Of a stretch of 64,000 bases of DNA, positions 1 through 64,000 are shown one piece after another. Under the pieces are notes generated by a model. It searched no databases, was not told where the DNA came from, and saw only the letters and a list, made by a program, of their open reading frames with translations. This stretch comes from Candidatus Eiseniibacteriota bacterium. GTDB taxonomy: Bacteria > Eisenbacteria > RBG-16-71-46. The translations under genes and the position numbers were made by a program. Each line of letters starts with the position of its first letter. Within the stretch, counting starts at the first letter, position 1. The DNA lies in contig OY970178.1 in the NCBI GenBank assembly GCA_963707915.1, positions 736,001 to 800,000 on the forward strand, in the 5' to 3' direction.

Positions 1-2
1 GC

Positions 3-1415
3 GATTCGTCCACCGGCGCCACCCTGGACGTCGAGAACCCCCGCCACGGCCGCACGATGGGCCGGGTGGTCGTCTCGCCCCCGGCCGACGTGGACGCCGC
101 CGTGCAGGCGGCCCGTGCCGCCCTGCCGGGCTGGCGCGCGCTGGCGCTGCGCGAGCGCGCCCAGGTGCTCTACCGCCTCAAGGCCATCCTCGAGCGCGAC
201 ATGGAAGAGCTGTGCTGGCTGCTCTCCGCCGAGAACGGCAAGGTCTACAGCGAGGCCCTCGGCGACGTCGGCAAGGGCATCGAGTGCATCGAGTTCGCGG
301 CCTCGCTCGCGATGGGCGGCGCCGGACCGCAGCTCGACGTGAGCCGCGGCGTGAACTGCAAGGTCAGCTACGAGCCGCTCGGCGTGGTCGCCGGCATCAC
401 GCCGTTCAACTTCCCGATGATGGTGCCGCTCTGGATGATCCCGAATGCGCTGATGGGCGGCAACGCCTTCATCCTGAAGCCCGCGTCCAGCGTCCCCTTC
501 GGCCCGACCCGCATCGCCGCCGCGTTCGAGGAGGCCGGCCTGCCCCGGGGGATCCTCAACATCGTCAACGGGCGCCGCGAGGTGGTGAGCGCCATCGTCC
601 AGCACCCCGGCATCGCCGCCGTGCAGTTCGTCGGCTCGACCGCGGTCGCGAAGAGCCTCTACGCGCAGGGCGCGTCCCTCGGCAAGCGCATGATGTGCCT
701 GGGCTCGGCGAAGAACCACGCCATCGTGGTGCCCGACGCCGATCCCGAGCTCACCGCCTCGACCATGGTGGCCTCGGCGTACGGCTGCGCGGGCCAGCGC
801 TGCATGGCCGCCACGCTCATGGTCGCCGTCGGCGACGTGCAGCACATCATCGACGACATGGCCCGGCGCACGCGCCTGCTGAAGCTCGGCCAGGACATGG
901 GCCCGATCATCACCCGCGAGGACCACGCGCGCATCCTGGCGCACATCGACCGGGCCGAGGCGATGGGCGCCCGGATCCTGGTGGACGGCCGCAAGGCCAC
1001 CGTCGACGGCTGCGCCGGAGGCCACTGGATCGGCCCGACGCTCCTCGATGGCGTCACCCCGGACATGCCGTGCGCCCGCGAGGAGATCTTCGGGCCGGTG
1101 TTCGGCATCGTGCACACCCGGACGCTGGACGAGGCCATCGACTTCGCCAACGGCAGCCCTTACGGCAACGGCGGCGCCATCTTCACGCAGAGCGGCAACG
1201 TCGCCCGGATCGCGGCCGAGCGGCTCGACGTCGGCATGTTCGGCGTGAACATCGGCATCCCGGTGCCGCGCGAGCCGTTCGCCTTCGGCGGCTGGAAGGA
1301 CAGCGGCTTCGCCCACATGGACATCACCGGCCTGGACGGCTTCCGCTTCTGGACCCGTACCAAGAAGACCACCGAGAAGTGGGCGCAGCAGGCCGGCGGA
1401 TCGTGGATGTCGTGA
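3..1415 (+). CDS. mmsA: CoA-acylating (methyl)malonate-semialdehyde dehydrogenase, 5'-truncated by the window edge
   Basis: ALDH motifs ITPFNFP, FVGST, GCAGQRCMA, EEIFGPV and GVNIGIPVP (MMSDH-type). The frame is open back to position 3. Confidence 0.9.
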   Translation, partial: DSSTGATLDVENPRHGRTMGRVVVSPPADVDAAVQAARAALPGWRALALRERAQVLYRLKAILERDMEELCWLLSAENGKVYSEALGDVGKGIECIEFAASLAMGGAGPQLDVSRGVNCKVSYEPLGVVAGITPFNFPMMVPLWMIPNALMGGNAFILKPASSVPFGPTRIAAAFEEAGLPRGILNIVNGRREVVSAIVQHPGIAAVQFVGSTAVAKSLYAQGASLGKRMMCLGSAKNHAIVVPDADPELTASTMVASAYGCAGQRCMAATLMVAVGDVQHIIDDMARRTRLLKLGQDMGPIITREDHARILAHIDRAEAMGARILVDGRKATVDGCAGGHWIGPTLLDGVTPDMPCAREEIFGPVFGIVHTRTLDEAIDFANGSPYGNGGAIFTQSGNVARIAAERLDVGMFGVNIGIPVPREPFAFGGWKDSGFAHMDITGLDGFRFWTRTKKTTEKWAQQAGGSWMS

Positions 1416-1547
1416 GCCCGGCCCGCCGGCGGGGCGGGGCGCTTCGGCTGGACCGGTAGGTTCACGCGCGTGGCATCGCCGGCGTCCGCGCGACGGCTTC
1501 GATCGGCACGGGCTCGATCGGTTTACGTCTCACTGGAGGCTTCCGCC

Positions 1548-2936
1548 ATGCGGGTGCTCATCAAGAACGGCACCGTCACGACCTCGGTCGACTCCTGCAA
1601 GGCCGACGTATGGATCGACGACGGGACCATCGTCGCGGTCGCCGCCCCCTCGGCCCGCGCCCGCTTCGAGGCGGACCGCGAGATCGACGCCACCGGCAAG
1701 CTGGTGATGCCGGGCGGCATCGACGTCCACACCCACCTCGACATGCCCTTCATGGGGACGGTGTCCAAGGACGACTTCGAGACCGGCACGATCGCCGCGG
1801 CCCACGGCGGCACGACCACGATCATCGACTTCGCCATCCAGGCGCGCGGCGCGGCGCTGCGGGCCGGCCTCGACGCCTGGCACGCCAAGGCCGAGGGCAA
1901 GGCGGTCATCGATTACGGTTTCCACATGATCATGTCCGACGTCAACCCGGCCACGCTCGACGAGATGCAGGGGCTGGCCGGCGAGGGCATCACCTCCTAC
2001 AAGCTGTTCACGGCCTACCCGGGCGCGCTCTACTCGGACGACGGCCAGATCCTCCGCGCGCTGCAGCGGGCCCGGGAGGTCGGGGCGCTGGTGCAGATGC
2101 ACGCCGAGAACGGCATCGCCATCAACGCGCTCATCGAGCAGGCCGTCGCGCGCGGCGAGACCGCGCCCCGCCACCACGCCCTCAGCCGGCCGGAGATCGC
2201 CGAGGCCGAGGCCACGCACCGTTCGCTGTGCCTCGCCGAGATCGCGGGCGCACCCATCTACATCGTGCACCTCACCGCCACGCGCGCGCTCGAGGCGGTG
2301 ACGCGCTTCCGCGAGCGCGGGCTGCCGGTGTACGCCGAGACCTGCCCCCAGTACCTCTATTGCTCGCTCGACGACATCTCGCGCGAGGGGTTCGAGGGCG
2401 CCAAGTTCGTCTGCAGCCCGCCGGTCCGGCCGAAGGCCATGCAGGACGACCTCTGGCGCGGCCTCGCGAACGGCAACCTCCAGGTGGTGGCCACCGACCA
2501 TTGCCCGTTCGACTTCGCCACCGACAAGCAGATGGGGCGCGAGGTGTTCACCCGGATCCCCAACGGCATGCCGACCATCGAGACGCGGCTGCACCTGCTG
2601 TGGGAGGGCGTGCACACCGGCCGCATCACCGCGCAGCGCTTCGTCGACGTCGTCTCGACCGCCCCGGCGAAGCTGTTCGGGCTCTATCCCCGCAAGGGCA
2701 CCATCGCCCCCGGGGCCGACGCCGACCTGGTGGTCTGGGACCCCGCGAAGCGCCAGGACCTCTCGGTCGCCCACATGCACATGCGCGTCGACTACTCACC
2801 CTACGAGGGCAAGGTGGTGCAGGGCGCTCCCGACCAGGTCCTGTCCCGCGGCCGTGTCATCGTCGACGGCGGCACGTTCCTCGGCCAGCGCGGCACCGGC
2901 CGGTTCCTCAAGCGCGCGGCGTTTTCGCCCATCTAG
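1548..2936 (+). CDS. hydA: Dihydropyrimidinase
   Basis: PGGIDVHTH, GGTTTIIDF, HAENG, ETCPQY, ATDHCPF; GGAGG RBS before ATG 1548. Confidence 0.93.
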   Translation: MRVLIKNGTVTTSVDSCKADVWIDDGTIVAVAAPSARARFEADREIDATGKLVMPGGIDVHTHLDMPFMGTVSKDDFETGTIAAAHGGTTTIIDFAIQARGAALRAGLDAWHAKAEGKAVIDYGFHMIMSDVNPATLDEMQGLAGEGITSYKLFTAYPGALYSDDGQILRALQRAREVGALVQMHAENGIAINALIEQAVARGETAPRHHALSRPEIAEAEATHRSLCLAEIAGAPIYIVHLTATRALEAVTRFRERGLPVYAETCPQYLYCSLDDISREGFEGAKFVCSPPVRPKAMQDDLWRGLANGNLQVVATDHCPFDFATDKQMGREVFTRIPNGMPTIETRLHLLWEGVHTGRITAQRFVDVVSTAPAKLFGLYPRKGTIAPGADADLVVWDPAKRQDLSVAHMHMRVDYSPYEGKVVQGAPDQVLSRGRVIVDGGTFLGQRGTGRFLKRAAFSPI

Positions 2937-2945
2937 GAGAGCACG

Positions 2946-3818
2946 ATGAGCCCTGTCGTCCGCTGTGGCCTGATCCAGTGCAGCAACCCGCTGAACGATC
3001 CGTCGCGTCCGATCGCCGAGATCCAGCGGGCGATGATCGACAAGCACCTGCCGTTCATCGAGGCGGCGGGGGAGAAGAAGGTCCAGATCCTCGGCTTCCA
3101 GGAGATCTTCAACGGGCCGTACTTCTGCCCGAGCCAGGACCCCCGGTGGTACGAGGCGGCCGAGCCCGTCCCGGGGCCCACCACCGAGCTGATGGCGGGC
3201 TACGCACGGCGCTTCGAGATGGCGATGGTGGTGCCGGTGTACGAGCAGGCCGCGCGCGGCGTGTTCTTCAACACCGCGGCGGTCCTCGACGCCGATGGCC
3301 GCTATCTCGGCAAGTACCGCAAGCAGCACATCCCGCACGTCGCCGGCTTCTGGGAGAAGTTCTTCTTCACCCCGGGGGACGGCGGCTACCCGGTGTTCGC
3401 CACGCGCTACGCCCGGGTCGGCGTGTACATCTGCTACGACCGCCACTTCCCCGAGGGCGCGCGCTGCCTCGGCCTGAACGGGGCCGAGATCGTCTTCAAC
3501 CCGAGCGCGACCGTGGCAAGCGTCTCGCGGCACCTGTGGAAGCTCGAGCAACCCGCGCACGCGGTGGCCAACGGCTACTACGTGGCCGCGTCGAACCGCG
3601 TCGGCACCGAGCCGCCGTGGAACATCGGCCGCTTCTTCGGCAACTCGTACTTCGTGAGCCCCCGTGGCCAGATCCTCGCCGAGGCCAGCGAGGACCAGGA
3701 CGAACTGCTGGTCGCCGACCTCGACCTCGCCTTCATCGACGAGGTCCGCAAGTCCTGGCAGTTCTACCGTGACCGTCGGCCCGATGCGTACCACGAGATC
3801 GAGCGTCGATTCTCGTAG
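2946..3818 (+). CDS. Nitrilase-family beta-ureidopropionase (N-carbamoyl-beta-alanine amidohydrolase)
   Basis: E-K-C triad motifs FQEIF, YRKQHIP, ICYDRHFPE; adjacent to hydA. Confidence 0.88.
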   Translation: MSPVVRCGLIQCSNPLNDPSRPIAEIQRAMIDKHLPFIEAAGEKKVQILGFQEIFNGPYFCPSQDPRWYEAAEPVPGPTTELMAGYARRFEMAMVVPVYEQAARGVFFNTAAVLDADGRYLGKYRKQHIPHVAGFWEKFFFTPGDGGYPVFATRYARVGVYICYDRHFPEGARCLGLNGAEIVFNPSATVASVSRHLWKLEQPAHAVANGYYVAASNRVGTEPPWNIGRFFGNSYFVSPRGQILAEASEDQDELLVADLDLAFIDEVRKSWQFYRDRRPDAYHEIERRFS

Positions 3819-3881
3819 CCGCGGGCCCGCCGGCGCCCGCGGTGGCGCCGGTCCCCCGGCTTCGGCGACTGGAGAGTGGTG

Positions 3882-5201
3882 ATGAACACGCAGGAGATGA
3901 TCGATCTCTGCAAGCAGCACACGATGTACACCTGGGCGGCCACCGACCAGGTCACGCCACTGCCCGTCGCCCGCGCCCAGGGCGTCTACATCTACACGCC
4001 CGAGGGCCGGCGCATCCTCGACTTCAACAGCGCAGCTGATGAGCGTGCTCATCGGCCACCACCACCCCCGCGTCATCGCGGCGATGAAGGCCCAGCTCGA
4101 CGAGCTGATCTACGCGTACCCGCAGACCGCCACGGCGGTACGCGCGCGGCTGGGCAAGCTGATGGCCGAGGTCATCCCCGGCTTTCACACCTTCTTCTTC
4201 ACGCTCGGCGGCGCCGAGGCCAACGAGAACGCCATCCGCGCCGCGCGCCTCTACACCGGGCGCCAGAAGATCCTGAGCCGCTACCGCAGCTACCACGGCG
4301 CCACCAACCTCACGATGCAGCTCACCGGCGACCCGCGCCGCTGGCCGAGCGAGCCCGGCTCCCCGGGCATCGTCCGCGTGATGGACCCGCAGCCCTACCG
4401 GTTCTCGTTCGGCAGGACCGACGAGGAGAAGACCGCCGCGAACCTCGCCTACCTCGAGGAGATCATCGAGTACGAGGGCCCGCACACCATCGCGGCGATG
4501 ATCATCGAGACGGTCACCGGCACCAACGGCGTGCTCCCGCCGCCCGCCGGCTACCTGCAGGGCCTCAAGCGGCTGCTCGAGAAGCACGGCATCCTGCTGA
4601 TCTGCGACGAGGTGATGTGCGGCATGGGCCGCACCGGCAAGATGATGGCCTACGAGCACGGCGGCATCGTTCCCGACATCGTGCACGATGGCCAAGGGGC
4701 TCACCAGCTCCTACTTCCCGCTCGGCGCCATGGGCGTCTCCGACGCCATCGCCGCGCACTTCCGCAAGAACGTCTTCTGGGGCGGCCTCACCTACAACTC
4801 GCACCCGCTCGGCCTCGCCACGGCGGAGGCGGTCATCCAGGTGATGATCGACGAGAAGATGATCGAGAACGCCGCCCGGCTCGAGCGGGTGATGCGGCGG
4901 GAGATGGACCGGCTCCAGGCGAAGCACCGCTCGGTGGCCGAGGGCCGCTGCATCGGCCTGTTCGGGATGATCGACATCCGCAAGAACGCCAAGCGGCGAC
5001 TCGATCGCGCCGTACAACGGCAGCCACCCGGCCATGGCGAAGCTCCAGGCGTTCTTCCGCGAGAACGGCCTGTTCACCTTCGTGCGCTGGTCCAGCTTCA
5101 CCTGCAAGCCGCCGCTGTGCATCACCGAGGAGCAGCTGCTCGAGGGCTTCGAGATCATCGATCGCGGCCTCGACATCACCGACGCGGCGTTCGAAGGATA
5201 G
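3882..5201 (+). CDS. Class III PLP aminotransferase (probable beta-alanine transaminase), split by three apparent single-base insertions
   Basis: Consecutive frames give GAEANENA, SYHG, ICDEVMCGMGRTG and MAKGLTS. Shifts lie near 4032, 4684 and 4994; the final TAG is at 5199-5201. Confidence 0.82.
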
Positions 5202-5282
5202 GAGAGAAAGGCGTGACCGCAACACCCCGGTGCGAGCTCGCGGCAGAGACCGTGACTTCCCCGCTCCACGGCCGCAACCCCC

Positions 5283-6677
5283 ATGGCGATTTCGCACCTG
5301 TCGGGAGGTGACGTGCTGAAAGCCGCAAGACGGACGACCCAGAGGCTCAAGAACCTGACGGACATGGAGGTCGGGTTCACGCTGTCCCAGGCCATCGCGG
5401 AGGCCTCGCGCTGCCTGCTGTGCCACGACGCGCCGTGCTCCAGGGGTTGCCCCGCCGGCACCGACCCGGGCACGTTCATCTGGAAGCTGCGGGTCCGGAA
5501 CGTCCGCGGGGCGATCCGGACGATCCGGCAGAACAACCCGCTGGGCGGGGTCTGCGGCGTCGCCTGCCCGGTCGAGCGCCTGTGCCAGAAGAACTGCAGC
5601 GCCACCGGCATCGACCGGCCGATCGAGATCGGCCGGCTCCAGCGGTTCCTGGTCGAGCAGGGCTGGGGCATGGGGTTCGACCCCATCGCCCAGGCGCCAC
5701 CGCGGAAGGAGTCCGTGGCCATCGTCGGGTCGGGCCCCGCCGGGCTCACCTGCGCCGTGGAACTGGCGCGCGCCGGCATCCAGGCCACGGTCTTCGAGGC
5801 CCGACCGCGACCGGGCGGCGTGCTGCGCTACGGCGTGCCCCGGTTCCGCCTGCACGAGGAGTTCCTCGACCGCGAGCTCGAGGACGTCCGCAAGCTCGGC
5901 GTCACCTTCCGCTGCAACACCACGATCCAGCGCGACCAGGCGGGACGGCTGCTCGAGAAGGGCTACGCCGCGGTGTTCATCGCCCCGGGGGTGTGGGAGC
6001 CCCGGCGCCTGCCCCTGCCGGGAGCCGGCCTCCGGAACGTGACCACGGCCACCGAGCTGCTCGCGGGGGTCCGCGCCGGCGCCGCGGCCGCGGTCGCCCG
6101 GATGGTCCGCAAGAAGAACGTCGCCATCATCGGCGGCGGCTCCGTCGCCATGGACGTCGCCAGCACCTGCAAGGCCCTCAGCGCCGCCAAGGTGTACTGC
6201 ATCTGCCTCGAGAGCCTGGCCGAGATCCCGGCGTCGAAGGCCGATCTCGGCATGGCGCTCGAGAACTTCGTGGTCGTCAAGCCGCAGGCGCAGGTCACGC
6301 GGATCCTGGGACTGGCCGGCAAGGTCACCGGCGTGCAGGGCATCGAGACCGTGTGGAAGCGGCCCGGCTCGTTCGCGCCCGCCAACGCCCGGCCCGTGCC
6401 TGGCACCGAGTTCAAGCTGCGGGTCGACGCGGTGGTCTTCTCGATCGGCTCCGGCCCCGCCGCGGAGGGCCGGGAGCTCGCCGCCGGCCTCAAGACCGCC
6501 CGCGACGGGCTGATCCAGACGAAGCGGGACGGGGTCTCCACCTCGAAGCCCGGGATCTTCGCCGGCGGCGACATCGTGCGCGGACCGGCGCTCATCGTGA
6601 ACGCCGTGGCCGACGGCAAGGCGGCCGCGAAACGCATCCTCGAGTCGCTGGGCGCGGGGGAGAACCACCATGACTAG
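5283..6677 (+). CDS. preT: NAD-dependent dihydropyrimidine dehydrogenase subunit PreT (GltD-like)
   Basis: RCLLCHDAPCSRGCP, CGVACP, GSGPAG, GGGSVAMD, FAGGD; overlaps preA. Confidence 0.85.
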   Translation: MAISHLSGGDVLKAARRTTQRLKNLTDMEVGFTLSQAIAEASRCLLCHDAPCSRGCPAGTDPGTFIWKLRVRNVRGAIRTIRQNNPLGGVCGVACPVERLCQKNCSATGIDRPIEIGRLQRFLVEQGWGMGFDPIAQAPPRKESVAIVGSGPAGLTCAVELARAGIQATVFEARPRPGGVLRYGVPRFRLHEEFLDRELEDVRKLGVTFRCNTTIQRDQAGRLLEKGYAAVFIAPGVWEPRRLPLPGAGLRNVTTATELLAGVRAGAAAAVARMVRKKNVAIIGGGSVAMDVASTCKALSAAKVYCICLESLAEIPASKADLGMALENFVVVKPQAQVTRILGLAGKVTGVQGIETVWKRPGSFAPANARPVPGTEFKLRVDAVVFSIGSGPAAEGRELAAGLKTARDGLIQTKRDGVSTSKPGIFAGGDIVRGPALIVNAVADGKAAAKRILESLGAGENHHD

Positions 6678-7911
6678 TCACCGGGACCTCAGCGTCGAGA
6701 TGTGCGGGGTGACGTTCCCCAACCCGTTCATGCTCTCGTCCTCGCCGGTCTCCAACACCGCCGAGATGATCGGCCGCGCGTTCGATCACGGTTTCGGCGG
6801 CACGGTCTACAAGACCATCGTCGACGACAAGACCAAGATCATCCACCCCTCGCCGCGGATGGCGAGCTACGACGTCGGCACCCGGCGGATCGTCGGCGTG
6901 CAGAACGTCGAGCAGACCACCGACCGCTCGCTCGCCGACAACCTGGCCGACATCCGCTACCTCAAGAAGAACTGGCCCCGGCACGTGCTGATCGTGAGCA
7001 TCATGGGCTTCAGCGAGGACGAGTGGGTCATGCTCGCCCGGGCCAGCGAGGACGCCGGCGCCGACATGGTGGAGCTCAACTTCTCCTGCCCGCACATGAC
7101 GGTCGAGGGGTCGGGGATGAAGGTCGGGCAGGCGATGGAGCTGGTCGAGCGGTTCACCGCCGCCGCGCGGCGCGCCATCCAGGTCCCGATCCTGGCCAAG
7201 CTCACCTCCAACGTCACCGACATCACCGTGCCCGCGCGGTACGCGAAGAACGGCGGCGCGGACGGCATCACCGCCATCAACACCGTCCGGGCCCTCACCG
7301 AGGTCGGGCTCGACGACCTGGTCCCCAGGCCGAACGTGTTCGGCAGGGGCGCGATGAGCGGCTACTCGGGGCCGGCGATCAAGCCCATCGGACTCAAGTG
7401 CGTCACCGAGCTGGCCAAGTGCGCGGAGCTGGGCCTGCCGATCTCGGGCTGCGGCGGCGTCGAGACCTGGGTCGACGCGGTCGAGTACCTGGCCTGCGGG
7501 GCCTCGACCGTCCAGATGACCACCGGCGTCATCCACTACGGCCAGCGCATCGTCGAGAGCCTCAACGAGGGGCTGGCCGACTACCTCGACCTGAAGGGAC
7601 TCGCGAGCGTCGGGCAGCTCGTCGGCGCCGCCCTGCCCAACGTCCATCCCACCGACGCCTTCGACCTCACGCGCCAGGGCGTGGCCGACTACGACCTCAC
7701 GCGCTGCGTCGGCTGCGGCCAGTGCTTCATCGTCTGCCAGGACGCCGGCGGCCAGAACCTGCGATGGGACGACCGGAAGCGGCGGCCGATCCTCAACGAC
7801 GAGGGCTGCCTGAGCTGCATGGTCTGCAGCTTCGTCTGCCCGGTCGACGGCCTGATCACCTACCGCGAGGTCAAGGACAAGAAGGCCGTCGTGCCGCCGG
7901 TCTCGGTCTAG
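6670..7911 (+). CDS. preA: Dihydropyrimidine dehydrogenase subunit PreA
   Basis: NPFMLSS, ELNFSCPH, AINT, SGYSGPAIKP and a C-terminal 2x[4Fe-4S] motif pair. Confidence 0.92.
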   Translation: MTSHRDLSVEMCGVTFPNPFMLSSSPVSNTAEMIGRAFDHGFGGTVYKTIVDDKTKIIHPSPRMASYDVGTRRIVGVQNVEQTTDRSLADNLADIRYLKKNWPRHVLIVSIMGFSEDEWVMLARASEDAGADMVELNFSCPHMTVEGSGMKVGQAMELVERFTAAARRAIQVPILAKLTSNVTDITVPARYAKNGGADGITAINTVRALTEVGLDDLVPRPNVFGRGAMSGYSGPAIKPIGLKCVTELAKCAELGLPISGCGGVETWVDAVEYLACGASTVQMTTGVIHYGQRIVESLNEGLADYLDLKGLASVGQLVGAALPNVHPTDAFDLTRQGVADYDLTRCVGCGQCFIVCQDAGGQNLRWDDRKRRPILNDEGCLSCMVCSFVCPVDGLITYREVKDKKAVVPPVSV

Positions 7912-7922
7912 CGGGAAGACGA

Positions 7923-9950
7923 ATGGCTCGCGCCGCGATCGCCGCGATCGCTGCAGCACTGGCGTGGGGACCGGGGGCTGCCGCCCAGCCACCGGCGCCC
8001 CGCGCCGATTCCGCGGTCGTGCAGCTGCCCGAGGTCCTCGTGCGGGGCTCGCGCCCGGTCGTCACGCCGGGCGGGGCGGGGGCGATCACCGCCGCACTCG
8101 ACTCGATCCCGCTGACGCCCGACCCGACGATGGAGGAGGTGCTGCGCGCGCTCCCGGGCACGCACCTGCGGACGAACTCCCGCGGCGAGGCCGAGGTCAC
8201 CGTGCGGGGCTCCGAATCGCGGCAGGTCGCCGTCCTGCTCGACGGCGTCCCGCTGACCTTCGCCTGGGACGGCAGGGCGGACGTCTCCGTGATCCCGGTG
8301 CTCGCCGTCCGTGAAGTGACGCTGGTGCGCGGCCTGTCCTCGCTGTCCCACGGACCGAACACCCTGGGCGGCGTCGTGGAGTTCGACACCCGCGACCCCG
8401 ACCCGGCCGGCGTCCGGCGCGAGCTGCAACTGCGCAGCGGCGTGGACCAGTTCGGCGCCTACGGCGTGGCCGCTTCCGTGGCGGCGCCGCTGCGCCTGCG
8501 CCCGGGGGTCTTCACCGCCCGTGCCGGTGCGGGGTTCCGTGACTCCCCGGGCCAGGGGCTGCCCGGGACCGTCGCCGAGCCCGTGCCGACCGGCCGCGGC
8601 ATGCGCCGCAACACGGACGTCCGGCAGGCCAACGGTTTCCTCTCCCTGCGTCTCGACACCGACGGCGGCGCGTTCCTCTCGCTGCTCGGCACCGGCTACC
8701 AGGCGGAGCGCGGCATCGCCGCCCAGCTCGGAGTCGCCTCCGCCCGGTTCTGGCGCTACCCCAGGCTGGCCCGCGGGATCGGCATCCTCTCCGCGGGCAG
8801 CGGGCGGCACCCGATGCCGTGGGGCGGGCGCGCCGACGTCCAGGTCAGCGCCGGGCTCGACCGGGGCCGGACCGAGATCGACGCCTACTCCTCGCGGCAG
8901 TACTCCACCGTGACCTCGCAGGAGGACGGCGAAGACCGGATCTGGACCCTGCGCTCCGTCGCCTCCCAGTCGCTCGGGCAGCGCGCCAGCCTGGCGCTCG
9001 GGTTCTCCCGCGGCGACATCCTCCACGACGAGGTCCTGGACGGCGTCCTCAACCCCTACGAGCAGCATCTCTGGGACGCCTTCGGCCAGGCGACGATCGG
9101 CCTCCCGGGCTTCGGTGCGGCGCGGCGTTTCGACCTGAGCCTGGGCACGGCGCTGGACGGCGCCAGCACGCCGGTGACGGGGGACAAGCCGTCGCTCGGG
9201 GACCTGCAGCGCTGGGGCGGGCGCTTCGGCCTGGCCGTGCATCTCGACGGCGGGACGACGGCCCACGCCAGCGTGAGCCGCAGGGCGCGCTTCCCGTCAC
9301 TGCGGGAGCTGTACTCGGGCGGACTGAAGCGGTTCGAGCCGAACCCGGCGCTCCTGCCCGAGAACCTGCTGGCCGTCGAGACCGGCGTCACCTCGCGTAC
9401 CGCTCACGGCGACCTGCAGCTGGTGGGGTTCCACCACCTGCTCTCGGACGCCGTCGTGAAGGTCCGTCTGCCGGGGCCGGCCAAGATGGATCAACGCGTG
9501 AACCAGCGGGGCATCCGCAGCACCGGCGCCGAGGCGCTCGCCTCCCGGGCCTTCGGCCGGCTGGAGCTCGGCGGGGACCTCGTGGTGCAGAGCGTCCGGG
9601 TGCTCGACCCGGCGGCCGGGCTCGCGCGGCCGGAGAACATGCCCGGGGTCATGGCGGGCCTCCGCGCGCGCGCGCCGCTCGCGGCGGGGTTGTCGGTGGC
9701 GACGGAGGTGCGTTTCACCGGGGAGCAGTTCGTGCTCGACCCCGACTCCGGTCTCGAGTCCCGGCTGGCCCCGGCGGGGCGATGGGACCTCGAAGTCTCC
9801 CGCGAGTGGCCGCTCGGCGCCGGGACCGCGTGGTTCGACCGCATGCAGGTCCGCGCGTCCCTCGACAACCTGACCGACGCCGTCCAGTACGATGCCTTCG
9901 GCCTTCCGCGACCCGGCCGGACCCTCCGAATGGACGTCTGCGTGAACTGA
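7923..9950 (+). CDS. TonB-dependent receptor
   Basis: Signal peptide, plug motifs (VRGS...VLLDGVP, GPNTLGGVV), RFPSLRELY, and C-terminal DNLTD...PGRT. Confidence 0.85.
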   Translation: MARAAIAAIAAALAWGPGAAAQPPAPRADSAVVQLPEVLVRGSRPVVTPGGAGAITAALDSIPLTPDPTMEEVLRALPGTHLRTNSRGEAEVTVRGSESRQVAVLLDGVPLTFAWDGRADVSVIPVLAVREVTLVRGLSSLSHGPNTLGGVVEFDTRDPDPAGVRRELQLRSGVDQFGAYGVAASVAAPLRLRPGVFTARAGAGFRDSPGQGLPGTVAEPVPTGRGMRRNTDVRQANGFLSLRLDTDGGAFLSLLGTGYQAERGIAAQLGVASARFWRYPRLARGIGILSAGSGRHPMPWGGRADVQVSAGLDRGRTEIDAYSSRQYSTVTSQEDGEDRIWTLRSVASQSLGQRASLALGFSRGDILHDEVLDGVLNPYEQHLWDAFGQATIGLPGFGAARRFDLSLGTALDGASTPVTGDKPSLGDLQRWGGRFGLAVHLDGGTTAHASVSRRARFPSLRELYSGGLKRFEPNPALLPENLLAVETGVTSRTAHGDLQLVGFHHLLSDAVVKVRLPGPAKMDQRVNQRGIRSTGAEALASRAFGRLELGGDLVVQSVRVLDPAAGLARPENMPGVMAGLRARAPLAAGLSVATEVRFTGEQFVLDPDSGLESRLAPAGRWDLEVSREWPLGAGTAWFDRMQVRASLDNLTDAVQYDAFGLPRPGRTLRMDVCVN

Positions 9951-10092
9951 GACGGCCGCGCGGGCCCCCACGATCACCGTGCCGCGAATGCGATCCCGAA
10001 GCGGCCGGCGGCGGCGACGCCGGGCGTGACGCGCCCGCGTCCCGTGCCGCCGGCACTCCCAGCGAATCCCGACGAGAGGAGAGACGACACCG

Positions 10093-11130
10093 ATGGCCCA
10101 CCGATTCCAGACCCCCGCCGGCTACCGCCCCGCACTGACCGCCCTCGAGACGGAGAAGGCGATCAAGGAGGTCAAGGACTTCTTCCAGGCCGCCCTGGCC
10201 CAGGCCCTGAACCTGCGCCGCGTGACGGCGCCGCTGTTCGTGGAGGCCGGCACCGGCATCAACGACGACCTGAACGGGGTGGAGCGCCCGGTCACGTTCA
10301 CCGTGAAGGACCTCGGGAACACGACGGTCGAGGTCGTGCAGTCGCTGGCCAAGTGGAAGCGGTTGGCCCTGGCCGACCTGGCGATCCCCGCGGGCGAAGG
10401 GATCTACACCGACATGAACGCCATCCGCCCGGACGAGACGCTGGACAACCTCCACTCCATCTACGTCGACCAGTGGGACTGGGAGCGCGTGGTGGTCGCC
10501 GGGGAGCGCAACCTCGACCTGCTGAAGGCGACGGTGCGGGACATCTACCGCGCCATCCGCCGCGCCGAGGCGTTCGTCGGCGAGCGCCATCCGGTCCTCG
10601 GCGCCAGCCTGCCCGAGGAGATCACGTTCGTGCACGCCGAGGAGCTCCAGGCGCGCTTCCCGCACCTGTCGCCCTCGGAGCGGGAGACGCAGGTCGTCCG
10701 CGAGCACGGGGCGGTCTTCGTGATCGGGATCGGCGCGCCGCTGGCCGACGGCAAGCCCCACGACGGCCGGGCCCCCGACTACGACGACTGGAGCACCCCC
10801 AACGGGCGCGGAAACGGCCTGAACGGGGACATCCTGCTCTGGTACCCGGTGCTGGACGCGGTCTTCGAGGTCTCCTCGATGGGCATCCGCGTGACCCCGG
10901 AGTCGCTGCGCCGGCAGCTCGCGATGTCCGGGCAGACCGCCCGCGAGGGCCTCTACTTCCACCGCCGCCTGCTCGCCGGCGAGCTGCCGCTCTCGATCGG
11001 TGGCGGCATCGGGCAGTCGCGGCTCTGCATGCTGCTCCTGAAGAAGGCGCACATCGGCGAGATCCAGGCCGGCATCTGGCCGGCCCGGATGCGCGCCGAG
11101 CACAAGGAGCGCGGCATCCTCCTGCTGTGA
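10093..11130 (+). CDS. asnA: Aspartate-ammonia ligase
   Basis: VQSLAKWKR, HSIYVDQWDWE, GRAPDYDDW, GGGIGQSR. Confidence 0.95.
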   Translation: MAHRFQTPAGYRPALTALETEKAIKEVKDFFQAALAQALNLRRVTAPLFVEAGTGINDDLNGVERPVTFTVKDLGNTTVEVVQSLAKWKRLALADLAIPAGEGIYTDMNAIRPDETLDNLHSIYVDQWDWERVVVAGERNLDLLKATVRDIYRAIRRAEAFVGERHPVLGASLPEEITFVHAEELQARFPHLSPSERETQVVREHGAVFVIGIGAPLADGKPHDGRAPDYDDWSTPNGRGNGLNGDILLWYPVLDAVFEVSSMGIRVTPESLRRQLAMSGQTAREGLYFHRRLLAGELPLSIGGGIGQSRLCMLLLKKAHIGEIQAGIWPARMRAEHKERGILLL

Positions 11131-11277
11131 GCCCGCCCCCGCGCCGGGTGGTGGCCGGGGTCGGGGTCCCGGGCCTTCGGCGCGCAGTTGGAAGTCGCCG
11201 CCGCTGCGCGTAGGCTCGGCGCGGCGCGGCGGGAGACCCGCGGCGGTTCGTCGGAACCTGGGAACGGGAGGGACTCG

Positions 11278-11694
11278 ATGAGACTCGGGAGCGTTTGCCT
11301 GGTGGCGGCCGCGATCACGGTGCTGGCGTGCGGCGAGGCGGCCGCGGTCAAGCGAGCGGCCCAGGCCCGGCCGGCCGTCCAGGGCGCATGGGAACTGGTG
11401 TGGCCGGAGAAGACCGGCCACGAGCGGCAGATCAAGCTCATCACGCCCACGCATTTCACCTGGACCTGCTGGGACACGGAGACCCGCCTCGTGCTGGCGA
11501 GCGGCGGCGGCGGCTACACGCTGGTGGGGGACGGCTACTGCGAGCAGCTGCTCTTCGCCCAGGGTTACGCGGAGCACCTCGGCGGACAGGTCCTGTGCTT
11601 CCAGGTGAAGGTCAAGGGCGACACGCTGTTCCAGTTGAGCCCCCCCGGCGAGGACGGCATGCGCTCGCGCGAGGTGTGGAAGCGGATCCGCTGA
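11278..11694 (+). CDS. Exported hypothetical protein (small beta-barrel/lipocalin-like)
   Basis: Signal peptide, GAWELV near the N-terminus, EVWKRI at the C-terminus. Confidence 0.6.
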   Translation: MRLGSVCLVAAAITVLACGEAAAVKRAAQARPAVQGAWELVWPEKTGHERQIKLITPTHFTWTCWDTETRLVLASGGGGYTLVGDGYCEQLLFAQGYAEHLGGQVLCFQVKVKGDTLFQLSPPGEDGMRSREVWKRIR

Positions 11695-12038
11695 CGCATG
11701 GATCCGCGGCGCCGTCAGGGAGGCGGGAGGAGAGGGCCGGCGGTGCCGTCCAAGGCGATCCCATGCGACGGGCATCCCCGGGCGCTCCCGCCTCACCCGT
11801 CGTCGATGCTCCACACCCGCCGGGCTCCCGCCGGCCGCGTCGGCCCCGGTGGCGCCGCAATCGCCGCAGCGGCCACGCACCGTCCCTCTGGCACGCGTGA
11901 TGCTGTAGCCCGGCGTGGGGTGGGGGGTGTGCGGCTCGGCATGCACCAGAGCATGACAGCCTCTCCGGGCCAGCCCCACCCGCCTCACCTGGCCGACGAC
12001 ACTTCACGCGGCTCCCTGGACTCACCCGCCGAGAGGGA

Positions 12039-12923
12039 ATGGACACCATGCGCAGACCGATCACGCTCGCCATGGCCGCGGCCATCGTGCTGCTGGCCGG
12101 GGCCGCCGGCCTCTTCTTCACCAAGTACATGACCACCAAGTACGAGTACAACGACGTGAAGAACGCCGAGGAGTCGGCCCGCTCGCAGTACGCCGACGCG
12201 TTCAGCGCCATCGCGGAGATCCAGGACAGCCTCAACGCGATCGCCATCGGCGACCGCGGCCTCCCGATGGTCTCGGACGGGCTCCGGGCCGAGCAGCGCC
12301 TGACGCAGCCCAACAAGCGCGAGGCCCTCGAACGCATCGCCATGCTCAACGCGGGCGTCGAGCGCACCAAGGAGAAGATCCGGCGCCTCGAGGGGACCCT
12401 CCATCGGAAGAACCTCCGCCTGGACGGCCTCGAGAAGCTGATCGCCACCCTCAAGCGCGACCTCTCCGGCAAGGAGATGCTGATCGCGCAGCTCTCGGGC
12501 AGCGTGGACTCCCTGCAGACCGAGGTCACCGGGCTGCAGGGCACGGTCGTGGCGAACCAGACCGCGATGCGGGTGCAGGAGCAGACCATCGAGGAGAAGC
12601 GGCACGAGCTCGCCACCGTCGAGGTCATCGTCGGGACCAAGAAGGACCTGACGTCGTCCGGCGTCATCACGGCCAGGGGCGGCGCGCTGGGCCTGGGTCG
12701 AACCCTGGTCCTCTCCGGCCGCTTCGACCAGGGCCGCTCCACCCCGCTCGACACCGACCAGGAGACCATCGTCCGGGTCCCGGCCGCGAAGGTGGAGATC
12801 CTGAGTCCTCAGCCCGCCTCGAGCTTCACGGTGCAGGCGGTCGGCGGCCAGACCGAGATCCGCATTCTCGACCCGATGGAGTTCCGGAAGGTCAGGCACC
12901 TCGTCATCATGACGAAGGCCTAG
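12039..12923 (+). CDS. Membrane-anchored coiled-coil hypothetical protein
   Basis: N-terminal TM helix, long heptad region, GTKKDL C-terminal domain. Its TAG stop lies in the IS481 target site. Confidence 0.7.
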   Translation: MDTMRRPITLAMAAAIVLLAGAAGLFFTKYMTTKYEYNDVKNAEESARSQYADAFSAIAEIQDSLNAIAIGDRGLPMVSDGLRAEQRLTQPNKREALERIAMLNAGVERTKEKIRRLEGTLHRKNLRLDGLEKLIATLKRDLSGKEMLIAQLSGSVDSLQTEVTGLQGTVVANQTAMRVQEQTIEEKRHELATVEVIVGTKKDLTSSGVITARGGALGLGRTLVLSGRFDQGRSTPLDTDQETIVRVPAAKVEILSPQPASSFTVQAVGGQTEIRILDPMEFRKVRHLVIMTKA

Positions 12924-12924
12924 G

Positions 12925-13985
12925 TGTGGAGTCTCAGGACGTTGTTCTCACCCGGGGTCGCAACCGACTGAAGGGTGGTAGGCCGTCCAGACTACCGTGT
13001 GGACGTCTCTGGTTGTAGTAGCGAAGCCAGCGGGGCAGGACGCGGGCCCGGACCTCGGAGGTCAGGTAGGCGGCCCCGTAGGCCCACTCGCGGATCAGGG
13101 TCTGGATGAAGCGCTCGGCCTTGCCGTTCGTCCTCGGGCGGTAGGGCCGCGTACGTTTGTGGACCAAGCGCAGCCGTTCCACCTCGTGAGCAAAGCAGCG
13201 CGCGAGGTAGCCCGAGCCGTTGTCACTGAGGATTCGGCGGATGCGGATGCCCAAGGTGCGGAACCAGGCCACAGCACGACGCAGGAACGCTGCCGAGGTC
13301 ACGCCGGTCTCGTCCCGCAGCACCTCGGCATAGGCGATCCGGCTGCGGTCGTCGATGGCGACGTGCACGTAGTCCCAGCCCACCCGATGACCCCGTCGCC
13401 GGCGGTCTCCGGTGATGCGGTGACCGTAGAAGCCACTGATCCGCCCCAGTTTCTTGACGTCGAAGTGGAGCAGGTCCCCCGGGCGACGATGCTGGTAGCG
13501 GTTCGCGGGCTCCTGCGGCTCGAGCTTCTGGAGCCGTTCCAGCCCGGCGCGTTTGAGCACCCGCGCCACCGTTGCCCGCGGACGCTTCAGGTCCCGGGCG
13601 ATCTGCGGCCCGGTCATCCTCGTGCGCCGCAGCAGCAGGATCATCTCCCGCCATTCGATCGGGGTCGCGTGGGGGTGGCGCCGAGGCCGCGAGCTGCGGT
13701 CCTGCAGGCTGGCCGAGTCCTCGGCCTGGTAGCGGCCCAGCCACTTGTGGGCCGTCCGGCGGCTGATCCCTGCGGCCGTGGCCGCTCGGGTCACGCTCCA
13801 GCCCGACTCCCGTACCCGGCCAACAAGCAGTGCTCGACTGGCAGGGCAGGTCCGTGCTCCACTGTGGAGGTTCATCCGGGGTTCCTCGCTGGTCAGACGT
13901 TGACGGCTTCGAACACCACCAACATCTGTCAGAAGGACCCCGGTTGAACAGTCTCAACCTGTGAACAACCTAGTGAGACTCCACA
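12925..13985 (-). mobile_element. Complete IS481-family insertion sequence
   Basis: Terminal IRs TGTGGAGTCTCA / TGAGACTCCACA; 6-bp duplication CCTAGG at 12919-12924 and 13986-13991. Confidence 0.95.
12934..13875 (-). CDS. IS481-family DDE transposase
   Basis: HTH N-terminus, LHFDVKKLGRI, AIDDRSR, SDNGS, PRTNGKAERFIQT. Confidence 0.95.
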   Translation of the reverse strand: MNLHSGARTCPASRALLVGRVRESGWSVTRAATAAGISRRTAHKWLGRYQAEDSASLQDRSSRPRRHPHATPIEWREMILLLRRTRMTGPQIARDLKRPRATVARVLKRAGLERLQKLEPQEPANRYQHRRPGDLLHFDVKKLGRISGFYGHRITGDRRRRGHRVGWDYVHVAIDDRSRIAYAEVLRDETGVTSAAFLRRAVAWFRTLGIRIRRILSDNGSGYLARCFAHEVERLRLVHKRTRPYRPRTNGKAERFIQTLIREWAYGAAYLTSEVRARVLPRWLRYYNQRRPHGSLDGLPPFSRLRPRVRTTS

Positions 13986-14066
13986 CCTAGGCGTCCGACG
14001 CCCCGCCCTGGACCCGCGCGGCACCACCCCGCCGCGCGGTCCAGGCGCCGGGGGCCGTGCCCTGGT

Positions 14067-15872
14067 CTAGGCCGTCTCGCCGGGCCCCGCCACCTTCAGC
14101 CACGAGAACCACAGCGGGTGGTGCCGCTTGTACCAGCGCAGCACCTCGAGCAGCACCTTCTGCTGCTCGGGCGGGATCACCTCGGGCGGGATGCGATCGA
14201 AGTGGATGCGCATCTGCTGCTGGTCCAGGTACTCGATCGCCTCGGAGCACAGCGTCTGGAGCTCGTTGCGGATCCGGCCCGAGTCGGAGATCTTCACCGG
14301 CCGGGTGCGGAAGTCCTCGCCGTAGATGAAGCGGGTGAGCAGCGGGTTGAACACCAGCCGCGACACCCGGCGGTCCTCCATCAGGCGCAGGGTGAACAGC
14401 AGGCGCTTGTCGCCACGCGCCGTCGCCAGCCGCACCCCCACGCGGTAGGTGCCCGGCGCCGTCTCCACGACGCCCGCGGCGCCGGAGTAGGGGTCGTCGC
14501 GCATGTAGCCGGAGAGCGCCACGACCTCCCAGCGCTTCTCGGGGAAGAAGTCGTCGGCGCCGATGACCGGCTTCTCGAGCGGGATCCCCGAGTCGCGGGC
14601 CTCGAGGATCAACCCGCGGTAGGCGGTCTGCCCGGCCTCGTCCACCGGATGCCCCAGCCGCGCGGCCAGCCGCCCGGCGAAGTCCGGGCCCTCCGGGTCG
14701 AGGTGCATGATGTGCTGTTCGGATTCGTAGGGCAGCTCGAACCTCGACGTGAACACCGCCAGCGAGGCCTCGAGGCCCAGCATCGGCGCCAGGCTCGCCG
14801 CCTGCATCGCCTCGGCCGACGCCGCGTAGCCGTCGCACAGGAAGAGGTGCGACTGGCCGTCGCCGTCGGTCCACGCGCCGATCCGGTAGGTCGGGGCGTA
14901 GGTGCCGGACTCGTTGAAGGCCTTCATCCCCGAGGGCAGCACCCAGCCGTCCTCGACCACGTGCGCGCCGGCCGCCCGCCACTCGTCCCAGAGCTTCCCG
15001 ATGCGCACCTCGCGGCTCTTCCCGCCCAGGGTCCAGACGTGGACGTTCCCGCGCTGCAGCCCGGGATAGGCCGCCTCGATGACCTCCATGACCCGCCCCC
15101 GCGGCGTACGGTAGTCGATCAACAGCGACTGCTCGGCGGCCTTCTCGACGACGACGCGGGGGAGGAACAGGTTCCCGACGTAGCCTTCGTAGGGGCGCCT
15201 CATCCGCAGCGGCTGGTCGAACAGGTGCAGCACCGTCAGCGGCCCGGTGAGCTCGCCCTTCGCGAAGCGGGAGGTGTTCTCCAGCGTGTCGATGGCGGCG
15301 CCCCAGATGGTGATGCCGGCCGCCTTCACCTCGCGGTAGAAGGTGTCCCAGCCGTACTCCGGGAAGTTCAGCATCCGCGTGACCCGCTGCTCGAGCCAGC
15401 GCGCCACCTGCGGCCGGGCGTAGATGCGGCCGTAGCCGAGCTGGGGGTTGGAGCCCATCTCGGGCGTCTCCCCGGCCTTGGGCATGAGGCCCTCGCCCAG
15501 GCACACCATGATCGCGTGGTTCTCCGGCAGGTGCCGCGAGGCGAACCACAGGCCCTCGCTCATGGCGTAGGCGGAGATCGCGTCGGCGTCCTTCTTGACC
15601 TGGTTGAGCCCGGTCTTGTCCTTGCCCTGGCCCTCGCCGAAGCGGCCGAAGAGCTGGGTGCCCAGCGCGGTGACCGCCACCGTCATGGCCATCAGCCGCT
15701 CCATGCGGCCGTCCAGGAAGGAGATCTCGCCGGTGAACTCGGCCACGGGCTCGCCCCGGATCCACTCCACCGAGACGTCCTCGAGCCACAGGTGCAATCG
15801 ACCCAGGATGGGACGGGTGTCGAAGGCCCACTGCGCGATCCGGTCCCGCTTGAGTCGATCCGCCTCGCTCAT
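14067..15872 (-). CDS. Hypothetical protein with a divergent GlpX (class II FBPase)-like core
   Basis: KKDADAISAYAM, VCLGEG and AIDTLENT..AKG resemble the GlpX motifs KNAADGAAV.AM, VIGEG and AVDPLEGT..AKG. Confidence 0.55.
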   Translation of the reverse strand: MSEADRLKRDRIAQWAFDTRPILGRLHLWLEDVSVEWIRGEPVAEFTGEISFLDGRMERLMAMTVAVTALGTQLFGRFGEGQGKDKTGLNQVKKDADAISAYAMSEGLWFASRHLPENHAIMVCLGEGLMPKAGETPEMGSNPQLGYGRIYARPQVARWLEQRVTRMLNFPEYGWDTFYREVKAAGITIWGAAIDTLENTSRFAKGELTGPLTVLHLFDQPLRMRRPYEGYVGNLFLPRVVVEKAAEQSLLIDYRTPRGRVMEVIEAAYPGLQRGNVHVWTLGGKSREVRIGKLWDEWRAAGAHVVEDGWVLPSGMKAFNESGTYAPTYRIGAWTDGDGQSHLFLCDGYAASAEAMQAASLAPMLGLEASLAVFTSRFELPYESEQHIMHLDPEGPDFAGRLAARLGHPVDEAGQTAYRGLILEARDSGIPLEKPVIGADDFFPEKRWEVVALSGYMRDDPYSGAAGVVETAPGTYRVGVRLATARGDKRLLFTLRLMEDRRVSRLVFNPLLTRFIYGEDFRTRPVKISDSGRIRNELQTLCSEAIEYLDQQQMRIHFDRIPPEVIPPEQQKVLLEVLRWYKRHHPLWFSWLKVAGPGETA

Positions 15873-16098
15873 GACGCGTCCCTTTCCGGCGGGTTCGCCC
15901 CGACCGCTTGCATCCCGTCCCTGGCCCCGTCCACGCCGTCCCGGGAGCCGCCCGCGCGGGCCCGCTCCCGGTGGGGCACCCACCGAAGCCACCGCAGGCT
16001 AGCAGGACCGCGAAAGCCGGGGCAAGGACGACCGGATCGCGGACATCGCGCGTGGACGCGGCCCGCGCGCCCCTGCAGGACGAGAGGCGAGACGGAAC

Positions 16099-16755
16099 TC
16101 AGCGAGTCGAGCCTGGCCCGCCGTTCCAGCGCGGCGCGGGGAGGATGAACTCGCGTGCGACGTTCCACCCGGCGTTGAGGAGCAGGCTGTACGCCCCGCT
16201 CAGGAGGCCATCGGCGTACGTATACCGTGCCGGGTAGAGCGTGGTCGTCGTCACCACCGGCCCCACGAAGGGCGCGAGCGTCTTGCCGGGGGAGAAGCGC
16301 GCGGCCCCGCTCCGGTCGCGCGCCATGACCGTCATCGACGCCGCATGCCACAGGCGCGGGCCGAAACCGTCACGCGGGGAGCGGTAGTACTGCGCGTCCT
16401 GCCGCATCGCCGCCATGCTGAGCGAAAGCGAGGTCTCGCTCACGAAGGTCGTGAGCGAACCTGCACCGAAGCGCCGCCCGAAGCCCCGTCCGTCGGTGTC
16501 CCACTCGGCGGGCTCGTCCGTCACCCAGTGCCGCCACGAAGCGCCGACGAGATTGCCGGCGATCGCGGACGGGCCGACGGCATTGCTCGCCCACGCGCGG
16601 AACTGCACCCGCGGGGAGGGGAAGACGTACCCGGCGGGATCCGTGGCCCGCAGCGAGGACGAGTCGGGCGCCGCCGGCGCCACGCCGAGCGCGCGGCCGG
16701 GCATCAGGGCCCCTGCAAGCACTGCGATCACGACGGTCCACCGCGGCCACGCCAT
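16099..16755 (-). CDS. Exported hypothetical protein
   Basis: Signal peptide MAWPRWTVVIAVLAG; PAEW..DGRGFGRRF and QDAQYY motifs. Confidence 0.6.
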   Translation of the reverse strand: MAWPRWTVVIAVLAGALMPGRALGVAPAAPDSSSLRATDPAGYVFPSPRVQFRAWASNAVGPSAIAGNLVGASWRHWVTDEPAEWDTDGRGFGRRFGAGSLTTFVSETSLSLSMAAMRQDAQYYRSPRDGFGPRLWHAASMTVMARDRSGAARFSPGKTLAPFVGPVVTTTTLYPARYTYADGLLSGAYSLLLNAGWNVAREFILPAPRWNGGPGSTR

Positions 16756-17080
16756 CGCCGACTCCTCGCGCGTCCCTCGCCGGGTCGGCGGGGAGGTCCG
16801 TGCCCCGCGCCCGACCGGCACTGCGGGAGCATCTTCGCGCATCGGCTCCCGAGTGCCAAGCGGCCATCCCGGGTCGAGCTCCGTCGGAGCCTGTCCGGGA
16901 CCCGTGCAGCTTCCGGATTGAACTCGCTCCGGCGCGGGTGCTAGCCTCCGCACGGTTCTGGATGCAACCTCGTGCCACCTCAACGTCGCGGGCGCGGGGG
17001 AGTGGTTGTCGTGTGCCGCGGCCGCGCCTCGACCCACCGCGCAGCGATGCGCCGCCGCGATCACCTGGGATGGCGGATCC

Positions 17081-19339
17081 ATGATGACCGCACGCATCGT
17101 GATGCCGTTGCTGCTCCGGCTGCTCTGCGCCGTGGCGATCGTGGCGCCTCCGTTGGCCCACCCGGACGACGCCGGAGCCGTCCCACCGGACCGGCCCCGC
17201 ATCGGACTGGCGCTCAGCGGCGGCGGCGCCCGTGGCGCGGCCCACATCGGCGTGCTGAAGGTGCTCGAGCGGCACCGCATCCCGGTCGATCTCATCGCCG
17301 GCACCAGCATGGGCGCGCTGGTCGGCGGGCTCTACGCCTCCGGGCTTTCGCCCGCCCAGCTCGACAGCGTCGTCTCGGAGACCGACTGGGCGGAGGCGTT
17401 CGCGGACAACATCCCCCGGGGCGAACGCTCGTTCCGCCGCAAGCGCGACGACGACCTCTACCTCGTCAAGCACAAGCCCGGGTTCCGCGGCGGGCAACTG
17501 CTCCTGCCGCCCGGCATCCTCGACGGCCATCGCATCGACCTGCTGCTCAAGCGGCTGTCCCTGCCGGTCACCTCGGTGCGCGACTTCGACCAGCTCAGCA
17601 TCCCGTACCGCGCCGTCGCCGCCGACATCGTGACCGGCGAGGCGGTGGTGCTCGACCACGGCGACCTGGCGCTCGCCATGCGCGCCAGCATGTCCATCCC
17701 CGTCGCCTTCGCGCCCCGGGAGATCGACGGCCGCCTGCTGGTGGACGGCGGCATCGTGAACAACTTCCCCATCGACGTCGTGCGCCGGATGGGGGCGGAC
17801 GTCATCATCGCGGTGGACATCGCCACGCCGCCCACGGACCGCGAGCACCTCTACTCGCTGCCCGCCATCTCCGGCCAGCTCGCCACGCTCGGCTCGGAGC
17901 AGAACAAGCGGCAGCAGATCGCCTCGCTGGCCGAGGGTGACGTGTTCATCCGGCCCGAGCTCGGCTCGATCACGGTGGCGTCCTTCGACCGCGCCGCCGA
18001 GGCCGTGCCGATCGGCGAACGCGCGGCCGAGGCCGTGCTGGGCCGCCTCGAGCGCCTCGCCCTCCCGCCCGACGAGTACGCCGCGTACCGCGACCGCCGG
18101 GCGGAACGCGCCGCGCACGGACCGCCCCCCACCCTCGCCGCGACCGTGTTCGTCAACCGTTCCCGGCTGGCCGACGAGGTCATCGCCGATCGCCTCGAGG
18201 CGCCGCCCGGCGGGCCCGTCCGCGTCGCGCGCATCGAGGAGGGGTTGAACCAGATCTACGGGCTCGAGCTGTTCGAGTCGGTGTACTACGACATCGCCCC
18301 CACGCCCCGCGGCGACGTGATGACCGTCACCGCCCGCGAGCGCGCCTGGGGCCCCAACTACGTGCAGGGCGGCATCGCGGTGTTCGAGGACTTCGAGGGC
18401 CCGAACTTCAATCTCGCCGTGGCCTACAGCCGCACCGCGGTCAACCGCCTGAACGGGGAGTGGCGCACCGGCGTGCAGGTGGGGCAGGAGCCCACCGCGT
18501 GGACCGAGTTCTACCAGCCGCTCGACACCGGCCTGCGCAAGTTCGTCCATCTCGACGTGCTGGCGGCGGAGCGGACGATGAACCTGTTCGACCCGCGCGG
18601 CCACAAGCTCTCCGAGCTCGGCATCACGCGCTTCGGCGCCACGCTGGCCGCCGGGAGGGAGATCGGGACGTGGGGCGAGCTGCGATTCGGCGTGGTGCGC
18701 GAAGGCGGCGTCATCCGCGTCCAGGTGGGCGACCCCGCGCGCCCGGAGAGCCGCTACGACACCGGCGAAGCGTTCGCCCAGTACTTCGTCGACAAGCTCG
18801 ACGAGCTCGCATTCCCTCATCGGGGCGCGAGCCTGCGGGCGCGCGTCTCGGCCGGGCGCGATGCGCTCGGCTCCACCGTGAACTACGAGCAGGCCAGCCT
18901 CGAGGGCTCGCTGGCCGCCACGCGGGGCCTGCTCACCGGCGGGTTGGGCGCGCTGTTCGGCACCACGCTGGAGAGCGACGCGCCGCTCGAGAAGCGCTTC
19001 GTCCTCGGCGGCCTCGGCCAGCTGTCCGGGCTCGAACAGGACGAGTTGATCGGACAGCACGCGCTGATGCTGCGCGCGACGCTCTACCGCCGCCTCACGC
19101 GTTCGCAGGTGGTCCGCGCCTACGCGGGGCTCTCGGCCGAGTACGGGAACGTGTTCCAGTCGCGGTCGGCCATCGGCCTCGAGCACGGGATATCGACCGG
19201 CAGCGTGTTCCTCGGTTTCGAGACGCTGCTCGGCCCCCTTTGCCTGGCCTACGGCCGGGCCGAGGGCGGTCGCAGCAACTACTACCTCACCCTGGGCCAG
19301 CCGGTCGGCGGCCGGCGGCCCGGATTCGGGGCCCGCTGA
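17081..19339 (+). CDS. Patatin-like phospholipase with POTRA and beta-barrel domains (PlpD/type Vd-like)
   Basis: LSGGGARGAAHIG, GTSMG, DGG; barrel-type C-terminus NYYLTLG. Confidence 0.88.
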   Translation: MMTARIVMPLLLRLLCAVAIVAPPLAHPDDAGAVPPDRPRIGLALSGGGARGAAHIGVLKVLERHRIPVDLIAGTSMGALVGGLYASGLSPAQLDSVVSETDWAEAFADNIPRGERSFRRKRDDDLYLVKHKPGFRGGQLLLPPGILDGHRIDLLLKRLSLPVTSVRDFDQLSIPYRAVAADIVTGEAVVLDHGDLALAMRASMSIPVAFAPREIDGRLLVDGGIVNNFPIDVVRRMGADVIIAVDIATPPTDREHLYSLPAISGQLATLGSEQNKRQQIASLAEGDVFIRPELGSITVASFDRAAEAVPIGERAAEAVLGRLERLALPPDEYAAYRDRRAERAAHGPPPTLAATVFVNRSRLADEVIADRLEAPPGGPVRVARIEEGLNQIYGLELFESVYYDIAPTPRGDVMTVTARERAWGPNYVQGGIAVFEDFEGPNFNLAVAYSRTAVNRLNGEWRTGVQVGQEPTAWTEFYQPLDTGLRKFVHLDVLAAERTMNLFDPRGHKLSELGITRFGATLAAGREIGTWGELRFGVVREGGVIRVQVGDPARPESRYDTGEAFAQYFVDKLDELAFPHRGASLRARVSAGRDALGSTVNYEQASLEGSLAATRGLLTGGLGALFGTTLESDAPLEKRFVLGGLGQLSGLEQDELIGQHALMLRATLYRRLTRSQVVRAYAGLSAEYGNVFQSRSAIGLEHGISTGSVFLGFETLLGPLCLAYGRAEGGRSNYYLTLGQPVGGRRPGFGAR

Positions 19340-19340
19340 G

Positions 19341-21836
19341 ATGGGCGGCTCACCGGCTTCCGACCGCCCGCGCCGGCCACGTGCGTGGCGGGCATTCGCG
19401 CCCCTGCTGGCCACGGCGCTGCTCGCGCCCCCCGCGTCCGCATACTCGGACCGTGCCGGCACCGACGTCGTCATGGACGCCCCCTGGCGGAGCGTGCGGG
19501 ACTACATCCCCGTGCTGTTCTTCTTCCCGCAGTTCGAGGGCGGGCGCCGGGTGGAGCGGATCCGGATCTTCGAATGCGTCGCCGGCGTCCCGACCGGCCC
19601 GGCGGTGGTCACCGACGCGGCAGCCAGTCCCGACACGCTCCACGGCGCGACCTTCGTCGGTCCGCTCGGCGAGGCCCGCGGCGGGCTGGACGCCGGGGAG
19701 CGCGTCACCAGCTTCTGGCACTACATCGTGCGCGTCCCGCACGCGGCGCTCTCCGGGCACGCGACGCCCGACGTCCACGAGCTGCGCGCCGAGGTCGATT
19801 GGACGCGGCCCGGGCTGCTCGGAGTCCGGCACTTCCGCAGCTTCCGCGTGGTGCGCGTCCTCGTCGACCCGGCGCGGTTCCCCTCCCTGCACCCGGAGGA
19901 CCGCTACCTCGACACCCACGTCCATACCATCGCCGAGCAGACCACCTCCGCCGCGCTCGACGTGGACGGCGGGAGCAAGGCCTACGGCGGGCCCGTGGTC
20001 ATGCTGCTCGAGTCGGCCTACGCCCTGGGGCTGGTGGAGACGCAGCCGCGGGACGGCAACTGGGGAGCGTACCGGGACAGCATCGTGGTCACCGACCACA
20101 ATCTCTTCTACTCGCGCGAGCCGTACGACGCCGGCGTGGCGCCACGCTTCGGCCCCACCGCGTCCACCGACGGGCACGCGGGCGAGGCCGCGTGGTACCG
20201 CGCCAACCTCGGGCGGCTGGCGGGGGAGGAGATCACGCTGCGACGCGGCTCCAACCAGGATGGCTCGCTCGCGCCGAACCTCGGCCACCACCTGCTGGCC
20301 TACGGCACGCGTCACTTCGAGGGGACGTGGCACGGCGGGCGCTTCCTGACCTCCCGGCTCGAGAACCCCAACACGCTGGAGACGGTCCTGGCGGGCATGA
20401 AGTCCGCCGGCGGCCCCGGCTTCCTCTACGCGGCCCACCCGAACCTCGACGGCTTCGTCTGGCCGGCCGAGTACTACGCGCAGGGGATCGGCTTCCCGCC
20501 CTACAACTCGCTCGCCGGCCCGCTGGTGGATTCCAGCGGCACGGAGTTCCTGTTCAAGGGCTCGGAGGTGTGGAACACCAGGATCGCACGGGTCGCGCGC
20601 GACAGCGGGCGCCTGCCCGCCTCGAGCGCCTTCGACGCGATGGACCCGTTCCCCGGGGGGCCCGAGGCGCAACGCTTCCGCCCGGTCGCGTGGGACGGCG
20701 AGTTGATGCGCTCGCTCGACACCTTCCTCGGGCTGCTCGGCCGCGGACTCCGCTTCTCGTTCAAGGAGGCCCCCGCGGACCGCTTCATCCGCAAGCTGTA
20801 CATGACCGCCGGTTCCGACGCTCACGGCGACTTCAACTACTCCGACGAGGTCTCCGCCACGGTCGTGCCCTACTCCGGCGCGCTCCACGACAACGCCTAC
20901 GCGCGGGCCCGCACCTACCTGCTGGCGCACGACCTCCCCGCGGACTCGCGCGGAGCGCTCGAGGCGCTGCGCAAGGGCAATGCCCTGATCACGGACGGGC
21001 CGGTGTTCGAGTACCAACTGGATGCGGATGGACGGCACGACCCCGATGCGGGAGCGGCCCGCTGGCACGACGCGGCCGTCCGCTGGGAGAACCCGGACGG
21101 CCGGATCGGCGGGTCCGGGGCGTTCGACGGCGCACGCACGATGCTGGTGCCGCTGCCGGGCGACGGCGTCTGGATCCGCAGCCGGTGGAAGCGGTCCGTG
21201 ACCCCCGGCGCCGGGGACGTCACCCGGTTCAAGTTCGACCGCGTGACGGGCACCGCGCGGGACTCGTTCCACGTGGCCGCGGGCCCCGAGGGCGTCGAGG
21301 ACTCCCGGCCGCTGCCGCGGGCGCTGGACAGTCTCGCCGCGCTGGTCGCCACCGCGCGCGACCTCGACCGGGACGAGCGCTGCATCGCGAACCCGGTGTG
21401 GGTCGCCCCGGTCCGCATCGAGATCGCGAGACCGGAGGGCGGGGGGCAGGCTCGAGCCGGGGTGGCGCTGCCCGCCGGGACCTTCCGGGTCACGTTCCGC
21501 TTCCCGATCTCCATGTCCGCGGCGCCCGGCACCCGCGCCTGCCTGCGGCCGCTGGACGCGCGCGGGAACAGCACGGATCCCGAGATCGAGCTGGCCGCGG
21601 ACCCCGGCTGGCAGGAGGATGACGGCGTCGGCTCCGCCCGCTACACTGCGGTCAACGTCGCGGACGTGGCCGATCCGCCCGGGGACTGGGACGCCGACTC
21701 GCACGCCGGCGTGTCGGGCGTCCGCTCCTTCGTCGTATACCTGAAGGGCCCGGCGGATCTGCATGGCAACCGCTTGAACGACGTCGCGAGGGCCTTCGCG
21801 GTCACGGGGCCGCGGACGTCGCCAGCGGCGCCGTAG
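19341..21836 (+). CDS. Secreted protein with a PHP-like metallohydrolase domain
   Basis: DTHVH, VTDHN, AAHP and AGSDAHGD metal-ligand motifs; signal peptide. Confidence 0.6.
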   Translation: MGGSPASDRPRRPRAWRAFAPLLATALLAPPASAYSDRAGTDVVMDAPWRSVRDYIPVLFFFPQFEGGRRVERIRIFECVAGVPTGPAVVTDAAASPDTLHGATFVGPLGEARGGLDAGERVTSFWHYIVRVPHAALSGHATPDVHELRAEVDWTRPGLLGVRHFRSFRVVRVLVDPARFPSLHPEDRYLDTHVHTIAEQTTSAALDVDGGSKAYGGPVVMLLESAYALGLVETQPRDGNWGAYRDSIVVTDHNLFYSREPYDAGVAPRFGPTASTDGHAGEAAWYRANLGRLAGEEITLRRGSNQDGSLAPNLGHHLLAYGTRHFEGTWHGGRFLTSRLENPNTLETVLAGMKSAGGPGFLYAAHPNLDGFVWPAEYYAQGIGFPPYNSLAGPLVDSSGTEFLFKGSEVWNTRIARVARDSGRLPASSAFDAMDPFPGGPEAQRFRPVAWDGELMRSLDTFLGLLGRGLRFSFKEAPADRFIRKLYMTAGSDAHGDFNYSDEVSATVVPYSGALHDNAYARARTYLLAHDLPADSRGALEALRKGNALITDGPVFEYQLDADGRHDPDAGAARWHDAAVRWENPDGRIGGSGAFDGARTMLVPLPGDGVWIRSRWKRSVTPGAGDVTRFKFDRVTGTARDSFHVAAGPEGVEDSRPLPRALDSLAALVATARDLDRDERCIANPVWVAPVRIEIARPEGGGQARAGVALPAGTFRVTFRFPISMSAAPGTRACLRPLDARGNSTDPEIELAADPGWQEDDGVGSARYTAVNVADVADPPGDWDADSHAGVSGVRSFVVYLKGPADLHGNRLNDVARAFAVTGPRTSPAAP

Positions 21837-21897
21837 CCGGAGGCCCGCCAGCGCGGCGGGCACCCCGGGCGCCCCGGAGACTGTGGAGACCACTCGA

Positions 21898-22542
21898 ATG
21901 AGATCCAGGATTCCCACCCGTCGGATGTGGACGCTCGCCGCGATCGGCCTGCTGTGCGTCGCGATGGCCGTGAACCTCCAGGGTTGCACCGCGGTCGGTT
22001 TCGCGGTCGGCGCCGCCGCCGATGCGCAGGAAGGCAGCGGCGGTCCCGCGCTGCTGCTGAGTGTGAAGACCGGTCGCCCGGTGACGTTGACGCTGTGGGA
22101 CGGCCGCTCGCTCGAAGGCCGCTTCGCTGGATGGTCGCGCGATACCGCGGTCGCGATCGCGGCGGCCGACTCGATCTATCCGCGGGGAGCGACGGTGCGG
22201 CTCGCGACCCGGGACGGCGAGCTCCGCATACCGGCGGAGCGCATCGCCAAGGTCACGATCTCGGTCAACAGCCGCAAGTTCGTCGGGCTGCTGATCGGGC
22301 TCGCGGCGGACGCGCTGGTGATCTCGACGCTCCGGTCGGCGTGGCATCCGACTCCGCTCGGTTGCGAGGGGGATAACCTCGGCTCCCCCTGGGCTCGGGT
22401 CGCCCCGGCCGGCGCACCCGCATCGGACCGACTGCCAGGGCGGTCCGTAGCGCGCGGCAGCTCCGTGTGGCCGTCGTCGGAATCCCCGGCGATGGGCTTC
22501 CGCCCGCGGGCTCGAGCCGGACGAGGTGGAGGCCGTGGCTAG
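21898..22542 (+). CDS. Hypothetical lipoprotein
   Basis: Hydrophobic leader ending in lipobox-like LQGC. Confidence 0.5.
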   Translation: MRSRIPTRRMWTLAAIGLLCVAMAVNLQGCTAVGFAVGAAADAQEGSGGPALLLSVKTGRPVTLTLWDGRSLEGRFAGWSRDTAVAIAAADSIYPRGATVRLATRDGELRIPAERIAKVTISVNSRKFVGLLIGLAADALVISTLRSAWHPTPLGCEGDNLGSPWARVAPAGAPASDRLPGRSVARGSSVWPSSESPAMGFRPRARAGRGGGRG

Positions 22543-22696
22543 AGCATCGTGGCTGAAGGTCGGCGCCGGGTTGAGCTTCTTCATGGCGGCATGCCAGGCG
22601 GTGATCTCGCACCTGGTGTTCCTGGCGGCAGGGATCGCGTACACGGTGGGGACCGTGGTCAACTGGCGAACCATGAAGTCCAATCGATAGGCCGCC

Positions 22697-23449
22697 ATGT
22701 CCAGACCGCGGACGATACTTCTTCTCGGCGGCACCGGGCGCACCGGCCGGCGCGTGCTGGAGCAGCTCCTGGGTCGCGGCTTCGCGGTACGCGCCATCGT
22801 GCGCTCGCGCGCCGGGCTGCCAGCGGGCGCACTGGCGAACCCCGACCTCACGGTGATCGACGCCGACCTGCTCTCCCTGACCGACGAGGACCTGCAACGT
22901 CACCTTCGCGGCTGCGACGCCGTGATCTCCTGCCTGGGCCACTTCCTCAGCCTCAAGGGGGTCTTCGGCCCACCGCGCGATCTCGTCACCCGGGCCACCT
23001 CGACGCTGTGCCGGACGATCGAAACGCTGGGGCCCGCCGCGCCGGTCAAGTTCGTCCTGATGAACAGCGTCTCGGTCCATCGCCCCGGGGGGCTCGACGC
23101 GCGACGCGGCGCCGTCGAGAGGGCGCTCCTCTGGATGCTGCGCGGCGTGCTCCCGCCGGCCCTCGACAACCAGCGCGCGGCGGACTTCCTGCGCGAGAGC
23201 GTCGGGGCGCTCCATCCATCCATCCAGTGGACGGTGGTCCGCCCCGACTCGCTGCTGGAAGGCGACGTGACGCGCTACACGCTGCACCAGGGGCTGGTGA
23301 GCAGCCTGTTCAAGCCCGACAGCACGAACATCGCCAACGTCGCCCACTTCATGTGCGAGTTGGTGGCGAACCCGGCGACGTGGCGGGAATGGAACGCCGG
23401 CTTCCCCGTGATCATCAACGCGGCCGCGTCGGGCGGCACGGCCCCGTAG
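22697..23449 (+). CDS. NAD(P)H-binding atypical SDR protein
   Basis: LLGGTGRTG, DAVISCLG, WTVVRP. Confidence 0.85.
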   Translation: MSRPRTILLLGGTGRTGRRVLEQLLGRGFAVRAIVRSRAGLPAGALANPDLTVIDADLLSLTDEDLQRHLRGCDAVISCLGHFLSLKGVFGPPRDLVTRATSTLCRTIETLGPAAPVKFVLMNSVSVHRPGGLDARRGAVERALLWMLRGVLPPALDNQRAADFLRESVGALHPSIQWTVVRPDSLLEGDVTRYTLHQGLVSSLFKPDSTNIANVAHFMCELVANPATWREWNAGFPVIINAAASGGTAP

Positions 23450-23609
23450 CTCGGGCCGCCCCGTCCCCCGGCGAATCGCGGCGGGCGCCCGGGGCGACCC
23501 GACGCGGCGGCGTTCGACCGCCGTTCCTGCTACGCTCGGGGGAAGACGAGGCCGAGCGGTGCGGCGGCCGGCCGGCCGAGCCCGAGTCCAACCCCGGAGG
23601 CGATACCCG

Positions 23610-24830
23610 ATGGCGACCGTCGCAGACGTCCAGCAGCGCGTGCAGCAGCGCCGCGGCGAGATCATCCAGTTCCTGCGCGACATATGCGCCATCCCCTCGA
23701 TGGACTCCCAGCTCGGTCCGGTCGGGGAGCGCATCCAGGCCGAGATGCGCAAGCTCGGCTTCGAGGAGGCGCGCTTCGACCGGATGGGCAACACCGTCGG
23801 GCGCATCGGCGACGGCCCCCGGGTCATCGTCTACGACTCGCACATCGACACCGTGGGCGTGGGCGACCCCACGGAGTGGGCCTGGGACCCGTTCGTGGGC
23901 AAGGTCGAGGACGGCCGGCTCTACGCGCGCGGCGCGGTGGACGAGAAGGGCAGCACGCCCGGCATGATCCACGGGCTGGCCATCGCCCGCGATCTCGGCC
24001 TGCTCGACGGCACGACCGTCTACTACTTCGGCAACATGGAGGAGTGGTGCGACGGCATCGCGCCCAACGCCTTCGTCGAGGTGGACCCGAAGGTGCGGCC
24101 CGACCTCGTCGTCATCGGCGAGCCGACCAACCTCGATATCTACCGCGGGCACAAGGGACGCATCGAGATGAAGATCACCGCCACCGGGCGGTCCGCGCAC
24201 GCCGCCTCGCACTATCTCGGCGACAACGCCGTGTACAAGATGGCCGCGCTGATCAGCGACATCCGCGACCTCGACCGCCGGATGCGCTTCGGCATGGGCG
24301 CGCACCCGGTCCAGGGCTTCGCCTCGATCGCCGTGACCGACGTCGAGGCGCGCACCGCCTCGCTCAACGCGGTGCCCGACCAGTTCACCATCTTCCTTGA
24401 CCGGCGCATCACCCTGAACGAGCCGCACGACGAGGTCATCGCCCAGGTCCGCGGCCTGATCCCCGACTACCTGCAGGACGAGATCTTCGTCGAGGAGCTG
24501 GTATTCGATCAGCCCTCGTATACCGGCTTCCGCTTCCCGGTGACGAAGTACTACCCGGCCTGGCTGCTGGAGGACGCCCACCCACTGGTGCGCGCCGGGC
24601 AGCGGACCCGCGCGCAGCTCTGGGGACCGGAGCGCCCGCTCGGCACCTGGGACTTCTCGACCAACGGCACCTACTGGGCGGGCAAGGCCGGCATCCCCGC
24701 GATCGGCCTCGGGCCCGGCGACGAGAAGACCGCCCACATGACCCACGAGAACGTGCCGCTCGACGAGGTCGTGCGCGCGGCCGAGTGGTACGCCTGGCTG
24801 CCCAAGGTGCTCGCCGACGGGGAACGCTGA
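23610..24830 (+). CDS. YgeY-like M20 metallohydrolase
   Basis: DSHIDTVG, GAVDEKG, MEEWCDG, GEPT, FSTNG; GGAGG RBS. Confidence 0.82.
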   Translation: MATVADVQQRVQQRRGEIIQFLRDICAIPSMDSQLGPVGERIQAEMRKLGFEEARFDRMGNTVGRIGDGPRVIVYDSHIDTVGVGDPTEWAWDPFVGKVEDGRLYARGAVDEKGSTPGMIHGLAIARDLGLLDGTTVYYFGNMEEWCDGIAPNAFVEVDPKVRPDLVVIGEPTNLDIYRGHKGRIEMKITATGRSAHAASHYLGDNAVYKMAALISDIRDLDRRMRFGMGAHPVQGFASIAVTDVEARTASLNAVPDQFTIFLDRRITLNEPHDEVIAQVRGLIPDYLQDEIFVEELVFDQPSYTGFRFPVTKYYPAWLLEDAHPLVRAGQRTRAQLWGPERPLGTWDFSTNGTYWAGKAGIPAIGLGPGDEKTAHMTHENVPLDEVVRAAEWYAWLPKVLADGER

Positions 24831-24841
24831 GAGGGACAAGA

Positions 24842-25345
24842 ATGGACTTCCAGGACCTGATCCGCGCCCGCTACAGCTGCCGTGCCTACCTCGACACGCC
24901 GGTCGAGGAGGAGAAGCTCGCGGCCGTGCTCGAGGCGGCTCGCCTCGCGCCGACGGCGGCCAACCGCCAGGCCTTCCGCGTGCACGTGCTCACGACCGCC
25001 GGCCGCCACGACGAGTTGCGCCGGCTCTACGCGCGCGACTGGCTCGCGCAGGCGCCGCTGGTGATCGGCGTCGCCGGGGAGCCCGCCCGCGGCTGGGTGC
25101 GCCGCGACGGGCGCAACTACGTGGACGTGGACTGCGCGATCGTCATGGACCACCTCGTGCTGCAGGCCGCCGACCTCGGCCTCGGCACCTGCTGGATCGC
25201 GGCGTTCGACCCGCCCGCTGCGCGTGAGCTTCTCCAGCTGCCGCCCGGGTGGGAGCCGATCGCGTTCACGCCGCTGGGGTATCCCGCCGACACCTGCCCG
25301 CCCAGGAAACGCCGGCCGCTCGAGGAGATCGTGACCCGGCGGTAG
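24842..25345 (+). CDS. Nitroreductase family protein
   Basis: RYSCRAY, APTAANRQ, GLGTCWI, PLGYP. Confidence 0.9.
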   Translation: MDFQDLIRARYSCRAYLDTPVEEEKLAAVLEAARLAPTAANRQAFRVHVLTTAGRHDELRRLYARDWLAQAPLVIGVAGEPARGWVRRDGRNYVDVDCAIVMDHLVLQAADLGLGTCWIAAFDPPAARELLQLPPGWEPIAFTPLGYPADTCPPRKRRPLEEIVTRR

Positions 25346-25427
25346 GCCTCATCCGCTGGCGCGCTTTCGGGGAGCCGGTTGAACCGCCTGCGCCGCTGAT
25401 CGCGGCGACGAATCCGTGACTGCTTCC

Positions 25428-26651
25428 CTAGGAGAGGAACAACCTGCGGTCGAGGTCGCCGGCCCGGACGGGCTTGCCTTGCAGGATGGTCCACTCGGGG
25501 ATGATCCGCCTGGAGGTCCGGCGGATGTCGCCGGTCACGTCCTTGCAGGTGAATTCACCCTCGGCCAGTCTGAAGACGGTGAGGAAGGCTTCGGCGCCGG
25601 GCCGGATCTCCCGCTCGAGCTTGAGGAACTTCGCCGGCCCCGTGCTCGCCCGTTCCATGATCGCGGCGAGTGGCAGGCCCAGCGCCAGGAACTTGGTCAG
25701 CACATTGGCAAGAGTCTTGGCAGAGCCCGTGCTGAGGATATAGAGGTCGGAGCTGATGGTGAAATCGAGAAAGCCCTGGTCGAGCGCCTGCTCGGCCGCC
25801 TTGAACTCGAAGCTCGCCATGCCGTGGCCGACGTCGAACTTCACGCCCCGGGCCAGGGCGTCTTTCACCGCCTCGTGAATCTTGCCGTTCTGGTCAATGA
25901 TGCTGTTGCCATGGCCGCGCAAGAAATGCGTGACGACGTCGCCTTCCTTGAGATAGGGAAGCATATCCGTGAGGTAGGGCGGCGGTGGGCCGATATGGGC
26001 CATGCCCGGCAGATGGAGCAGGTCGCCGGCCTCGCGCAGCTTCTTCACGTAGTAGAGCTGGTCGGAGCGCGGCGACACCTGCTTGTCGGCCCGCACCTTG
26101 AGACCCACGATGCGGTGATTGCCTCCGGCGATGAGCTTCTCCATGGCCGGCAGATCGGCCCAGCCTTCCTTGGTCCGATAGTACTTGGTGATCTCGATCC
26201 CGTTCTTGACCACGCTCAGGAGGGCGAAGCAGGGCACTTCAGGGTTCGGTCCGACCGCGCGCTCCAGGCGGTCATAGTTGTTCACGCCCGTGGTGCCGGC
26301 GTCGAGCAGCGCGGTCACGCCGTGCGCCGCGCCCAGCCGCGAGATGGGTGACCCCGCGCTCTTGCCGTGTTGCCAATCCACGTAGTGAACGTGCAGGTCC
26401 ACCCAGCCCGGGGAGACGTGGAGATCCCGGCCGGAAATCGTCTGGCCGGCTGAGGCCAGACTTCCCGGCGCGGCAATCTCGGCGATCCGGCCGTCCCGGA
26501 TGCCCAGGTCGCAGCGCGAGAAGGACCCGCCCATCAGGGCCTGCACGTCGCGGAGCACCAGGTCGGCGACCGGCGCGGCCCAACCGCGGCCGGCCACCAT
26601 CAGCCCCGCGGCGGATGCCGCGGTCCGCTTCACGAAGTCACGGCGCTTCAT
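25428..26651 (-). CDS. Tat-signal amidohydrolase (dihydroorotase-like/deacetylase family)
   Basis: MKRRDFVK twin-arginine leader; PGWVDLHVH, DAGT, GLKVR, FDVGHG, TISSD. Confidence 0.8.
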   Translation of the reverse strand: MKRRDFVKRTAASAAGLMVAGRGWAAPVADLVLRDVQALMGGSFSRCDLGIRDGRIAEIAAPGSLASAGQTISGRDLHVSPGWVDLHVHYVDWQHGKSAGSPISRLGAAHGVTALLDAGTTGVNNYDRLERAVGPNPEVPCFALLSVVKNGIEITKYYRTKEGWADLPAMEKLIAGGNHRIVGLKVRADKQVSPRSDQLYYVKKLREAGDLLHLPGMAHIGPPPPYLTDMLPYLKEGDVVTHFLRGHGNSIIDQNGKIHEAVKDALARGVKFDVGHGMASFEFKAAEQALDQGFLDFTISSDLYILSTGSAKTLANVLTKFLALGLPLAAIMERASTGPAKFLKLEREIRPGAEAFLTVFRLAEGEFTCKDVTGDIRRTSRRIIPEWTILQGKPVRAGDLDRRLFLS

Positions 26652-27006
26652 CCTTCTGCCTCCGCAAGCTGGTACGTCGGCCACTATCCCGCCCCCGGAC
26701 TCGCGGTTCAAGCGGCATCTTTCTTCCCATCGATCGCCCTCCGATCCCGGGACCGATCACGCGTGTTCGATAGAAGGGTGGAGGCGCCCTTGCTGCCCCT
26801 CCCGGCGATGAGGCCCAGGCTCCCTCTGGGCCGGGCACCGTCGGGCCGCCCGTGCCGCATCCTGCCGGCGGGGTGCTATATTGCCCACGAGGTTCATGGG
26901 AGGGAGGGGCTCGCTGGCCGCGCTTCCCGAGCAGCTCGCGATCTTCAGCGCACGTACCACCGTTTCCGCCGCGCCCCTCGGTGCGGCCGACGAAGGAGGT
27001 CCAAGC

Positions 27007-27606
27007 ATGAAGACGGCACTTGCTCTCGCGTTGGGAATGCTCCTCGCATCCTCCGCACTTGCCGAGCCTCCGCAAAGGAAGAATGAGGTCTTCATCGGAG
27101 TCGGCTCTGGCCCCGTCGTCTTCGTCCTGCAGGCGATTGGGGACGTGTTCGTCGACGTCGCATTCCACGGCGGGGGCAGCTACCGGACCGAGGGTTCGGG
27201 CGGCGGGCAATTCGTGGCCGGATACCAGCATCGGTTCAACCGTTTGCTGGGGGCTGGCGCGAGCGGATCCTGGGCCAAGATCAGCGAGGATCTGTACCGG
27301 GAGGGCGAGAACCAGAAGCTCTCCACGACCACCCGCCAGATGGTGACGATTCAGGTGGACGGGCGCCTGCACTGGGTCGACTGGCGTTGGGGGGGGCTCT
27401 ACTCGAACGTCGGCCTGGGCTTCGCCGCGCGCCACTACGAGTACACCGACGATGAGTACCACGTCTCGTTTTCGCACGACTGGAGCCACGCCGCCGTGAA
27501 CCTGATCCCGCTGGGCGTCCGCCTCGGGGGCGACGTCGCCGGGCACCTCGAGATCGGCGGCGTCACGAACAGCTGGGTCACCGCCGGGCTCTCCTACCGC
27601 TTCTAG
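27007..27606 (+). CDS. Outer-membrane beta-barrel protein
   Basis: Signal peptide, amphipathic strands, C-terminal GLSYRF; GGAGG RBS. Confidence 0.75.
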   Translation: MKTALALALGMLLASSALAEPPQRKNEVFIGVGSGPVVFVLQAIGDVFVDVAFHGGGSYRTEGSGGGQFVAGYQHRFNRLLGAGASGSWAKISEDLYREGENQKLSTTTRQMVTIQVDGRLHWVDWRWGGLYSNVGLGFAARHYEYTDDEYHVSFSHDWSHAAVNLIPLGVRLGGDVAGHLEIGGVTNSWVTAGLSYRF

Positions 27607-27887
27607 GCTCCAGGCGATGGCTGGCATCCCCGGCGTGCGGCTCCATCAAGCCGGCGCGCCGGGGATGTCGGTTTCCGCACGGCAAAGGCCAGCGCCACGC
27701 CATTCAGGACGTTGCCGTGGTGGTCAGCCGGGTGTTCGAAATCGGCGACCGCAGCCAGTCTGCTCCGAGTCCCTACGGAGGAGCCGGAGGAACGGGCAAG
27801 GCCACTTGGCATATCCTTGAAGGCCCTGGGGCCGCTGTCTCGGCAGCCGCGCGGCTCAGACGCTTCGGGACAGGAAGAGTGACGCTC

Positions 27888-27912
27888 GAGACCAGCACCA
27901 AAGCGGGACCAA
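27888..27912 (+). repeat. Arm-site-like tandem motif, copy 1
   Basis: GAGACCAGCACCAAAGCGGGACCAA resembles the copies at 37825 and 41607. Confidence 0.5.
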
Positions 27913-28599
27913 CAACCCGTGCACTTGCGCCCACAACCGCGGACCCGTAGCCACGCAGGGTAAGCAGGGTGCTGACCAGCTGCGTAGGTCCGCCGACCTG
28001 CCGGCTTCAGGCTGACCGATGGCGGGAAGGCCACCACGCTGGCCAGGTCCTTCCGGCCGATGGTGAGCGTACCGAGGTGGCCGGTCCCGGCCCTCCGTGC
28101 TCAGGCACGGGCGAACGCCTGCCGTTGAGCTCTTCGTGTAGGTTCCTGCGATGTCCGGCAGATTGCAGCGTTCCACCGCCGCGGGAGACGGTGCCGGGGT
28201 CGCCGACCGCGGAGTCTCCGCGCGCTGTAGCCCGAGCAGAATGCACGCGGCGAGCGCACAAGGGATGAACCAGGGGAGGAAACGCGCGACCGTCCGGGTG
28301 AACGCAGAGCGACGAGGGTCCAGGTCTTGGTGGCACTCCTTCGACCTGGGGGAGGGCCTCCTGCACGATCGAGTGTTGCGACTCACAACGGAGTCGCCTG
28401 CGAAGCCGTCAGCACGCCACGGCGGCCACCGGGGAGTTCGCAGCCACGACGCGGTTGCGTGGCCAGATCCTCCGAGACCACGAGGCGACATGTTACGCCT
28501 CGACCCGTCATGTACAAGGCTTCTTCGGACGACGGTCTGACGGACCGCGTGCCTGCTTGATTTCCCCCCTGAGCGAAGTGCGCTATCTTGCTGCCGCGT

Positions 28600-28638
28600 G
28601 GCCCCGTAGCTCAGACGGATCGAGCAGCGGTTTCCCAA
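28600..28638 (+). repeat. Displaced 5' half of tRNA-Arg(CCT), copy 1 (att-like)
   Basis: 37/39 identity to 41712-41750; the match ends at the end of the anticodon loop. Confidence 0.9.
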
Positions 28639-28725
28639 GACGTCACGGGCAAGCTGCGTCGCATCGTGTCGGCACGCGCCGAACCGTGCGCGCCCGGCTG
28701 CGGGGCCACCGAGGAGACGCCCCCG

Positions 28726-29499
28726 ATGTCGGACTTCTCGCTCGACAAGTGGTACATGGACGCCGCCGACGGCGAAGGCAATGTCTACATCGGCTACTGG
28801 GCGGCGCTGCACTGGAAGGGGCTGTCGTCCCACTTCGGCCACCACCTGTGGCGTGCCGCGACGGGCCGCTCATGGTCGCGGGCCGATCTCGGGGCGCCGC
28901 CCGCGCCAGACCGCGCGGCCTCCGACGTGTTCCACTGGCGCACTGCGCATGTCGATGCGACCTGGCGGCGGTCGGAGACGCCGCGCCTCTCCGAAACGCT
29001 GCTCGACACCGAACAGGGCCGGATCGAGTGGACCTGCCTGCTTCCCCGTGCGCGCGCGACGGTGCGCTCGCCGCGGCTCTCGGTCGAGGGCTGGGGCTAC
29101 GTCGAGCGGCTCGAGCTCACGCTGCCGCCGTGGGGCCTGCCACTCGAGACGCTCCACTGGGGCCGCTGCCTGTCGGACCACCACAGCCTGGTGTGGATCC
29201 GCTGGGACGGTCCCGACCCGCGGCGGCTGCTGTGGGTGGACGGCCGGCGCGGCACCGAATACGAGCTCACGGAAGACGGCCTCGTCGCTCCCGGTGCCCG
29301 CTGGGAGATCGAGAGCACGATGACGCTCCGCACGGGCACGATCGGCGCGACGGTGTTGCGGCCGTTTCGCCGGCTATTGCGGCTGCTGCCCGACGCGGTG
29401 ACACGCATCGACGAGCACAAGCGCTTCGCCCGCGGCGTGCTGCATGTCGGGGGCGCGTCTGAACCGGCCACCGCCATCACGGAGCGGGTGACGTGGTGA
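28726..29499 (+). CDS. Hypothetical protein (possible lipocalin/AttH-like fold)
   Basis: LDKWYMD start, GWGYVE, HWGR; GAGGAG RBS; stop overlaps the next start. Confidence 0.6.
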   Translation: MSDFSLDKWYMDAADGEGNVYIGYWAALHWKGLSSHFGHHLWRAATGRSWSRADLGAPPAPDRAASDVFHWRTAHVDATWRRSETPRLSETLLDTEQGRIEWTCLLPRARATVRSPRLSVEGWGYVERLELTLPPWGLPLETLHWGRCLSDHHSLVWIRWDGPDPRRLLWVDGRRGTEYELTEDGLVAPGARWEIESTMTLRTGTIGATVLRPFRRLLRLLPDAVTRIDEHKRFARGVLHVGGASEPATAITERVTW

Positions 29500-31250
29500 C
29501 GAACGGCCGCGGGCTCGCGGGCCGGGTCGGCTACGGACTGCTGTTCGTGGCCGTGCTGCCGGCGCTCCTCCTGTCCTGGGCGAACCGGCTCGACGCCGTG
29601 CTCCGATGGCCCGTGCCGGAGTGGCACACGCCCGGCCTCGTGCTCGCCGGCGCGGGCTCCCTGCTCGCGCTTGCCGGCATGCGCGCGCTGATCGTCCGCG
29701 GGCGCGGGCTGCCCATGAACGCCTATCCACCCCTCGTCTTCGTCACCAACGGCGTATACGCGCTCCTGGCGCACCCGATCTACGCGGGCGCCTTCCTCGC
29801 CGCGGTGGGCGCATCGCTCTGGAGGGGATCGGCGTCGGGCCTGGTGCTGGTGGCACCGGCGCTCGGCCTGATGATGCTCTCGCTCGTCTACGGCTACGAA
29901 CGTCCCGCGCTGCGCCGGCGCTTCGGCGCGAGAGCCATCGCGCATCGACCCCGGATCGCGCTGCCGCCGTCCGATAGCGCAGCGACCCGCGGCCCACGAC
30001 GGCTCGCGACGGCAGCGGCGATCGCGGCGCCCTGGCTTTTCGCCGGCTATGCGATCGACTTCGCGCGGCACGGCCCCGCCATCGCGGCGCCCTATCTTTC
30101 GCTGTGGCAGCCCACGGAGTGGTCGGCGCCGTGGCGGTTCACGTGGCTGGTGCCGGGGGCGTTCCTGCTCGCGCGCGTGCTGCTCGCCCGCACGAACCGG
30201 CAGCTTCGCCACGCGTCGATCGCCGCCATCGCCTGGGCCGCCGCGATGCTCTACCTCGACGTCGTCGCACCGCCGCTCGGCGACGACCTCGCGCGCTCCG
30301 CGCCGTGGCTCGCGCTCGTCGCGGCCGCCGCCGCTGCGCCCGCGGCCGGCTGGCGTGCTGTCTGGGACGTGACGCGCGCCGTGGCCGAGGCGGTCGCGAA
30401 CTCGCGGTGCGACTGGCTGCTTCTGGGCGGCCGGCTGCGGATCATCAACCACGCGGCGTTCTCGTTCGCGCTGGGCGCGGTCTCCGCCGCGATGGCGTGC
30501 GCCGTGCTGCGCGACCCGGCCCCGGTGCTGCTCGGCATCGCCTGCGCACTTGCGGGCGCGGCGCTCTACGCACAGCTCTCGTGGGGCAGCGGCGCGCTGC
30601 AGCGGCCGTTCGGCTTCTGGGGCTCGGTGCCCGGGCTCGCCGTCGCGCTGGTGCTCGCGCGCGTGTTGTTCGGGACGCCGTTGCTGCAGGTGACGCTGGC
30701 GGCCGTGCTCGCCGCGCCGTTCGGGCAGGCCGTCGGCCGGCTGCGCTGCCTCGCCCAGGGCTGCTGTCACGGCGTGCCCAGCGACGCGCGCTTCGGGATC
30801 CGGGTCTGGCAGGCGCAGTCGCGCGTGGTGGTGCTATCGAAGCTCGCGGGTGCGTGGATCCTGCCCACGCAACTCTACTTGATCCTGTTCAACCTCGCGC
30901 TTGGCCCGCTGCTCGTCTCGATGTGGCTCGCGCATGTGTTCCCCGCGACGCTCGTCGGCGGCGCGTACTTCTTCCTCACCGGGATCGAGCGCTTCGCCGA
31001 GGACGCCTATCGTGGCGAGACGCAGACGCGCACCATCGCCGGCCTCAAGGAACCGCAATGGATCGCGCTCGGATCGGTCGTGGGCGGCATGGCGCTCACG
31101 GTCGTGCCGTCGCCGGTGCTGCTGCCGCAGCCGCTGCCGGCCGGCAGCACCTCGGTGGCGACCGCGATCACCGGCGGACTGCTCACGGCGTTCGCCATGA
31201 GCGTGGACTTTCCGCGCTCGCACGCGCGCTTCTCGCGCCTGAGCGGCTGA
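29496..31250 (+). CDS. Phospholipid methyltransferase (PEMT)-like domain fused to an Lgt-like domain
   Basis: N-terminal GRGLP...GVYALLAHPIY...ERPALRRRFG; C-terminal GRLRCLAQGCCHG, PTQLY, ERFAEDAYRG. Confidence 0.75.
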   Translation: MTNGRGLAGRVGYGLLFVAVLPALLLSWANRLDAVLRWPVPEWHTPGLVLAGAGSLLALAGMRALIVRGRGLPMNAYPPLVFVTNGVYALLAHPIYAGAFLAAVGASLWRGSASGLVLVAPALGLMMLSLVYGYERPALRRRFGARAIAHRPRIALPPSDSAATRGPRRLATAAAIAAPWLFAGYAIDFARHGPAIAAPYLSLWQPTEWSAPWRFTWLVPGAFLLARVLLARTNRQLRHASIAAIAWAAAMLYLDVVAPPLGDDLARSAPWLALVAAAAAAPAAGWRAVWDVTRAVAEAVANSRCDWLLLGGRLRIINHAAFSFALGAVSAAMACAVLRDPAPVLLGIACALAGAALYAQLSWGSGALQRPFGFWGSVPGLAVALVLARVLFGTPLLQVTLAAVLAAPFGQAVGRLRCLAQGCCHGVPSDARFGIRVWQAQSRVVVLSKLAGAWILPTQLYLILFNLALGPLLVSMWLAHVFPATLVGGAYFFLTGIERFAEDAYRGETQTRTIAGLKEPQWIALGSVVGGMALTVVPSPVLLPQPLPAGSTSVATAITGGLLTAFAMSVDFPRSHARFSRLSG

Positions 31251-31389
31251 TGCCGCACGCCTGCGAGGCCGACCCGCTGGGGCGCGGGCGGTGATGTCCG
31301 CGCCGTGCGGGGTGCGGACGAGTGGGGGAGGGGGCGAGCCTCGGAGGGTGAGCGGGCGCGGTGCGAACATCGCCGGCGTGCGGGACGTC

Positions 31390-31681
31390 CGAGGGGTGGC
31401 GATCGACTTCATCCGGCCCGGCAAGCCGGTGGACAACTCGTTCGTAGAGAGCTTCAACGGCCGGCTGCGGGACGAGTGCCTGAATGGGAAGTGGTTCCAG
31501 AGCCGGGACGAGGCCCGCGAGTTCGTGGAAGCCTGGCGGGAGGACTACAACAACGCTCGGCCTCACAGCGCGCTGGGCCAGTTGTCACCGGCCCAGTACC
31601 GCAGCCAGGTCGAGGCCACCGGAGACCGGAAGAAGCTCGCTCTACGCCGGGCCTAGTGGTCCTGGGATTGGGAGCGGACCA
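31390..31681 (+). mobile_element. IS3-family remnant (3' end of the transposase plus probable right end)
   Basis: IRPGKPVDNSFVESFNGRLRDECLN...YNNARPHSALG, stop at 31656, followed by an end terminating in GGACCA. Confidence 0.85.
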
Positions 31682-32095
31682 CAACCCCGGCGGACTGGAG
31701 GAATCGCTACGCGCAAAACGGGGAGCCGGTCAGATGGACACCAAGTCTGCGGGGCAGGCACAGATCCAAGTCCCGGTTTTGAAAACCCTACAAGGGTGGA
31801 TGCACGCTTCTCCAATGGCTCGACCGAAACCGGAGTGCCCCAGCAGGAGGTATGGCCCCGCGTCGCCCCTATCTCGCTCGCCCACAAGGCAATGAGTCAG
31901 ATCGCCCCCGGCAGGCAGAAGGTGGCCCCGAGTTTGCTGCAAGTCTGGTGACCTAGTCTGTCCGCGCCAAGCTGGAGCGTGCGGGTGAGGTCGTGGGCTG
32001 GTCCTCGGGGAAGCCCCCGAGCGGCCGCGCCACCGCTGCGCGCCGGGGGATGTGGCCTCCGAATCGGCATTGTCTGCCATGGAGTTCACCCAGAC

Positions 32096-33863
32096 ATGAG
32101 CAAGACCCAAGTTGCGAGCCAGAACCGCTCGCTCCCGAAGGCCGCGACCGGCATCGCGGGACTCGACGAAATCACCGGCGGCGGCCTGCCGCGCGGCCGG
32201 CCGACGCTCGTCAGCGGCAGGGCCGGCTGCGGCAAGACCCTCTTCGCGATGGAGTTCCTGGTCCGCGGCGCGACCGCAATTCGGCGAGCCCGGCGTGTTC
32301 ATGGCCTTCGAGGAGACCGCCGAGGAACTGACCCAGAACGTCCGCTCCCTCGGCTTCGATCTCGACGAGCTCGTCGCACGGAAGAAGCTGCTGATCGACT
32401 ACGTCCGCGTCGAGCGCAGCGAGATCGAGGAGACCGGCGAGTACGATCTCGGAAGGCCTGTTCGTCCGCCTGGGTCACGCCATCGACATCGATCGGCGCC
32501 AAGCGCGTCGTGCTCGACACCATCGAGGCGCTCTTCGCCGGACTGTCCAACTCCGGCGCGTCCTGCGCGCCGAGCTGCGCCGGCTGTTCCGCTGGCTCAA
32601 GGACAAGGGCGTCACGGCGGTCATCACCGGCGAGCGCGGCGACGGCACGCTCACCCGCCACGGTCTCGAGGAGTACGTCTCCGACTGCGTCATCGTGCTC
32701 GACCACCGGGTCACCGAGCAGCTCTCGACCCGCCGGCTGCGCATCGTCAAGTACCGCGGCTCGGTCCACGGCACGAACGAGTACCCGTTCCTGATCGACG
32801 AGGACGGCATCTCCGTCCTGCCCATCACCTCGCTCGGCCTCAAGCACGAGGCCTCGACGGAACGGATCTCCACCGGGGTTCCCCGCCTCGACGCCATGCT
32901 CGGCGGCAAGGGCTTCTACCGCGGCAGCAGCGTGCTGGTCTCCGGAACCGCGGGCACGCGGCAAGACGAGCCTCGCGGCGCACTTCGCCGACGCGGCCTG
33001 CCGGCGGGGCGAGCGCTGCCTCTACTTCGCCTTCGAGGAGTCCGAGAGCCAGATCGTCCGCAACATGCGCTCGATCGGCCTCGACCTGATGCCCTGGCTG
33101 AAGAAGCGGCGTGCTTCGCCTCCACGCCACGCGGCCCACGGCCTACGGTCTCGAGACGCACCTCGCCGCGCTCCACAAGCTGGTGGGCGAGTTCGAGCCC
33201 AGGGTGGTGATCGTGGACCCCATCACCAACTTCCTGAAGGCGGGCACCCACGTGGAGGCCGAAGCGATGCTCATGCGTCTCATCGACTTCCTCAAGGCCC
33301 GGCAGGTCACCGCGGTCTTCACGAGCCTGACGCTCGGCGGCGGCATCCAGGAGCAGACCGACATCGGCATATCGTCGCTCACCGACACCTGGCTGCTGCT
33401 GCGCGACATCGAGCTGGGCGGCGAGCGCAACCGCGCCATGTACGTCCTCAAGTCCCGCGGCATGGCCCACTCCAACCAGATCCGGGAGTTCCTCCTGACG
33501 GATCACGGCGTCGAGCTCAAGGACGTGTACGTCGGTCCGGAGGGAGTGCTCACCGGATCCATGCGCATGGCACAGGAGGCGCGCGAGAAGGCCGCGGCGC
33601 TCGGCCGGCTGGAGGAGATCGGCCGGCGCCAGCGCGACCTGGATCACAAGCGCCAGGCCCTCGAGGCCGGGATCACGGCGCAGCGCGCCCGGTTCGCGGC
33701 GGAGGCGGAAGATCTCGAGTTGCTCATCTCCCAGGACCAGGCCGCCGCCGGCCGCGCGGCCGAGGGACGCGAGAAGCTGGCGCACAGCCGCAAGGCCGAC
33801 GAGCCGGTCCATGGAGCAGGCAACGGTTCCCGAAAGACCCCCAGATCGGGAGGACGCAAGTAA
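32096..33863 (+). CDS. kaiC: Double-domain KaiC ATPase/kinase with about six frameshifts
   Basis: [32 protein letters not shown], second domain GTAGT(G)[25 protein letters not shown]. Shifts near 32275, 32450, 32490, 32560, 32960 and 33110. Confidence 0.9.
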
Positions 33864-34222
33864 TGCACGACCAAAGCAAGCCGCAGGCCCTGGAGACGTT
33901 GGACGACTCCGCGCAGGTGGACCCGAATATCTGGGAGCTCCGACTGTACGTCGCGGGCAAGACGGCGCGATCCGTCGCCGCGCTGGAGAACCTCACCAGG
34001 CTCTGCGAGGAGCACCTCCCCGGCAAGTACCGGATCGAAGTGGTCGACCTGCTGGTCCACCCGAAGCTGGCCGAAGGCGACCAGATCATCGCGATCCCCA
34101 CATTGGTCCGCAAGCTGCCGCAGCCGATCCGCAAGGTGATCGGCGACCTGTCGAATACCGAGCGCACGCTGGTCGGACTTGCAGCTGCGTCCGTCCAAAT
34201 CGTAGTCACGCCGGTGCGATGA
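33863..34222 (+). CDS. kaiB: KaiB protein
   Basis: [31 protein letters not shown]. Confidence 0.92.
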
Positions 34223-34317
34223 ATCGACCGCAGCCCGGGTGCCGGCAGCCCGTCCAGGGTCTGCGAATGCAACGACAGGCAATGAGGCGATCGTCCGACA
34301 CCGTCCGAGACTCCGCC

Positions 34318-35975
34318 ATGAACGCCCACACCATCGAGGAGTTGCAGCTGGAGAACCAGCGACTGCGTCACCGGCTGGCGGAGGCCGAGGACGCGCTCCG
34401 TGCGCTCCGCGCGGGGGAAGTGGACGCGGTCGTCGTGGGCACCGATGGCCCGCAGGTCTACACGCTGGATGCCGCCGGCAAGCCCTATCAACTGTTGGTC
34501 GAGCAGATGCCCCAGGCCGCCGCTTCGTTCACGATGGACGGGGTCATCCTGCACGGCAACAGCCGCTTCGCCAGCCTCCTCGGACGACCTCTCGAGATGC
34601 TGGTCGGCAAGCCGATCTACGACTTCCTGGCCGACGAGAGCCGTGCCCCCTTCGCGTCCCTGCTGCGAGATGTCCAGGCCGCCGAGGTTCAGGCAGAAGT
34701 GATCCTGCGACGGGCGGACGGCACGCTGATACCCGCATACCTCGGCATCAACGCGTTGCGTGAAGGCCCGCTCGGCGTATGCCTGGTGGTCACTGATCTG
34801 ACCGAGCAGAAGCATTATGCCGAGTTGAAGCTCGCGCAGGAGGCCTTGCGAGAGGCCGACCGTCGCAAGAACGAGTTCGTCGCCATTCTCGCCCACGAGC
34901 TGCGCAATCCCCTGGGCCCGATTCGCAATGCGGCGCGCATCCTGAAGCTCAAGGGGGCCCTGGCCCCGGAGTTCAGGGTTCCGATCGAGATGATCGAACG
35001 GCAAACGGAACAACTGGCCCGGCTGCTTGATGACCTTCTCGATGTGTCCCGCATCACGCGCGGTGCGCTGGAGATGCGTCGAGACCGCGTCGTGATCTCG
35101 GGCATCGTCGAGGCATCGGTGGATGCCTGCCGTGAAGAACTGCTGCAGCGAGGAGTCGACCTGCGCGTGAGCCTTCCCGCCGAACACACCGAGCTTGTGG
35201 CGGACCGCGCCCGTCTCATTCAACTGCTCTGCAACCTGATCACGAACGCGGCAAAGTACACCCCATCGGGCGGGCATATCGAACTCACGGTAACAGCAAG
35301 CGACGGGATCCTGAGGACTTCCGTGAAGGACAACGGCCTGGGCATCCCCCCCGAGAGGTTGACGGATATCTTCGAACTCTTCGCGCAAGTGGACCGCTCG
35401 TCTGAACGGTCAGGAGGCCTCGGCATCGGACTCACGCTGGTTCGTCAGATCGCCACGCTCCACAATGGCAGCATCGAGGCGCGAAGCGGGGGGATTGGCC
35501 ACGGCAGCGAGTTCATCCTGACATTGCCCATTGCGGCCGCTACGGCGGCGGCGCCGGCAATGGCTCCCGTTCGGGCCCCGCGGCTGCGCCGAGACGCGTT
35601 CTGGTCGTGGACGACAACCGTGACGCGGTCGAGAGCCTGGCAATGCTGCTTGAAGTCGCCGGGCACGAGGTCCACTCTGCACTCGACGGGGATGCAGCCA
35701 TTGCCCTGGCCCAGGAATGCCGGCCAGACGTCGTACTTCTCGACCTCGGGATGCCCAAGGTCAGCGGCTACGAAGTGGCCCGGCGCATTCGCGAGCATCC
35801 TTGGGGCAAGAAGATCTATCTGGTGGCACTGTCGGGCTGGGGCCAGGCGGACGACAGGATGCATACGCAGGAAGCGGGCTTCGATGCCCATCTCGTCAAG
35901 CCAGTTGCTCCAGAAGCTCTCGAGCAACTTCTCAAGACGATGAACGCCCGACCGACTAGTCCCGCCTCAGCCTGA
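34318..35975 (+). CDS. PAS-HisKA-HATPase-REC hybrid histidine kinase (frameshift near 35570-35590)
   Basis: LAHELRNPL, NAAKYT, DNGLGI, GLGIGL; receiver VDDN..DLGMP..KP continues in another frame to 35975. Confidence 0.85.
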
Positions 35976-36204
35976 GCCTTGATCACAGCACCTCCCATTG
36001 GAGATCTGCTCCGCGATGCGCTGGTTGGTCTCGAGGCCGACCCCGAATCCCTGATCGCCGCTCCAGCCGGTGGAAGGGGTGAGGGCAACATGTAGCACCC
36101 ACATCGGCCTTAGTTCGTGAGGCTAGACATGTGCGCACCGTCTACCCGACCGCGTGCCTGATTACTTCCGCGCGCGATGAAGTCGTGCTAGCGTGTTGCC
36201 GCAC

Positions 36205-36241
36205 GGCCCCGCAGCTCAGACGGATAGAGCAGCGGTTTCCT
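36205..36241 (+). repeat. Displaced 5' half of tRNA-Arg(CCT), copy 2, interrupted by an IS110-family element
   Basis: 36/37 identity to 41712-41748; the loop's remaining AA resumes at 37672-37673 after the IS. Confidence 0.92.
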
Positions 36242-36269
36242 TCTGTGAAGCGGCCGCCCCTGTCAAGCG

Positions 36270-36530
36270 CGATGTGCGGGTACGTCGTTCTTGAGTGGAT
36301 GGTTCCAGTGGCCTCCTCCTGCTGTGGAGCCAGCCCGGCGTTGTCCTCGGCGAGGTTCCTCACCCTTCTGTCCGCGCTCTTCAGTGGCGGCCCGCAGGCT
36401 GCCGGCGCAAGAGGATCGTGCGATGGGGCGGAGGCGCCATCTAATGAACGGCCTCGACTGCAGCCATAGGAAACTACGCGCTCATCCGCCCCTTGTTCGT
36501 GAACGTCGCCCAGGGATGGAGATGATTCGC
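36270..36530 (-). ncRNA. Putative bridge/seekRNA of the IS1111-type element (ends approximate)
   Basis: Located in the 3' non-coding region. Carries GUUUCCUA and UUAG (target matches) and ACAGAAG and CAUC (element-end matches) in hand-folded internal loops. Confidence 0.65.
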
Positions 36531-36532
36531 CG

Positions 36533-37570
36533 TCACGCGACGTCGGCCTGCAGGCGTGACCGTCGCTCTGCCTTGCCGAACTCGGTCTCATCGCGCCACA
36601 TCGCGAACAGGATCCCGGCCAGCTTTCGAGCTAGAGCCACGATGGCGATGCGCTGACCACGACGCAGTGCGATGCGCTGTGCCCACAACCTCAACTCCTC
36701 CGTGCGCGAGTGCCGCGATCGGAGGATCGACCAGGCTGCCTCGACCAGCAGCCAGCGCAGACGGGTGTTGCCGGTCTTGGTGATAGCTCCGCGTTGCTGA
36801 CGTTCGCCGGAACTGAACTCGCTCGGGACCAGCCCGAGGTAGGCCTGGACCTGGTGTGCGCCTTCGAACCGCTGGACTAGATCGAGCGTCGAGACGAACG
36901 CCACCGCGGTCACCGGCCCGATGCCGGGCGCCGTGCACAAACGTTGCACGACCGGGTCCCCATCGACGATCTGTTCGATCGCCCGCTCGACGACCAGCAT
37001 CTCTCGGTTCACGCTATCCATCACGGCCCGCAGAGGCGCGATGATGTCGTGCAACCACTGCGGCGTTTCGATCTCGTCCATGCGCTTGCCGAAGCTCGAA
37101 GCCTGGCCGCTGCGCACGCGCAGGCCCTCGCGGCGGAGCAGCGCGCGCACGACCTGGATCTGCCGCACCCGTGTGCGGACCAGGTTGTCGCGCACGGTCA
37201 GCAGGGTTCGCACGCGTCGCTGGGGCTCTGAGGTGCGGTGCGCCCCGCGGTAGGCGCCGAGCCGGCAAGCATCCATCAGCGCTTGAGCGTCCCGGCGGTC
37301 CGTCTTCACCCGGCGGCTGCGAGTGGCGTACATCGGCGCGAAGTTGGGATCCGCCACGATCACCTCGTGCCCCAGCTCCTCGAGGCAGCGGGCGACCCAT
37401 TCGCTCTCGGTCGAGGCCTCGATCAGGATGCGGGCCCGTGGGCGCTTGCCCAACGCCTCAGCGAACCGGTCGTGACGTGTCAGGATGCGCCGCTCGACAA
37501 TCTCGCCGTCATTGCTGAGCCGACAGATTTGACTTTCATTCTTGTGGACGTCGATGCCAATATACTCCAT
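36533..37570 (-). CDS. IS110-family DEDD recombinase/transposase
   Basis: YIGIDVHK, IEAS, KTDRRDA, APGIGP, YLGLVPSEFSSG, ALARKL; GGAGG RBS. Confidence 0.95.
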   Translation of the reverse strand: MEYIGIDVHKNESQICRLSNDGEIVERRILTRHDRFAEALGKRPRARILIEASTESEWVARCLEELGHEVIVADPNFAPMYATRSRRVKTDRRDAQALMDACRLGAYRGAHRTSEPQRRVRTLLTVRDNLVRTRVRQIQVVRALLRREGLRVRSGQASSFGKRMDEIETPQWLHDIIAPLRAVMDSVNREMLVVERAIEQIVDGDPVVQRLCTAPGIGPVTAVAFVSTLDLVQRFEGAHQVQAYLGLVPSEFSSGERQQRGAITKTGNTRLRWLLVEAAWSILRSRHSRTEELRLWAQRIALRRGQRIAIVALARKLAGILFAMWRDETEFGKAERRSRLQADVA

Positions 37571-37739
37571 GGCTGACCTCCCAGTTCTTGCGGCTCTGAC
37601 CGCGTTGAACATCCTGTGGACCCGGCAACGGGTACCACGTCAGGCTGGGGGTCAGCCGCTTCATCTCATCTAACGCGGGACCGCATGAATACAGGGTGAA
37701 ATGGGCCTTGCGGCCTAGCAGGCGACGCGCGTACTACTT

Positions 37740-37781
37740 AGCATGAGCCCCAACGGTCTAGATTCCGTTGGGGCTCGTGCT
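37740..37781. repeat. 17-bp inverted repeat with an 8-nt loop
   Basis: AGCATGAGCCCCAACGG / CCGTTGGGGCTCGTGCT with one mismatch. Confidence 0.75.
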
Positions 37782-37824
37782 GTCTCGAGACTGGAAGAGA
37801 CGGCTCGGGACCTGAAAGGACGCT

Positions 37825-37850
37825 GAGACCGGGACCACACCGGGACCAGA
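37825..37850 (+). repeat. Arm-site-like tandem motif, copy 2
   Basis: GAGACCGGGACCACACCGGGACCAGA. Confidence 0.55.
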
Positions 37851-37927
37851 CAAGTGCTGACACGGACGGCGGGCGGGCTGGCGCTCCGTGAGAGCATGGA
37901 CGTAGGTGGACGGCTCAATCTTGGCGC

Positions 37928-38581
37928 ATGGGCATGAAGACCGGAGGACACGTGGCGGGCGCATCGCGAGGACGGTACTCATTGGGGGCTCTCAGGGGCC
38001 ACACGGAGCACATTCGCATCAAGTCTCGGCGAAAGCTCCGGGGAACCAGTCCTGAGCTAGATGAGGCGTTTGCCGTCCTCGCGCGGTTCATTGGGGAGCT
38101 TGAGGGGCTGCCCCGCTGCCTAGCTCCGAACGTCCACTTGCTCTTGTCGTGCCGCTTCATGAATCAAGTTTACGCTGCGCTCCTTCTGGCGGAATCGGGC
38201 CTCTTCGCAGAAGCAGCGATCTGCGAACGGGCGGCGATCGAAACGCTCTCGGCGGCGAAGCTCCTGCAGGTCAATCCGTCGATTGAGCAGCAGTACGAGA
38301 GTGGGCGGTTCCTGAAACCAGTTGAAGTGCGCAAAGAGCTGGAACGGCTCGGCTACCCTGAAGAAGTGGAGTGCCTACGAGGGCTCTACGGCGTCACGAG
38401 TGATGTGATGCACGTATCACGTGCGGCTGAGAGGTGGAGCACGAAGTGGCTCTCAGCCGATGAAGGGACGCTTCTGCTCGGCGGGAAGTACTCGCATACA
38501 GACCTGGAGAGCTTCACAGGGGTGCTGGTGACACTGACGCGTTGGTTCGCATCTGATCTGGAGAGCAATGCGAAGCAGTAA
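37928..38581 (+). CDS. Hypothetical protein (helical, island cargo)
   Basis: 217-aa ORF of lower GC; RAAIE and SDVMH motifs; start uncertain. Confidence 0.55.
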   Translation: MGMKTGGHVAGASRGRYSLGALRGHTEHIRIKSRRKLRGTSPELDEAFAVLARFIGELEGLPRCLAPNVHLLLSCRFMNQVYAALLLAESGLFAEAAICERAAIETLSAAKLLQVNPSIEQQYESGRFLKPVEVRKELERLGYPEEVECLRGLYGVTSDVMHVSRAAERWSTKWLSADEGTLLLGGKYSHTDLESFTGVLVTLTRWFASDLESNAKQ

Positions 38582-38748
38582 CATGGGGCAGCACCCGCTG
38601 CCTGGACGGGGGAGTCCGAGGCCTCTACGCGGCCTGGTGTCTCACTTGGCAACGCGCCCAGGCTGCACGAGCTTCGTGAGAATGGGCCAGAATGGGCGGT
38701 CTCGGGCATCGGAGCACATTCGAAGGGAGGGTGACAGCCGTGGCCCCC

Positions 38749-39195
38749 ATGTGGACTGACATCGTGCAGGCTTTGGGAGCTATCGGCACGCTACTGGTTG
38801 CGGTCGTCGGGTTCTGCTTCGTTGTTCGGCAACTGACGCAACTGGAGCGTCAGATCAGAGGCACGACGCATAGCGCGCTTTACGGCCAGGGCTTCGATCT
38901 GATGCAGTCGTTGGCCGCGACGCCGGAGTTGAGGTCGTACTTCTTCGACAATGAGGCCCTACCTGATGACCCTCATCTCAAGGCGAAGGTGTTGATCGCT
39001 GCCGAGACGGTTCTCGACTTTCACGAGCACGTCGCGGTTCAACGGTCCAACCTCCCTCGGGAGGTGTTCGCTCGATGGGAGGTATACATCCGGTCGATGC
39101 ACAAGAGCAGCATCGTGCTGCGCAACTACTTGAAGCTCCATCGTGAATGGTATGCGGAGGAGTTGTCCACGTTGCTGGCACATGGAGGTGATTAG
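38749..39195 (+). CDS. Hypothetical protein with an N-terminal TM helix
   Basis: MWTDIVQALGAIGTLLVAVVGF TM segment followed by RQL; lower GC. Confidence 0.65.
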   Translation: MWTDIVQALGAIGTLLVAVVGFCFVVRQLTQLERQIRGTTHSALYGQGFDLMQSLAATPELRSYFFDNEALPDDPHLKAKVLIAAETVLDFHEHVAVQRSNLPREVFARWEVYIRSMHKSSIVLRNYLKLHREWYAEELSTLLAHGGD

Positions 39196-39430
39196 CCCGA
39201 CCGTCCCGGGATGGGCCTAGCGAGGTGGAGGGGAGAGGCGTCGCCGAGGGCGCGGATAGCACTTGCTCGACCGCGCGTCGAGATGCGACCCCCTTGGCCT
39301 GAGTGCGCAGAACTCGAAGTCAGGGGACGGTGGCGGACGAGCACGACAGGGGCAGAGTGGACTCTGAGCGACGGATGGGAGGGGTTGGCGGCAGTAGGTG
39401 AACGGTACGGGACCGGAGGGGGGCGAGACC

Positions 39431-40003
39431 ATGAGACTGACGGGGGCAACGGCGGTCGTGGTGGCGACGCTGCTGGGGGCGGTCGTTACGGGCGACGCGC
39501 GGGCCACTGAGGAGTCCCCGCTAGAGGTCGCGCAACCGATCTGGTGCGAGAACGGCGTCGTCGTCTCGACCGTCACGGTCATTGTGATGAGAGGATCGGC
39601 GTGGCCAGGACTTGCGGTTGCGTGGACGGCAAAGCCGAACTTCGTACAGCGAGAAGGGAACGATGCGCCGCTCAGTCGAAACGCGGCAGCGATGTACGGG
39701 ATCGAGGTGAAGGTGTTGGAGGGGCGAGGTTGGCCGAGCCAGGCCTTCTCCTATGCCGACACGCTGGACACGCTGAATGTAGTCCTGGATCTTCGGAGGC
39801 TGAATCCAGGCGCCTCCTACTTGGCTGATTCGCTGGTGGTGGAGGCCACGGTGGAGTGCATCCTGACGAACGCAGGGCATGATCAACCATCGGCCCGCCA
39901 CGTGAATCTGACCGTCGAGGGGTCGCAGCGTTATGCCTACCTCCAACGGGTGTACCCGCTGGGCGACTATCGGACGCTTCCTCGACGTCGGGCCTTTGAC
40001 TAG
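39431..40003 (+). CDS. Exported hypothetical protein
   Basis: Signal peptide with an ARA cleavage site; GGAGG RBS. Confidence 0.6.
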   Translation: MRLTGATAVVVATLLGAVVTGDARATEESPLEVAQPIWCENGVVVSTVTVIVMRGSAWPGLAVAWTAKPNFVQREGNDAPLSRNAAAMYGIEVKVLEGRGWPSQAFSYADTLDTLNVVLDLRRLNPGASYLADSLVVEATVECILTNAGHDQPSARHVNLTVEGSQRYAYLQRVYPLGDYRTLPRRRAFD

Positions 40004-40491
40004 GCGGGCCGTGGCCCGCCGGAGGATGTGACGGCGGGGTGGCTCGCACGATGCCGCGCAGGTCGAGACGCGATTCCCTTGGGAGACTCGAAGCGTTGAT
40101 TCGAGAGCACGAGCCCGCGTTAGTCCTGCTGGATGTGGATGAGGCGCCAAGCGAGGCGGGGCAGATGAAGGCGAATGCCTTGTGCAGGCGGCTGAACGTG
40201 GCGTTGCTGTTCTTCGTGGGGCAACGCGGGCCGGATGGGCGGGTCGTGGACCCCGGGAAGGGCCCCGCGTCGCGCGGCCGACTCTGCTTGGCTTACTCTG
40301 CCGGCCGGGCGAACTTCCGTTTCACGCGAACGTCCACCATCCGCCGGATGGCCGGGCAAGCTATGCGACCCCACTCCATTCTCCGAAACATGATCGCACG
40401 GAATTCCTGCCGCCATGATAGGCTTGAGTCGTTTCGCGTTCAGGGGAACGCCTGAGTCCCCGTCACTTTGCGGTTAGAGGAGGCCGCCGCC

Positions 40492-41067
40492 ATGCGAACC
40501 AGCCCTGCTCTGATTGCAGCCCTGCTCCTTCTGCTGTCGGCGCCCGCGGGTGCGGACGTGTTCGAGATTCCGCTTCCCGAATTGGCGTGGACCTACGGAC
40601 CACAAAGTCCCGACCCGCGGACTGTCACGTTCCACCTTCCTGGCATTCCAGCCGTCATTCACGGCGCGTCCTTGCGTGTTCGAGGCACGACCGAAGTAGG
40701 CATCGTCCGCTGTGACCCCCCGCGTGGGGATTACCCCTGGGTGCCCTCTACCCTGGGCGAGATGTTCGCCGGGCCGGAGCAGTATTGGACCAGCCAAGCC
40801 ACGAATCCGCCGGTGGCCGGAGCGTTCGAGATGGTCACCCCGTTCGTGTTCCTTTCGTTCGACCACACCCCCGCGAATTGGACCTTCCTGGCCGACGGAG
40901 AGGGCACGATCTGGTTTTACGGGGCCATGGTGAGCGAAGTTCTCGATTGCATCTACTTGAATCCTCCATCGGTCACCGTGACGGAGGCCACGCTGATCTT
41001 CGACGCGGACTTTCTCGTGCCGACCCAAGCCCAGTCCTGGGGACGAATCAAGGCCGCGTACCGCTGA
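40492..41067 (+). CDS. Secreted protein with an SWGxxKxxYR C-terminal motif
   Basis: GGAGG RBS, signal peptide, ends VPTQAQSWGRIKAAYR. Read on the + strand directly from the sequence. Confidence 0.75.
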   Translation: MRTSPALIAALLLLLSAPAGADVFEIPLPELAWTYGPQSPDPRTVTFHLPGIPAVIHGASLRVRGTTEVGIVRCDPPRGDYPWVPSTLGEMFAGPEQYWTSQATNPPVAGAFEMVTPFVFLSFDHTPANWTFLADGEGTIWFYGAMVSEVLDCIYLNPPSVTVTEATLIFDADFLVPTQAQSWGRIKAAYR

Positions 41068-41225
41068 TTGTTCGTCGCGCCTGGAAGCACATCGCGTCGG
41101 CCGTGACGGGCGTGGCGCCCATCCTCCCTTGGCTAAAGTAAGGAAAACCAAAAATGAAGGGACTGGAAGGGATAACCGGGTAGGGTGGTTCAGTTTCCCC
41201 TTGACAAGTCGGGCAGTGGACGCCC

Positions 41226-41651
41226 GTGAAGAGCAAGCTGTACGCGGGTGAGACGCTCCTAGGCACGCTGACGCCATCGGGGCCACCTGCCGCGGGGTTC
41301 TGGGCCTCATACACATTCGACCCTGAATCGGCGTTTGAAGCCTACCGGGCGACACTGGCGGGGGTGAGTCGGTCGGAGCTTGATTGGGTCCAGGCCAGTG
41401 AGGATCCTGCCGCCATGTTCGCGGAGGTGGCTGCCGCTGCCGACAGGCGTTGGGCAGCAGCGGAGAAGCTGAACCTCCGGATGGTCACAGAGGGGTGGCC
41501 GGACAGTTTGCTCACGTGGATTCTCATCGATGGTAACCGCGCAACCGTGCGGGGCGCGCACCTGCGTTTCGAAGCAAAGGGGAATCCGGGCAGCGGCGAG
41601 GTCTCTGAGACCGGCACCAAGACCGGCACCAGACCCGGAGAGAGAGGTTGA
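41226..41651 (+). CDS. Hypothetical protein whose 3' end runs through the arm-like repeat
   Basis: 141-aa ORF ending ETGTKTGTRPGERG. Confidence 0.45.
   Translation: MKSKLYAGETLLGTLTPSGPPAAGFWASYTFDPESAFEAYRATLAGVSRSELDWVQASEDPAAMFAEVAAAADRRWAAAEKLNLRMVTEGWPDSLLTWILIDGNRATVRGAHLRFEAKGNPGSGEVSETGTKTGTRPGERG
41607..41633 (+). repeat. Arm-site-like tandem motif, copy 3
   Basis: GACCGGCACCA twice in direct repeat, about 80 bp upstream of the tRNA. Confidence 0.6.
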
Positions 41652-41711
41652 GGGGATGCCGTTGGCGAGTTGCGTAAGTCGAAGCGTGCAAGCGATAGTG
41701 GCCCGCGTTGT

Positions 41712-41788
41712 GGCCCCGTAGCTCAGACGGATAGAGCAGCGGTTTCCTAAACCGCGTGCCGCAGGTTCGACTCCTGCCGGGGCCACCA
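41712..41788 (+). tRNA. tRNA-Arg(CCT)
   Basis: Acceptor stem GGCCCCG/CGGGGCC, anticodon arm GCGGT-TTCCTAA-ACCGC, T arm GCAGG-TTCGACT-CCTGC, encoded CCA. Confidence 0.97.
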
Positions 41789-41914
41789 CGCTGCAGCGGC
41801 TTCGCCTTCACGCGACGCCCGATTGAGTGCGCCGCCCAACGCATCGGCGAGGATGGATCGCGCTCGCGACCAGCGGGGAAGGCTTGGCGCGGCCCGCGGC
41901 ACCGCGCGCGTCGG

Positions 41915-43030
41915 CTACTTCGTCGCGCCCGGCAGGCCCCGGCCGGTGACCAGGTAGGTGGCGAAGCTGCCCAGCCAGTGGCCACCCTCGTAGTGCTCAC
42001 CGGTCACGCGCGGGAGCGAGGCCTCGCGGTGGCGCCGGGCAAGCGCCAGCAGCCCCGGCCGTCGTGGGTCCGCCTCGGGCAGCCGCGCCGCGATCCCTTC
42101 CGCCATCCACGCCCTCGACAGGTTCAGGCCATCGAGGTGCGCGAGCTTGGGGTCGCTCGGGTCGGTCACGACGCCCGGCTCGAGCCAGTCGCTGCGGCCA
42201 TCGCGCGGCAACTGCGGCAGGAACGCGTCCAGCCAGCGGGCGAACTCCTTCGGCGGCAGGACACGGCCGACGACGTCCGCCTCCGCCAGGCACGGGGAGA
42301 GGAAGTCCTCGCCCGAGGGCTCGTAGTCGAGCGGGCAGCCGCGGTCGCCGACGTAGAAGCGCTTCACCGCGGCATCGAACACCTCGCCGCTCGCGCTGTC
42401 GCCGACCACTCGTGCCCAGTCGAGCGCCAAGCCGAGCGCGAAGGCGGTCTGGTTGTGCTCGCCGATGCGGATCGGCTCGGTGAGCTTCGGCAGCCACGTC
42501 GTCATCCGCTGCGCGCAGACCCGCGCCAGGGGCGCGACCGCGGCGGCCCACTCGCGCGCCTGCGGGTCGTTCCACTGGACCAGCTCCGCATGCAGTTGCA
42601 GCAGCCAGGCGAGCCCGTAGGGCCGCTCGAACGACGCGCGGCCGGGCGTCTCGAGGTAGCGCAGCTCGACCGCGATCCGCTCCGGCGTCAGGCTCGCGGC
42701 CAGCGCGGCGCGCGCCCGCGGCGCGAAGGGAGCGTCCGGATACCAGCGGGCGAGACGCGCCAGCAACCAGTGGCCGTGCACCGCCGAGTGCCAGTCGAAA
42801 CACCCGTAGAACGCCGGCGTCAGCGTGCGCGGAGGCAGGACGTCCGCGTCGCTGGCGAGCACGTGGGCGAGCTTGTTGGGGTACTCCTGGTGCACGCAGG
42901 CCAGCGCGAGGTCGGCGAACCGCTCGACCGCCGAGGCGGGCAGGGTCTCGGCAGCGCACGCGGGACCGGCGGGCCGGGCCAGCGCCAGCAGGGCGAGGGC
43001 AGTCGCGAGCAAGCGTGCGAGGCGGCGCAT
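41915..43030 (-). CDS. DUF2891-family protein
   Basis: EYPNK, FYGCFDWHSAVHGHW, FERPYG, HLDGLNLSRAW, YEGGHWL. Confidence 0.85.
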   Translation of the reverse strand: MRRLARLLATALALLALARPAGPACAAETLPASAVERFADLALACVHQEYPNKLAHVLASDADVLPPRTLTPAFYGCFDWHSAVHGHWLLARLARWYPDAPFAPRARAALAASLTPERIAVELRYLETPGRASFERPYGLAWLLQLHAELVQWNDPQAREWAAAVAPLARVCAQRMTTWLPKLTEPIRIGEHNQTAFALGLALDWARVVGDSASGEVFDAAVKRFYVGDRGCPLDYEPSGEDFLSPCLAEADVVGRVLPPKEFARWLDAFLPQLPRDGRSDWLEPGVVTDPSDPKLAHLDGLNLSRAWMAEGIAARLPEADPRRPGLLALARRHREASLPRVTGEHYEGGHWLGSFATYLVTGRGLPGATK

Positions 43031-43277
43031 GCGGGCATCATACCCGCGGAACGGCCCCGGGCAAGTCGGTGCGACCCCGGTCCCGGCAGGCCCGCTCGAC
43101 CGTGCCGGGGCCCCCTCGCGTGGTAGCCGTTGGTACCGTTGAGCGGGCCCGCCGGGTGGCGCACAGTCTGAGGCGAAGTCCGTGCGTTCGTCCGGGTTCC
43201 CGCCGAGGAGCCCGTTTCGCGCCCAGCCGCGTGGCCGCGTCCTCTGGGTACCACCTCCACGTTGGAGATGCGACCGA

Positions 43278-44636
43278 ATGACCGTCCCCGCCACGCACAC
43301 CACCGAAGGCGCCGCGCCGGCGCGCCCGAAACCGTCCGCCGGCCTGTTCTCCGAGCGCACCCACCAGCTCGGCACCGAGAACGCCTTCAAGGTCGGTCCG
43401 TACATCAAGGCGATCGAGGACGCCGGCCACCGGGTCATCAAGTGCAATCTCGGCGAGCCCGATTTCCCGCTGCCCCGGCACATCGCCGACGAAGTGAAGC
43501 GCTGCATCGACCTCGACATGACCCACTACGTCGATCCCCAGGGCATCCTGCCGCTGCGCGAGGCGATCGCGGCGCACATGACCCGCACTCGCGGCATCGC
43601 CGTGACGGCCGACCGGGTCGTGGTGTTCCCGGGCGCCAAGCTGCCGATCGGCTTCTGCCAGCAGACCTACTGCAACCCGGGCGACGAAGTGATCTACCCC
43701 AGCCCGGGCTTCCCGATCTACGAGTCGTTCACGTCGTACATGAACACCCGGCCGGTGCCGCTGCACCTGCGCGAGGAAGCGGGCTTCAGCTTCGGGGGTC
43801 GCGAGCTCGAGGCGCTGATCACCCCGCGCACCCGCCTGATCATCCTGAACTTCCCGTCGAATCCCACCGGCGGCGTCGCGACGCGCGACCAGCTCGAGGA
43901 GATCGCCGCGGTCATCCGTCGCAAGGCCCCGCCGCAGACGCGCGTCTACTCGGACGAGGTCTACGAGGACATCCTCTTCGACGGCAACCGGCACCTGAGC
44001 ATCGCCGCGCTGCACGGCATGGCCGGGCGCACCATCATCGTGGGCGGGGTGTCGAAGTCGTACGCCTGGACCGGCGGGCGGCTCGGCTGGGCCGTGATGC
44101 CGACGGCCGAGGAGGCGGCGATCCAGAAGAACCTCAACATCAACTACTTCTCGTGCGTGCCCGCCTACAACCAGATGGGCGCCCGGATCGCGCTCGAATC
44201 GCCCGCGAGCGTGGCGGAGATCGCCCGGATGGGCGCGGCATTCCAGCAGCGGCGCGACGTGATGGTCGCCGGCCTGAACGCCATCCCGGGGATCCGCTGC
44301 AAGACCCCCGGCGGCGCGTTCTACCTGTTCCCCAACATCGGAGCCCTGTGCGAGTCGATCGGCGCGATCGAGGCCCACGCCGGGCTCGCGCCCGCCGTGC
44401 GCGCGCGCACCAGCCCCGCGGGACTGTTCCAGATGTTCCTGTTGTGGCAGCATCACGTCGCGACCCTGGACCGCGGCTCGTTCGGCCGGGTCGGGTCCGA
44501 CGGCCAGCACTACCTCCGTCTGTCCATCGCCACCGGCCTCGAGGACCTCGAGAAGGCGCTCGCGATCATCCGCCGGGCGTCGCTGGACAAGGACGGCTTC
44601 GGCAAATTCGTCCAGGAAGGCAGGCACCTGTGGTAA
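43278..44636 (+). CDS. Class I/II PLP aminotransferase
   Basis: GEPDF, NFPSNPTG, SDEVY, SKSYAWTG.RLG, GAFYLFP. Confidence 0.9.
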   Translation: MTVPATHTTEGAAPARPKPSAGLFSERTHQLGTENAFKVGPYIKAIEDAGHRVIKCNLGEPDFPLPRHIADEVKRCIDLDMTHYVDPQGILPLREAIAAHMTRTRGIAVTADRVVVFPGAKLPIGFCQQTYCNPGDEVIYPSPGFPIYESFTSYMNTRPVPLHLREEAGFSFGGRELEALITPRTRLIILNFPSNPTGGVATRDQLEEIAAVIRRKAPPQTRVYSDEVYEDILFDGNRHLSIAALHGMAGRTIIVGGVSKSYAWTGGRLGWAVMPTAEEAAIQKNLNINYFSCVPAYNQMGARIALESPASVAEIARMGAAFQQRRDVMVAGLNAIPGIRCKTPGGAFYLFPNIGALCESIGAIEAHAGLAPAVRARTSPAGLFQMFLLWQHHVATLDRGSFGRVGSDGQHYLRLSIATGLEDLEKALAIIRRASLDKDGFGKFVQEGRHLW

Positions 44637-47017
44637 CCACCGACGCCACCCGGAGTGCGCGGCCCATGACGTTCGGTCCGCGCCGCGGCGTTCACCTCGA
44701 CATCCGCGACGCGATCGCGCGCGACGGCGCGCCGCTCGACGCCGCCACGCTCGGGCACTTCGAGGCGTTCGACCAGGTGTACCGCGCTCTGGTCGCGGCG
44801 ATGTTCAACTACGTGCCGCTCTCGGGGCATCCCGGTGGCTCCATCTCGTCGGGCCGTTTCGTGCAGGCGCTGCTGTTCGGCACGCTCGACTACGACCTTT
44901 CCCGCCCCGACCGCGACGATGCCGACCTGGTGTCGTACGCCGCCGGCCACAAGGCGCTGGGGCTGTACGCGCTGTGGGCGCTGCGCAACGAGGTCGCGCG
45001 CCTGGCGGCGCCCGAACTGCTCCCGAAGGACGGCGCGCATCAACTGCGGATCGAGGACCTGCTCGGGTTCCGCCGCAACCCGATCACGCCGACGCCGCTG
45101 TTCACGAAGTTCGAGTCCAAGGCGCTCGACGGTCACCCGACCCCCGGCACGCCGTTCGTCCGGCTCGCGACCGGGGCGTCGGGCGTCGGGCTGCCCGCGT
45201 CGATCGGCCTCGCCTGGGGCGCCGCCGACACCTACGGCGCCGACGCGCCCCGCGTGCACATCGTCGAGGGCGAGGGCGGAATGACGCCCGGCCGCGTGGC
45301 CGAGGCGCTCGCCGCCGCCGGCACCGCCTCGCTGGGCAACGTCATCCTGCACGTGGACTGGAACCAGGCCTCCATCGACTCCAACCGCGTCTGCCGCGAC
45401 GGCGACCAGCCTGGCGACTACGTCCAGTGGACCCCGGCCGAATTGGCGTACCTGCACGACTGGAACGTGATCGAAGTCGCCGACGGCTTCGACTACCAGC
45501 AGGTCTTCGCCGCGCAGCGCGCCGCCCTGGCGCTGGACAACGGGCAGCCCACCGCGATCGTGTACCGCACCGTGAAGGGCTGGAAGTACGGCATCGAGGG
45601 CCGCGCCTCGCACGGCGGCGGGCACCCGTTGTGCTCCGAGGGCTTCTACACCGCCGTGGCGGGACTGGGCGAGACCCGGCCCGACTCGTTCCCGCGTTGC
45701 GACCACGGCCCGCAGCGCTGCGGTGCCGGCGCCGATCCCGCCGTGGTCGAGGCCTGCTTCTGGGAGGCGCTCGGCGTGGTGCGTGACGCGCTGGCCCGGC
45801 GGGGTCCGGCGGTCCAGGCGCTGGCGGGGCGCCTGCGGGACGCGCGCGAGCGACTCGAGCAGCGGGCGCTCGCGCCCCGCCCCGGCGCGCCGGACCTCGC
45901 CGCCGCCTACGCCGCCGCCGTGCAGGTGACGGAGGTGGTGCCGGCCGGGCTGGCGCTCAAGCCCGGGGCCAGGGCCACGCTGCGTGACGCGCTCGGCATG
46001 ACGCTCGGCCACTACAACCAGCTGACCGGCGGCGCGTTCGTGGTGGCGGCCGCCGACCTGCTCGGTTCGACCAGCGTGAACAAGGCCGCCGAAGGCTTCC
46101 CGGCCGGCTTCTACAACCGCCGCACGAACCCGCTCGCGCGGACGCTCTCGATCGGCGGCATCTGCGAGGACGCGATGACCGCGATGCTGGCGGGCATCGC
46201 CGCGTTCGGCCGCCACAGCGGCGCGGGCTCGTCGTACGGCGCGTTCCTGGCGCCGCTGGGCCACATCGCCGCGCGGCTGCACGCCATCGGCAACCAGGCC
46301 CGCAACGCCGTGGACGGCGGTCCGTACCGGCCGTTCTTCCTGGTGTGCGCGCATGCCGGGCTCAAGACCGGCGAAGACGGTCCGACCCACGCCGACCCGC
46401 AGCCGTTGCAGCTGCTGCAGGGGAACTTCCCGCCCGGGACCATGATCACGCTGACGCCCTGGGACCCGCAGGAGATCTTCTTCCTGGTCTCGGCGGCGCT
46501 CGCGAAGCGCCCGGCTGTGATCGCGCCGTTCGTGACCCGCCCCCCGGAGACGGTCATCGACCGCGCGGCGCTCGGACTCGCCCCGGCGTCCGCGGCCGCG
46601 CAGGGCGTCTACCAGCTGCGTGCCGCGCAAGGCGCGGCCGCCGGCGTCGTGGTCCTGCAGGGCAGCGCGGTGACGTATGCGTTCATCGAGCAGGCGCTGC
46701 CGCTGATCGAGGCGGCGAAGCTCGCTCTCGACGTGTACGTGGTCACGTCCGCCGAGTTGTTCGACCTGCTCCCCGAGGCCGAGCGCGAGCGGGTCTTCCC
46801 CGAGGCGCAGCGCAAGCTGGCGATGGGGATCACGGACTTCACGCTGCCGACCATGGACCGCTGGCTGCTGTCGGAGCGCGGGCGCAAGGCGACGCTGCAC
46901 CCGTTCATGCACGGCCACTTCCTCGGCAGCGGCCAGGGCAGCGTGGTGATCGCCGAGGCGGGGCTCGACGGGAAGAGCCAGTTCGAGGCGATCCGGCGGT
47001 ACCTGCAGGGCGTGTAG
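44630..47017 (+). CDS. Transketolase-like ThDP enzyme (atypical)
   Basis: SGHPGG, AGH, LDGHP, GICEDAM, TGEDGPTH; ThDP motif reads GEGG...N. Start uncertain (GTG 44630 or ATG 44666). Confidence 0.8.
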   Translation: MVTTDATRSARPMTFGPRRGVHLDIRDAIARDGAPLDAATLGHFEAFDQVYRALVAAMFNYVPLSGHPGGSISSGRFVQALLFGTLDYDLSRPDRDDADLVSYAAGHKALGLYALWALRNEVARLAAPELLPKDGAHQLRIEDLLGFRRNPITPTPLFTKFESKALDGHPTPGTPFVRLATGASGVGLPASIGLAWGAADTYGADAPRVHIVEGEGGMTPGRVAEALAAAGTASLGNVILHVDWNQASIDSNRVCRDGDQPGDYVQWTPAELAYLHDWNVIEVADGFDYQQVFAAQRAALALDNGQPTAIVYRTVKGWKYGIEGRASHGGGHPLCSEGFYTAVAGLGETRPDSFPRCDHGPQRCGAGADPAVVEACFWEALGVVRDALARRGPAVQALAGRLRDARERLEQRALAPRPGAPDLAAAYAAAVQVTEVVPAGLALKPGARATLRDALGMTLGHYNQLTGGAFVVAAADLLGSTSVNKAAEGFPAGFYNRRTNPLARTLSIGGICEDAMTAMLAGIAAFGRHSGAGSSYGAFLAPLGHIAARLHAIGNQARNAVDGGPYRPFFLVCAHAGLKTGEDGPTHADPQPLQLLQGNFPPGTMITLTPWDPQEIFFLVSAALAKRPAVIAPFVTRPPETVIDRAALGLAPASAAAQGVYQLRAAQGAAAGVVVLQGSAVTYAFIEQALPLIEAAKLALDVYVVTSAELFDLLPEAERERVFPEAQRKLAMGITDFTLPTMDRWLLSERGRKATLHPFMHGHFLGSGQGSVVIAEAGLDGKSQFEAIRRYLQGV

Positions 47018-47184
47018 CCGTCGCCCGCGATCGCCGACGTCGTGGCGGGCGCTCCCCCGGGGCGCGCCACGCTGGCTCTCGCGCGTCCGGCCCGGCGGGC
47101 CCGTTGAGCGGGGCCCGGATCGGCACTACACTGCGGCCTCTCAGTCGAGGTACCCGGTCCGGCTCCAACCTCGGGAGGTACGCC

Positions 47185-47739
47185 GTGAAGGTCCGCTGCG
47201 CATCATGGCTGCTGGTGTGTATCGCGCTTGTGACGCTCGGCTGCGCCAAGGGCGATCGGGGGCCCACGGGTCCGGCCGGGCCCCGCGGCCCCGTCGGGAC
47301 GACGAATGTGATCTACTCGGAATGGTACAGTCCTGCCACCTGGGTCCTGGAGACGCAATTCGGCATCGTCTTCCGCACGTTCACCATGACGACGACCTCT
47401 CTGACGCAGGCCGTGATCGATAACGGCGTCGTGCTGGTCTACATCAGGCCCATCGGGCTCAATCCGGCCATCCTGCAGTTGCCCCAGGTAATCGGGGAGT
47501 ACTCCTTCCAACACCAGTCGCAGGCGGGATCCATCAAGGTCCTCTACTGCCTCACCGCCACTCCCGCGAGCGACCCGGGCGTCATTCCACCGGGCAACCA
47601 GGTCCGCTACGTCCTGATTCCCGGGGGCGTGCTCGATGCGGTGGCCTCCGCCGATGGCGGCACGCGCGACCAGTTGACCACCAGCCTGAAGTCCCTGTCC
47701 TACGCGGACGTCTGCCGGAAGTTCGCCGTCCAGCCCTAG
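47185..47739 (+). CDS. Lipoprotein with a short collagen-like repeat
   Basis: Lipobox TLGC, then GDRGPTGPAGPRGPVG, NVIYSEW; GGAGG RBS. Confidence 0.75.
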   Translation: MKVRCASWLLVCIALVTLGCAKGDRGPTGPAGPRGPVGTTNVIYSEWYSPATWVLETQFGIVFRTFTMTTTSLTQAVIDNGVVLVYIRPIGLNPAILQLPQVIGEYSFQHQSQAGSIKVLYCLTATPASDPGVIPPGNQVRYVLIPGGVLDAVASADGGTRDQLTTSLKSLSYADVCRKFAVQP

Positions 47740-47775
47740 GCGCCGCTCGGACAGACCGCAAGAGGGATCGAACGA

Positions 47776-47813
47776 GCACGGGGCCCGGGCGATGCACCGC
47801 CCGGGCCCCGTGC
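47776..47813. terminator. GC-rich hairpin between convergent genes
   Basis: Perfect 16-bp stem GCACGGGGCCCGGGCG with a 6-nt loop. Confidence 0.6.
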
Positions 47814-47826
47814 GTTTCGTCGCGGG

Positions 47827-48303
47827 TCAGCGCCCGGGGCGCTCCGCCACGCGGGCGCGCGCCGCGTTGAGCGCGCCGGGCGGCAGGTCGAGCAGGCCGC
47901 CCATCCGGCGGATGAGCGACGCCTCGTGCTGGGAGAGCACGCCGTCGGCGTCCACGACCCGCCACAGCAGCTCCGCGAGCTCGCCGCGCTCCGCCAGCGT
48001 GTAGCGCGCGTTGATGATCGCCGCGAACTGGTGCAGGTCCACGGCCTCGCGCAGCGACTCGTCGGCCGCCGTCATCAGCTCCCGCGCGCCCAGCTCGGTG
48101 AGTTGGAACTCGCTCACCAGGATGTCCGCGATGTGGGCGCGCTCGACCTCGCTGAATTCGCCGTCGGCCCGTGCCAGTTCCACCAGCAGCGCGCAGGCGG
48201 CGAGGCGCAGCGGGTCCTCGGCCGGGGACGCAGGCAGCGCGTCGTCGGCCGCGGGCTCCACCACGGGCGGGGGAGCGAGGTAGCGACGGATCAGGTCGAA
48301 CAT
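47827..48303 (-). CDS. TerB-family protein
   Basis: ALLVELARADGEFSEVE, LWRVVDADG..SQHE. Confidence 0.85.
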   Translation of the reverse strand: MFDLIRRYLAPPPVVEPAADDALPASPAEDPLRLAACALLVELARADGEFSEVERAHIADILVSEFQLTELGARELMTAADESLREAVDLHQFAAIINARYTLAERGELAELLWRVVDADGVLSQHEASLIRRMGGLLDLPPGALNAARARVAERPGR

Positions 48304-48312
48304 GGCGGCACT

Positions 48313-50766
48313 CTAGCGCATGCGCACGAGGCGCGTCGCGGCGGTCCGCCCACCCGCGCTCACGCGCGCCAGGTAGACGCCGGGCGCGGCCGCTGCGCCG
48401 TCCATCCCGCGGCCGTCCCAGGGGAGCGCGTGGCGCCCGGCGGACAGCTGCCCGTGCGGCATCGACGCGATGCGGCGGCCGGACAGGTCGAACACCTCGA
48501 CCGCGACATCCCCCGCCACCGGCAGCTCGAGCGTGAACGACATCGCGCCGCGGGACGGATTGGGCGACGACGCCAGGCGCAGCTCGCGCGGCGGCAGCGC
48601 GGGCCCGGGCGGCACGTCGACCGCGGCGTTGGTGTCGGCCACGAACCCGAGGGCCGCCAGCGTCGGGGCGATCTCCGGGTTGGCCATGAAGTGGTCCCAC
48701 AGCAGCGCGGTGCGCGCGTTCTCGATCATCAGCACGATCGGGCCCTGGTCGATCGCGATGTAGTCGCTCGCGGTCCACCCGAGCCCGGGATGGAAGGCGT
48801 CGCGGAACCCGTCGTACCCCCACAGCGTGGCGCCGTAGGTCTCGTAGAAATGCCGCGCCGCGGCCAGCGACTGCTGCGGCACGTAGGGCATCGAGGACAG
48901 CGCCGCGCTGGGCGTGATCGTGCCGTTGTCGTTCGAGTAGGCGGCGTGCGCGCTGTAGCCGTACGGGTCGTCGCTGGCGGTGAGCCCCCAGGCCAGCGCG
49001 CTGTAGCCCGCGAACCCGAGCGGGTTCGCGGCGCCGTAGGCCACCTGGACCAGCGAATGGTTGCGGTTGTGCGTGTAGTAGTTCGCGTAGGCGTCGTGCT
49101 TGGAGCGCGGGTCGAAGCCCACGAACGAGTAATGGGCGAAGAACATCGGCCCGCCGTAGGCATAGCCGACGTTGAGGGGATATCCGTAGTAGCTCTGCCC
49201 GAGCAGCATCGCGCCGCTGCGGGCCCAGCCGGCGTGGTAGAACGCCGTCGCGACCGGGTGCGTGGGCGAGGCCACGGCGAGCAGGTAGGTGATCATGCAC
49301 TCGTTCCAGCCGGTGACGTTGTGGTCCGACAGCCCGGTGGTCGGGGAGCGGTGCCAGCGCAGCACGGTCTCGCCGGCGGGGACGAAGGCGTCCCACTCGA
49401 TCGCCTCCCAGAGCTGCGTGGCGAGCGCGCGGATCTCGACCTCGTCCGCGTCCGCGCCGTCGAAGTAGCGGCGCACCGTGAGCAGGCCCTGCGCGAGGTA
49501 CGCCGTCTCGACCAGATCCACGGTGTCGTCGGTCGGGCCGAGGAAGCCGACGTACTGCCCGGTGACGCCGTGGATCCAGTGCGGGAACGCGCCCCAGTGC
49601 CGCTCGGCCGTGTTGGCGAGGAAGTGGAGGACCTGCCGCACCCGCGCCGCGCCCGCGGCGCGGGTGACGAAACCGCGCTCGATGCCCACCGGCACGGCCA
49701 TGATGCCGAAGCCGGTGCCGCCGGCGGCACACACGTCGCCCGAGGACGAGCGCTCGCGGATTAGGCCCGACACCGGGTGGGCGCTCTGCCAGAAGTAGCG
49801 GAAAGTCGAGCGCTGGACCATGTCGAGGAAGGCCGCGTCGTCGAGCGACTGGGTGGTGGCGGTGAACGCCTCGGTCGGCGCCGACTCGCGGAAGCTCCAG
49901 TCCTCGGTGACCGCGCGCAGCGTGCAGGTCACCGCCGCCGCGCCGGTCCACAGCGCCCGGCCACCGTCCTCGGCGCTGGCCCATACCCACGGCGACCAGG
50001 CGCCGTTGGTCAACCGCTCGATCCGGTACGACTCCACGTCGGCCGGGGTGGGCAGGTCCCAGCCGAGGTCGACGTGGCGCTCGCCGGCGGTGGCCAGCAC
50101 GCCGGTGGGCGTGAGCGGCAGCGTGGGATCGGAACGCACCCAGCGCAACTCGTCGAGGTACACCGTGCGCTGCACGTTGAGCGTGCCGCCCGGGGTCTGC
50201 GCGAAGAACGTCTTATTCATCACCGAGAGGTCCGCGCTGCCGGGACCGGCCTTGAGCGGCGCCAGGGCCATCACGAGGCGGGTCCAGGTGGCCGCCGGCA
50301 GGCCGGCCGGGTTGTAGGGCGCCATCGGGTAGCGCGGCGTGCGCGTGTTGTTCCGGTCCTCGATGAACACGGTGGGCAGGTCGCTCGCCGCCAGCGCCGT
50401 GCTCGAGTAGGCCCAGAACACCAGCGAGTCGAGTTGCGCGCCGTCCACCGCGGTCCAGCCGGTGTTGGCCACGCCGAGCAACCAGTCGCCCCCCGACCTC
50501 GCGGTGGTGCGCATGCGCAGGCTGCTGGTCCCGCGCCAGCGCGTGGCGTACTCGAGCGGGGCCTTGCTGCCGTTGATGACCTCGACCGCGCTGCCCCCCG
50601 AGGCGTACCCGTAGGAGAGGTCCCAGTAGGTGCCGGTGCCGTCGCGGAACAGGCGCACGCCCTGGGCGCGGACGGTGGCGGGGGCGAGGCCGGCGGCGAG
50701 CAGGGCCGAGCCCAGGACGACGGCGAAGAGCAGGCGGATGCGAAGGGCAGGAGGAGTGGGTTCCAT
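48313..50766 (-). CDS. Secreted GH144-like (glycoamylase family, beta-1,2-glucanase-like) protein with a FlgD/T9SS-like C-terminus
   Basis: FRYFW..AHP.SGL.RER, GGTGFG, DLVET, GWNE, AIDQGP; C-terminal PNP...WDG..GVY. Confidence 0.82.
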   Translation of the reverse strand: MEPTPPALRIRLLFAVVLGSALLAAGLAPATVRAQGVRLFRDGTGTYWDLSYGYASGGSAVEVINGSKAPLEYATRWRGTSSLRMRTTARSGGDWLLGVANTGWTAVDGAQLDSLVFWAYSSTALAASDLPTVFIEDRNNTRTPRYPMAPYNPAGLPAATWTRLVMALAPLKAGPGSADLSVMNKTFFAQTPGGTLNVQRTVYLDELRWVRSDPTLPLTPTGVLATAGERHVDLGWDLPTPADVESYRIERLTNGAWSPWVWASAEDGGRALWTGAAAVTCTLRAVTEDWSFRESAPTEAFTATTQSLDDAAFLDMVQRSTFRYFWQSAHPVSGLIRERSSSGDVCAAGGTGFGIMAVPVGIERGFVTRAAGAARVRQVLHFLANTAERHWGAFPHWIHGVTGQYVGFLGPTDDTVDLVETAYLAQGLLTVRRYFDGADADEVEIRALATQLWEAIEWDAFVPAGETVLRWHRSPTTGLSDHNVTGWNECMITYLLAVASPTHPVATAFYHAGWARSGAMLLGQSYYGYPLNVGYAYGGPMFFAHYSFVGFDPRSKHDAYANYYTHNRNHSLVQVAYGAANPLGFAGYSALAWGLTASDDPYGYSAHAAYSNDNGTITPSAALSSMPYVPQQSLAAARHFYETYGATLWGYDGFRDAFHPGLGWTASDYIAIDQGPIVLMIENARTALLWDHFMANPEIAPTLAALGFVADTNAAVDVPPGPALPPRELRLASSPNPSRGAMSFTLELPVAGDVAVEVFDLSGRRIASMPHGQLSAGRHALPWDGRGMDGAAAAPGVYLARVSAGGRTAATRLVRMR

Positions 50767-51103
50767 GCCGTAAGAGTATCAGGCGGGCGAGCGCCGGGCG
50801 AGCGGCCCGGGACCGGGTCCGGGGCGCAAGAGAAGCGGCGGTCGTGGCCCGGCTGCCCGGCGCACCGGCGATCGATCGGCGAGGCCACGGGTCGGGCGCC
50901 GCCGCTCCCCGGCGGGGTGGCCCGGATTCGGCCCGGGGCCGACGCTTTCCCGTTGCCTGCGCCGCGGGGGCGTGCCAGTATGCCACCATTCGGATAGGGT
51001 GAAATGGGATTCGTCGTAGTGTCCGCGGCGCCCCGCGGCGCGCGGGTGGACCTGGCCATCGTCACGGGCGTTTCGACCTGACCTCGACAGACTTGAGGCG
51101 ACC

Positions 51104-52438
51104 ATGAACGAATGCCGCACGGTTCGAACGCCGTCGAGCGCTCACCGTCGACTCGCGTCTCCCTCCCGGTCGGGCATCGCCCTGCTGACCCTCGCCTGCC
51201 TGGCGTTCTTCCCTCACGGGACCGACGGCGCGCGCGCGGCGAAGCCGGTCGTGCTCCAGAAGCAGGTCGACGCCCTCGTCGGCCAGCTCTTCTCCGGCCC
51301 CCTGGCCCGCTCCGGCGCGATTCGCGGCACGATCCGCTTCGACGGCGTCGCCTGGGACACCGGCGAGGGCGTCGCGGCCGGGACCAGCCGGCTCGGCCTG
51401 GATCTCGACGACGCGCTCAAGGGGGCACTGGCGGAGCGCCGCATGGACGTCGCCACGGGCTCGCTCGCCGGCAGCAAGGGCATCGGCAGCACGCTGCTGC
51501 GCGGGGGCTTCAAGGTGCTCAAGTCCGGCGTGCAGCTCTCGCTGGCGCTGGTGGACGCCAACACCGGGCGGGTGATCTCCAAGGCGCAGCGCGTCATGAG
51601 CGCGAACAGCCTGGCGGGGGTCGCGCAGGAGGAACTGCTGCCCCCCGACGCGACCAACGCGCGACTGCTCGCCCGGCTGGTCACCGGGAGCCTGGGCGGC
51701 GCGACGGCGGCCGGCGGGCTGCGGCTGAGCACGGATCGCGGGACCCAGGCCGCGTACGCGGAGGGGGACACGTTGCACGTCCTGGTCGAGTCGGACCGCG
51801 ACTGCTACGTGCGCCTCTACCACATCTCGTGGAGCGACCGCGCCCTCACCCTGGTGTTCCCCAACCGCAGCGACCGGGACTCCTACCTGCCGGCGGGGAC
51901 GCTCAAGTCCATCCCCGCGGAGGGCACCGGCGTCGTCTTCGAGGTCTCCAAGCCCTACGGCGTGGACGCCCTGGTCGCCATCTCGAGCGCGACGCCCTTC
52001 GATGACGATGCGGCGGTGACCGCCGGCCTGGCCGGAGCCGCCGCCCTGCCGTTGAGCGGCGCGGCGAAGGGGGTCTCCCGCGTGGGCGACTACCTCGCGC
52101 GGCAGGGGGTCAGCGCAGCGCAGGCCAGGGGCGTGCTCGCCAAGGGGCTCTTCGTCCGCCTGCCCGAGAGTGGCTCGAGCGCGGAGGCGGTCGCGGAGCC
52201 GGCCTACGTGCCCGAACCGGCCGCACCGCCGGCGGGCGCCGAGACGATCACGCCCGAGGCGGCCCCGCAGCCGGCCGACCCGGAAGCCCCAGCCGTGCAG
52301 ACCAGCCCGCAGGAAGCTCCACGCGACCCCCCACCGACCAGCCTGTCCCCGCCGCCCCCGGTTGCCCCCGGGAACTCCCCACTCGCGAGGGCCGTATGCT
52401 ACTTCACGACGCTACCCCGGCTTCGACTCCTCCGTTGA
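51104..52438 (+). CDS. Exported DUF4384-like domain protein
   Basis: YAEGD.L.V...RDCYV.L, LVFPN, SKPYGVD..VAI.S; hydrophobic leader. Confidence 0.72.
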   Translation: MNECRTVRTPSSAHRRLASPSRSGIALLTLACLAFFPHGTDGARAAKPVVLQKQVDALVGQLFSGPLARSGAIRGTIRFDGVAWDTGEGVAAGTSRLGLDLDDALKGALAERRMDVATGSLAGSKGIGSTLLRGGFKVLKSGVQLSLALVDANTGRVISKAQRVMSANSLAGVAQEELLPPDATNARLLARLVTGSLGGATAAGGLRLSTDRGTQAAYAEGDTLHVLVESDRDCYVRLYHISWSDRALTLVFPNRSDRDSYLPAGTLKSIPAEGTGVVFEVSKPYGVDALVAISSATPFDDDAAVTAGLAGAAALPLSGAAKGVSRVGDYLARQGVSAAQARGVLAKGLFVRLPESGSSAEAVAEPAYVPEPAAPPAGAETITPEAAPQPADPEAPAVQTSPQEAPRDPPPTSLSPPPPVAPGNSPLARAVCYFTTLPRLRLLR

Positions 52439-53799
52439 ACCTCCTGCGACTGGCGAGCGTGCTCCTGCTCGTCGCCGCGCTCGCACCCGCGCCCGCGGCC
52501 GCGCAGGCCGACGGCCAGAAGGGCCTGCAGCTCATCCTCGCCGATTCCACCCAGAAGCAGCTCACCGGCTTCACCTCGCTGGCCAAGTACGCGCTGGTGA
52601 TCGGCATCAACCAGTACCAGAACCAGTCCCAGGGCATCACCCCGCTGCGCTACGCGGTGGGAGACGCGCGGGCGGTCTACCAGGCGCTGGTGGACCCTCG
52701 ACGCGGGGGATTCCGGCCCGAGAACGTCACGCTGCTGACCGACGACACTCCGGAGAAGCCCACCAACACCGCCATTGGCAAGGCCCTCAACCGGCTGATC
52801 ACCTCGACCGGCCAGGGCGACCTGGTGCTGGTGTTCTTCTCGGGCCACGGTTTCGAGGACCAAGGCCGCGCCTACCTGTTGCCGGCCAACGCCGATCTGG
52901 AGGCGCTCGACTACAGCGCCATCGAGCGCGACGCCTTCGTGCGGCAGATCGACCGGATCACCGCCAAGAAGGTGATCGTGGTGCTCGACGCCTGCCACTC
53001 GGGCGGGGTGAACCGCGGCGGCAAGAGCGTCGGCAAGGACGCGGCGCTGAGCACGAAGTACTACGAGAACTTCGCCGGCTCGCAGGGCCGGGCCTTCATC
53101 GCCTCCAGCGGCGGGGGAGAGCTGTCCTGGGAGGACGAGGACAAGGGCCACGGCGTGTTCACCTCGGCGCTGGTGGACGCGCTCTCGGGCAAGGCGGACA
53201 CCCAGCCGCGCGACGGCGTGATCTCGCTCAACGAGCTGCGTGGCTACGTCGAGACCCAGGTCAGCGACTGGGCCGGGCGGCGGGGCAAGTCGCAGCACCC
53301 GCAGGTGAGCCTCGAGTCGGCGTTCGGCGACATCCCGCTGGCGCTCGACTACGGCTACCTCGAGAGCCAGTCGCAGGACCTGGCCGGGCGGCGCGACCTG
53401 GTGGCGCGGCTGAAGCCGGGGCTGACGACGCTGGAGGGCCTCAAGCCGGAGGAGTTGGCCCAGGCGGTGGCGGTGCTCGACCGCTACGCCCGGGGCGAGA
53501 AGCTCAGCGACGCCGAGAGCCAGCACTTCGAGTTCGTGCGCAAGCTGGCGGACGGCGCCATCGACCTGAAGCTGTACCGGGCCGGGACCGCCAAGGTGCC
53601 CTCGCTCGCGACCGCGGCGCAGATCACGCCGCAGAAGAAGAAGTCGCCGGCGATGTGGATCCTGGGCGGCGTGGTCGCCGCGGGCGCCGGCGTGGCGCTC
53701 GGCATGGCCGGCGGCGGCAGTGCCGGCAGCCCCGGTGGCGGCGCCACCCCGATCACACCGACCACGCTGCCGGCGCCCCCGTCGCCGCCGGCGCCTTGA
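52396..53799 (+). CDS. Caspase-family (peptidase C14) protein with a signal peptide
   Basis: ALVIGINQY, FFSGHG, LDACHSG, HGVFTSAL; start may be TTG 52435. Confidence 0.88.
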   Translation: MLLHDATPASTPPLNLLRLASVLLLVAALAPAPAAAQADGQKGLQLILADSTQKQLTGFTSLAKYALVIGINQYQNQSQGITPLRYAVGDARAVYQALVDPRRGGFRPENVTLLTDDTPEKPTNTAIGKALNRLITSTGQGDLVLVFFSGHGFEDQGRAYLLPANADLEALDYSAIERDAFVRQIDRITAKKVIVVLDACHSGGVNRGGKSVGKDAALSTKYYENFAGSQGRAFIASSGGGELSWEDEDKGHGVFTSALVDALSGKADTQPRDGVISLNELRGYVETQVSDWAGRRGKSQHPQVSLESAFGDIPLALDYGYLESQSQDLAGRRDLVARLKPGLTTLEGLKPEELAQAVAVLDRYARGEKLSDAESQHFEFVRKLADGAIDLKLYRAGTAKVPSLATAAQITPQKKKSPAMWILGGVVAAGAGVALGMAGGGSAGSPGGGATPITPTTLPAPPSPPAP

Positions 53800-53807
53800 G
53801 GCCCGCC

Positions 53808-56798
53808 ATGAGAGCTCCCTGCACCCATCCGAGCATGGGAAGCGCCCGGCGGCGGGATGCCGGCCCCGGGGCGCCAGTTCGCTGGCGCGCACGGGCGGTC
53901 CGGTTCGCGGCCGCGCTCGCCTTCGTCGTGTGCGTCACCGGCCTGGCGCCGGTCGCGCCCGCACGGGCGGAGTGGCAACTGGACGGCACCCCGGCCTGCG
54001 CCGGGACGGACCAGCAGTTCGTGCCGCGCATCGTCTCCGACGGCGCCGGGGGCGTCATCTTCGCCTGGGAGGACTCCCGGGGCGGGACGAGCGATCTCTA
54101 CATGCAGCGCATGGACGCATCGGGCGAGGTCCAGTGGACCTCCACCGGCCGGGCCGTCTGCACCGCGGCGGGCGCCCAGACGCCCTACGGGCTCATCGCC
54201 TCGCCCGCGGGCGGGGCGGTGGCCTGCTGGCTGGACACGCGCGGGGGAAGCTGGTTCGACCTCTACGCGCAGCGGGTCGACGCCAGCGGCGCCGCGCTGT
54301 GGACGGATGACGGAGTCGCCGTCTGCACCGGCGCCGGCCCCGAGGCGCCGACCCTGGCATCGGACGGCTCGACCGGTGCCCTCGTGACGTGGCAGGACTC
54401 GCGCAACGGCAACCGCGACATCTTCGTGCAGCGGGTCGACTCCGCGGGCGCGACCCGTTGGACCGCCAACGGCGTGCCGGTGTGCACCGCCGCGGGCGAC
54501 CAGTACGGCGCCGTCGTCGTCAGCGATGGGGCCGGCGGGGCGATCGTCGCCTGGGTGGACATGCGGTCGGGAATGAACGACGTCTACGCCCAACGCGTGA
54601 ACGCCGCGGGCACGCCGTTGTGGCCGGCGAACGGGATCGCGCTCGGCAGCCACTCGCTCGGCACGTGCAGTATCGTGCCCGACGGCTCCGGTGGGGCGAT
54701 CGTCGCGTGGGTCGATGACGGCGGGGGCCGCGCCAGCCGCGTCACGGCGGGGGGCGGGCTGTACTGGGGTTCGGGCGGCGTGCTCATCCACGCCGGCGCG
54801 GGTGACCTGCGGACCGCCCCGGCCGGCGGCGGCGGCGTGTTCATCGCCTTCAGCCGCTATCTCGCCGCCGACAACTCGGACGTCTTCGTGCAGAAACTCG
54901 ACGGCGCGGGCGTCGCGTACTGGCCCAGCAGCGGGTTCCCCGTCATCACGCGAGCGGGGAACCAATGGCCCTACGCACTCCAGGTGGACGCGAGCGGGAA
55001 CGCGCTCATCTACTGCGCGTCCTCCGACTCCGCGAGCTATCTCCAACGGGTGGCGGCTGACGGCGTACTGTCATGGCCGCTCTGGGGCGTGCGCGTCATC
55101 CCCAAGGTCGTGGGCACCGACCCGAGCGATTATGGCGTCGTCACGGATGGGAGCGGAGGCGCGATCGTGGGCTGGTCCGCCAACACCGCCTCGTACGGGC
55201 AGAGCTCTTCCATCCACGCGTACGCCCGCCGGGTTCCCGCGGCCGGCCTGCGCACCATTCGCGCGGCCTGGAGCGCCGGCGGCCACGTGTCCCTGCTCGA
55301 CTCGCGCTTCACCTTCCGGGATTCCGTCACCGCGAGCGCCCTGGAGGCCGCGCGCTTCCAACTGCTCCCGGACCCGGGCTACTACGTCAACTCCGTGAAC
55401 CTCGACGGGGTCTCGCAGGGGACGGTCCCCAACCTCGACCTCGGCCACCCGACAGCCGGCCACACCATCTACGCCGGCTTCTCCAACGCCACCTGGTTCG
55501 AACCAGCCGTCACCACGCCGCGGAGCGCCTACACCACCGTGGCGTTCCCGCTCGCGTTCGCGAACGACAGCGTGCGCTCGGTGCTGGGCGAACTGGGGCC
55601 GTACGACGACACGGCGTGGCGCATGGCGCGCTGGAGCCCGGAAGCCGGCGCCTACCAGTACGCCGGGCAGGGCTTCCACACCCTGCAGGCGGGCGCCGGC
55701 TACTGGCTCATCACCGCGAACGGCGCCCAGGTGCAGGCGGACGGCGCGCCACTGACCGCCGACACCGTGGGGGTCGAGCTGCTCGGCACCGATGCCAGCG
55801 GCTGGAACCAGGTCGCCAATCCCTACCGCTTCCCGGTCGCCGATACGGCGCTCCGGGTGCTCGGCCCGGACGGGCTGGCCGGATTCACTTCCGGTTCGAA
55901 CACGTCCACCGATCCGTTCCTCTGGGAGTGGAAGGGCGGCAGCAACTACGACTCGGTGCGGACGGTCGAGCCGCGCAAGGTGTACTGGGTGCGCAAGGCG
56001 GTCTCGGCACCCGTGCACCTCGTCTTCCCCAACTGGTCGAGCACCGTCACCAGCCCGGGCCCGGCCGCTGCGCCGGCCGGCGCCGAGTGGTCGGTGGCGA
56101 TGACGGCACGCCAGGGTGAAGCCACCAGCATGCGCGTGCTGGCGGGGCGCTGGGCGCGTTCCGCCGGGATGGCCGCGCTGCGGCTGGAAGCGCCGCCCGG
56201 ATCGCCGGACGGCGGACTGAGCCTGCGCATCCGCGAGGCCGGCGGCGCGGGGGCGGGCCGGATCGCGGACTTCACGCGCGAGGACGGCCCGTGGCGCTGG
56301 GAGGTCGAGTTGAGCGGGGCGGAGGCGCCCGGCGAGGTGCGGCTCGAGATCGTGGGCACGGACCTCCCCGCGGGGCTGCGGCTGTGGCTGTCGGATGACG
56401 CGCGCGATTGGCGCCAGGAGGTCCGCGCGGGCGAGACGGTGACCCTGGCAGCGACCACCGGCGTGCGACGCCTGACGTTCCACGCCGCCATCGGCGGGGA
56501 CCTCCCGGCCGGGGCGGAGGCGGGAGCGAGCATCGCCACGGCCTACCCGAACCCGTTCCGCGACCGGGTCGGGTTCGTGCTCCAGCTCGCGCGGGCATCG
56601 GCGGCGCTGCTGTCGGTCTTCGACGTGCAGGGCCGGCAGGTGCGCTCGCTGGCGACGGGCACGATGGCCCCGGGCGAGCACGTGCTGGTGTGGGACGGGC
56701 GCGACGCCGCGGGCCAGGCCGTGCCCAGCGGCGTCTACCTGGCGAGAGTGCGGACGGGCGGAACGGAGCTCGTGCGACGCATCCTGAGGATCGAGTAG
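53808..56798 (+). CDS. Secreted repeat (propeller-like) protein with a FlgD/T9SS-like C-terminus
   Basis: Repeats of SDGAGGAIVAW.D.R...D.YAQR; C-terminal YPNPF...WDGRD..GVY. Confidence 0.8.
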   Translation: MRAPCTHPSMGSARRRDAGPGAPVRWRARAVRFAAALAFVVCVTGLAPVAPARAEWQLDGTPACAGTDQQFVPRIVSDGAGGVIFAWEDSRGGTSDLYMQRMDASGEVQWTSTGRAVCTAAGAQTPYGLIASPAGGAVACWLDTRGGSWFDLYAQRVDASGAALWTDDGVAVCTGAGPEAPTLASDGSTGALVTWQDSRNGNRDIFVQRVDSAGATRWTANGVPVCTAAGDQYGAVVVSDGAGGAIVAWVDMRSGMNDVYAQRVNAAGTPLWPANGIALGSHSLGTCSIVPDGSGGAIVAWVDDGGGRASRVTAGGGLYWGSGGVLIHAGAGDLRTAPAGGGGVFIAFSRYLAADNSDVFVQKLDGAGVAYWPSSGFPVITRAGNQWPYALQVDASGNALIYCASSDSASYLQRVAADGVLSWPLWGVRVIPKVVGTDPSDYGVVTDGSGGAIVGWSANTASYGQSSSIHAYARRVPAAGLRTIRAAWSAGGHVSLLDSRFTFRDSVTASALEAARFQLLPDPGYYVNSVNLDGVSQGTVPNLDLGHPTAGHTIYAGFSNATWFEPAVTTPRSAYTTVAFPLAFANDSVRSVLGELGPYDDTAWRMARWSPEAGAYQYAGQGFHTLQAGAGYWLITANGAQVQADGAPLTADTVGVELLGTDASGWNQVANPYRFPVADTALRVLGPDGLAGFTSGSNTSTDPFLWEWKGGSNYDSVRTVEPRKVYWVRKAVSAPVHLVFPNWSSTVTSPGPAAAPAGAEWSVAMTARQGEATSMRVLAGRWARSAGMAALRLEAPPGSPDGGLSLRIREAGGAGAGRIADFTREDGPWRWEVELSGAEAPGEVRLEIVGTDLPAGLRLWLSDDARDWRQEVRAGETVTLAATTGVRRLTFHAAIGGDLPAGAEAGASIATAYPNPFRDRVGFVLQLARASAALLSVFDVQGRQVRSLATGTMAPGEHVLVWDGRDAAGQAVPSGVYLARVRTGGTELVRRILRIE

Positions 56799-56908
56799 CG
56801 GGACGCGACGGCCCGTCCCGGTCAGCCCCACCCAACATCCCGTCGACGGCGAGGTGCCGCGCGTGGCAGCGCCTCGCCCATCATCCCGCACCCAGCGGAG
56901 GTAGAACC

Positions 56909-58786
56909 ATGTGCCGCGAACCCAGGTGCATCCTGGTCCTGCTCGTGATGGCGACGCTCTCCACGGCGCTCACCGGTCCGGCGCACGCCTGGAAGGGCGC
57001 GACCCACGTCTACCTGGCCGAGGAGGCGCTGAAGGACGCACTCGACGACGGGAAGGTGACGTTCTACATCACCGACTTCTGCACCGGGCAACTCCGGCGC
57101 GACGCGGCCGGGCAACCGATCAAGGCCGGCGACTACACGGTGAACCCCGCGATGCTCGACGCCATCCGGGCGAACCGGGCGCAGTTCCGCGCCGGGACCA
57201 TCGGGCCGGACGCCTACCCGGACATCATGGTCGGCCAGATGGTGATCCATCCCGCGGGCGCGGATGGCCCCGGCCAGCCGGCAGGGAAGGACATCAACGT
57301 CGGCGGTCCCGGGGCCGGCCCGTGGCTGACCTACCTGTGGCGCATGTCCTACACGCCGCTCGTGCCGCTGCCGATGTCGCCGGGCCCGGGTCGCGTCCAG
57401 CTCTACGCGGACGGCCGCGTGCCGGCGGACACCGCGCCCGCCGTCCGTGCGTTCGTGGCCGGCTTCCTCGCCCACGCGGCCGCTGACCTGCACGGGCACA
57501 CGCTCATCAACTACTACACCGGCGCCCCCTTCAACTTCGTCCCCGGCCCGCAGAACGCGATCAAGCACATGGTGCTCGAGGCCTATATCGAGAAGCACAC
57601 ACCCGCCGTGGCATCGCAGGAGATCAGCCTCGCGGGCGGCGTGGACGCGTTCGTCGCCCGGCAGATGATCGAGGCCCGCCCGGGCTCGATCCTCAAGAAC
57701 GTCCTGCTCAAGGGCTCCGGCGCGACCTACACGGTCCCGAACGTCTATTCGAAGATGCGGAACCGGCTGGACGGCGACGTCAAGCATTATGATGCGAAGA
57801 AGGCCGAGTACGATCGGCGCTACGACGCGAAGGTCAAGGCCGCGAACGACTGCAAGCCGCTGGACATGAGCTGCAGCCGCGCCGTGCTGCTGGCCGAGGC
57901 GGCGGCCATCCAGGTGGAGAAGGCCGCCTACGTCGCCGCGAACTTCGCGCCGGTGACCTACGAGGAGCGCTGGCGCGACGACATCGACCGGGGGCTCCGG
58001 GCCTGGCCGGGCGTCAGCCACGAGCTGGTCAAGGCGCTCGTCTACACCCCGGGCGGCATCAACAAGGCACGGGCCCGCGAGGTCTGCAAGGCGTACGTGC
58101 TCGGCCACCTGCTCTCGATGTCGGGTCTGCCGGACGCGGTCGGCTCCTCGATGGCCTTCCTCGACAGGATCTTCCAGGCCCTGGAGATCCCCGGCGTCAA
58201 GCAGGCGATCGACGAGATGGAGTCCGACCTGGCCAACTTCATGATGAAGAAGTGGACCGGCATCTCGCTGGACCAGGTGGAATCGTGGATGACGAACCCC
58301 GAATCGCACTTCGACGAGGTGATGAACGCCCCGGCCTACCGGACCGAGCCGGGCGCCCACCTCGTGTCGCTGGCGGACTTCTCCACCAACCAGCTCCACC
58401 TCGCCGGCCTCGCGGCGCCGTTCGACTACCGACTCGTGCCGGCGGCCTACAACTCCGTGGTGATGACCAAGCTCGCGCTGCTCCCGCAGGGCGAGCTGGC
58501 GCGCCTGGCGCGGGACCTCCGCAGCCGCGACCTGGCGGGGCAGGTGGGCTCCTCGCCGCCCGCCCCGGTCGAGAACGTCATGGTGGGGTTCGTGCGCACC
58601 CTGGACGGCAGCTACCAGTGGAACGTGAACCCCGAGCGGATGGCGATCGACGGCCCGAACTACAAGCGGATCTTCCTGTGGCAGGTCGCCGACGCGGCCT
58701 GCGTCGGGGACGTCCGGCCGCCGCTGCAGCCGGTCCGCGGACCGGCGCCCGCGTCCACGCCCGGGCTGCCGACCATCCGTCGCTAG
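56909..58786 (+). CDS. Secreted zinc-dependent phospholipase C / S1-P1-like protein
   Basis: Mature N-terminal W (AHA|WKGATH), GTIGPD, GFLAHAAADLHGH, HMVLE. Confidence 0.72.
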   Translation: MCREPRCILVLLVMATLSTALTGPAHAWKGATHVYLAEEALKDALDDGKVTFYITDFCTGQLRRDAAGQPIKAGDYTVNPAMLDAIRANRAQFRAGTIGPDAYPDIMVGQMVIHPAGADGPGQPAGKDINVGGPGAGPWLTYLWRMSYTPLVPLPMSPGPGRVQLYADGRVPADTAPAVRAFVAGFLAHAAADLHGHTLINYYTGAPFNFVPGPQNAIKHMVLEAYIEKHTPAVASQEISLAGGVDAFVARQMIEARPGSILKNVLLKGSGATYTVPNVYSKMRNRLDGDVKHYDAKKAEYDRRYDAKVKAANDCKPLDMSCSRAVLLAEAAAIQVEKAAYVAANFAPVTYEERWRDDIDRGLRAWPGVSHELVKALVYTPGGINKARAREVCKAYVLGHLLSMSGLPDAVGSSMAFLDRIFQALEIPGVKQAIDEMESDLANFMMKKWTGISLDQVESWMTNPESHFDEVMNAPAYRTEPGAHLVSLADFSTNQLHLAGLAAPFDYRLVPAAYNSVVMTKLALLPQGELARLARDLRSRDLAGQVGSSPPAPVENVMVGFVRTLDGSYQWNVNPERMAIDGPNYKRIFLWQVADAACVGDVRPPLQPVRGPAPASTPGLPTIRR

Positions 58787-58805
58787 GGGGGGATCCACGG
58801 TCGCC

Positions 58806-58839
58806 CGGGGCCCGGCGGGAAGCACACCGCCGGGCCCCG
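58806..58839. terminator. Hairpin between convergent genes
   Basis: 13-bp stem CGGGGCCCGGCGG with an 8-nt loop. Confidence 0.5.
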
Positions 58840-58886
58840 TCGCGTTCCCGCCGGAGGGTCGGACCGGCCGGCCCGAAGCGGCGCCG

Positions 58887-61076
58887 CTACGGCCCCACGA
58901 CTTCGAGCCCCGCCCCGGGCTTCGTATCCGCGAGCAGCGTGACCTTGTAGCGGCGCCCGACCGGCACGGCCCACGCGCCTTCGCTGGCCGCGATCCGCAC
59001 CTCCACGCGGCCGCCTGCGAGCCGCGCGGCGAACCGCGTGAGCCGGTACTCGCCCGCGCGGTAGCCGTACCCGTCGCCGGCGTCCTCGTAGAGCGTGCCC
59101 GCGGCGTTGCCCCGCGCGTCGAGGCACACCAGCAGCTCGACCTCGTCGAGCGGCCGCTCGTCCACGTACTGGACCACGGGGCCGAGCGGCACGATGCCGC
59201 CGCCGCGCACCAGCAGCCGCGGCAGGTCGGGGTCGCGTGCGCCGCCGGCGATCTCCGCCGATCGCCAGATGCCCTTGGGAAGCATCGGCAGGTGGGATCG
59301 GTCGTCGGTGAGGTCGGGCACCACCAGCAGGTCGGCGCCCAGCAGGAACGCGTGGTCCTCGGCGCGCAGCCGGTCGTCCTTCGGGTCGGCGAAGAACACC
59401 GGGCGCGCCACCGGCAGCCCGTCCATCGAGGCCTCGCGAAACAGCGTGTAGAGATAGGGCATCAGCCGGTAGCGGGTCTCGAGCGCGCGCCGGCAGGTCG
59501 CCTCGACCCCGGGGCCGAACGACCAGGGCTCGCGCCGCGGCGAGCCCTTCTCGCTGTGCCCGCGGGCGAAGGGCAGCAGCGAGCCCACACCCATCCAGCG
59601 CGCGAACAGCGTCCCGTCGGGGGCGCCGCCGAAGCCGCCGATGTCGGGACCGCACATCGGCTGCCCCGAGAGCCCCAGGTTCAGCGCCATCGGCACCGAG
59701 GCCGCGAGGTGCCGCCAGGTGGCGCGGTTGTCGCCGGTCCAGCAGGCCGCGTAGCGCTGGGTGCCGATGAAACCGGCGCGCGTCAGCACGAACGGCCGCC
59801 GGTCCGGGCGCGCGGCCTCGAGCCCCTCGCGGGTCGCCCGCGCCATCAGCGAACCGTAGACGTTGTGGTAGCGCAGGTGCGGCCCGGGGCCGCCCAGCTC
59901 GGCGTCGGCACGGTGGCGGCTGTTCTCGGGCATGGTCTTCGAGCGCACGTCGAAGATGGCGGGCTCGTTCATGTCGTTCCAGATGCCGTCGGCGCCGGTG
60001 GCGGCGAAGCCGCCGACCAGCGCGCCCCACCAGGCGCGGGTCGCGGAGCGGGTGAAGTCGGGGAACACGCACGGGCCGGGCCACACCTTGCCGACGTAGT
60101 CCGCGCCGTCGGCGGCCTTGACCCAGTGGTCGCCGGCGCTGCCCTGCCGGTAGACCGGGTAGCCCGCGTCGACCTTCACGCCGGGGTCCACGATCCAGAC
60201 CGAGCGGAACCCGGCGGCGTGCAGCGAGTCGTTCAGCGCGCGCGGGTCGGCGAAGCCCCGCGGGTCGAAGGTGAACAGGCGGTAGCCGTCCATGTAGTCG
60301 ATGTCCATCCACATCACGTCGCAGGGGACGCGCCGGCGGCGGAACTCCCGCGCGACCTCGAGCACCTGGGCCGCCGGGTAGTAGGAGTAGCGGCACTGCT
60401 GGTAGCCGAGCGCCCACTTCGGCGGCAGCGGCATGTGCCCGGTGAGGTCGGCCAGCGCGCCCAGCACGGCCTGCGGGCTCTCTCGCTCGATCACGATGAC
60501 GTCGAACGGCGGGCCCTGGGCGCGGAAGGTGATGCCGTCCGCCAGGTCCATGGCGGTCCGCCCCGGCGTGTCCGCGAGCACGCCGTAGGCCGTGCCGTCC
60601 GCGCGAACGGCGAGCACCCAGGGGTGCGACTGGTAGAGCGAAGGCGTGTCCGCGTCGTAGCCGTAGGCGTCGGAGTTCCAGCAGGTGGTCGTGCGGCCGT
60701 TGCGCAGCAGCGGGCCCATCACCTCGCCGGTGCCGTAGAGCGAGGTGCCGCGCTCGACCTTGAGCCGCGCGGTGCGCATGCCCTGTTGCGAGGAGAACTC
60801 GGGCCGTGGCGCGAACGACGCGGGGGCGGGGCCGAGCACGCGCGGCGGCGCGGCCAGCGCCAGCGAGGGCAGGGCCTCGGCCCGCGCGGCGGAGTCGGCC
60901 CAGAAACGCACCACGCCCGCGCCGATGGACTCCGCCAGCCGCGCGGGCGTGAGGGCCGGCCGGCCGGGAGCGAAGAGGACGCGCGCGCCGGGGGCCGGCC
61001 ACCCGGCGCGCGCGACCGGAGGGGACGCGAAGCAGGCCAGGACGAGCAGGGCGGCCGGCAGCAGGCGGGGCTTCAT
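58887..61076 (-). CDS. GH31 alpha-glucosidase
   Basis: PPKWALGYQQCRYSY, DIDYM, WNDMNEP, WTGDN, GPDIGGF. Confidence 0.92.
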   Translation of the reverse strand: MKPRLLPAALLVLACFASPPVARAGWPAPGARVLFAPGRPALTPARLAESIGAGVVRFWADSAARAEALPSLALAAPPRVLGPAPASFAPRPEFSSQQGMRTARLKVERGTSLYGTGEVMGPLLRNGRTTTCWNSDAYGYDADTPSLYQSHPWVLAVRADGTAYGVLADTPGRTAMDLADGITFRAQGPPFDVIVIERESPQAVLGALADLTGHMPLPPKWALGYQQCRYSYYPAAQVLEVAREFRRRRVPCDVMWMDIDYMDGYRLFTFDPRGFADPRALNDSLHAAGFRSVWIVDPGVKVDAGYPVYRQGSAGDHWVKAADGADYVGKVWPGPCVFPDFTRSATRAWWGALVGGFAATGADGIWNDMNEPAIFDVRSKTMPENSRHRADAELGGPGPHLRYHNVYGSLMARATREGLEAARPDRRPFVLTRAGFIGTQRYAACWTGDNRATWRHLAASVPMALNLGLSGQPMCGPDIGGFGGAPDGTLFARWMGVGSLLPFARGHSEKGSPRREPWSFGPGVEATCRRALETRYRLMPYLYTLFREASMDGLPVARPVFFADPKDDRLRAEDHAFLLGADLLVVPDLTDDRSHLPMLPKGIWRSAEIAGGARDPDLPRLLVRGGGIVPLGPVVQYVDERPLDEVELLVCLDARGNAAGTLYEDAGDGYGYRAGEYRLTRFAARLAGGRVEVRIAASEGAWAVPVGRRYKVTLLADTKPGAGLEVVGP

Positions 61077-61179
61077 GCCCTCATGGTATCGGAGCGCCGG
61101 GCACACGGCGAGCCGGGGCGCGGCGGACGGCGACGACGCGGCGCGCGGCCGGCGCGCCCACCCGCCCGCGGATCCCGGC

Positions 61180-63456
61180 TCAGCCGGTGCCGTGCGGCCG
61201 CGGCGGCAGCGGGTCGAGCAGCGGGATCGCGCCCGGGCCGGGCCGATCGGAGACCGTCACCCCGCCGTCGCGCACCAGGAAACGCGTGAAGACCGGCGCC
61301 ACCGGGGCGAAACCGGCGGCCGGGAAGCGACCGGTCCAGCTGTGGCTCGGGTGGAACAGGCCGACCAGGTCGTTGAGCAGCGCCGTCGCCACCGGCAACT
61401 GCCCGCCGCCGCGGCCCAGGTGCACCACCTCGCCGGTCTCCTCGCCGGCCAGGACAATGACGTTGTCCGCGCCCCGCACGCCGCCGAGGTGCCCCTCCGC
61501 CGGGACCGCCGCGGGCAGCACGGCCGCCTCCGGCGGCCCGTCCTCGAGGCGCCGGAACAGACCGACCAGCTTGACCTGCAGCCCGAGCCGCGGCGCCCCG
61601 CGCACCAGCGCCGGGTCCACGTCGGCGATGCCGCGCACCGTGAGTTGCTCGATGCCGAAGCGCGCCCCCAGCGTGCGCGTGACCAGGATCAGCAGCTTCT
61701 GCGCCGTGTCCCAGCCGTTGACGTCCAGCCGCGGGTCGGGCTCGGTCAGCTCGAGCGCGGCGGCGTGCGCGAGCGCGGCGTCGAAGGACTCGCCGGCCTC
61801 GATGCGCTCGAGCACCACGTTGCAGGTCGAGGAGAGCACCGACTCGATGCTCCGGAACTGCCCCCGCACCAGCGGGCGCTCGACGGCGTAGAGGACCGGC
61901 CAGCCCGCGGCGATCGCGTTGTGGTAGGCCAGGCGCACGCCGTGCTCGAGCGCCAGGCGCTCGAGCGCCGGCCCGTGGCGCTCGACCAGCAGCTTGTTGA
62001 CCGTGACCACCGGGCGGCGGCGGCGCAGCGCCGCCTCGACCAGCGCGCAGGTGTCGCCGCCCCGCGTGACCTCGACGATCACGTCCACGTCGTCGCGCGC
62101 CACCAGGGCCGCGGGGTCGGTCCCGGTGTCCACGCCGGCGAAGTCGGCGGCCGCCAGCTTCTCCGCGTCCAGGTCCGCCACCGCCTTCAGCTCGAAGCGC
62201 AGGCCGTAGTCGAGCGCGACCTGGGCCTCGCGCTCCGCCAGCAGCTTGAGGAAGAGCCGCGCCACGCGACCGGCGCCGAGCACGCCCAGCCGCACGGTGC
62301 GCAGCTCCCGCTGCGCCGGGCTCGGCACGGCGCGGGGCCGGCGGATGTCGCTCTCGCGCAGCAGCGCCCCCAGCTGCCCGGTCTCGAGCAGGAAGGCGTC
62401 GTGCCCGTGCGGGGAGCGGAGCTCGGCGTACTCCACCGGCTTGCCGAGGTGGTTGAGGATGTCGGCGCCGAGGTGCACCTCCGCGGCGGGGTAGAGGTGG
62501 TCGGAGCTGATGCCCACCACCAGCGTGCGGCAGCGGACGCGCTCGAGCGCGCTGACCAGCGTCCCGCGGCCCTCGCTGACGTCGAACAGGTCCATCGCCC
62601 GGCTCAACAGGATGTAGGAGTACGGGTCGAAGCGCCCGGCCATCTTCCTGCCCTGGTGGCGCAGCCACGACTCGACCGTGAACATCCCGCGCTCGCCCAG
62701 CGTCGCGCCCGGCGGCTTTGCCCACTCGCGGCCGAAGCGCTCGTCCAGCCCGACCGGCGAGCGATAGCTCAGCATGCCCACTCCCCGGGAGACCATCTGG
62801 CCCCAGGCCGCTCCGGGCTCGCTGCCGGTGAGGTCCAGCTCGACGCCGCGGCGCTGCAGCCAGTTCAGCCCGATCTGGTACGGCGTGGTGCGCAACGGGG
62901 CCGCGACCACCACGACCTGCCGGGCCGCGTCGCCGCCTTCCACGGCCCATTCCCAGGCGATCATCCCGCCGAGGCTCGGGCCGATGACCATCTGCAGGCG
63001 GTCGATGCCGAGCTGGCGCACGAACCGGCGCTGCACCCGCATCAGGTCGAGCGGCGTCAGGAGCGGGAAGCGCTCGCGGTACGGCTCGCCATCGGGCGCG
63101 GGGAAGCGCGGCCCGGTGGTCCCGTAGCAGGAGCCCAGCAGGTTCGGGCAGACCACGAAGCAGCGGTCGGTGTCGATCGCGCGGCCCGGACCGATCAGCG
63201 CTTCCCACCAGCCGACCGGCTCGTCGCGGAAGTCGCCGGTCGCGTGGCAGTCGCTCGTCAGCGTGTGGGAGACGAGCACCGCGTTGTCGCGGGCGGCGTT
63301 GAGTTCGCCCCAGCACTCGTAGCTGACCTGGATCGCCTCGAGCCGGCCGCCGTGCACGGCCGTGAAGCCCTCCGGCAGGTCGAGGTGAAGCACGCGGGCG
63401 AGCGCGACGGTCGGTGACTCCGCCCAGAGCTCGCGGTGATCCCCCGGCGGCTTCAT
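61180..63456 (-). CDS. metX: Homoserine O-acyltransferase (MetX) fused to a homoserine dehydrogenase domain
   Basis: [25 protein letters not shown]; then [23 protein letters not shown]. Confidence 0.85.
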
Positions 63457-63797
63457 CGGTCCGGCGACGCGGGGCAGGGGTGCGGCGGGCGGAGCATCCG
63501 GTGACCTCCGTTCAGGGCCTGCCGCGGCCCGCCCTGGCGGGCGGCGCGCGGGCGCGCGAGACGCGGACCGGACACCGCAATCCCGTCCGGGCCCCGTCGA
63601 TCTCCCCGGAGAGCGCGTGCGAGCCTCCCCGGTTCGCGGCCCGGTCCGCAGCTTCCCATACCCGGGCCCGCCCTGCTAGCGTCCCGGGGTCGCAGCCGCC
63701 CGACCGCCCTTCCTCGGAGGAGCCCGATGCGCAAGCCCACGCACGCCGACGCCGAGCCGCTGTCACGGCGCTCCGACCCGCGCCGGGAGCGCTGACC

Positions 63798-64000
63798 ATG
63801 TCCTCCTCCTTCGGCACGCTGTTCCGCGTCGTCACCTTCGGGGAGTCCCATGGCCCGGCCGTGGGGGTCGTGGTGGACGGCATGCCGCCCGCCATCCACG
63901 TGGATGTCGCCGACCTGCAGCGCGAGCTCGACCGCCGCCGGCCGGGGCAGAGCGCGCTCACCACGGCGCGCGACGAGGCCGACCGTGTCGAGGTCCTCTC
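63798..64000 (+). CDS. aroC: Chorismate synthase, 3'-truncated by the window edge
   Basis: My translation: [28 protein letters not shown]...RRRPGQ. Confidence 0.93.

Follow-up and report, generated by a model that had tools for sequence, protein, structure and literature searches.

An insertion sequence (IS) lies inside an orphan 5' half of a tRNA-Arg(CCT) gene in the stretch of DNA analyzed here (the window, 64,000 nucleotides from a Candidatus Eiseniibacteriota bacterium), and it splits this half between the CT and the AA of the anticodon loop. What could have directed the element to exactly this position, in a genome that also carries the same loop in an intact, unoccupied gene?

Insertion Site and tRNA Context

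The locus is composed of the following features:

28600..28638, plus strand: third, older orphan tRNA-Arg(CCT) 5' half, reading GGTTTCCCAAG, with the core CT changed to CC; unoccupied
36205..36241, plus strand: IS-bearing orphan tRNA-Arg(CCT) 5' half, tRNA positions 1-37, the last base being the T of the anticodon CCT
37672..37673, plus strand: AA, the final two anticodon-loop bases, followed by the non-tRNA sequence CGCGGGACCGC...
37674..41711, unstranded: island-like DNA of about 4 kb with lower G+C, separating the IS-bearing half from the functional tRNA
41712..41788, plus strand: functional tRNA-Arg(CCT), intact and single-copy, with the sole other copy of the 9-mer specified by the predicted guide (41742-41750), unoccupied

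The left junction (36241/36242) reads ...GCAGCGGTTTCCT|TCTGTGAAGCGGC... and the right junction (37671/37672) reads ...CTTCATCTCATCT|AACGCGGG..., with CT present at both (36240-36241 and 37670-37671). In silico excision of 36242-37671 gave GCGGTTTCCTAA, which is the same as the functional gene through 41750, as the first-pass annotation of this DNA had claimed for the junctions and for the restored anticodon-loop sequence. Past the equivalent of 41750, the emptied site and the functional tRNA-Arg(CCT) differ (CGCGGG vs. ACCGCG), and upstream the IS-bearing half shows a single mismatch to the functional gene, C for T at 36212. A search of the 3,623,634-bp genome for the 9-mer GTTTCCTAA (GTTTC-CT-AA) found one intact copy, that of the functional tRNA; apart from it, there is just the copy split by the IS. 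GGTTTCCTAA likewise has a genome count of one. Metagenome contigs from two DNA runs span the same junction of tRNA half and IS, and no contig bypassing the IS, as an empty site would, was seen among the contigs of the sequencing runs used, each of which covered at most a third of the sampled words.

Three tRNA-Arg(CCT) 5' halves stand in tandem, at 28600, 36205 and 41712, the last being the intact gene. These direct repeats of a tRNA segment stop in the anticodon loop and flank DNA of lower G+C (0.58-0.69 in 37674..41711 vs. 0.72-0.76 rightward and 0.72 genome-wide), as is expected of att scars. Pfam gave no mobile-element domain in 37674..41711, and neither Pfam, a PF00589 profile search nor tblastn with the integrase of a relative found an integrase within the window, where the repeats are thus not accompanied by a tyrosine integrase. 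The related genome G001 has integrase matches in the interval separating its two orphan halves and also immediately 5' of its full tRNA-Arg(CCT). The earlier proposal that the element occupies a dispensable, att-derived half agrees with the three tandem halves and with ARAGORN, which found no tRNA at the in silico emptied sites, and the gene at 41712 is undamaged, as had been stated. The further proposal that the same 7 bp serve as an integrase crossover region is plausible but indirect: the identity between half and tRNA extends no further than the last one or two loop bases, and tyrosine-integrase genes lie directly 5' of tRNA copies in G001.

Element Anatomy

The coding and terminal features of the element are:

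36533..37570, minus strand: transposase/recombinase gene, 345 aa, start MEYIGIDVHK, with homologs aligning across residues 1-345
37655..37663, minus strand: left subterminal inverted repeat, TGAAGCGGC on the element strand
36246..36254, minus strand: right subterminal inverted repeat, GCCGCTTCA on the element strand

The element (window 36242-37671, minus strand) is a complete member of the IS1111 family, with a single full-length copy in its genome (G000) and a length of 1428 bp between the ends, to which one CT/AG core dinucleotide is added. Pfam identified PF01548 (DEDD_Tnp_IS110) at residues 4-146 (1.4e-15) and PF02371 (Transposase_20) at residues 209-289 (3.7e-24). In the portion of PMC11187229 drawn on here, IS1111 transposases are described as having 330-350 aa and a GL-P----S(t)G motif; the present protein has 345 aa and reads GLVPSEFSSG at this motif. 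IS1111 elements are also characterized by subterminal repeats, asymmetric extensions of 7+3 or 6+3 nt and the absence of target duplication. Here, ATGAGA, a 6-nt extension, and the AG of the core occupy the positions outside the left repeat as far as 37671, and at the right end the 4-nt extension CAGA (36242-36245) follows the repeat. The extensions are asymmetric (6 and 4 nt, 10 nt in total if the shared 2-nt core is left out), and the emptied site is tRNA sequence with no duplication. The repeats are perfect over 9 bp and match at 12/14 positions if extended, compared with a usual published length of 11-13 bp, and the left-end repeat is also present in most homologs. As in other IS1111 elements, the longer non-coding region lies downstream of tnp (290 nt, 36242-36532, vs. 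101 nt on the 5' side, 37571-37671). The IS1111-type assignment of the first-pass annotation is therefore upheld by both Pfam domains, the subterminal repeats, the 3' non-coding region and the GL-P----SG motif. The nearest relatives found belong to uncultured soil and sediment bacteria and share at most 80% protein identity.

Predicted Guide RNA

Within the 3' non-coding region, the following features were delimited:

36421..36495, minus strand: target-binding module of the predicted seekRNA/bridge RNA, with outer stem, internal loop and hairpin
36466..36477, minus strand: 5' loop strand GUAGUUUCCUAU, in which GUUUCCUA (36467-36474) is predicted to pair with the element's top strand at TAGGAAAC (core and right flank)
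36438..36448, minus strand: 3' loop strand UUCAUUAGAUG, in which UUAG (36441-36444) equals left flank TT plus core AG
36364..36379, minus strand: second conserved module, GAGCGCG-GACAGAAGG, in which ACAGAAG reproduces the final 5 nt of the right end together with the core

The minimum-free-energy fold of 36242-36540(-) contains, in order, GAGCGC, the 5' loop strand GUAGUUUCCU, a hairpin, the 3' loop strand UCAUUAGAUG and GGCGCC, with an internal loop of about 12 x 11 nt between stem and hairpin; the GAGCGC...GGCGCC core of the module corresponds to 36433-36483. The folding energy of the full 299-nt stretch was not below that of shuffles (z = 0.12), so energy alone is no evidence for the fold. 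The consensus fold of 54 homologous sequences, in contrast, showed compensatory changes in 6/11 predicted pairs, for example in a hairpin pair that is GC in 46 sequences and AU in eight. A conserved structured motif with an internal loop, as expected of a seekRNA or bridge RNA, is thus present, and the fold drawn by hand in the first-pass annotation was recovered both in the minimum-free-energy fold and in the consensus.

The reverse complements of 36467-36474 and 36441-36444 are GUUUCCUA and UUAG, as originally read. The suggested match of UUAG to CTAA needs one correction in that it is short: target specificity is limited to UU and the core AG, and the adjacent AUG (36438-36440) matches the three bases with which the element begins at its left end, in a handshake-like manner. 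In this element, one loop strand matches the target over 7-8 nt, and the other contributes the core and just 2 target-specific nt; many relatives show loop-flank matches over 10 and 7 nt, against 8 and 4 here.

The second module is a candidate donor-binding segment because its ACAGAAG mirrors the right end and core, and its variable base equals the first base of the right-end extension in 41/42 loci. No donor guide complementary to the left end was located when the non-coding region was searched by eye; UCAUCU near the stop codon was considered as a second donor guide and rejected, as it is not conserved in L003. An Rfam scan of 35500-42500, in which no bridge-RNA family was represented, returned only the tRNA. 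No promoter or terminator was found in a consensus scan of 36100-37800, although host promoters may differ from the consensus used. The contigs of an RNA run covered only 36204-36412 and 37563-37658, none of them over the guide module, and such contigs show neither strand nor transcription.

Co-variation of Guides and Flanks

The relation between guide and insertion site was examined by a permutation test (20000 permutations) on 39 distinct guide pairs from homologous elements; for most loci, the flanks available spanned 1.5-2 kb. Over the four bases left of the core, guides matched their own flanks at 3.23/4 positions, compared with 1.52 for the flanks of other loci, and over the seven bases right of the core at 5.92/7, compared with 3.90; the observed left or right match was reached in 0/20000 permutations. 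With 50 guide pairs and a cruder measure, the longest match, the count was 0/10000. Mis-called loops or ends (e.g., L016, L021, L026, L043 and L048) were kept in these tests, which lowered rather than raised the observed means. When the 3' loop strand was compared column by column with the left junction at 47 loci, a diagonal of 66-91% identity appeared. Both loop strands thus match the two target strands around the insertion point and co-vary with them among homologs.

Every locus with a visible right flank and the same 5' guide, GUAGUUUCCUAU, was found in a tRNA-Arg(CCT) 5' half (5/5; L003, L083, L085, L086 and L105), rather than the same loop sequence occurring at unrelated sites, which would have spoken against the first-pass claim of an RNA guide. 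In a sister lineage (L099/L102 and L109), the guide is GAGGUUUCCCAU and the flank is GGGAAACC instead of AGGAAACC; the guide differs by two bases, and the site has changed to match. The same-guide occurrences are not fully independent, since the genome copies all belong to one bacterial family, in which 9/89 genomes show the right-end junction pattern, and ATTCATGC is common to the left flanks of the present element and L085.

L083 and L086 have identical flanks and may be one context. L084, a candidate homolog from the metagenome scan, was rejected as a chance 21-mer match in unrelated DNA.

Discussion

In this study, we conclude that the window very probably carries an intact IS1111 element with a seekRNA/bridge-type guide programmed for the tRNA-Arg(CCT) loop, and that this element sits in an orphan half displaced by an island. 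This reading starts from the observed anatomy of the element, the conserved RNA fold, the co-variation of guides and flanks and the recurrence at the same type of site. A predicted RNA guide aimed at the anticodon loop is supported by comparison, that is, by the same-guide sites and the family-wide co-variation, in line with the first-pass proposal. We propose a model in which the guide RNA would be encoded downstream of the DEDD recombinase gene, with its internal loop programmed for GTTTC-CT-AA, the anticodon loop plus one stem base pair, an address of only about 9 bp. On the plus strand of the window, the layout would match that of IS621: the 5' loop strand GUUUCCU runs in the same sense as the left target and the CT core, so that its partner would be the bottom strand, UUAG of the 3' loop strand would be complementary to the top-strand CT-AA, and the AUG after it would act in the manner of a handshake guide by pairing with the element end. 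A circular element would then recombine at the CT core and come to lie between CT and AA of the target GCGGTTTCCTAACGCG without target duplication. We infer that the guide RNA is made and bound by the recombinase, and likewise the order of strand exchange. Integration of genomic islands at this same loop would have displaced the occupied half. Where the element enters the one functional tRNA-Arg(CCT), selection presumably removes the insertion, which would be the reason why copies are seen only in spare, orphan halves; the unoccupied perfect 9-bp site in the functional tRNA fits such selection, although it is not proof of it.

Recurrence at one type of site could also reflect shared ancestry instead of repeated RNA-guided targeting, if one ancient insertion in an island att junction had afterwards been inherited and spread with the islands. 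The restriction of same-guide genome copies to one family is in keeping with this, as are the tandem half arrays found both here and in G001 and the position of the shared ATTCATGC, a few bases into the island arm. However, the island flanks after CTAA differ among the present element, L003, L085, the X1 contig, L099, L104 and L109, and the tRNA halves carry host-specific variants (GCGATTTCC in L003 and GCGCAGACGGACCGAGC in L103). Furthermore, the guide loops of the present element and L003 are identical while the hairpin loop and the remaining non-coding region have diverged, which suggests selection on the guide, and guide and site changed together in the sister lineage. We therefore consider inheritance from a single event an unlikely account of the recurrence, and even if it were true, the first insertion would still match the guide.

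Two further explanations concern what the recombinase reads, and we regard both as much less probable. The site could be a near-cognate, secondary one, with the full strands GUAGUUUCCUAU and UUCAUUAG tuned to a longer primary target, roughly GTAGTTTCCTAATGAA; the present element indeed uses 8 and 4 loop nt where its relatives use 10 and 7, and its unmatched loop bases are conserved in L003. Yet no same-guide element was found at another type of site, all five loci with a visible right flank being in tRNA halves, GGTTTCCTAA occurs only once in the genome, and the unmatched 3'-loop base varies in L085 (UUCUUUAG) and L105 (UUUAUUAG) with the site unchanged, making a longer primary target very improbable. 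Direct reading of cruciform-prone anticodon stem-loop DNA or of att by the recombinase, with the RNA matches being incidental, appears the least probable of all. It would accommodate the short target-specific match, and several known IS1111 targets, such as attC and REP, are potentially folded according to the portion of PMC11187229 considered here, but that same portion reports that changes in the RNA alone suffice to reprogram IS1111 and IS110 elements. In addition, both loop strands co-vary across the family with flanks of unrelated sequence, and the occupied sites do not have the 3' arm of the anticodon stem, so the stem-loop cannot form there.

RNA-guided targeting of the anticodon loop, the reading we prefer, places the element beside systems already described. 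In the sections of PMC11187229 relied on here, seekRNA-guided IS1111 elements are represented by ISEc11, ISKpn4, ISPst6 and ISPa11 (Siddiquee et al., 2024), and their seekRNAs lie 3' of tnp, with the top-strand complement preceding the bottom-strand match. The present element shares with these four a DEDD recombinase of 330-350 aa, subterminal repeats, asymmetric extensions, the longer 3' non-coding region and the order of the two matches, which overlap at the insertion point. It differs in having a tRNA anticodon loop or island att scar as target rather than a linear site, attC or REP, in its shorter target-specific match and in being known from sequence alone. For IS621, the guide geometry, the CT core and the handshake guides are given in the parts of Hiraizumi et al. 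(2024; PMC11208158) used here. As with the IS621 bridge RNA, in so far as these parts and those of Durrant et al. (2024; PMC11208160) describe it, the loop strands pair with opposite DNA strands around a CT core, bases adjacent to the guide match the element end, and a second module mirrors the element's own end. Unlike in IS621, the RNA is encoded at the opposite end of the element, and both it and the gene have the reverse orientation with respect to the core, which therefore reads AG on the strand of the gene; the subterminal repeats are long, the donor-binding part does not form a simple internal loop, and only a single segment matching the donor was found.

Preference for the site-specific recombination machinery of another mobile element has precedents in the IS1111-attC group (Post and Hall, 2009) and in IS4321/IS5075, which occupy the terminal repeats of Tn21 (Partridge and Hall, 2003), both as cited in the available portions of PMC11187229 and PMC11208160. 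Because such a site belongs to another mobile element, the occupied copies are dispensable to the host and may travel. In contrast to these examples, the site here is the tRNA-derived crossover of tyrosine-integrase islands, and an identical copy resides in an important host gene.

Genomic islands reportedly integrate in tRNA anticodon loops and displace a fragment of the tDNA, a description attributed to Williams (2002). The window resembles such islands in its tandem 5'-half repeats, whose common endpoint is the 3' edge of the anticodon loop and which are separated by DNA of lower G+C, and in the integrase genes that adjoin the tRNA copy in the related genome. The finding itself is of a different kind, as an IS has landed in an island scar, and the islands of the window have no detectable integrase.

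The element adds to the seekRNA/bridge-RNA class described in 2024 and leaves the known mechanism unchanged. The tRNA loop as a natural address appears to be a new target for this class: literature searches for IS110/IS1111 elements targeting tRNA or an anticodon loop gave no relevant title. A tRNA-like target might already be present among the supplementary target logos of PMC11187229. To the previously described natural targets of IS110/IS1111 elements (REP sequences, integron attC sites, transposon ends and short linear sites), the tRNA anticodon loop is thereby added, in practice as tRNA-derived island scars. That the element persists despite having its address in an important host gene can be ascribed to other mobile elements, which supply spare copies of that address.

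Tentatively, and without leaning towards it, we suggest that this IS lineage is a specialist of integrase scars by virtue of its address of about 9 bp in the anticodon loop. If so, mutation of the target could not easily remove the address from any host, and safe landing sites would multiply with each island integration at tRNA-Arg(CCT). An RNA-guided recombinase and tyrosine integrases would then converge on the same few base pairs, and the insertion, by splitting the crossover sequence of an island, may lock the neighboring island in place. The tRNA promoter of the orphan half would also read into the element antisense to the guide RNA and the transposase.

The two-base guide change mirrored by a change of site provides a compact natural example of retargeting, and about 50 related guide/target pairs on one scaffold could be useful for engineering. 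For annotation, the insertion accounts for an otherwise puzzling split tRNA fragment.

Anatomy and Insertion Site of the Element

The IS1111-type element carries a single long gene, and its features were as follows.

36242-37671, minus strand: mobile element, as read from the sequence
36533-37570, minus strand: recombinase gene, 345 aa, starting MEYIGIDVHK
37655-37663 and 36246-36254: nine-base subterminal inverted repeats
28600-28638: third orphan 5' half of tRNA-Arg, reading GGTTTCCCAAG

Both IS110/IS1111 recombinase domains were found in the 345-aa protein (Pfam; PF01548, 1.4e-15, and PF02371, 3.7e-24), and its translated C-terminal motif was GLVPSEFSSG. The IS has asymmetric terminal extensions, 6 nt on the gene-proximal side and 4 nt on the far side, and 290 nt of non-coding DNA after the gene vs 101 nt before it. 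According to Siddiquee et al. (PMC11187229), these are the features that separate IS1111 from IS110. The host genome holds one full copy of the IS. Outside the window, a 115-bp stretch (G000:C1:258540-258654) gives a distant match to part of the transposase gene, at 74% identity; it probably belongs to a further, distant gene of the IS110 family or is a remnant.

The left flank of the IS (36205-36241) reads GGCCCCGCAGCTCAGACGGATAGAGCAGCGGTTTCCT and the right flank reads AA, then CGCGGGACCGC; the functional tRNA-Arg(CCT) at 41712-41788 reads GGCCCCGTAGCTCAGACGGATAGAGCAGCGGTTTCCTAAACCGCG. Comparison of the flanks with this tRNA thus places the IS between CT and AA of the anticodon loop, with CT at both junctions. 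The gene that is split is a 5' half only of tRNA-Arg(CCT), and ARAGORN recognized no tRNA in the sites emptied in silico of this IS and three other complete copies (0/4). Among the 53 tRNAs of the genome there was one tRNA-Arg(CCT) and one tRNA-Arg(TCT), and CCT-type 5' halves occurred exactly three times (28600, 36205 and 41712). The third half, at 28600-28638, has the anticodon CCC rather than CCT, so that the core dinucleotide of the IS is lost there, and the site is unoccupied.

The first-pass annotation had regarded the orphan half as att-derived, and its reading as the scar of an island is now well supported by the tandem 5' halves, by a G+C content of 58-69% between them vs 72% genome-wide and 72-76% immediately to the right, and by integrases beside the halves of a related genome, G001. 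No integrase was detectable within the 64-kb window. G001 repeats the architecture: its two orphan halves of tRNA-Arg lie in tandem, a tyrosine-integrase gene separates them, and another integrase gene is immediately 5' to the complete tRNA-Arg(CCT) (L095, G001:C14, 10302-12960; L096, G001:C5, 438-1376). The integrase crossover would use the same 7 bp of the anticodon loop. The unoccupied half in G001 reads GGTTTCCTAG, which holds 8/9 of the guide-specified bases.

Other observations concern the DNA around the halves. About 75 bp into the arm beside the IS, a perfect 12-bp inverted repeat with an 8-nt loop (37745-37776) reads GAGCCCCAACGG ... CCGTTGGGGCTC. The lower-G+C stretch between two orphan halves of the window contains KaiC-domain matches over four overlapping plus-strand frames (31979-32794, 32112-33089, 32695-33210 and 33111-33863). 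KaiB (33065-34222), a histidine kinase with a PAS domain (33811-35943) and a response regulator (35607-35975) come next. The split of KaiC over several frames reflects either a kaiC pseudogene with frameshifts or indels in the assembly.

The Predicted Guide RNA and Its Target

The motif folded by eye in the first-pass annotation was recovered in the minimum-free-energy fold of 36242-36540 (minus strand), in the order GAGCGC, loop strand GUAGUUUCCU, hairpin, loop strand UCAUUAGAUG and GGCGCC, inside a longer GC-rich stem. The folding energy of the whole region showed no gain over shuffled sequence (z = 0.12) and is therefore no argument for the motif. A protein search of the genome collection gave 79 loci at 55-80% identity. 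The module was recovered in 54 distinct sequences, and their consensus fold retained the outer stem, internal loop and hairpin, with compensatory changes in 6/11 pairs.

In this element, GUUUCCUA (36467-36474) is complementary to TAGGAAAC, the core plus right flank on the element strand. UUAG (36441-36444) equals the left-flank TT plus core, and the AUG that follows it corresponds to the start of the left end (ATGAGA). Read on the plus strand of the window, this is the layout described for IS621 in PMC11208158, with a left guide in top-strand sense, a right guide complementary to that strand, a CT core and handshake bases. Unlike in IS621, gene and RNA have the opposite orientation with respect to the core, which fits the reversed order given for IS1111 by Siddiquee et al. 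(PMC11187229). The guide match is short and specifies a predicted target of only ~9 bp, GTTTC-CT-AA, a 9-mer for which the 3.62-Mb genome has a single other occurrence, within the functional tRNA.

Co-variation of Guides and Flanks

Element ends at each homologous locus were placed via the inverted repeats, and the loops were then compared with the flanks. Agreement could be seen by eye at L022 (loop AAUCGUUCCU, flank AGGAACGATT; loop CGCAUAG, flank CGCATAG), L031 (loop UGUCCUUCCU, flank AGGAAGGACA) and L037 (loop GGACUUCCU, flank AGGAAGTCC). When each column was compared separately, eight positions in the 3' loop strand showed identity with the left junction in 66-91% of 47 loci; these positions correspond to four bases of the flank, the core AG and the element's first two bases. 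Across 39 distinct guide pairs, the four bases left of the core matched their own flank at 3.23/4 vs 1.52 with the flanks of other loci, and the seven bases right of the core at 5.92/7 vs 3.90; 0/20000 permutations reached the observed match on either side. A cruder longest-common-substring test of 50 pairs gave 0/10000. Only loci with both ends and a recognizable module had been retained beforehand (81 to 61 to 50 rows for the substring test; 54 to 47 to 39 for the column and permutation tests), and rows with mis-called loops or ends were kept, which biases against the result.

Same Guide, Same Site

A metagenome scan with a 21-mer spanning the guide returned five loci, four IS copies and one chance match. 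Among 89 genomes from the family of the host, 9 contained the right-end junction, at 10 places including that of the window. The proposal that this guide is programmed against the tRNA predicts that homologues with the same loop do not lie at unrelated sites, and they did not: guide GUAGUUUCCUAU with a visible right flank adjoined a tRNA-Arg(CCT) 5' half in 5/5 loci (L003, L083, L085, L086 and L105; the flanks of L083 and L086 are identical). The same-guide genome copies all come from one bacterial family, so these occurrences are not fully independent. L107, with its guide beyond the locus, and L103, with a decayed guide, likewise lie in tRNA halves, and L082 shows a left flank only, ending TTAG. 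The island-side flanks after CTAA vary among copies. Absence from functional tRNA in this small sample suggests selection against such insertions.

L102 (same site as L099), L104 and L109 adjoin a shorter tRNA-like block, AGAGCAG(C/G)GGTTTCC(C/T). The two with a readable guide combine guide GAGGUUUCCCAU with flank GGGAAACC, a two-base guide change matched by the site. L104 (G116:C360:21516-23696) is a 500-bp internal-deletion derivative without the target loop module; it keeps both ends and the second module at the tRNA-like block. Most of its transposase gene is missing, and it may represent a non-autonomous copy of the MITE type. L106 and L111 (G124:C36 and C145) are two copies in one genome with the same right end and a non-tRNA flank, AGGAATTTCC; their guides lie beyond the loci, and they probably form a sister lineage whose guide is different.

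Contigs from three runs, two of DNA and one of RNA, bridged the same junction of tRNA half and IS. A 212-nt soil metatranscriptome contig (36204-36412) starts no more than 2 nt from the 5' end of the orphan half and crosses into the IS. One explanation is read-through, antisense to the guide RNA, from the tRNA promoter of the orphan half; a repeat at which the assembly broke, or carry-over of DNA, would explain the contig equally well.

The RNA-guided mechanism of these ISs was published in 2024. A title-level literature search gave no IS110/IS1111 element with a tRNA or anticodon loop as its target, and the word "tRNA" is absent from the main text of PMC11187229. Judged from its sequence, the element would apply a known mechanism to a new natural target.

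The Second Module

In GAGCGCG-GACAGAAGG (36364-36379), the final five bases of the right end recur together with the core, and the variable base of this second module equalled the right end in 41/42 loci. A partner complementary to the left end was looked for and not found; the donor-binding bases of IS1111 often lie in a multi-loop, according to Durrant et al. (PMC11208160). In one homologue (L025:2532-2850), the right end is followed by 26 bases that exactly repeat an interior part of the same element's non-coding region (the ACAGAAGGATGAC... module), and this right end seems to have undergone recombination with, or insertion into, DNA encoding the donor-mimicking module of another copy.
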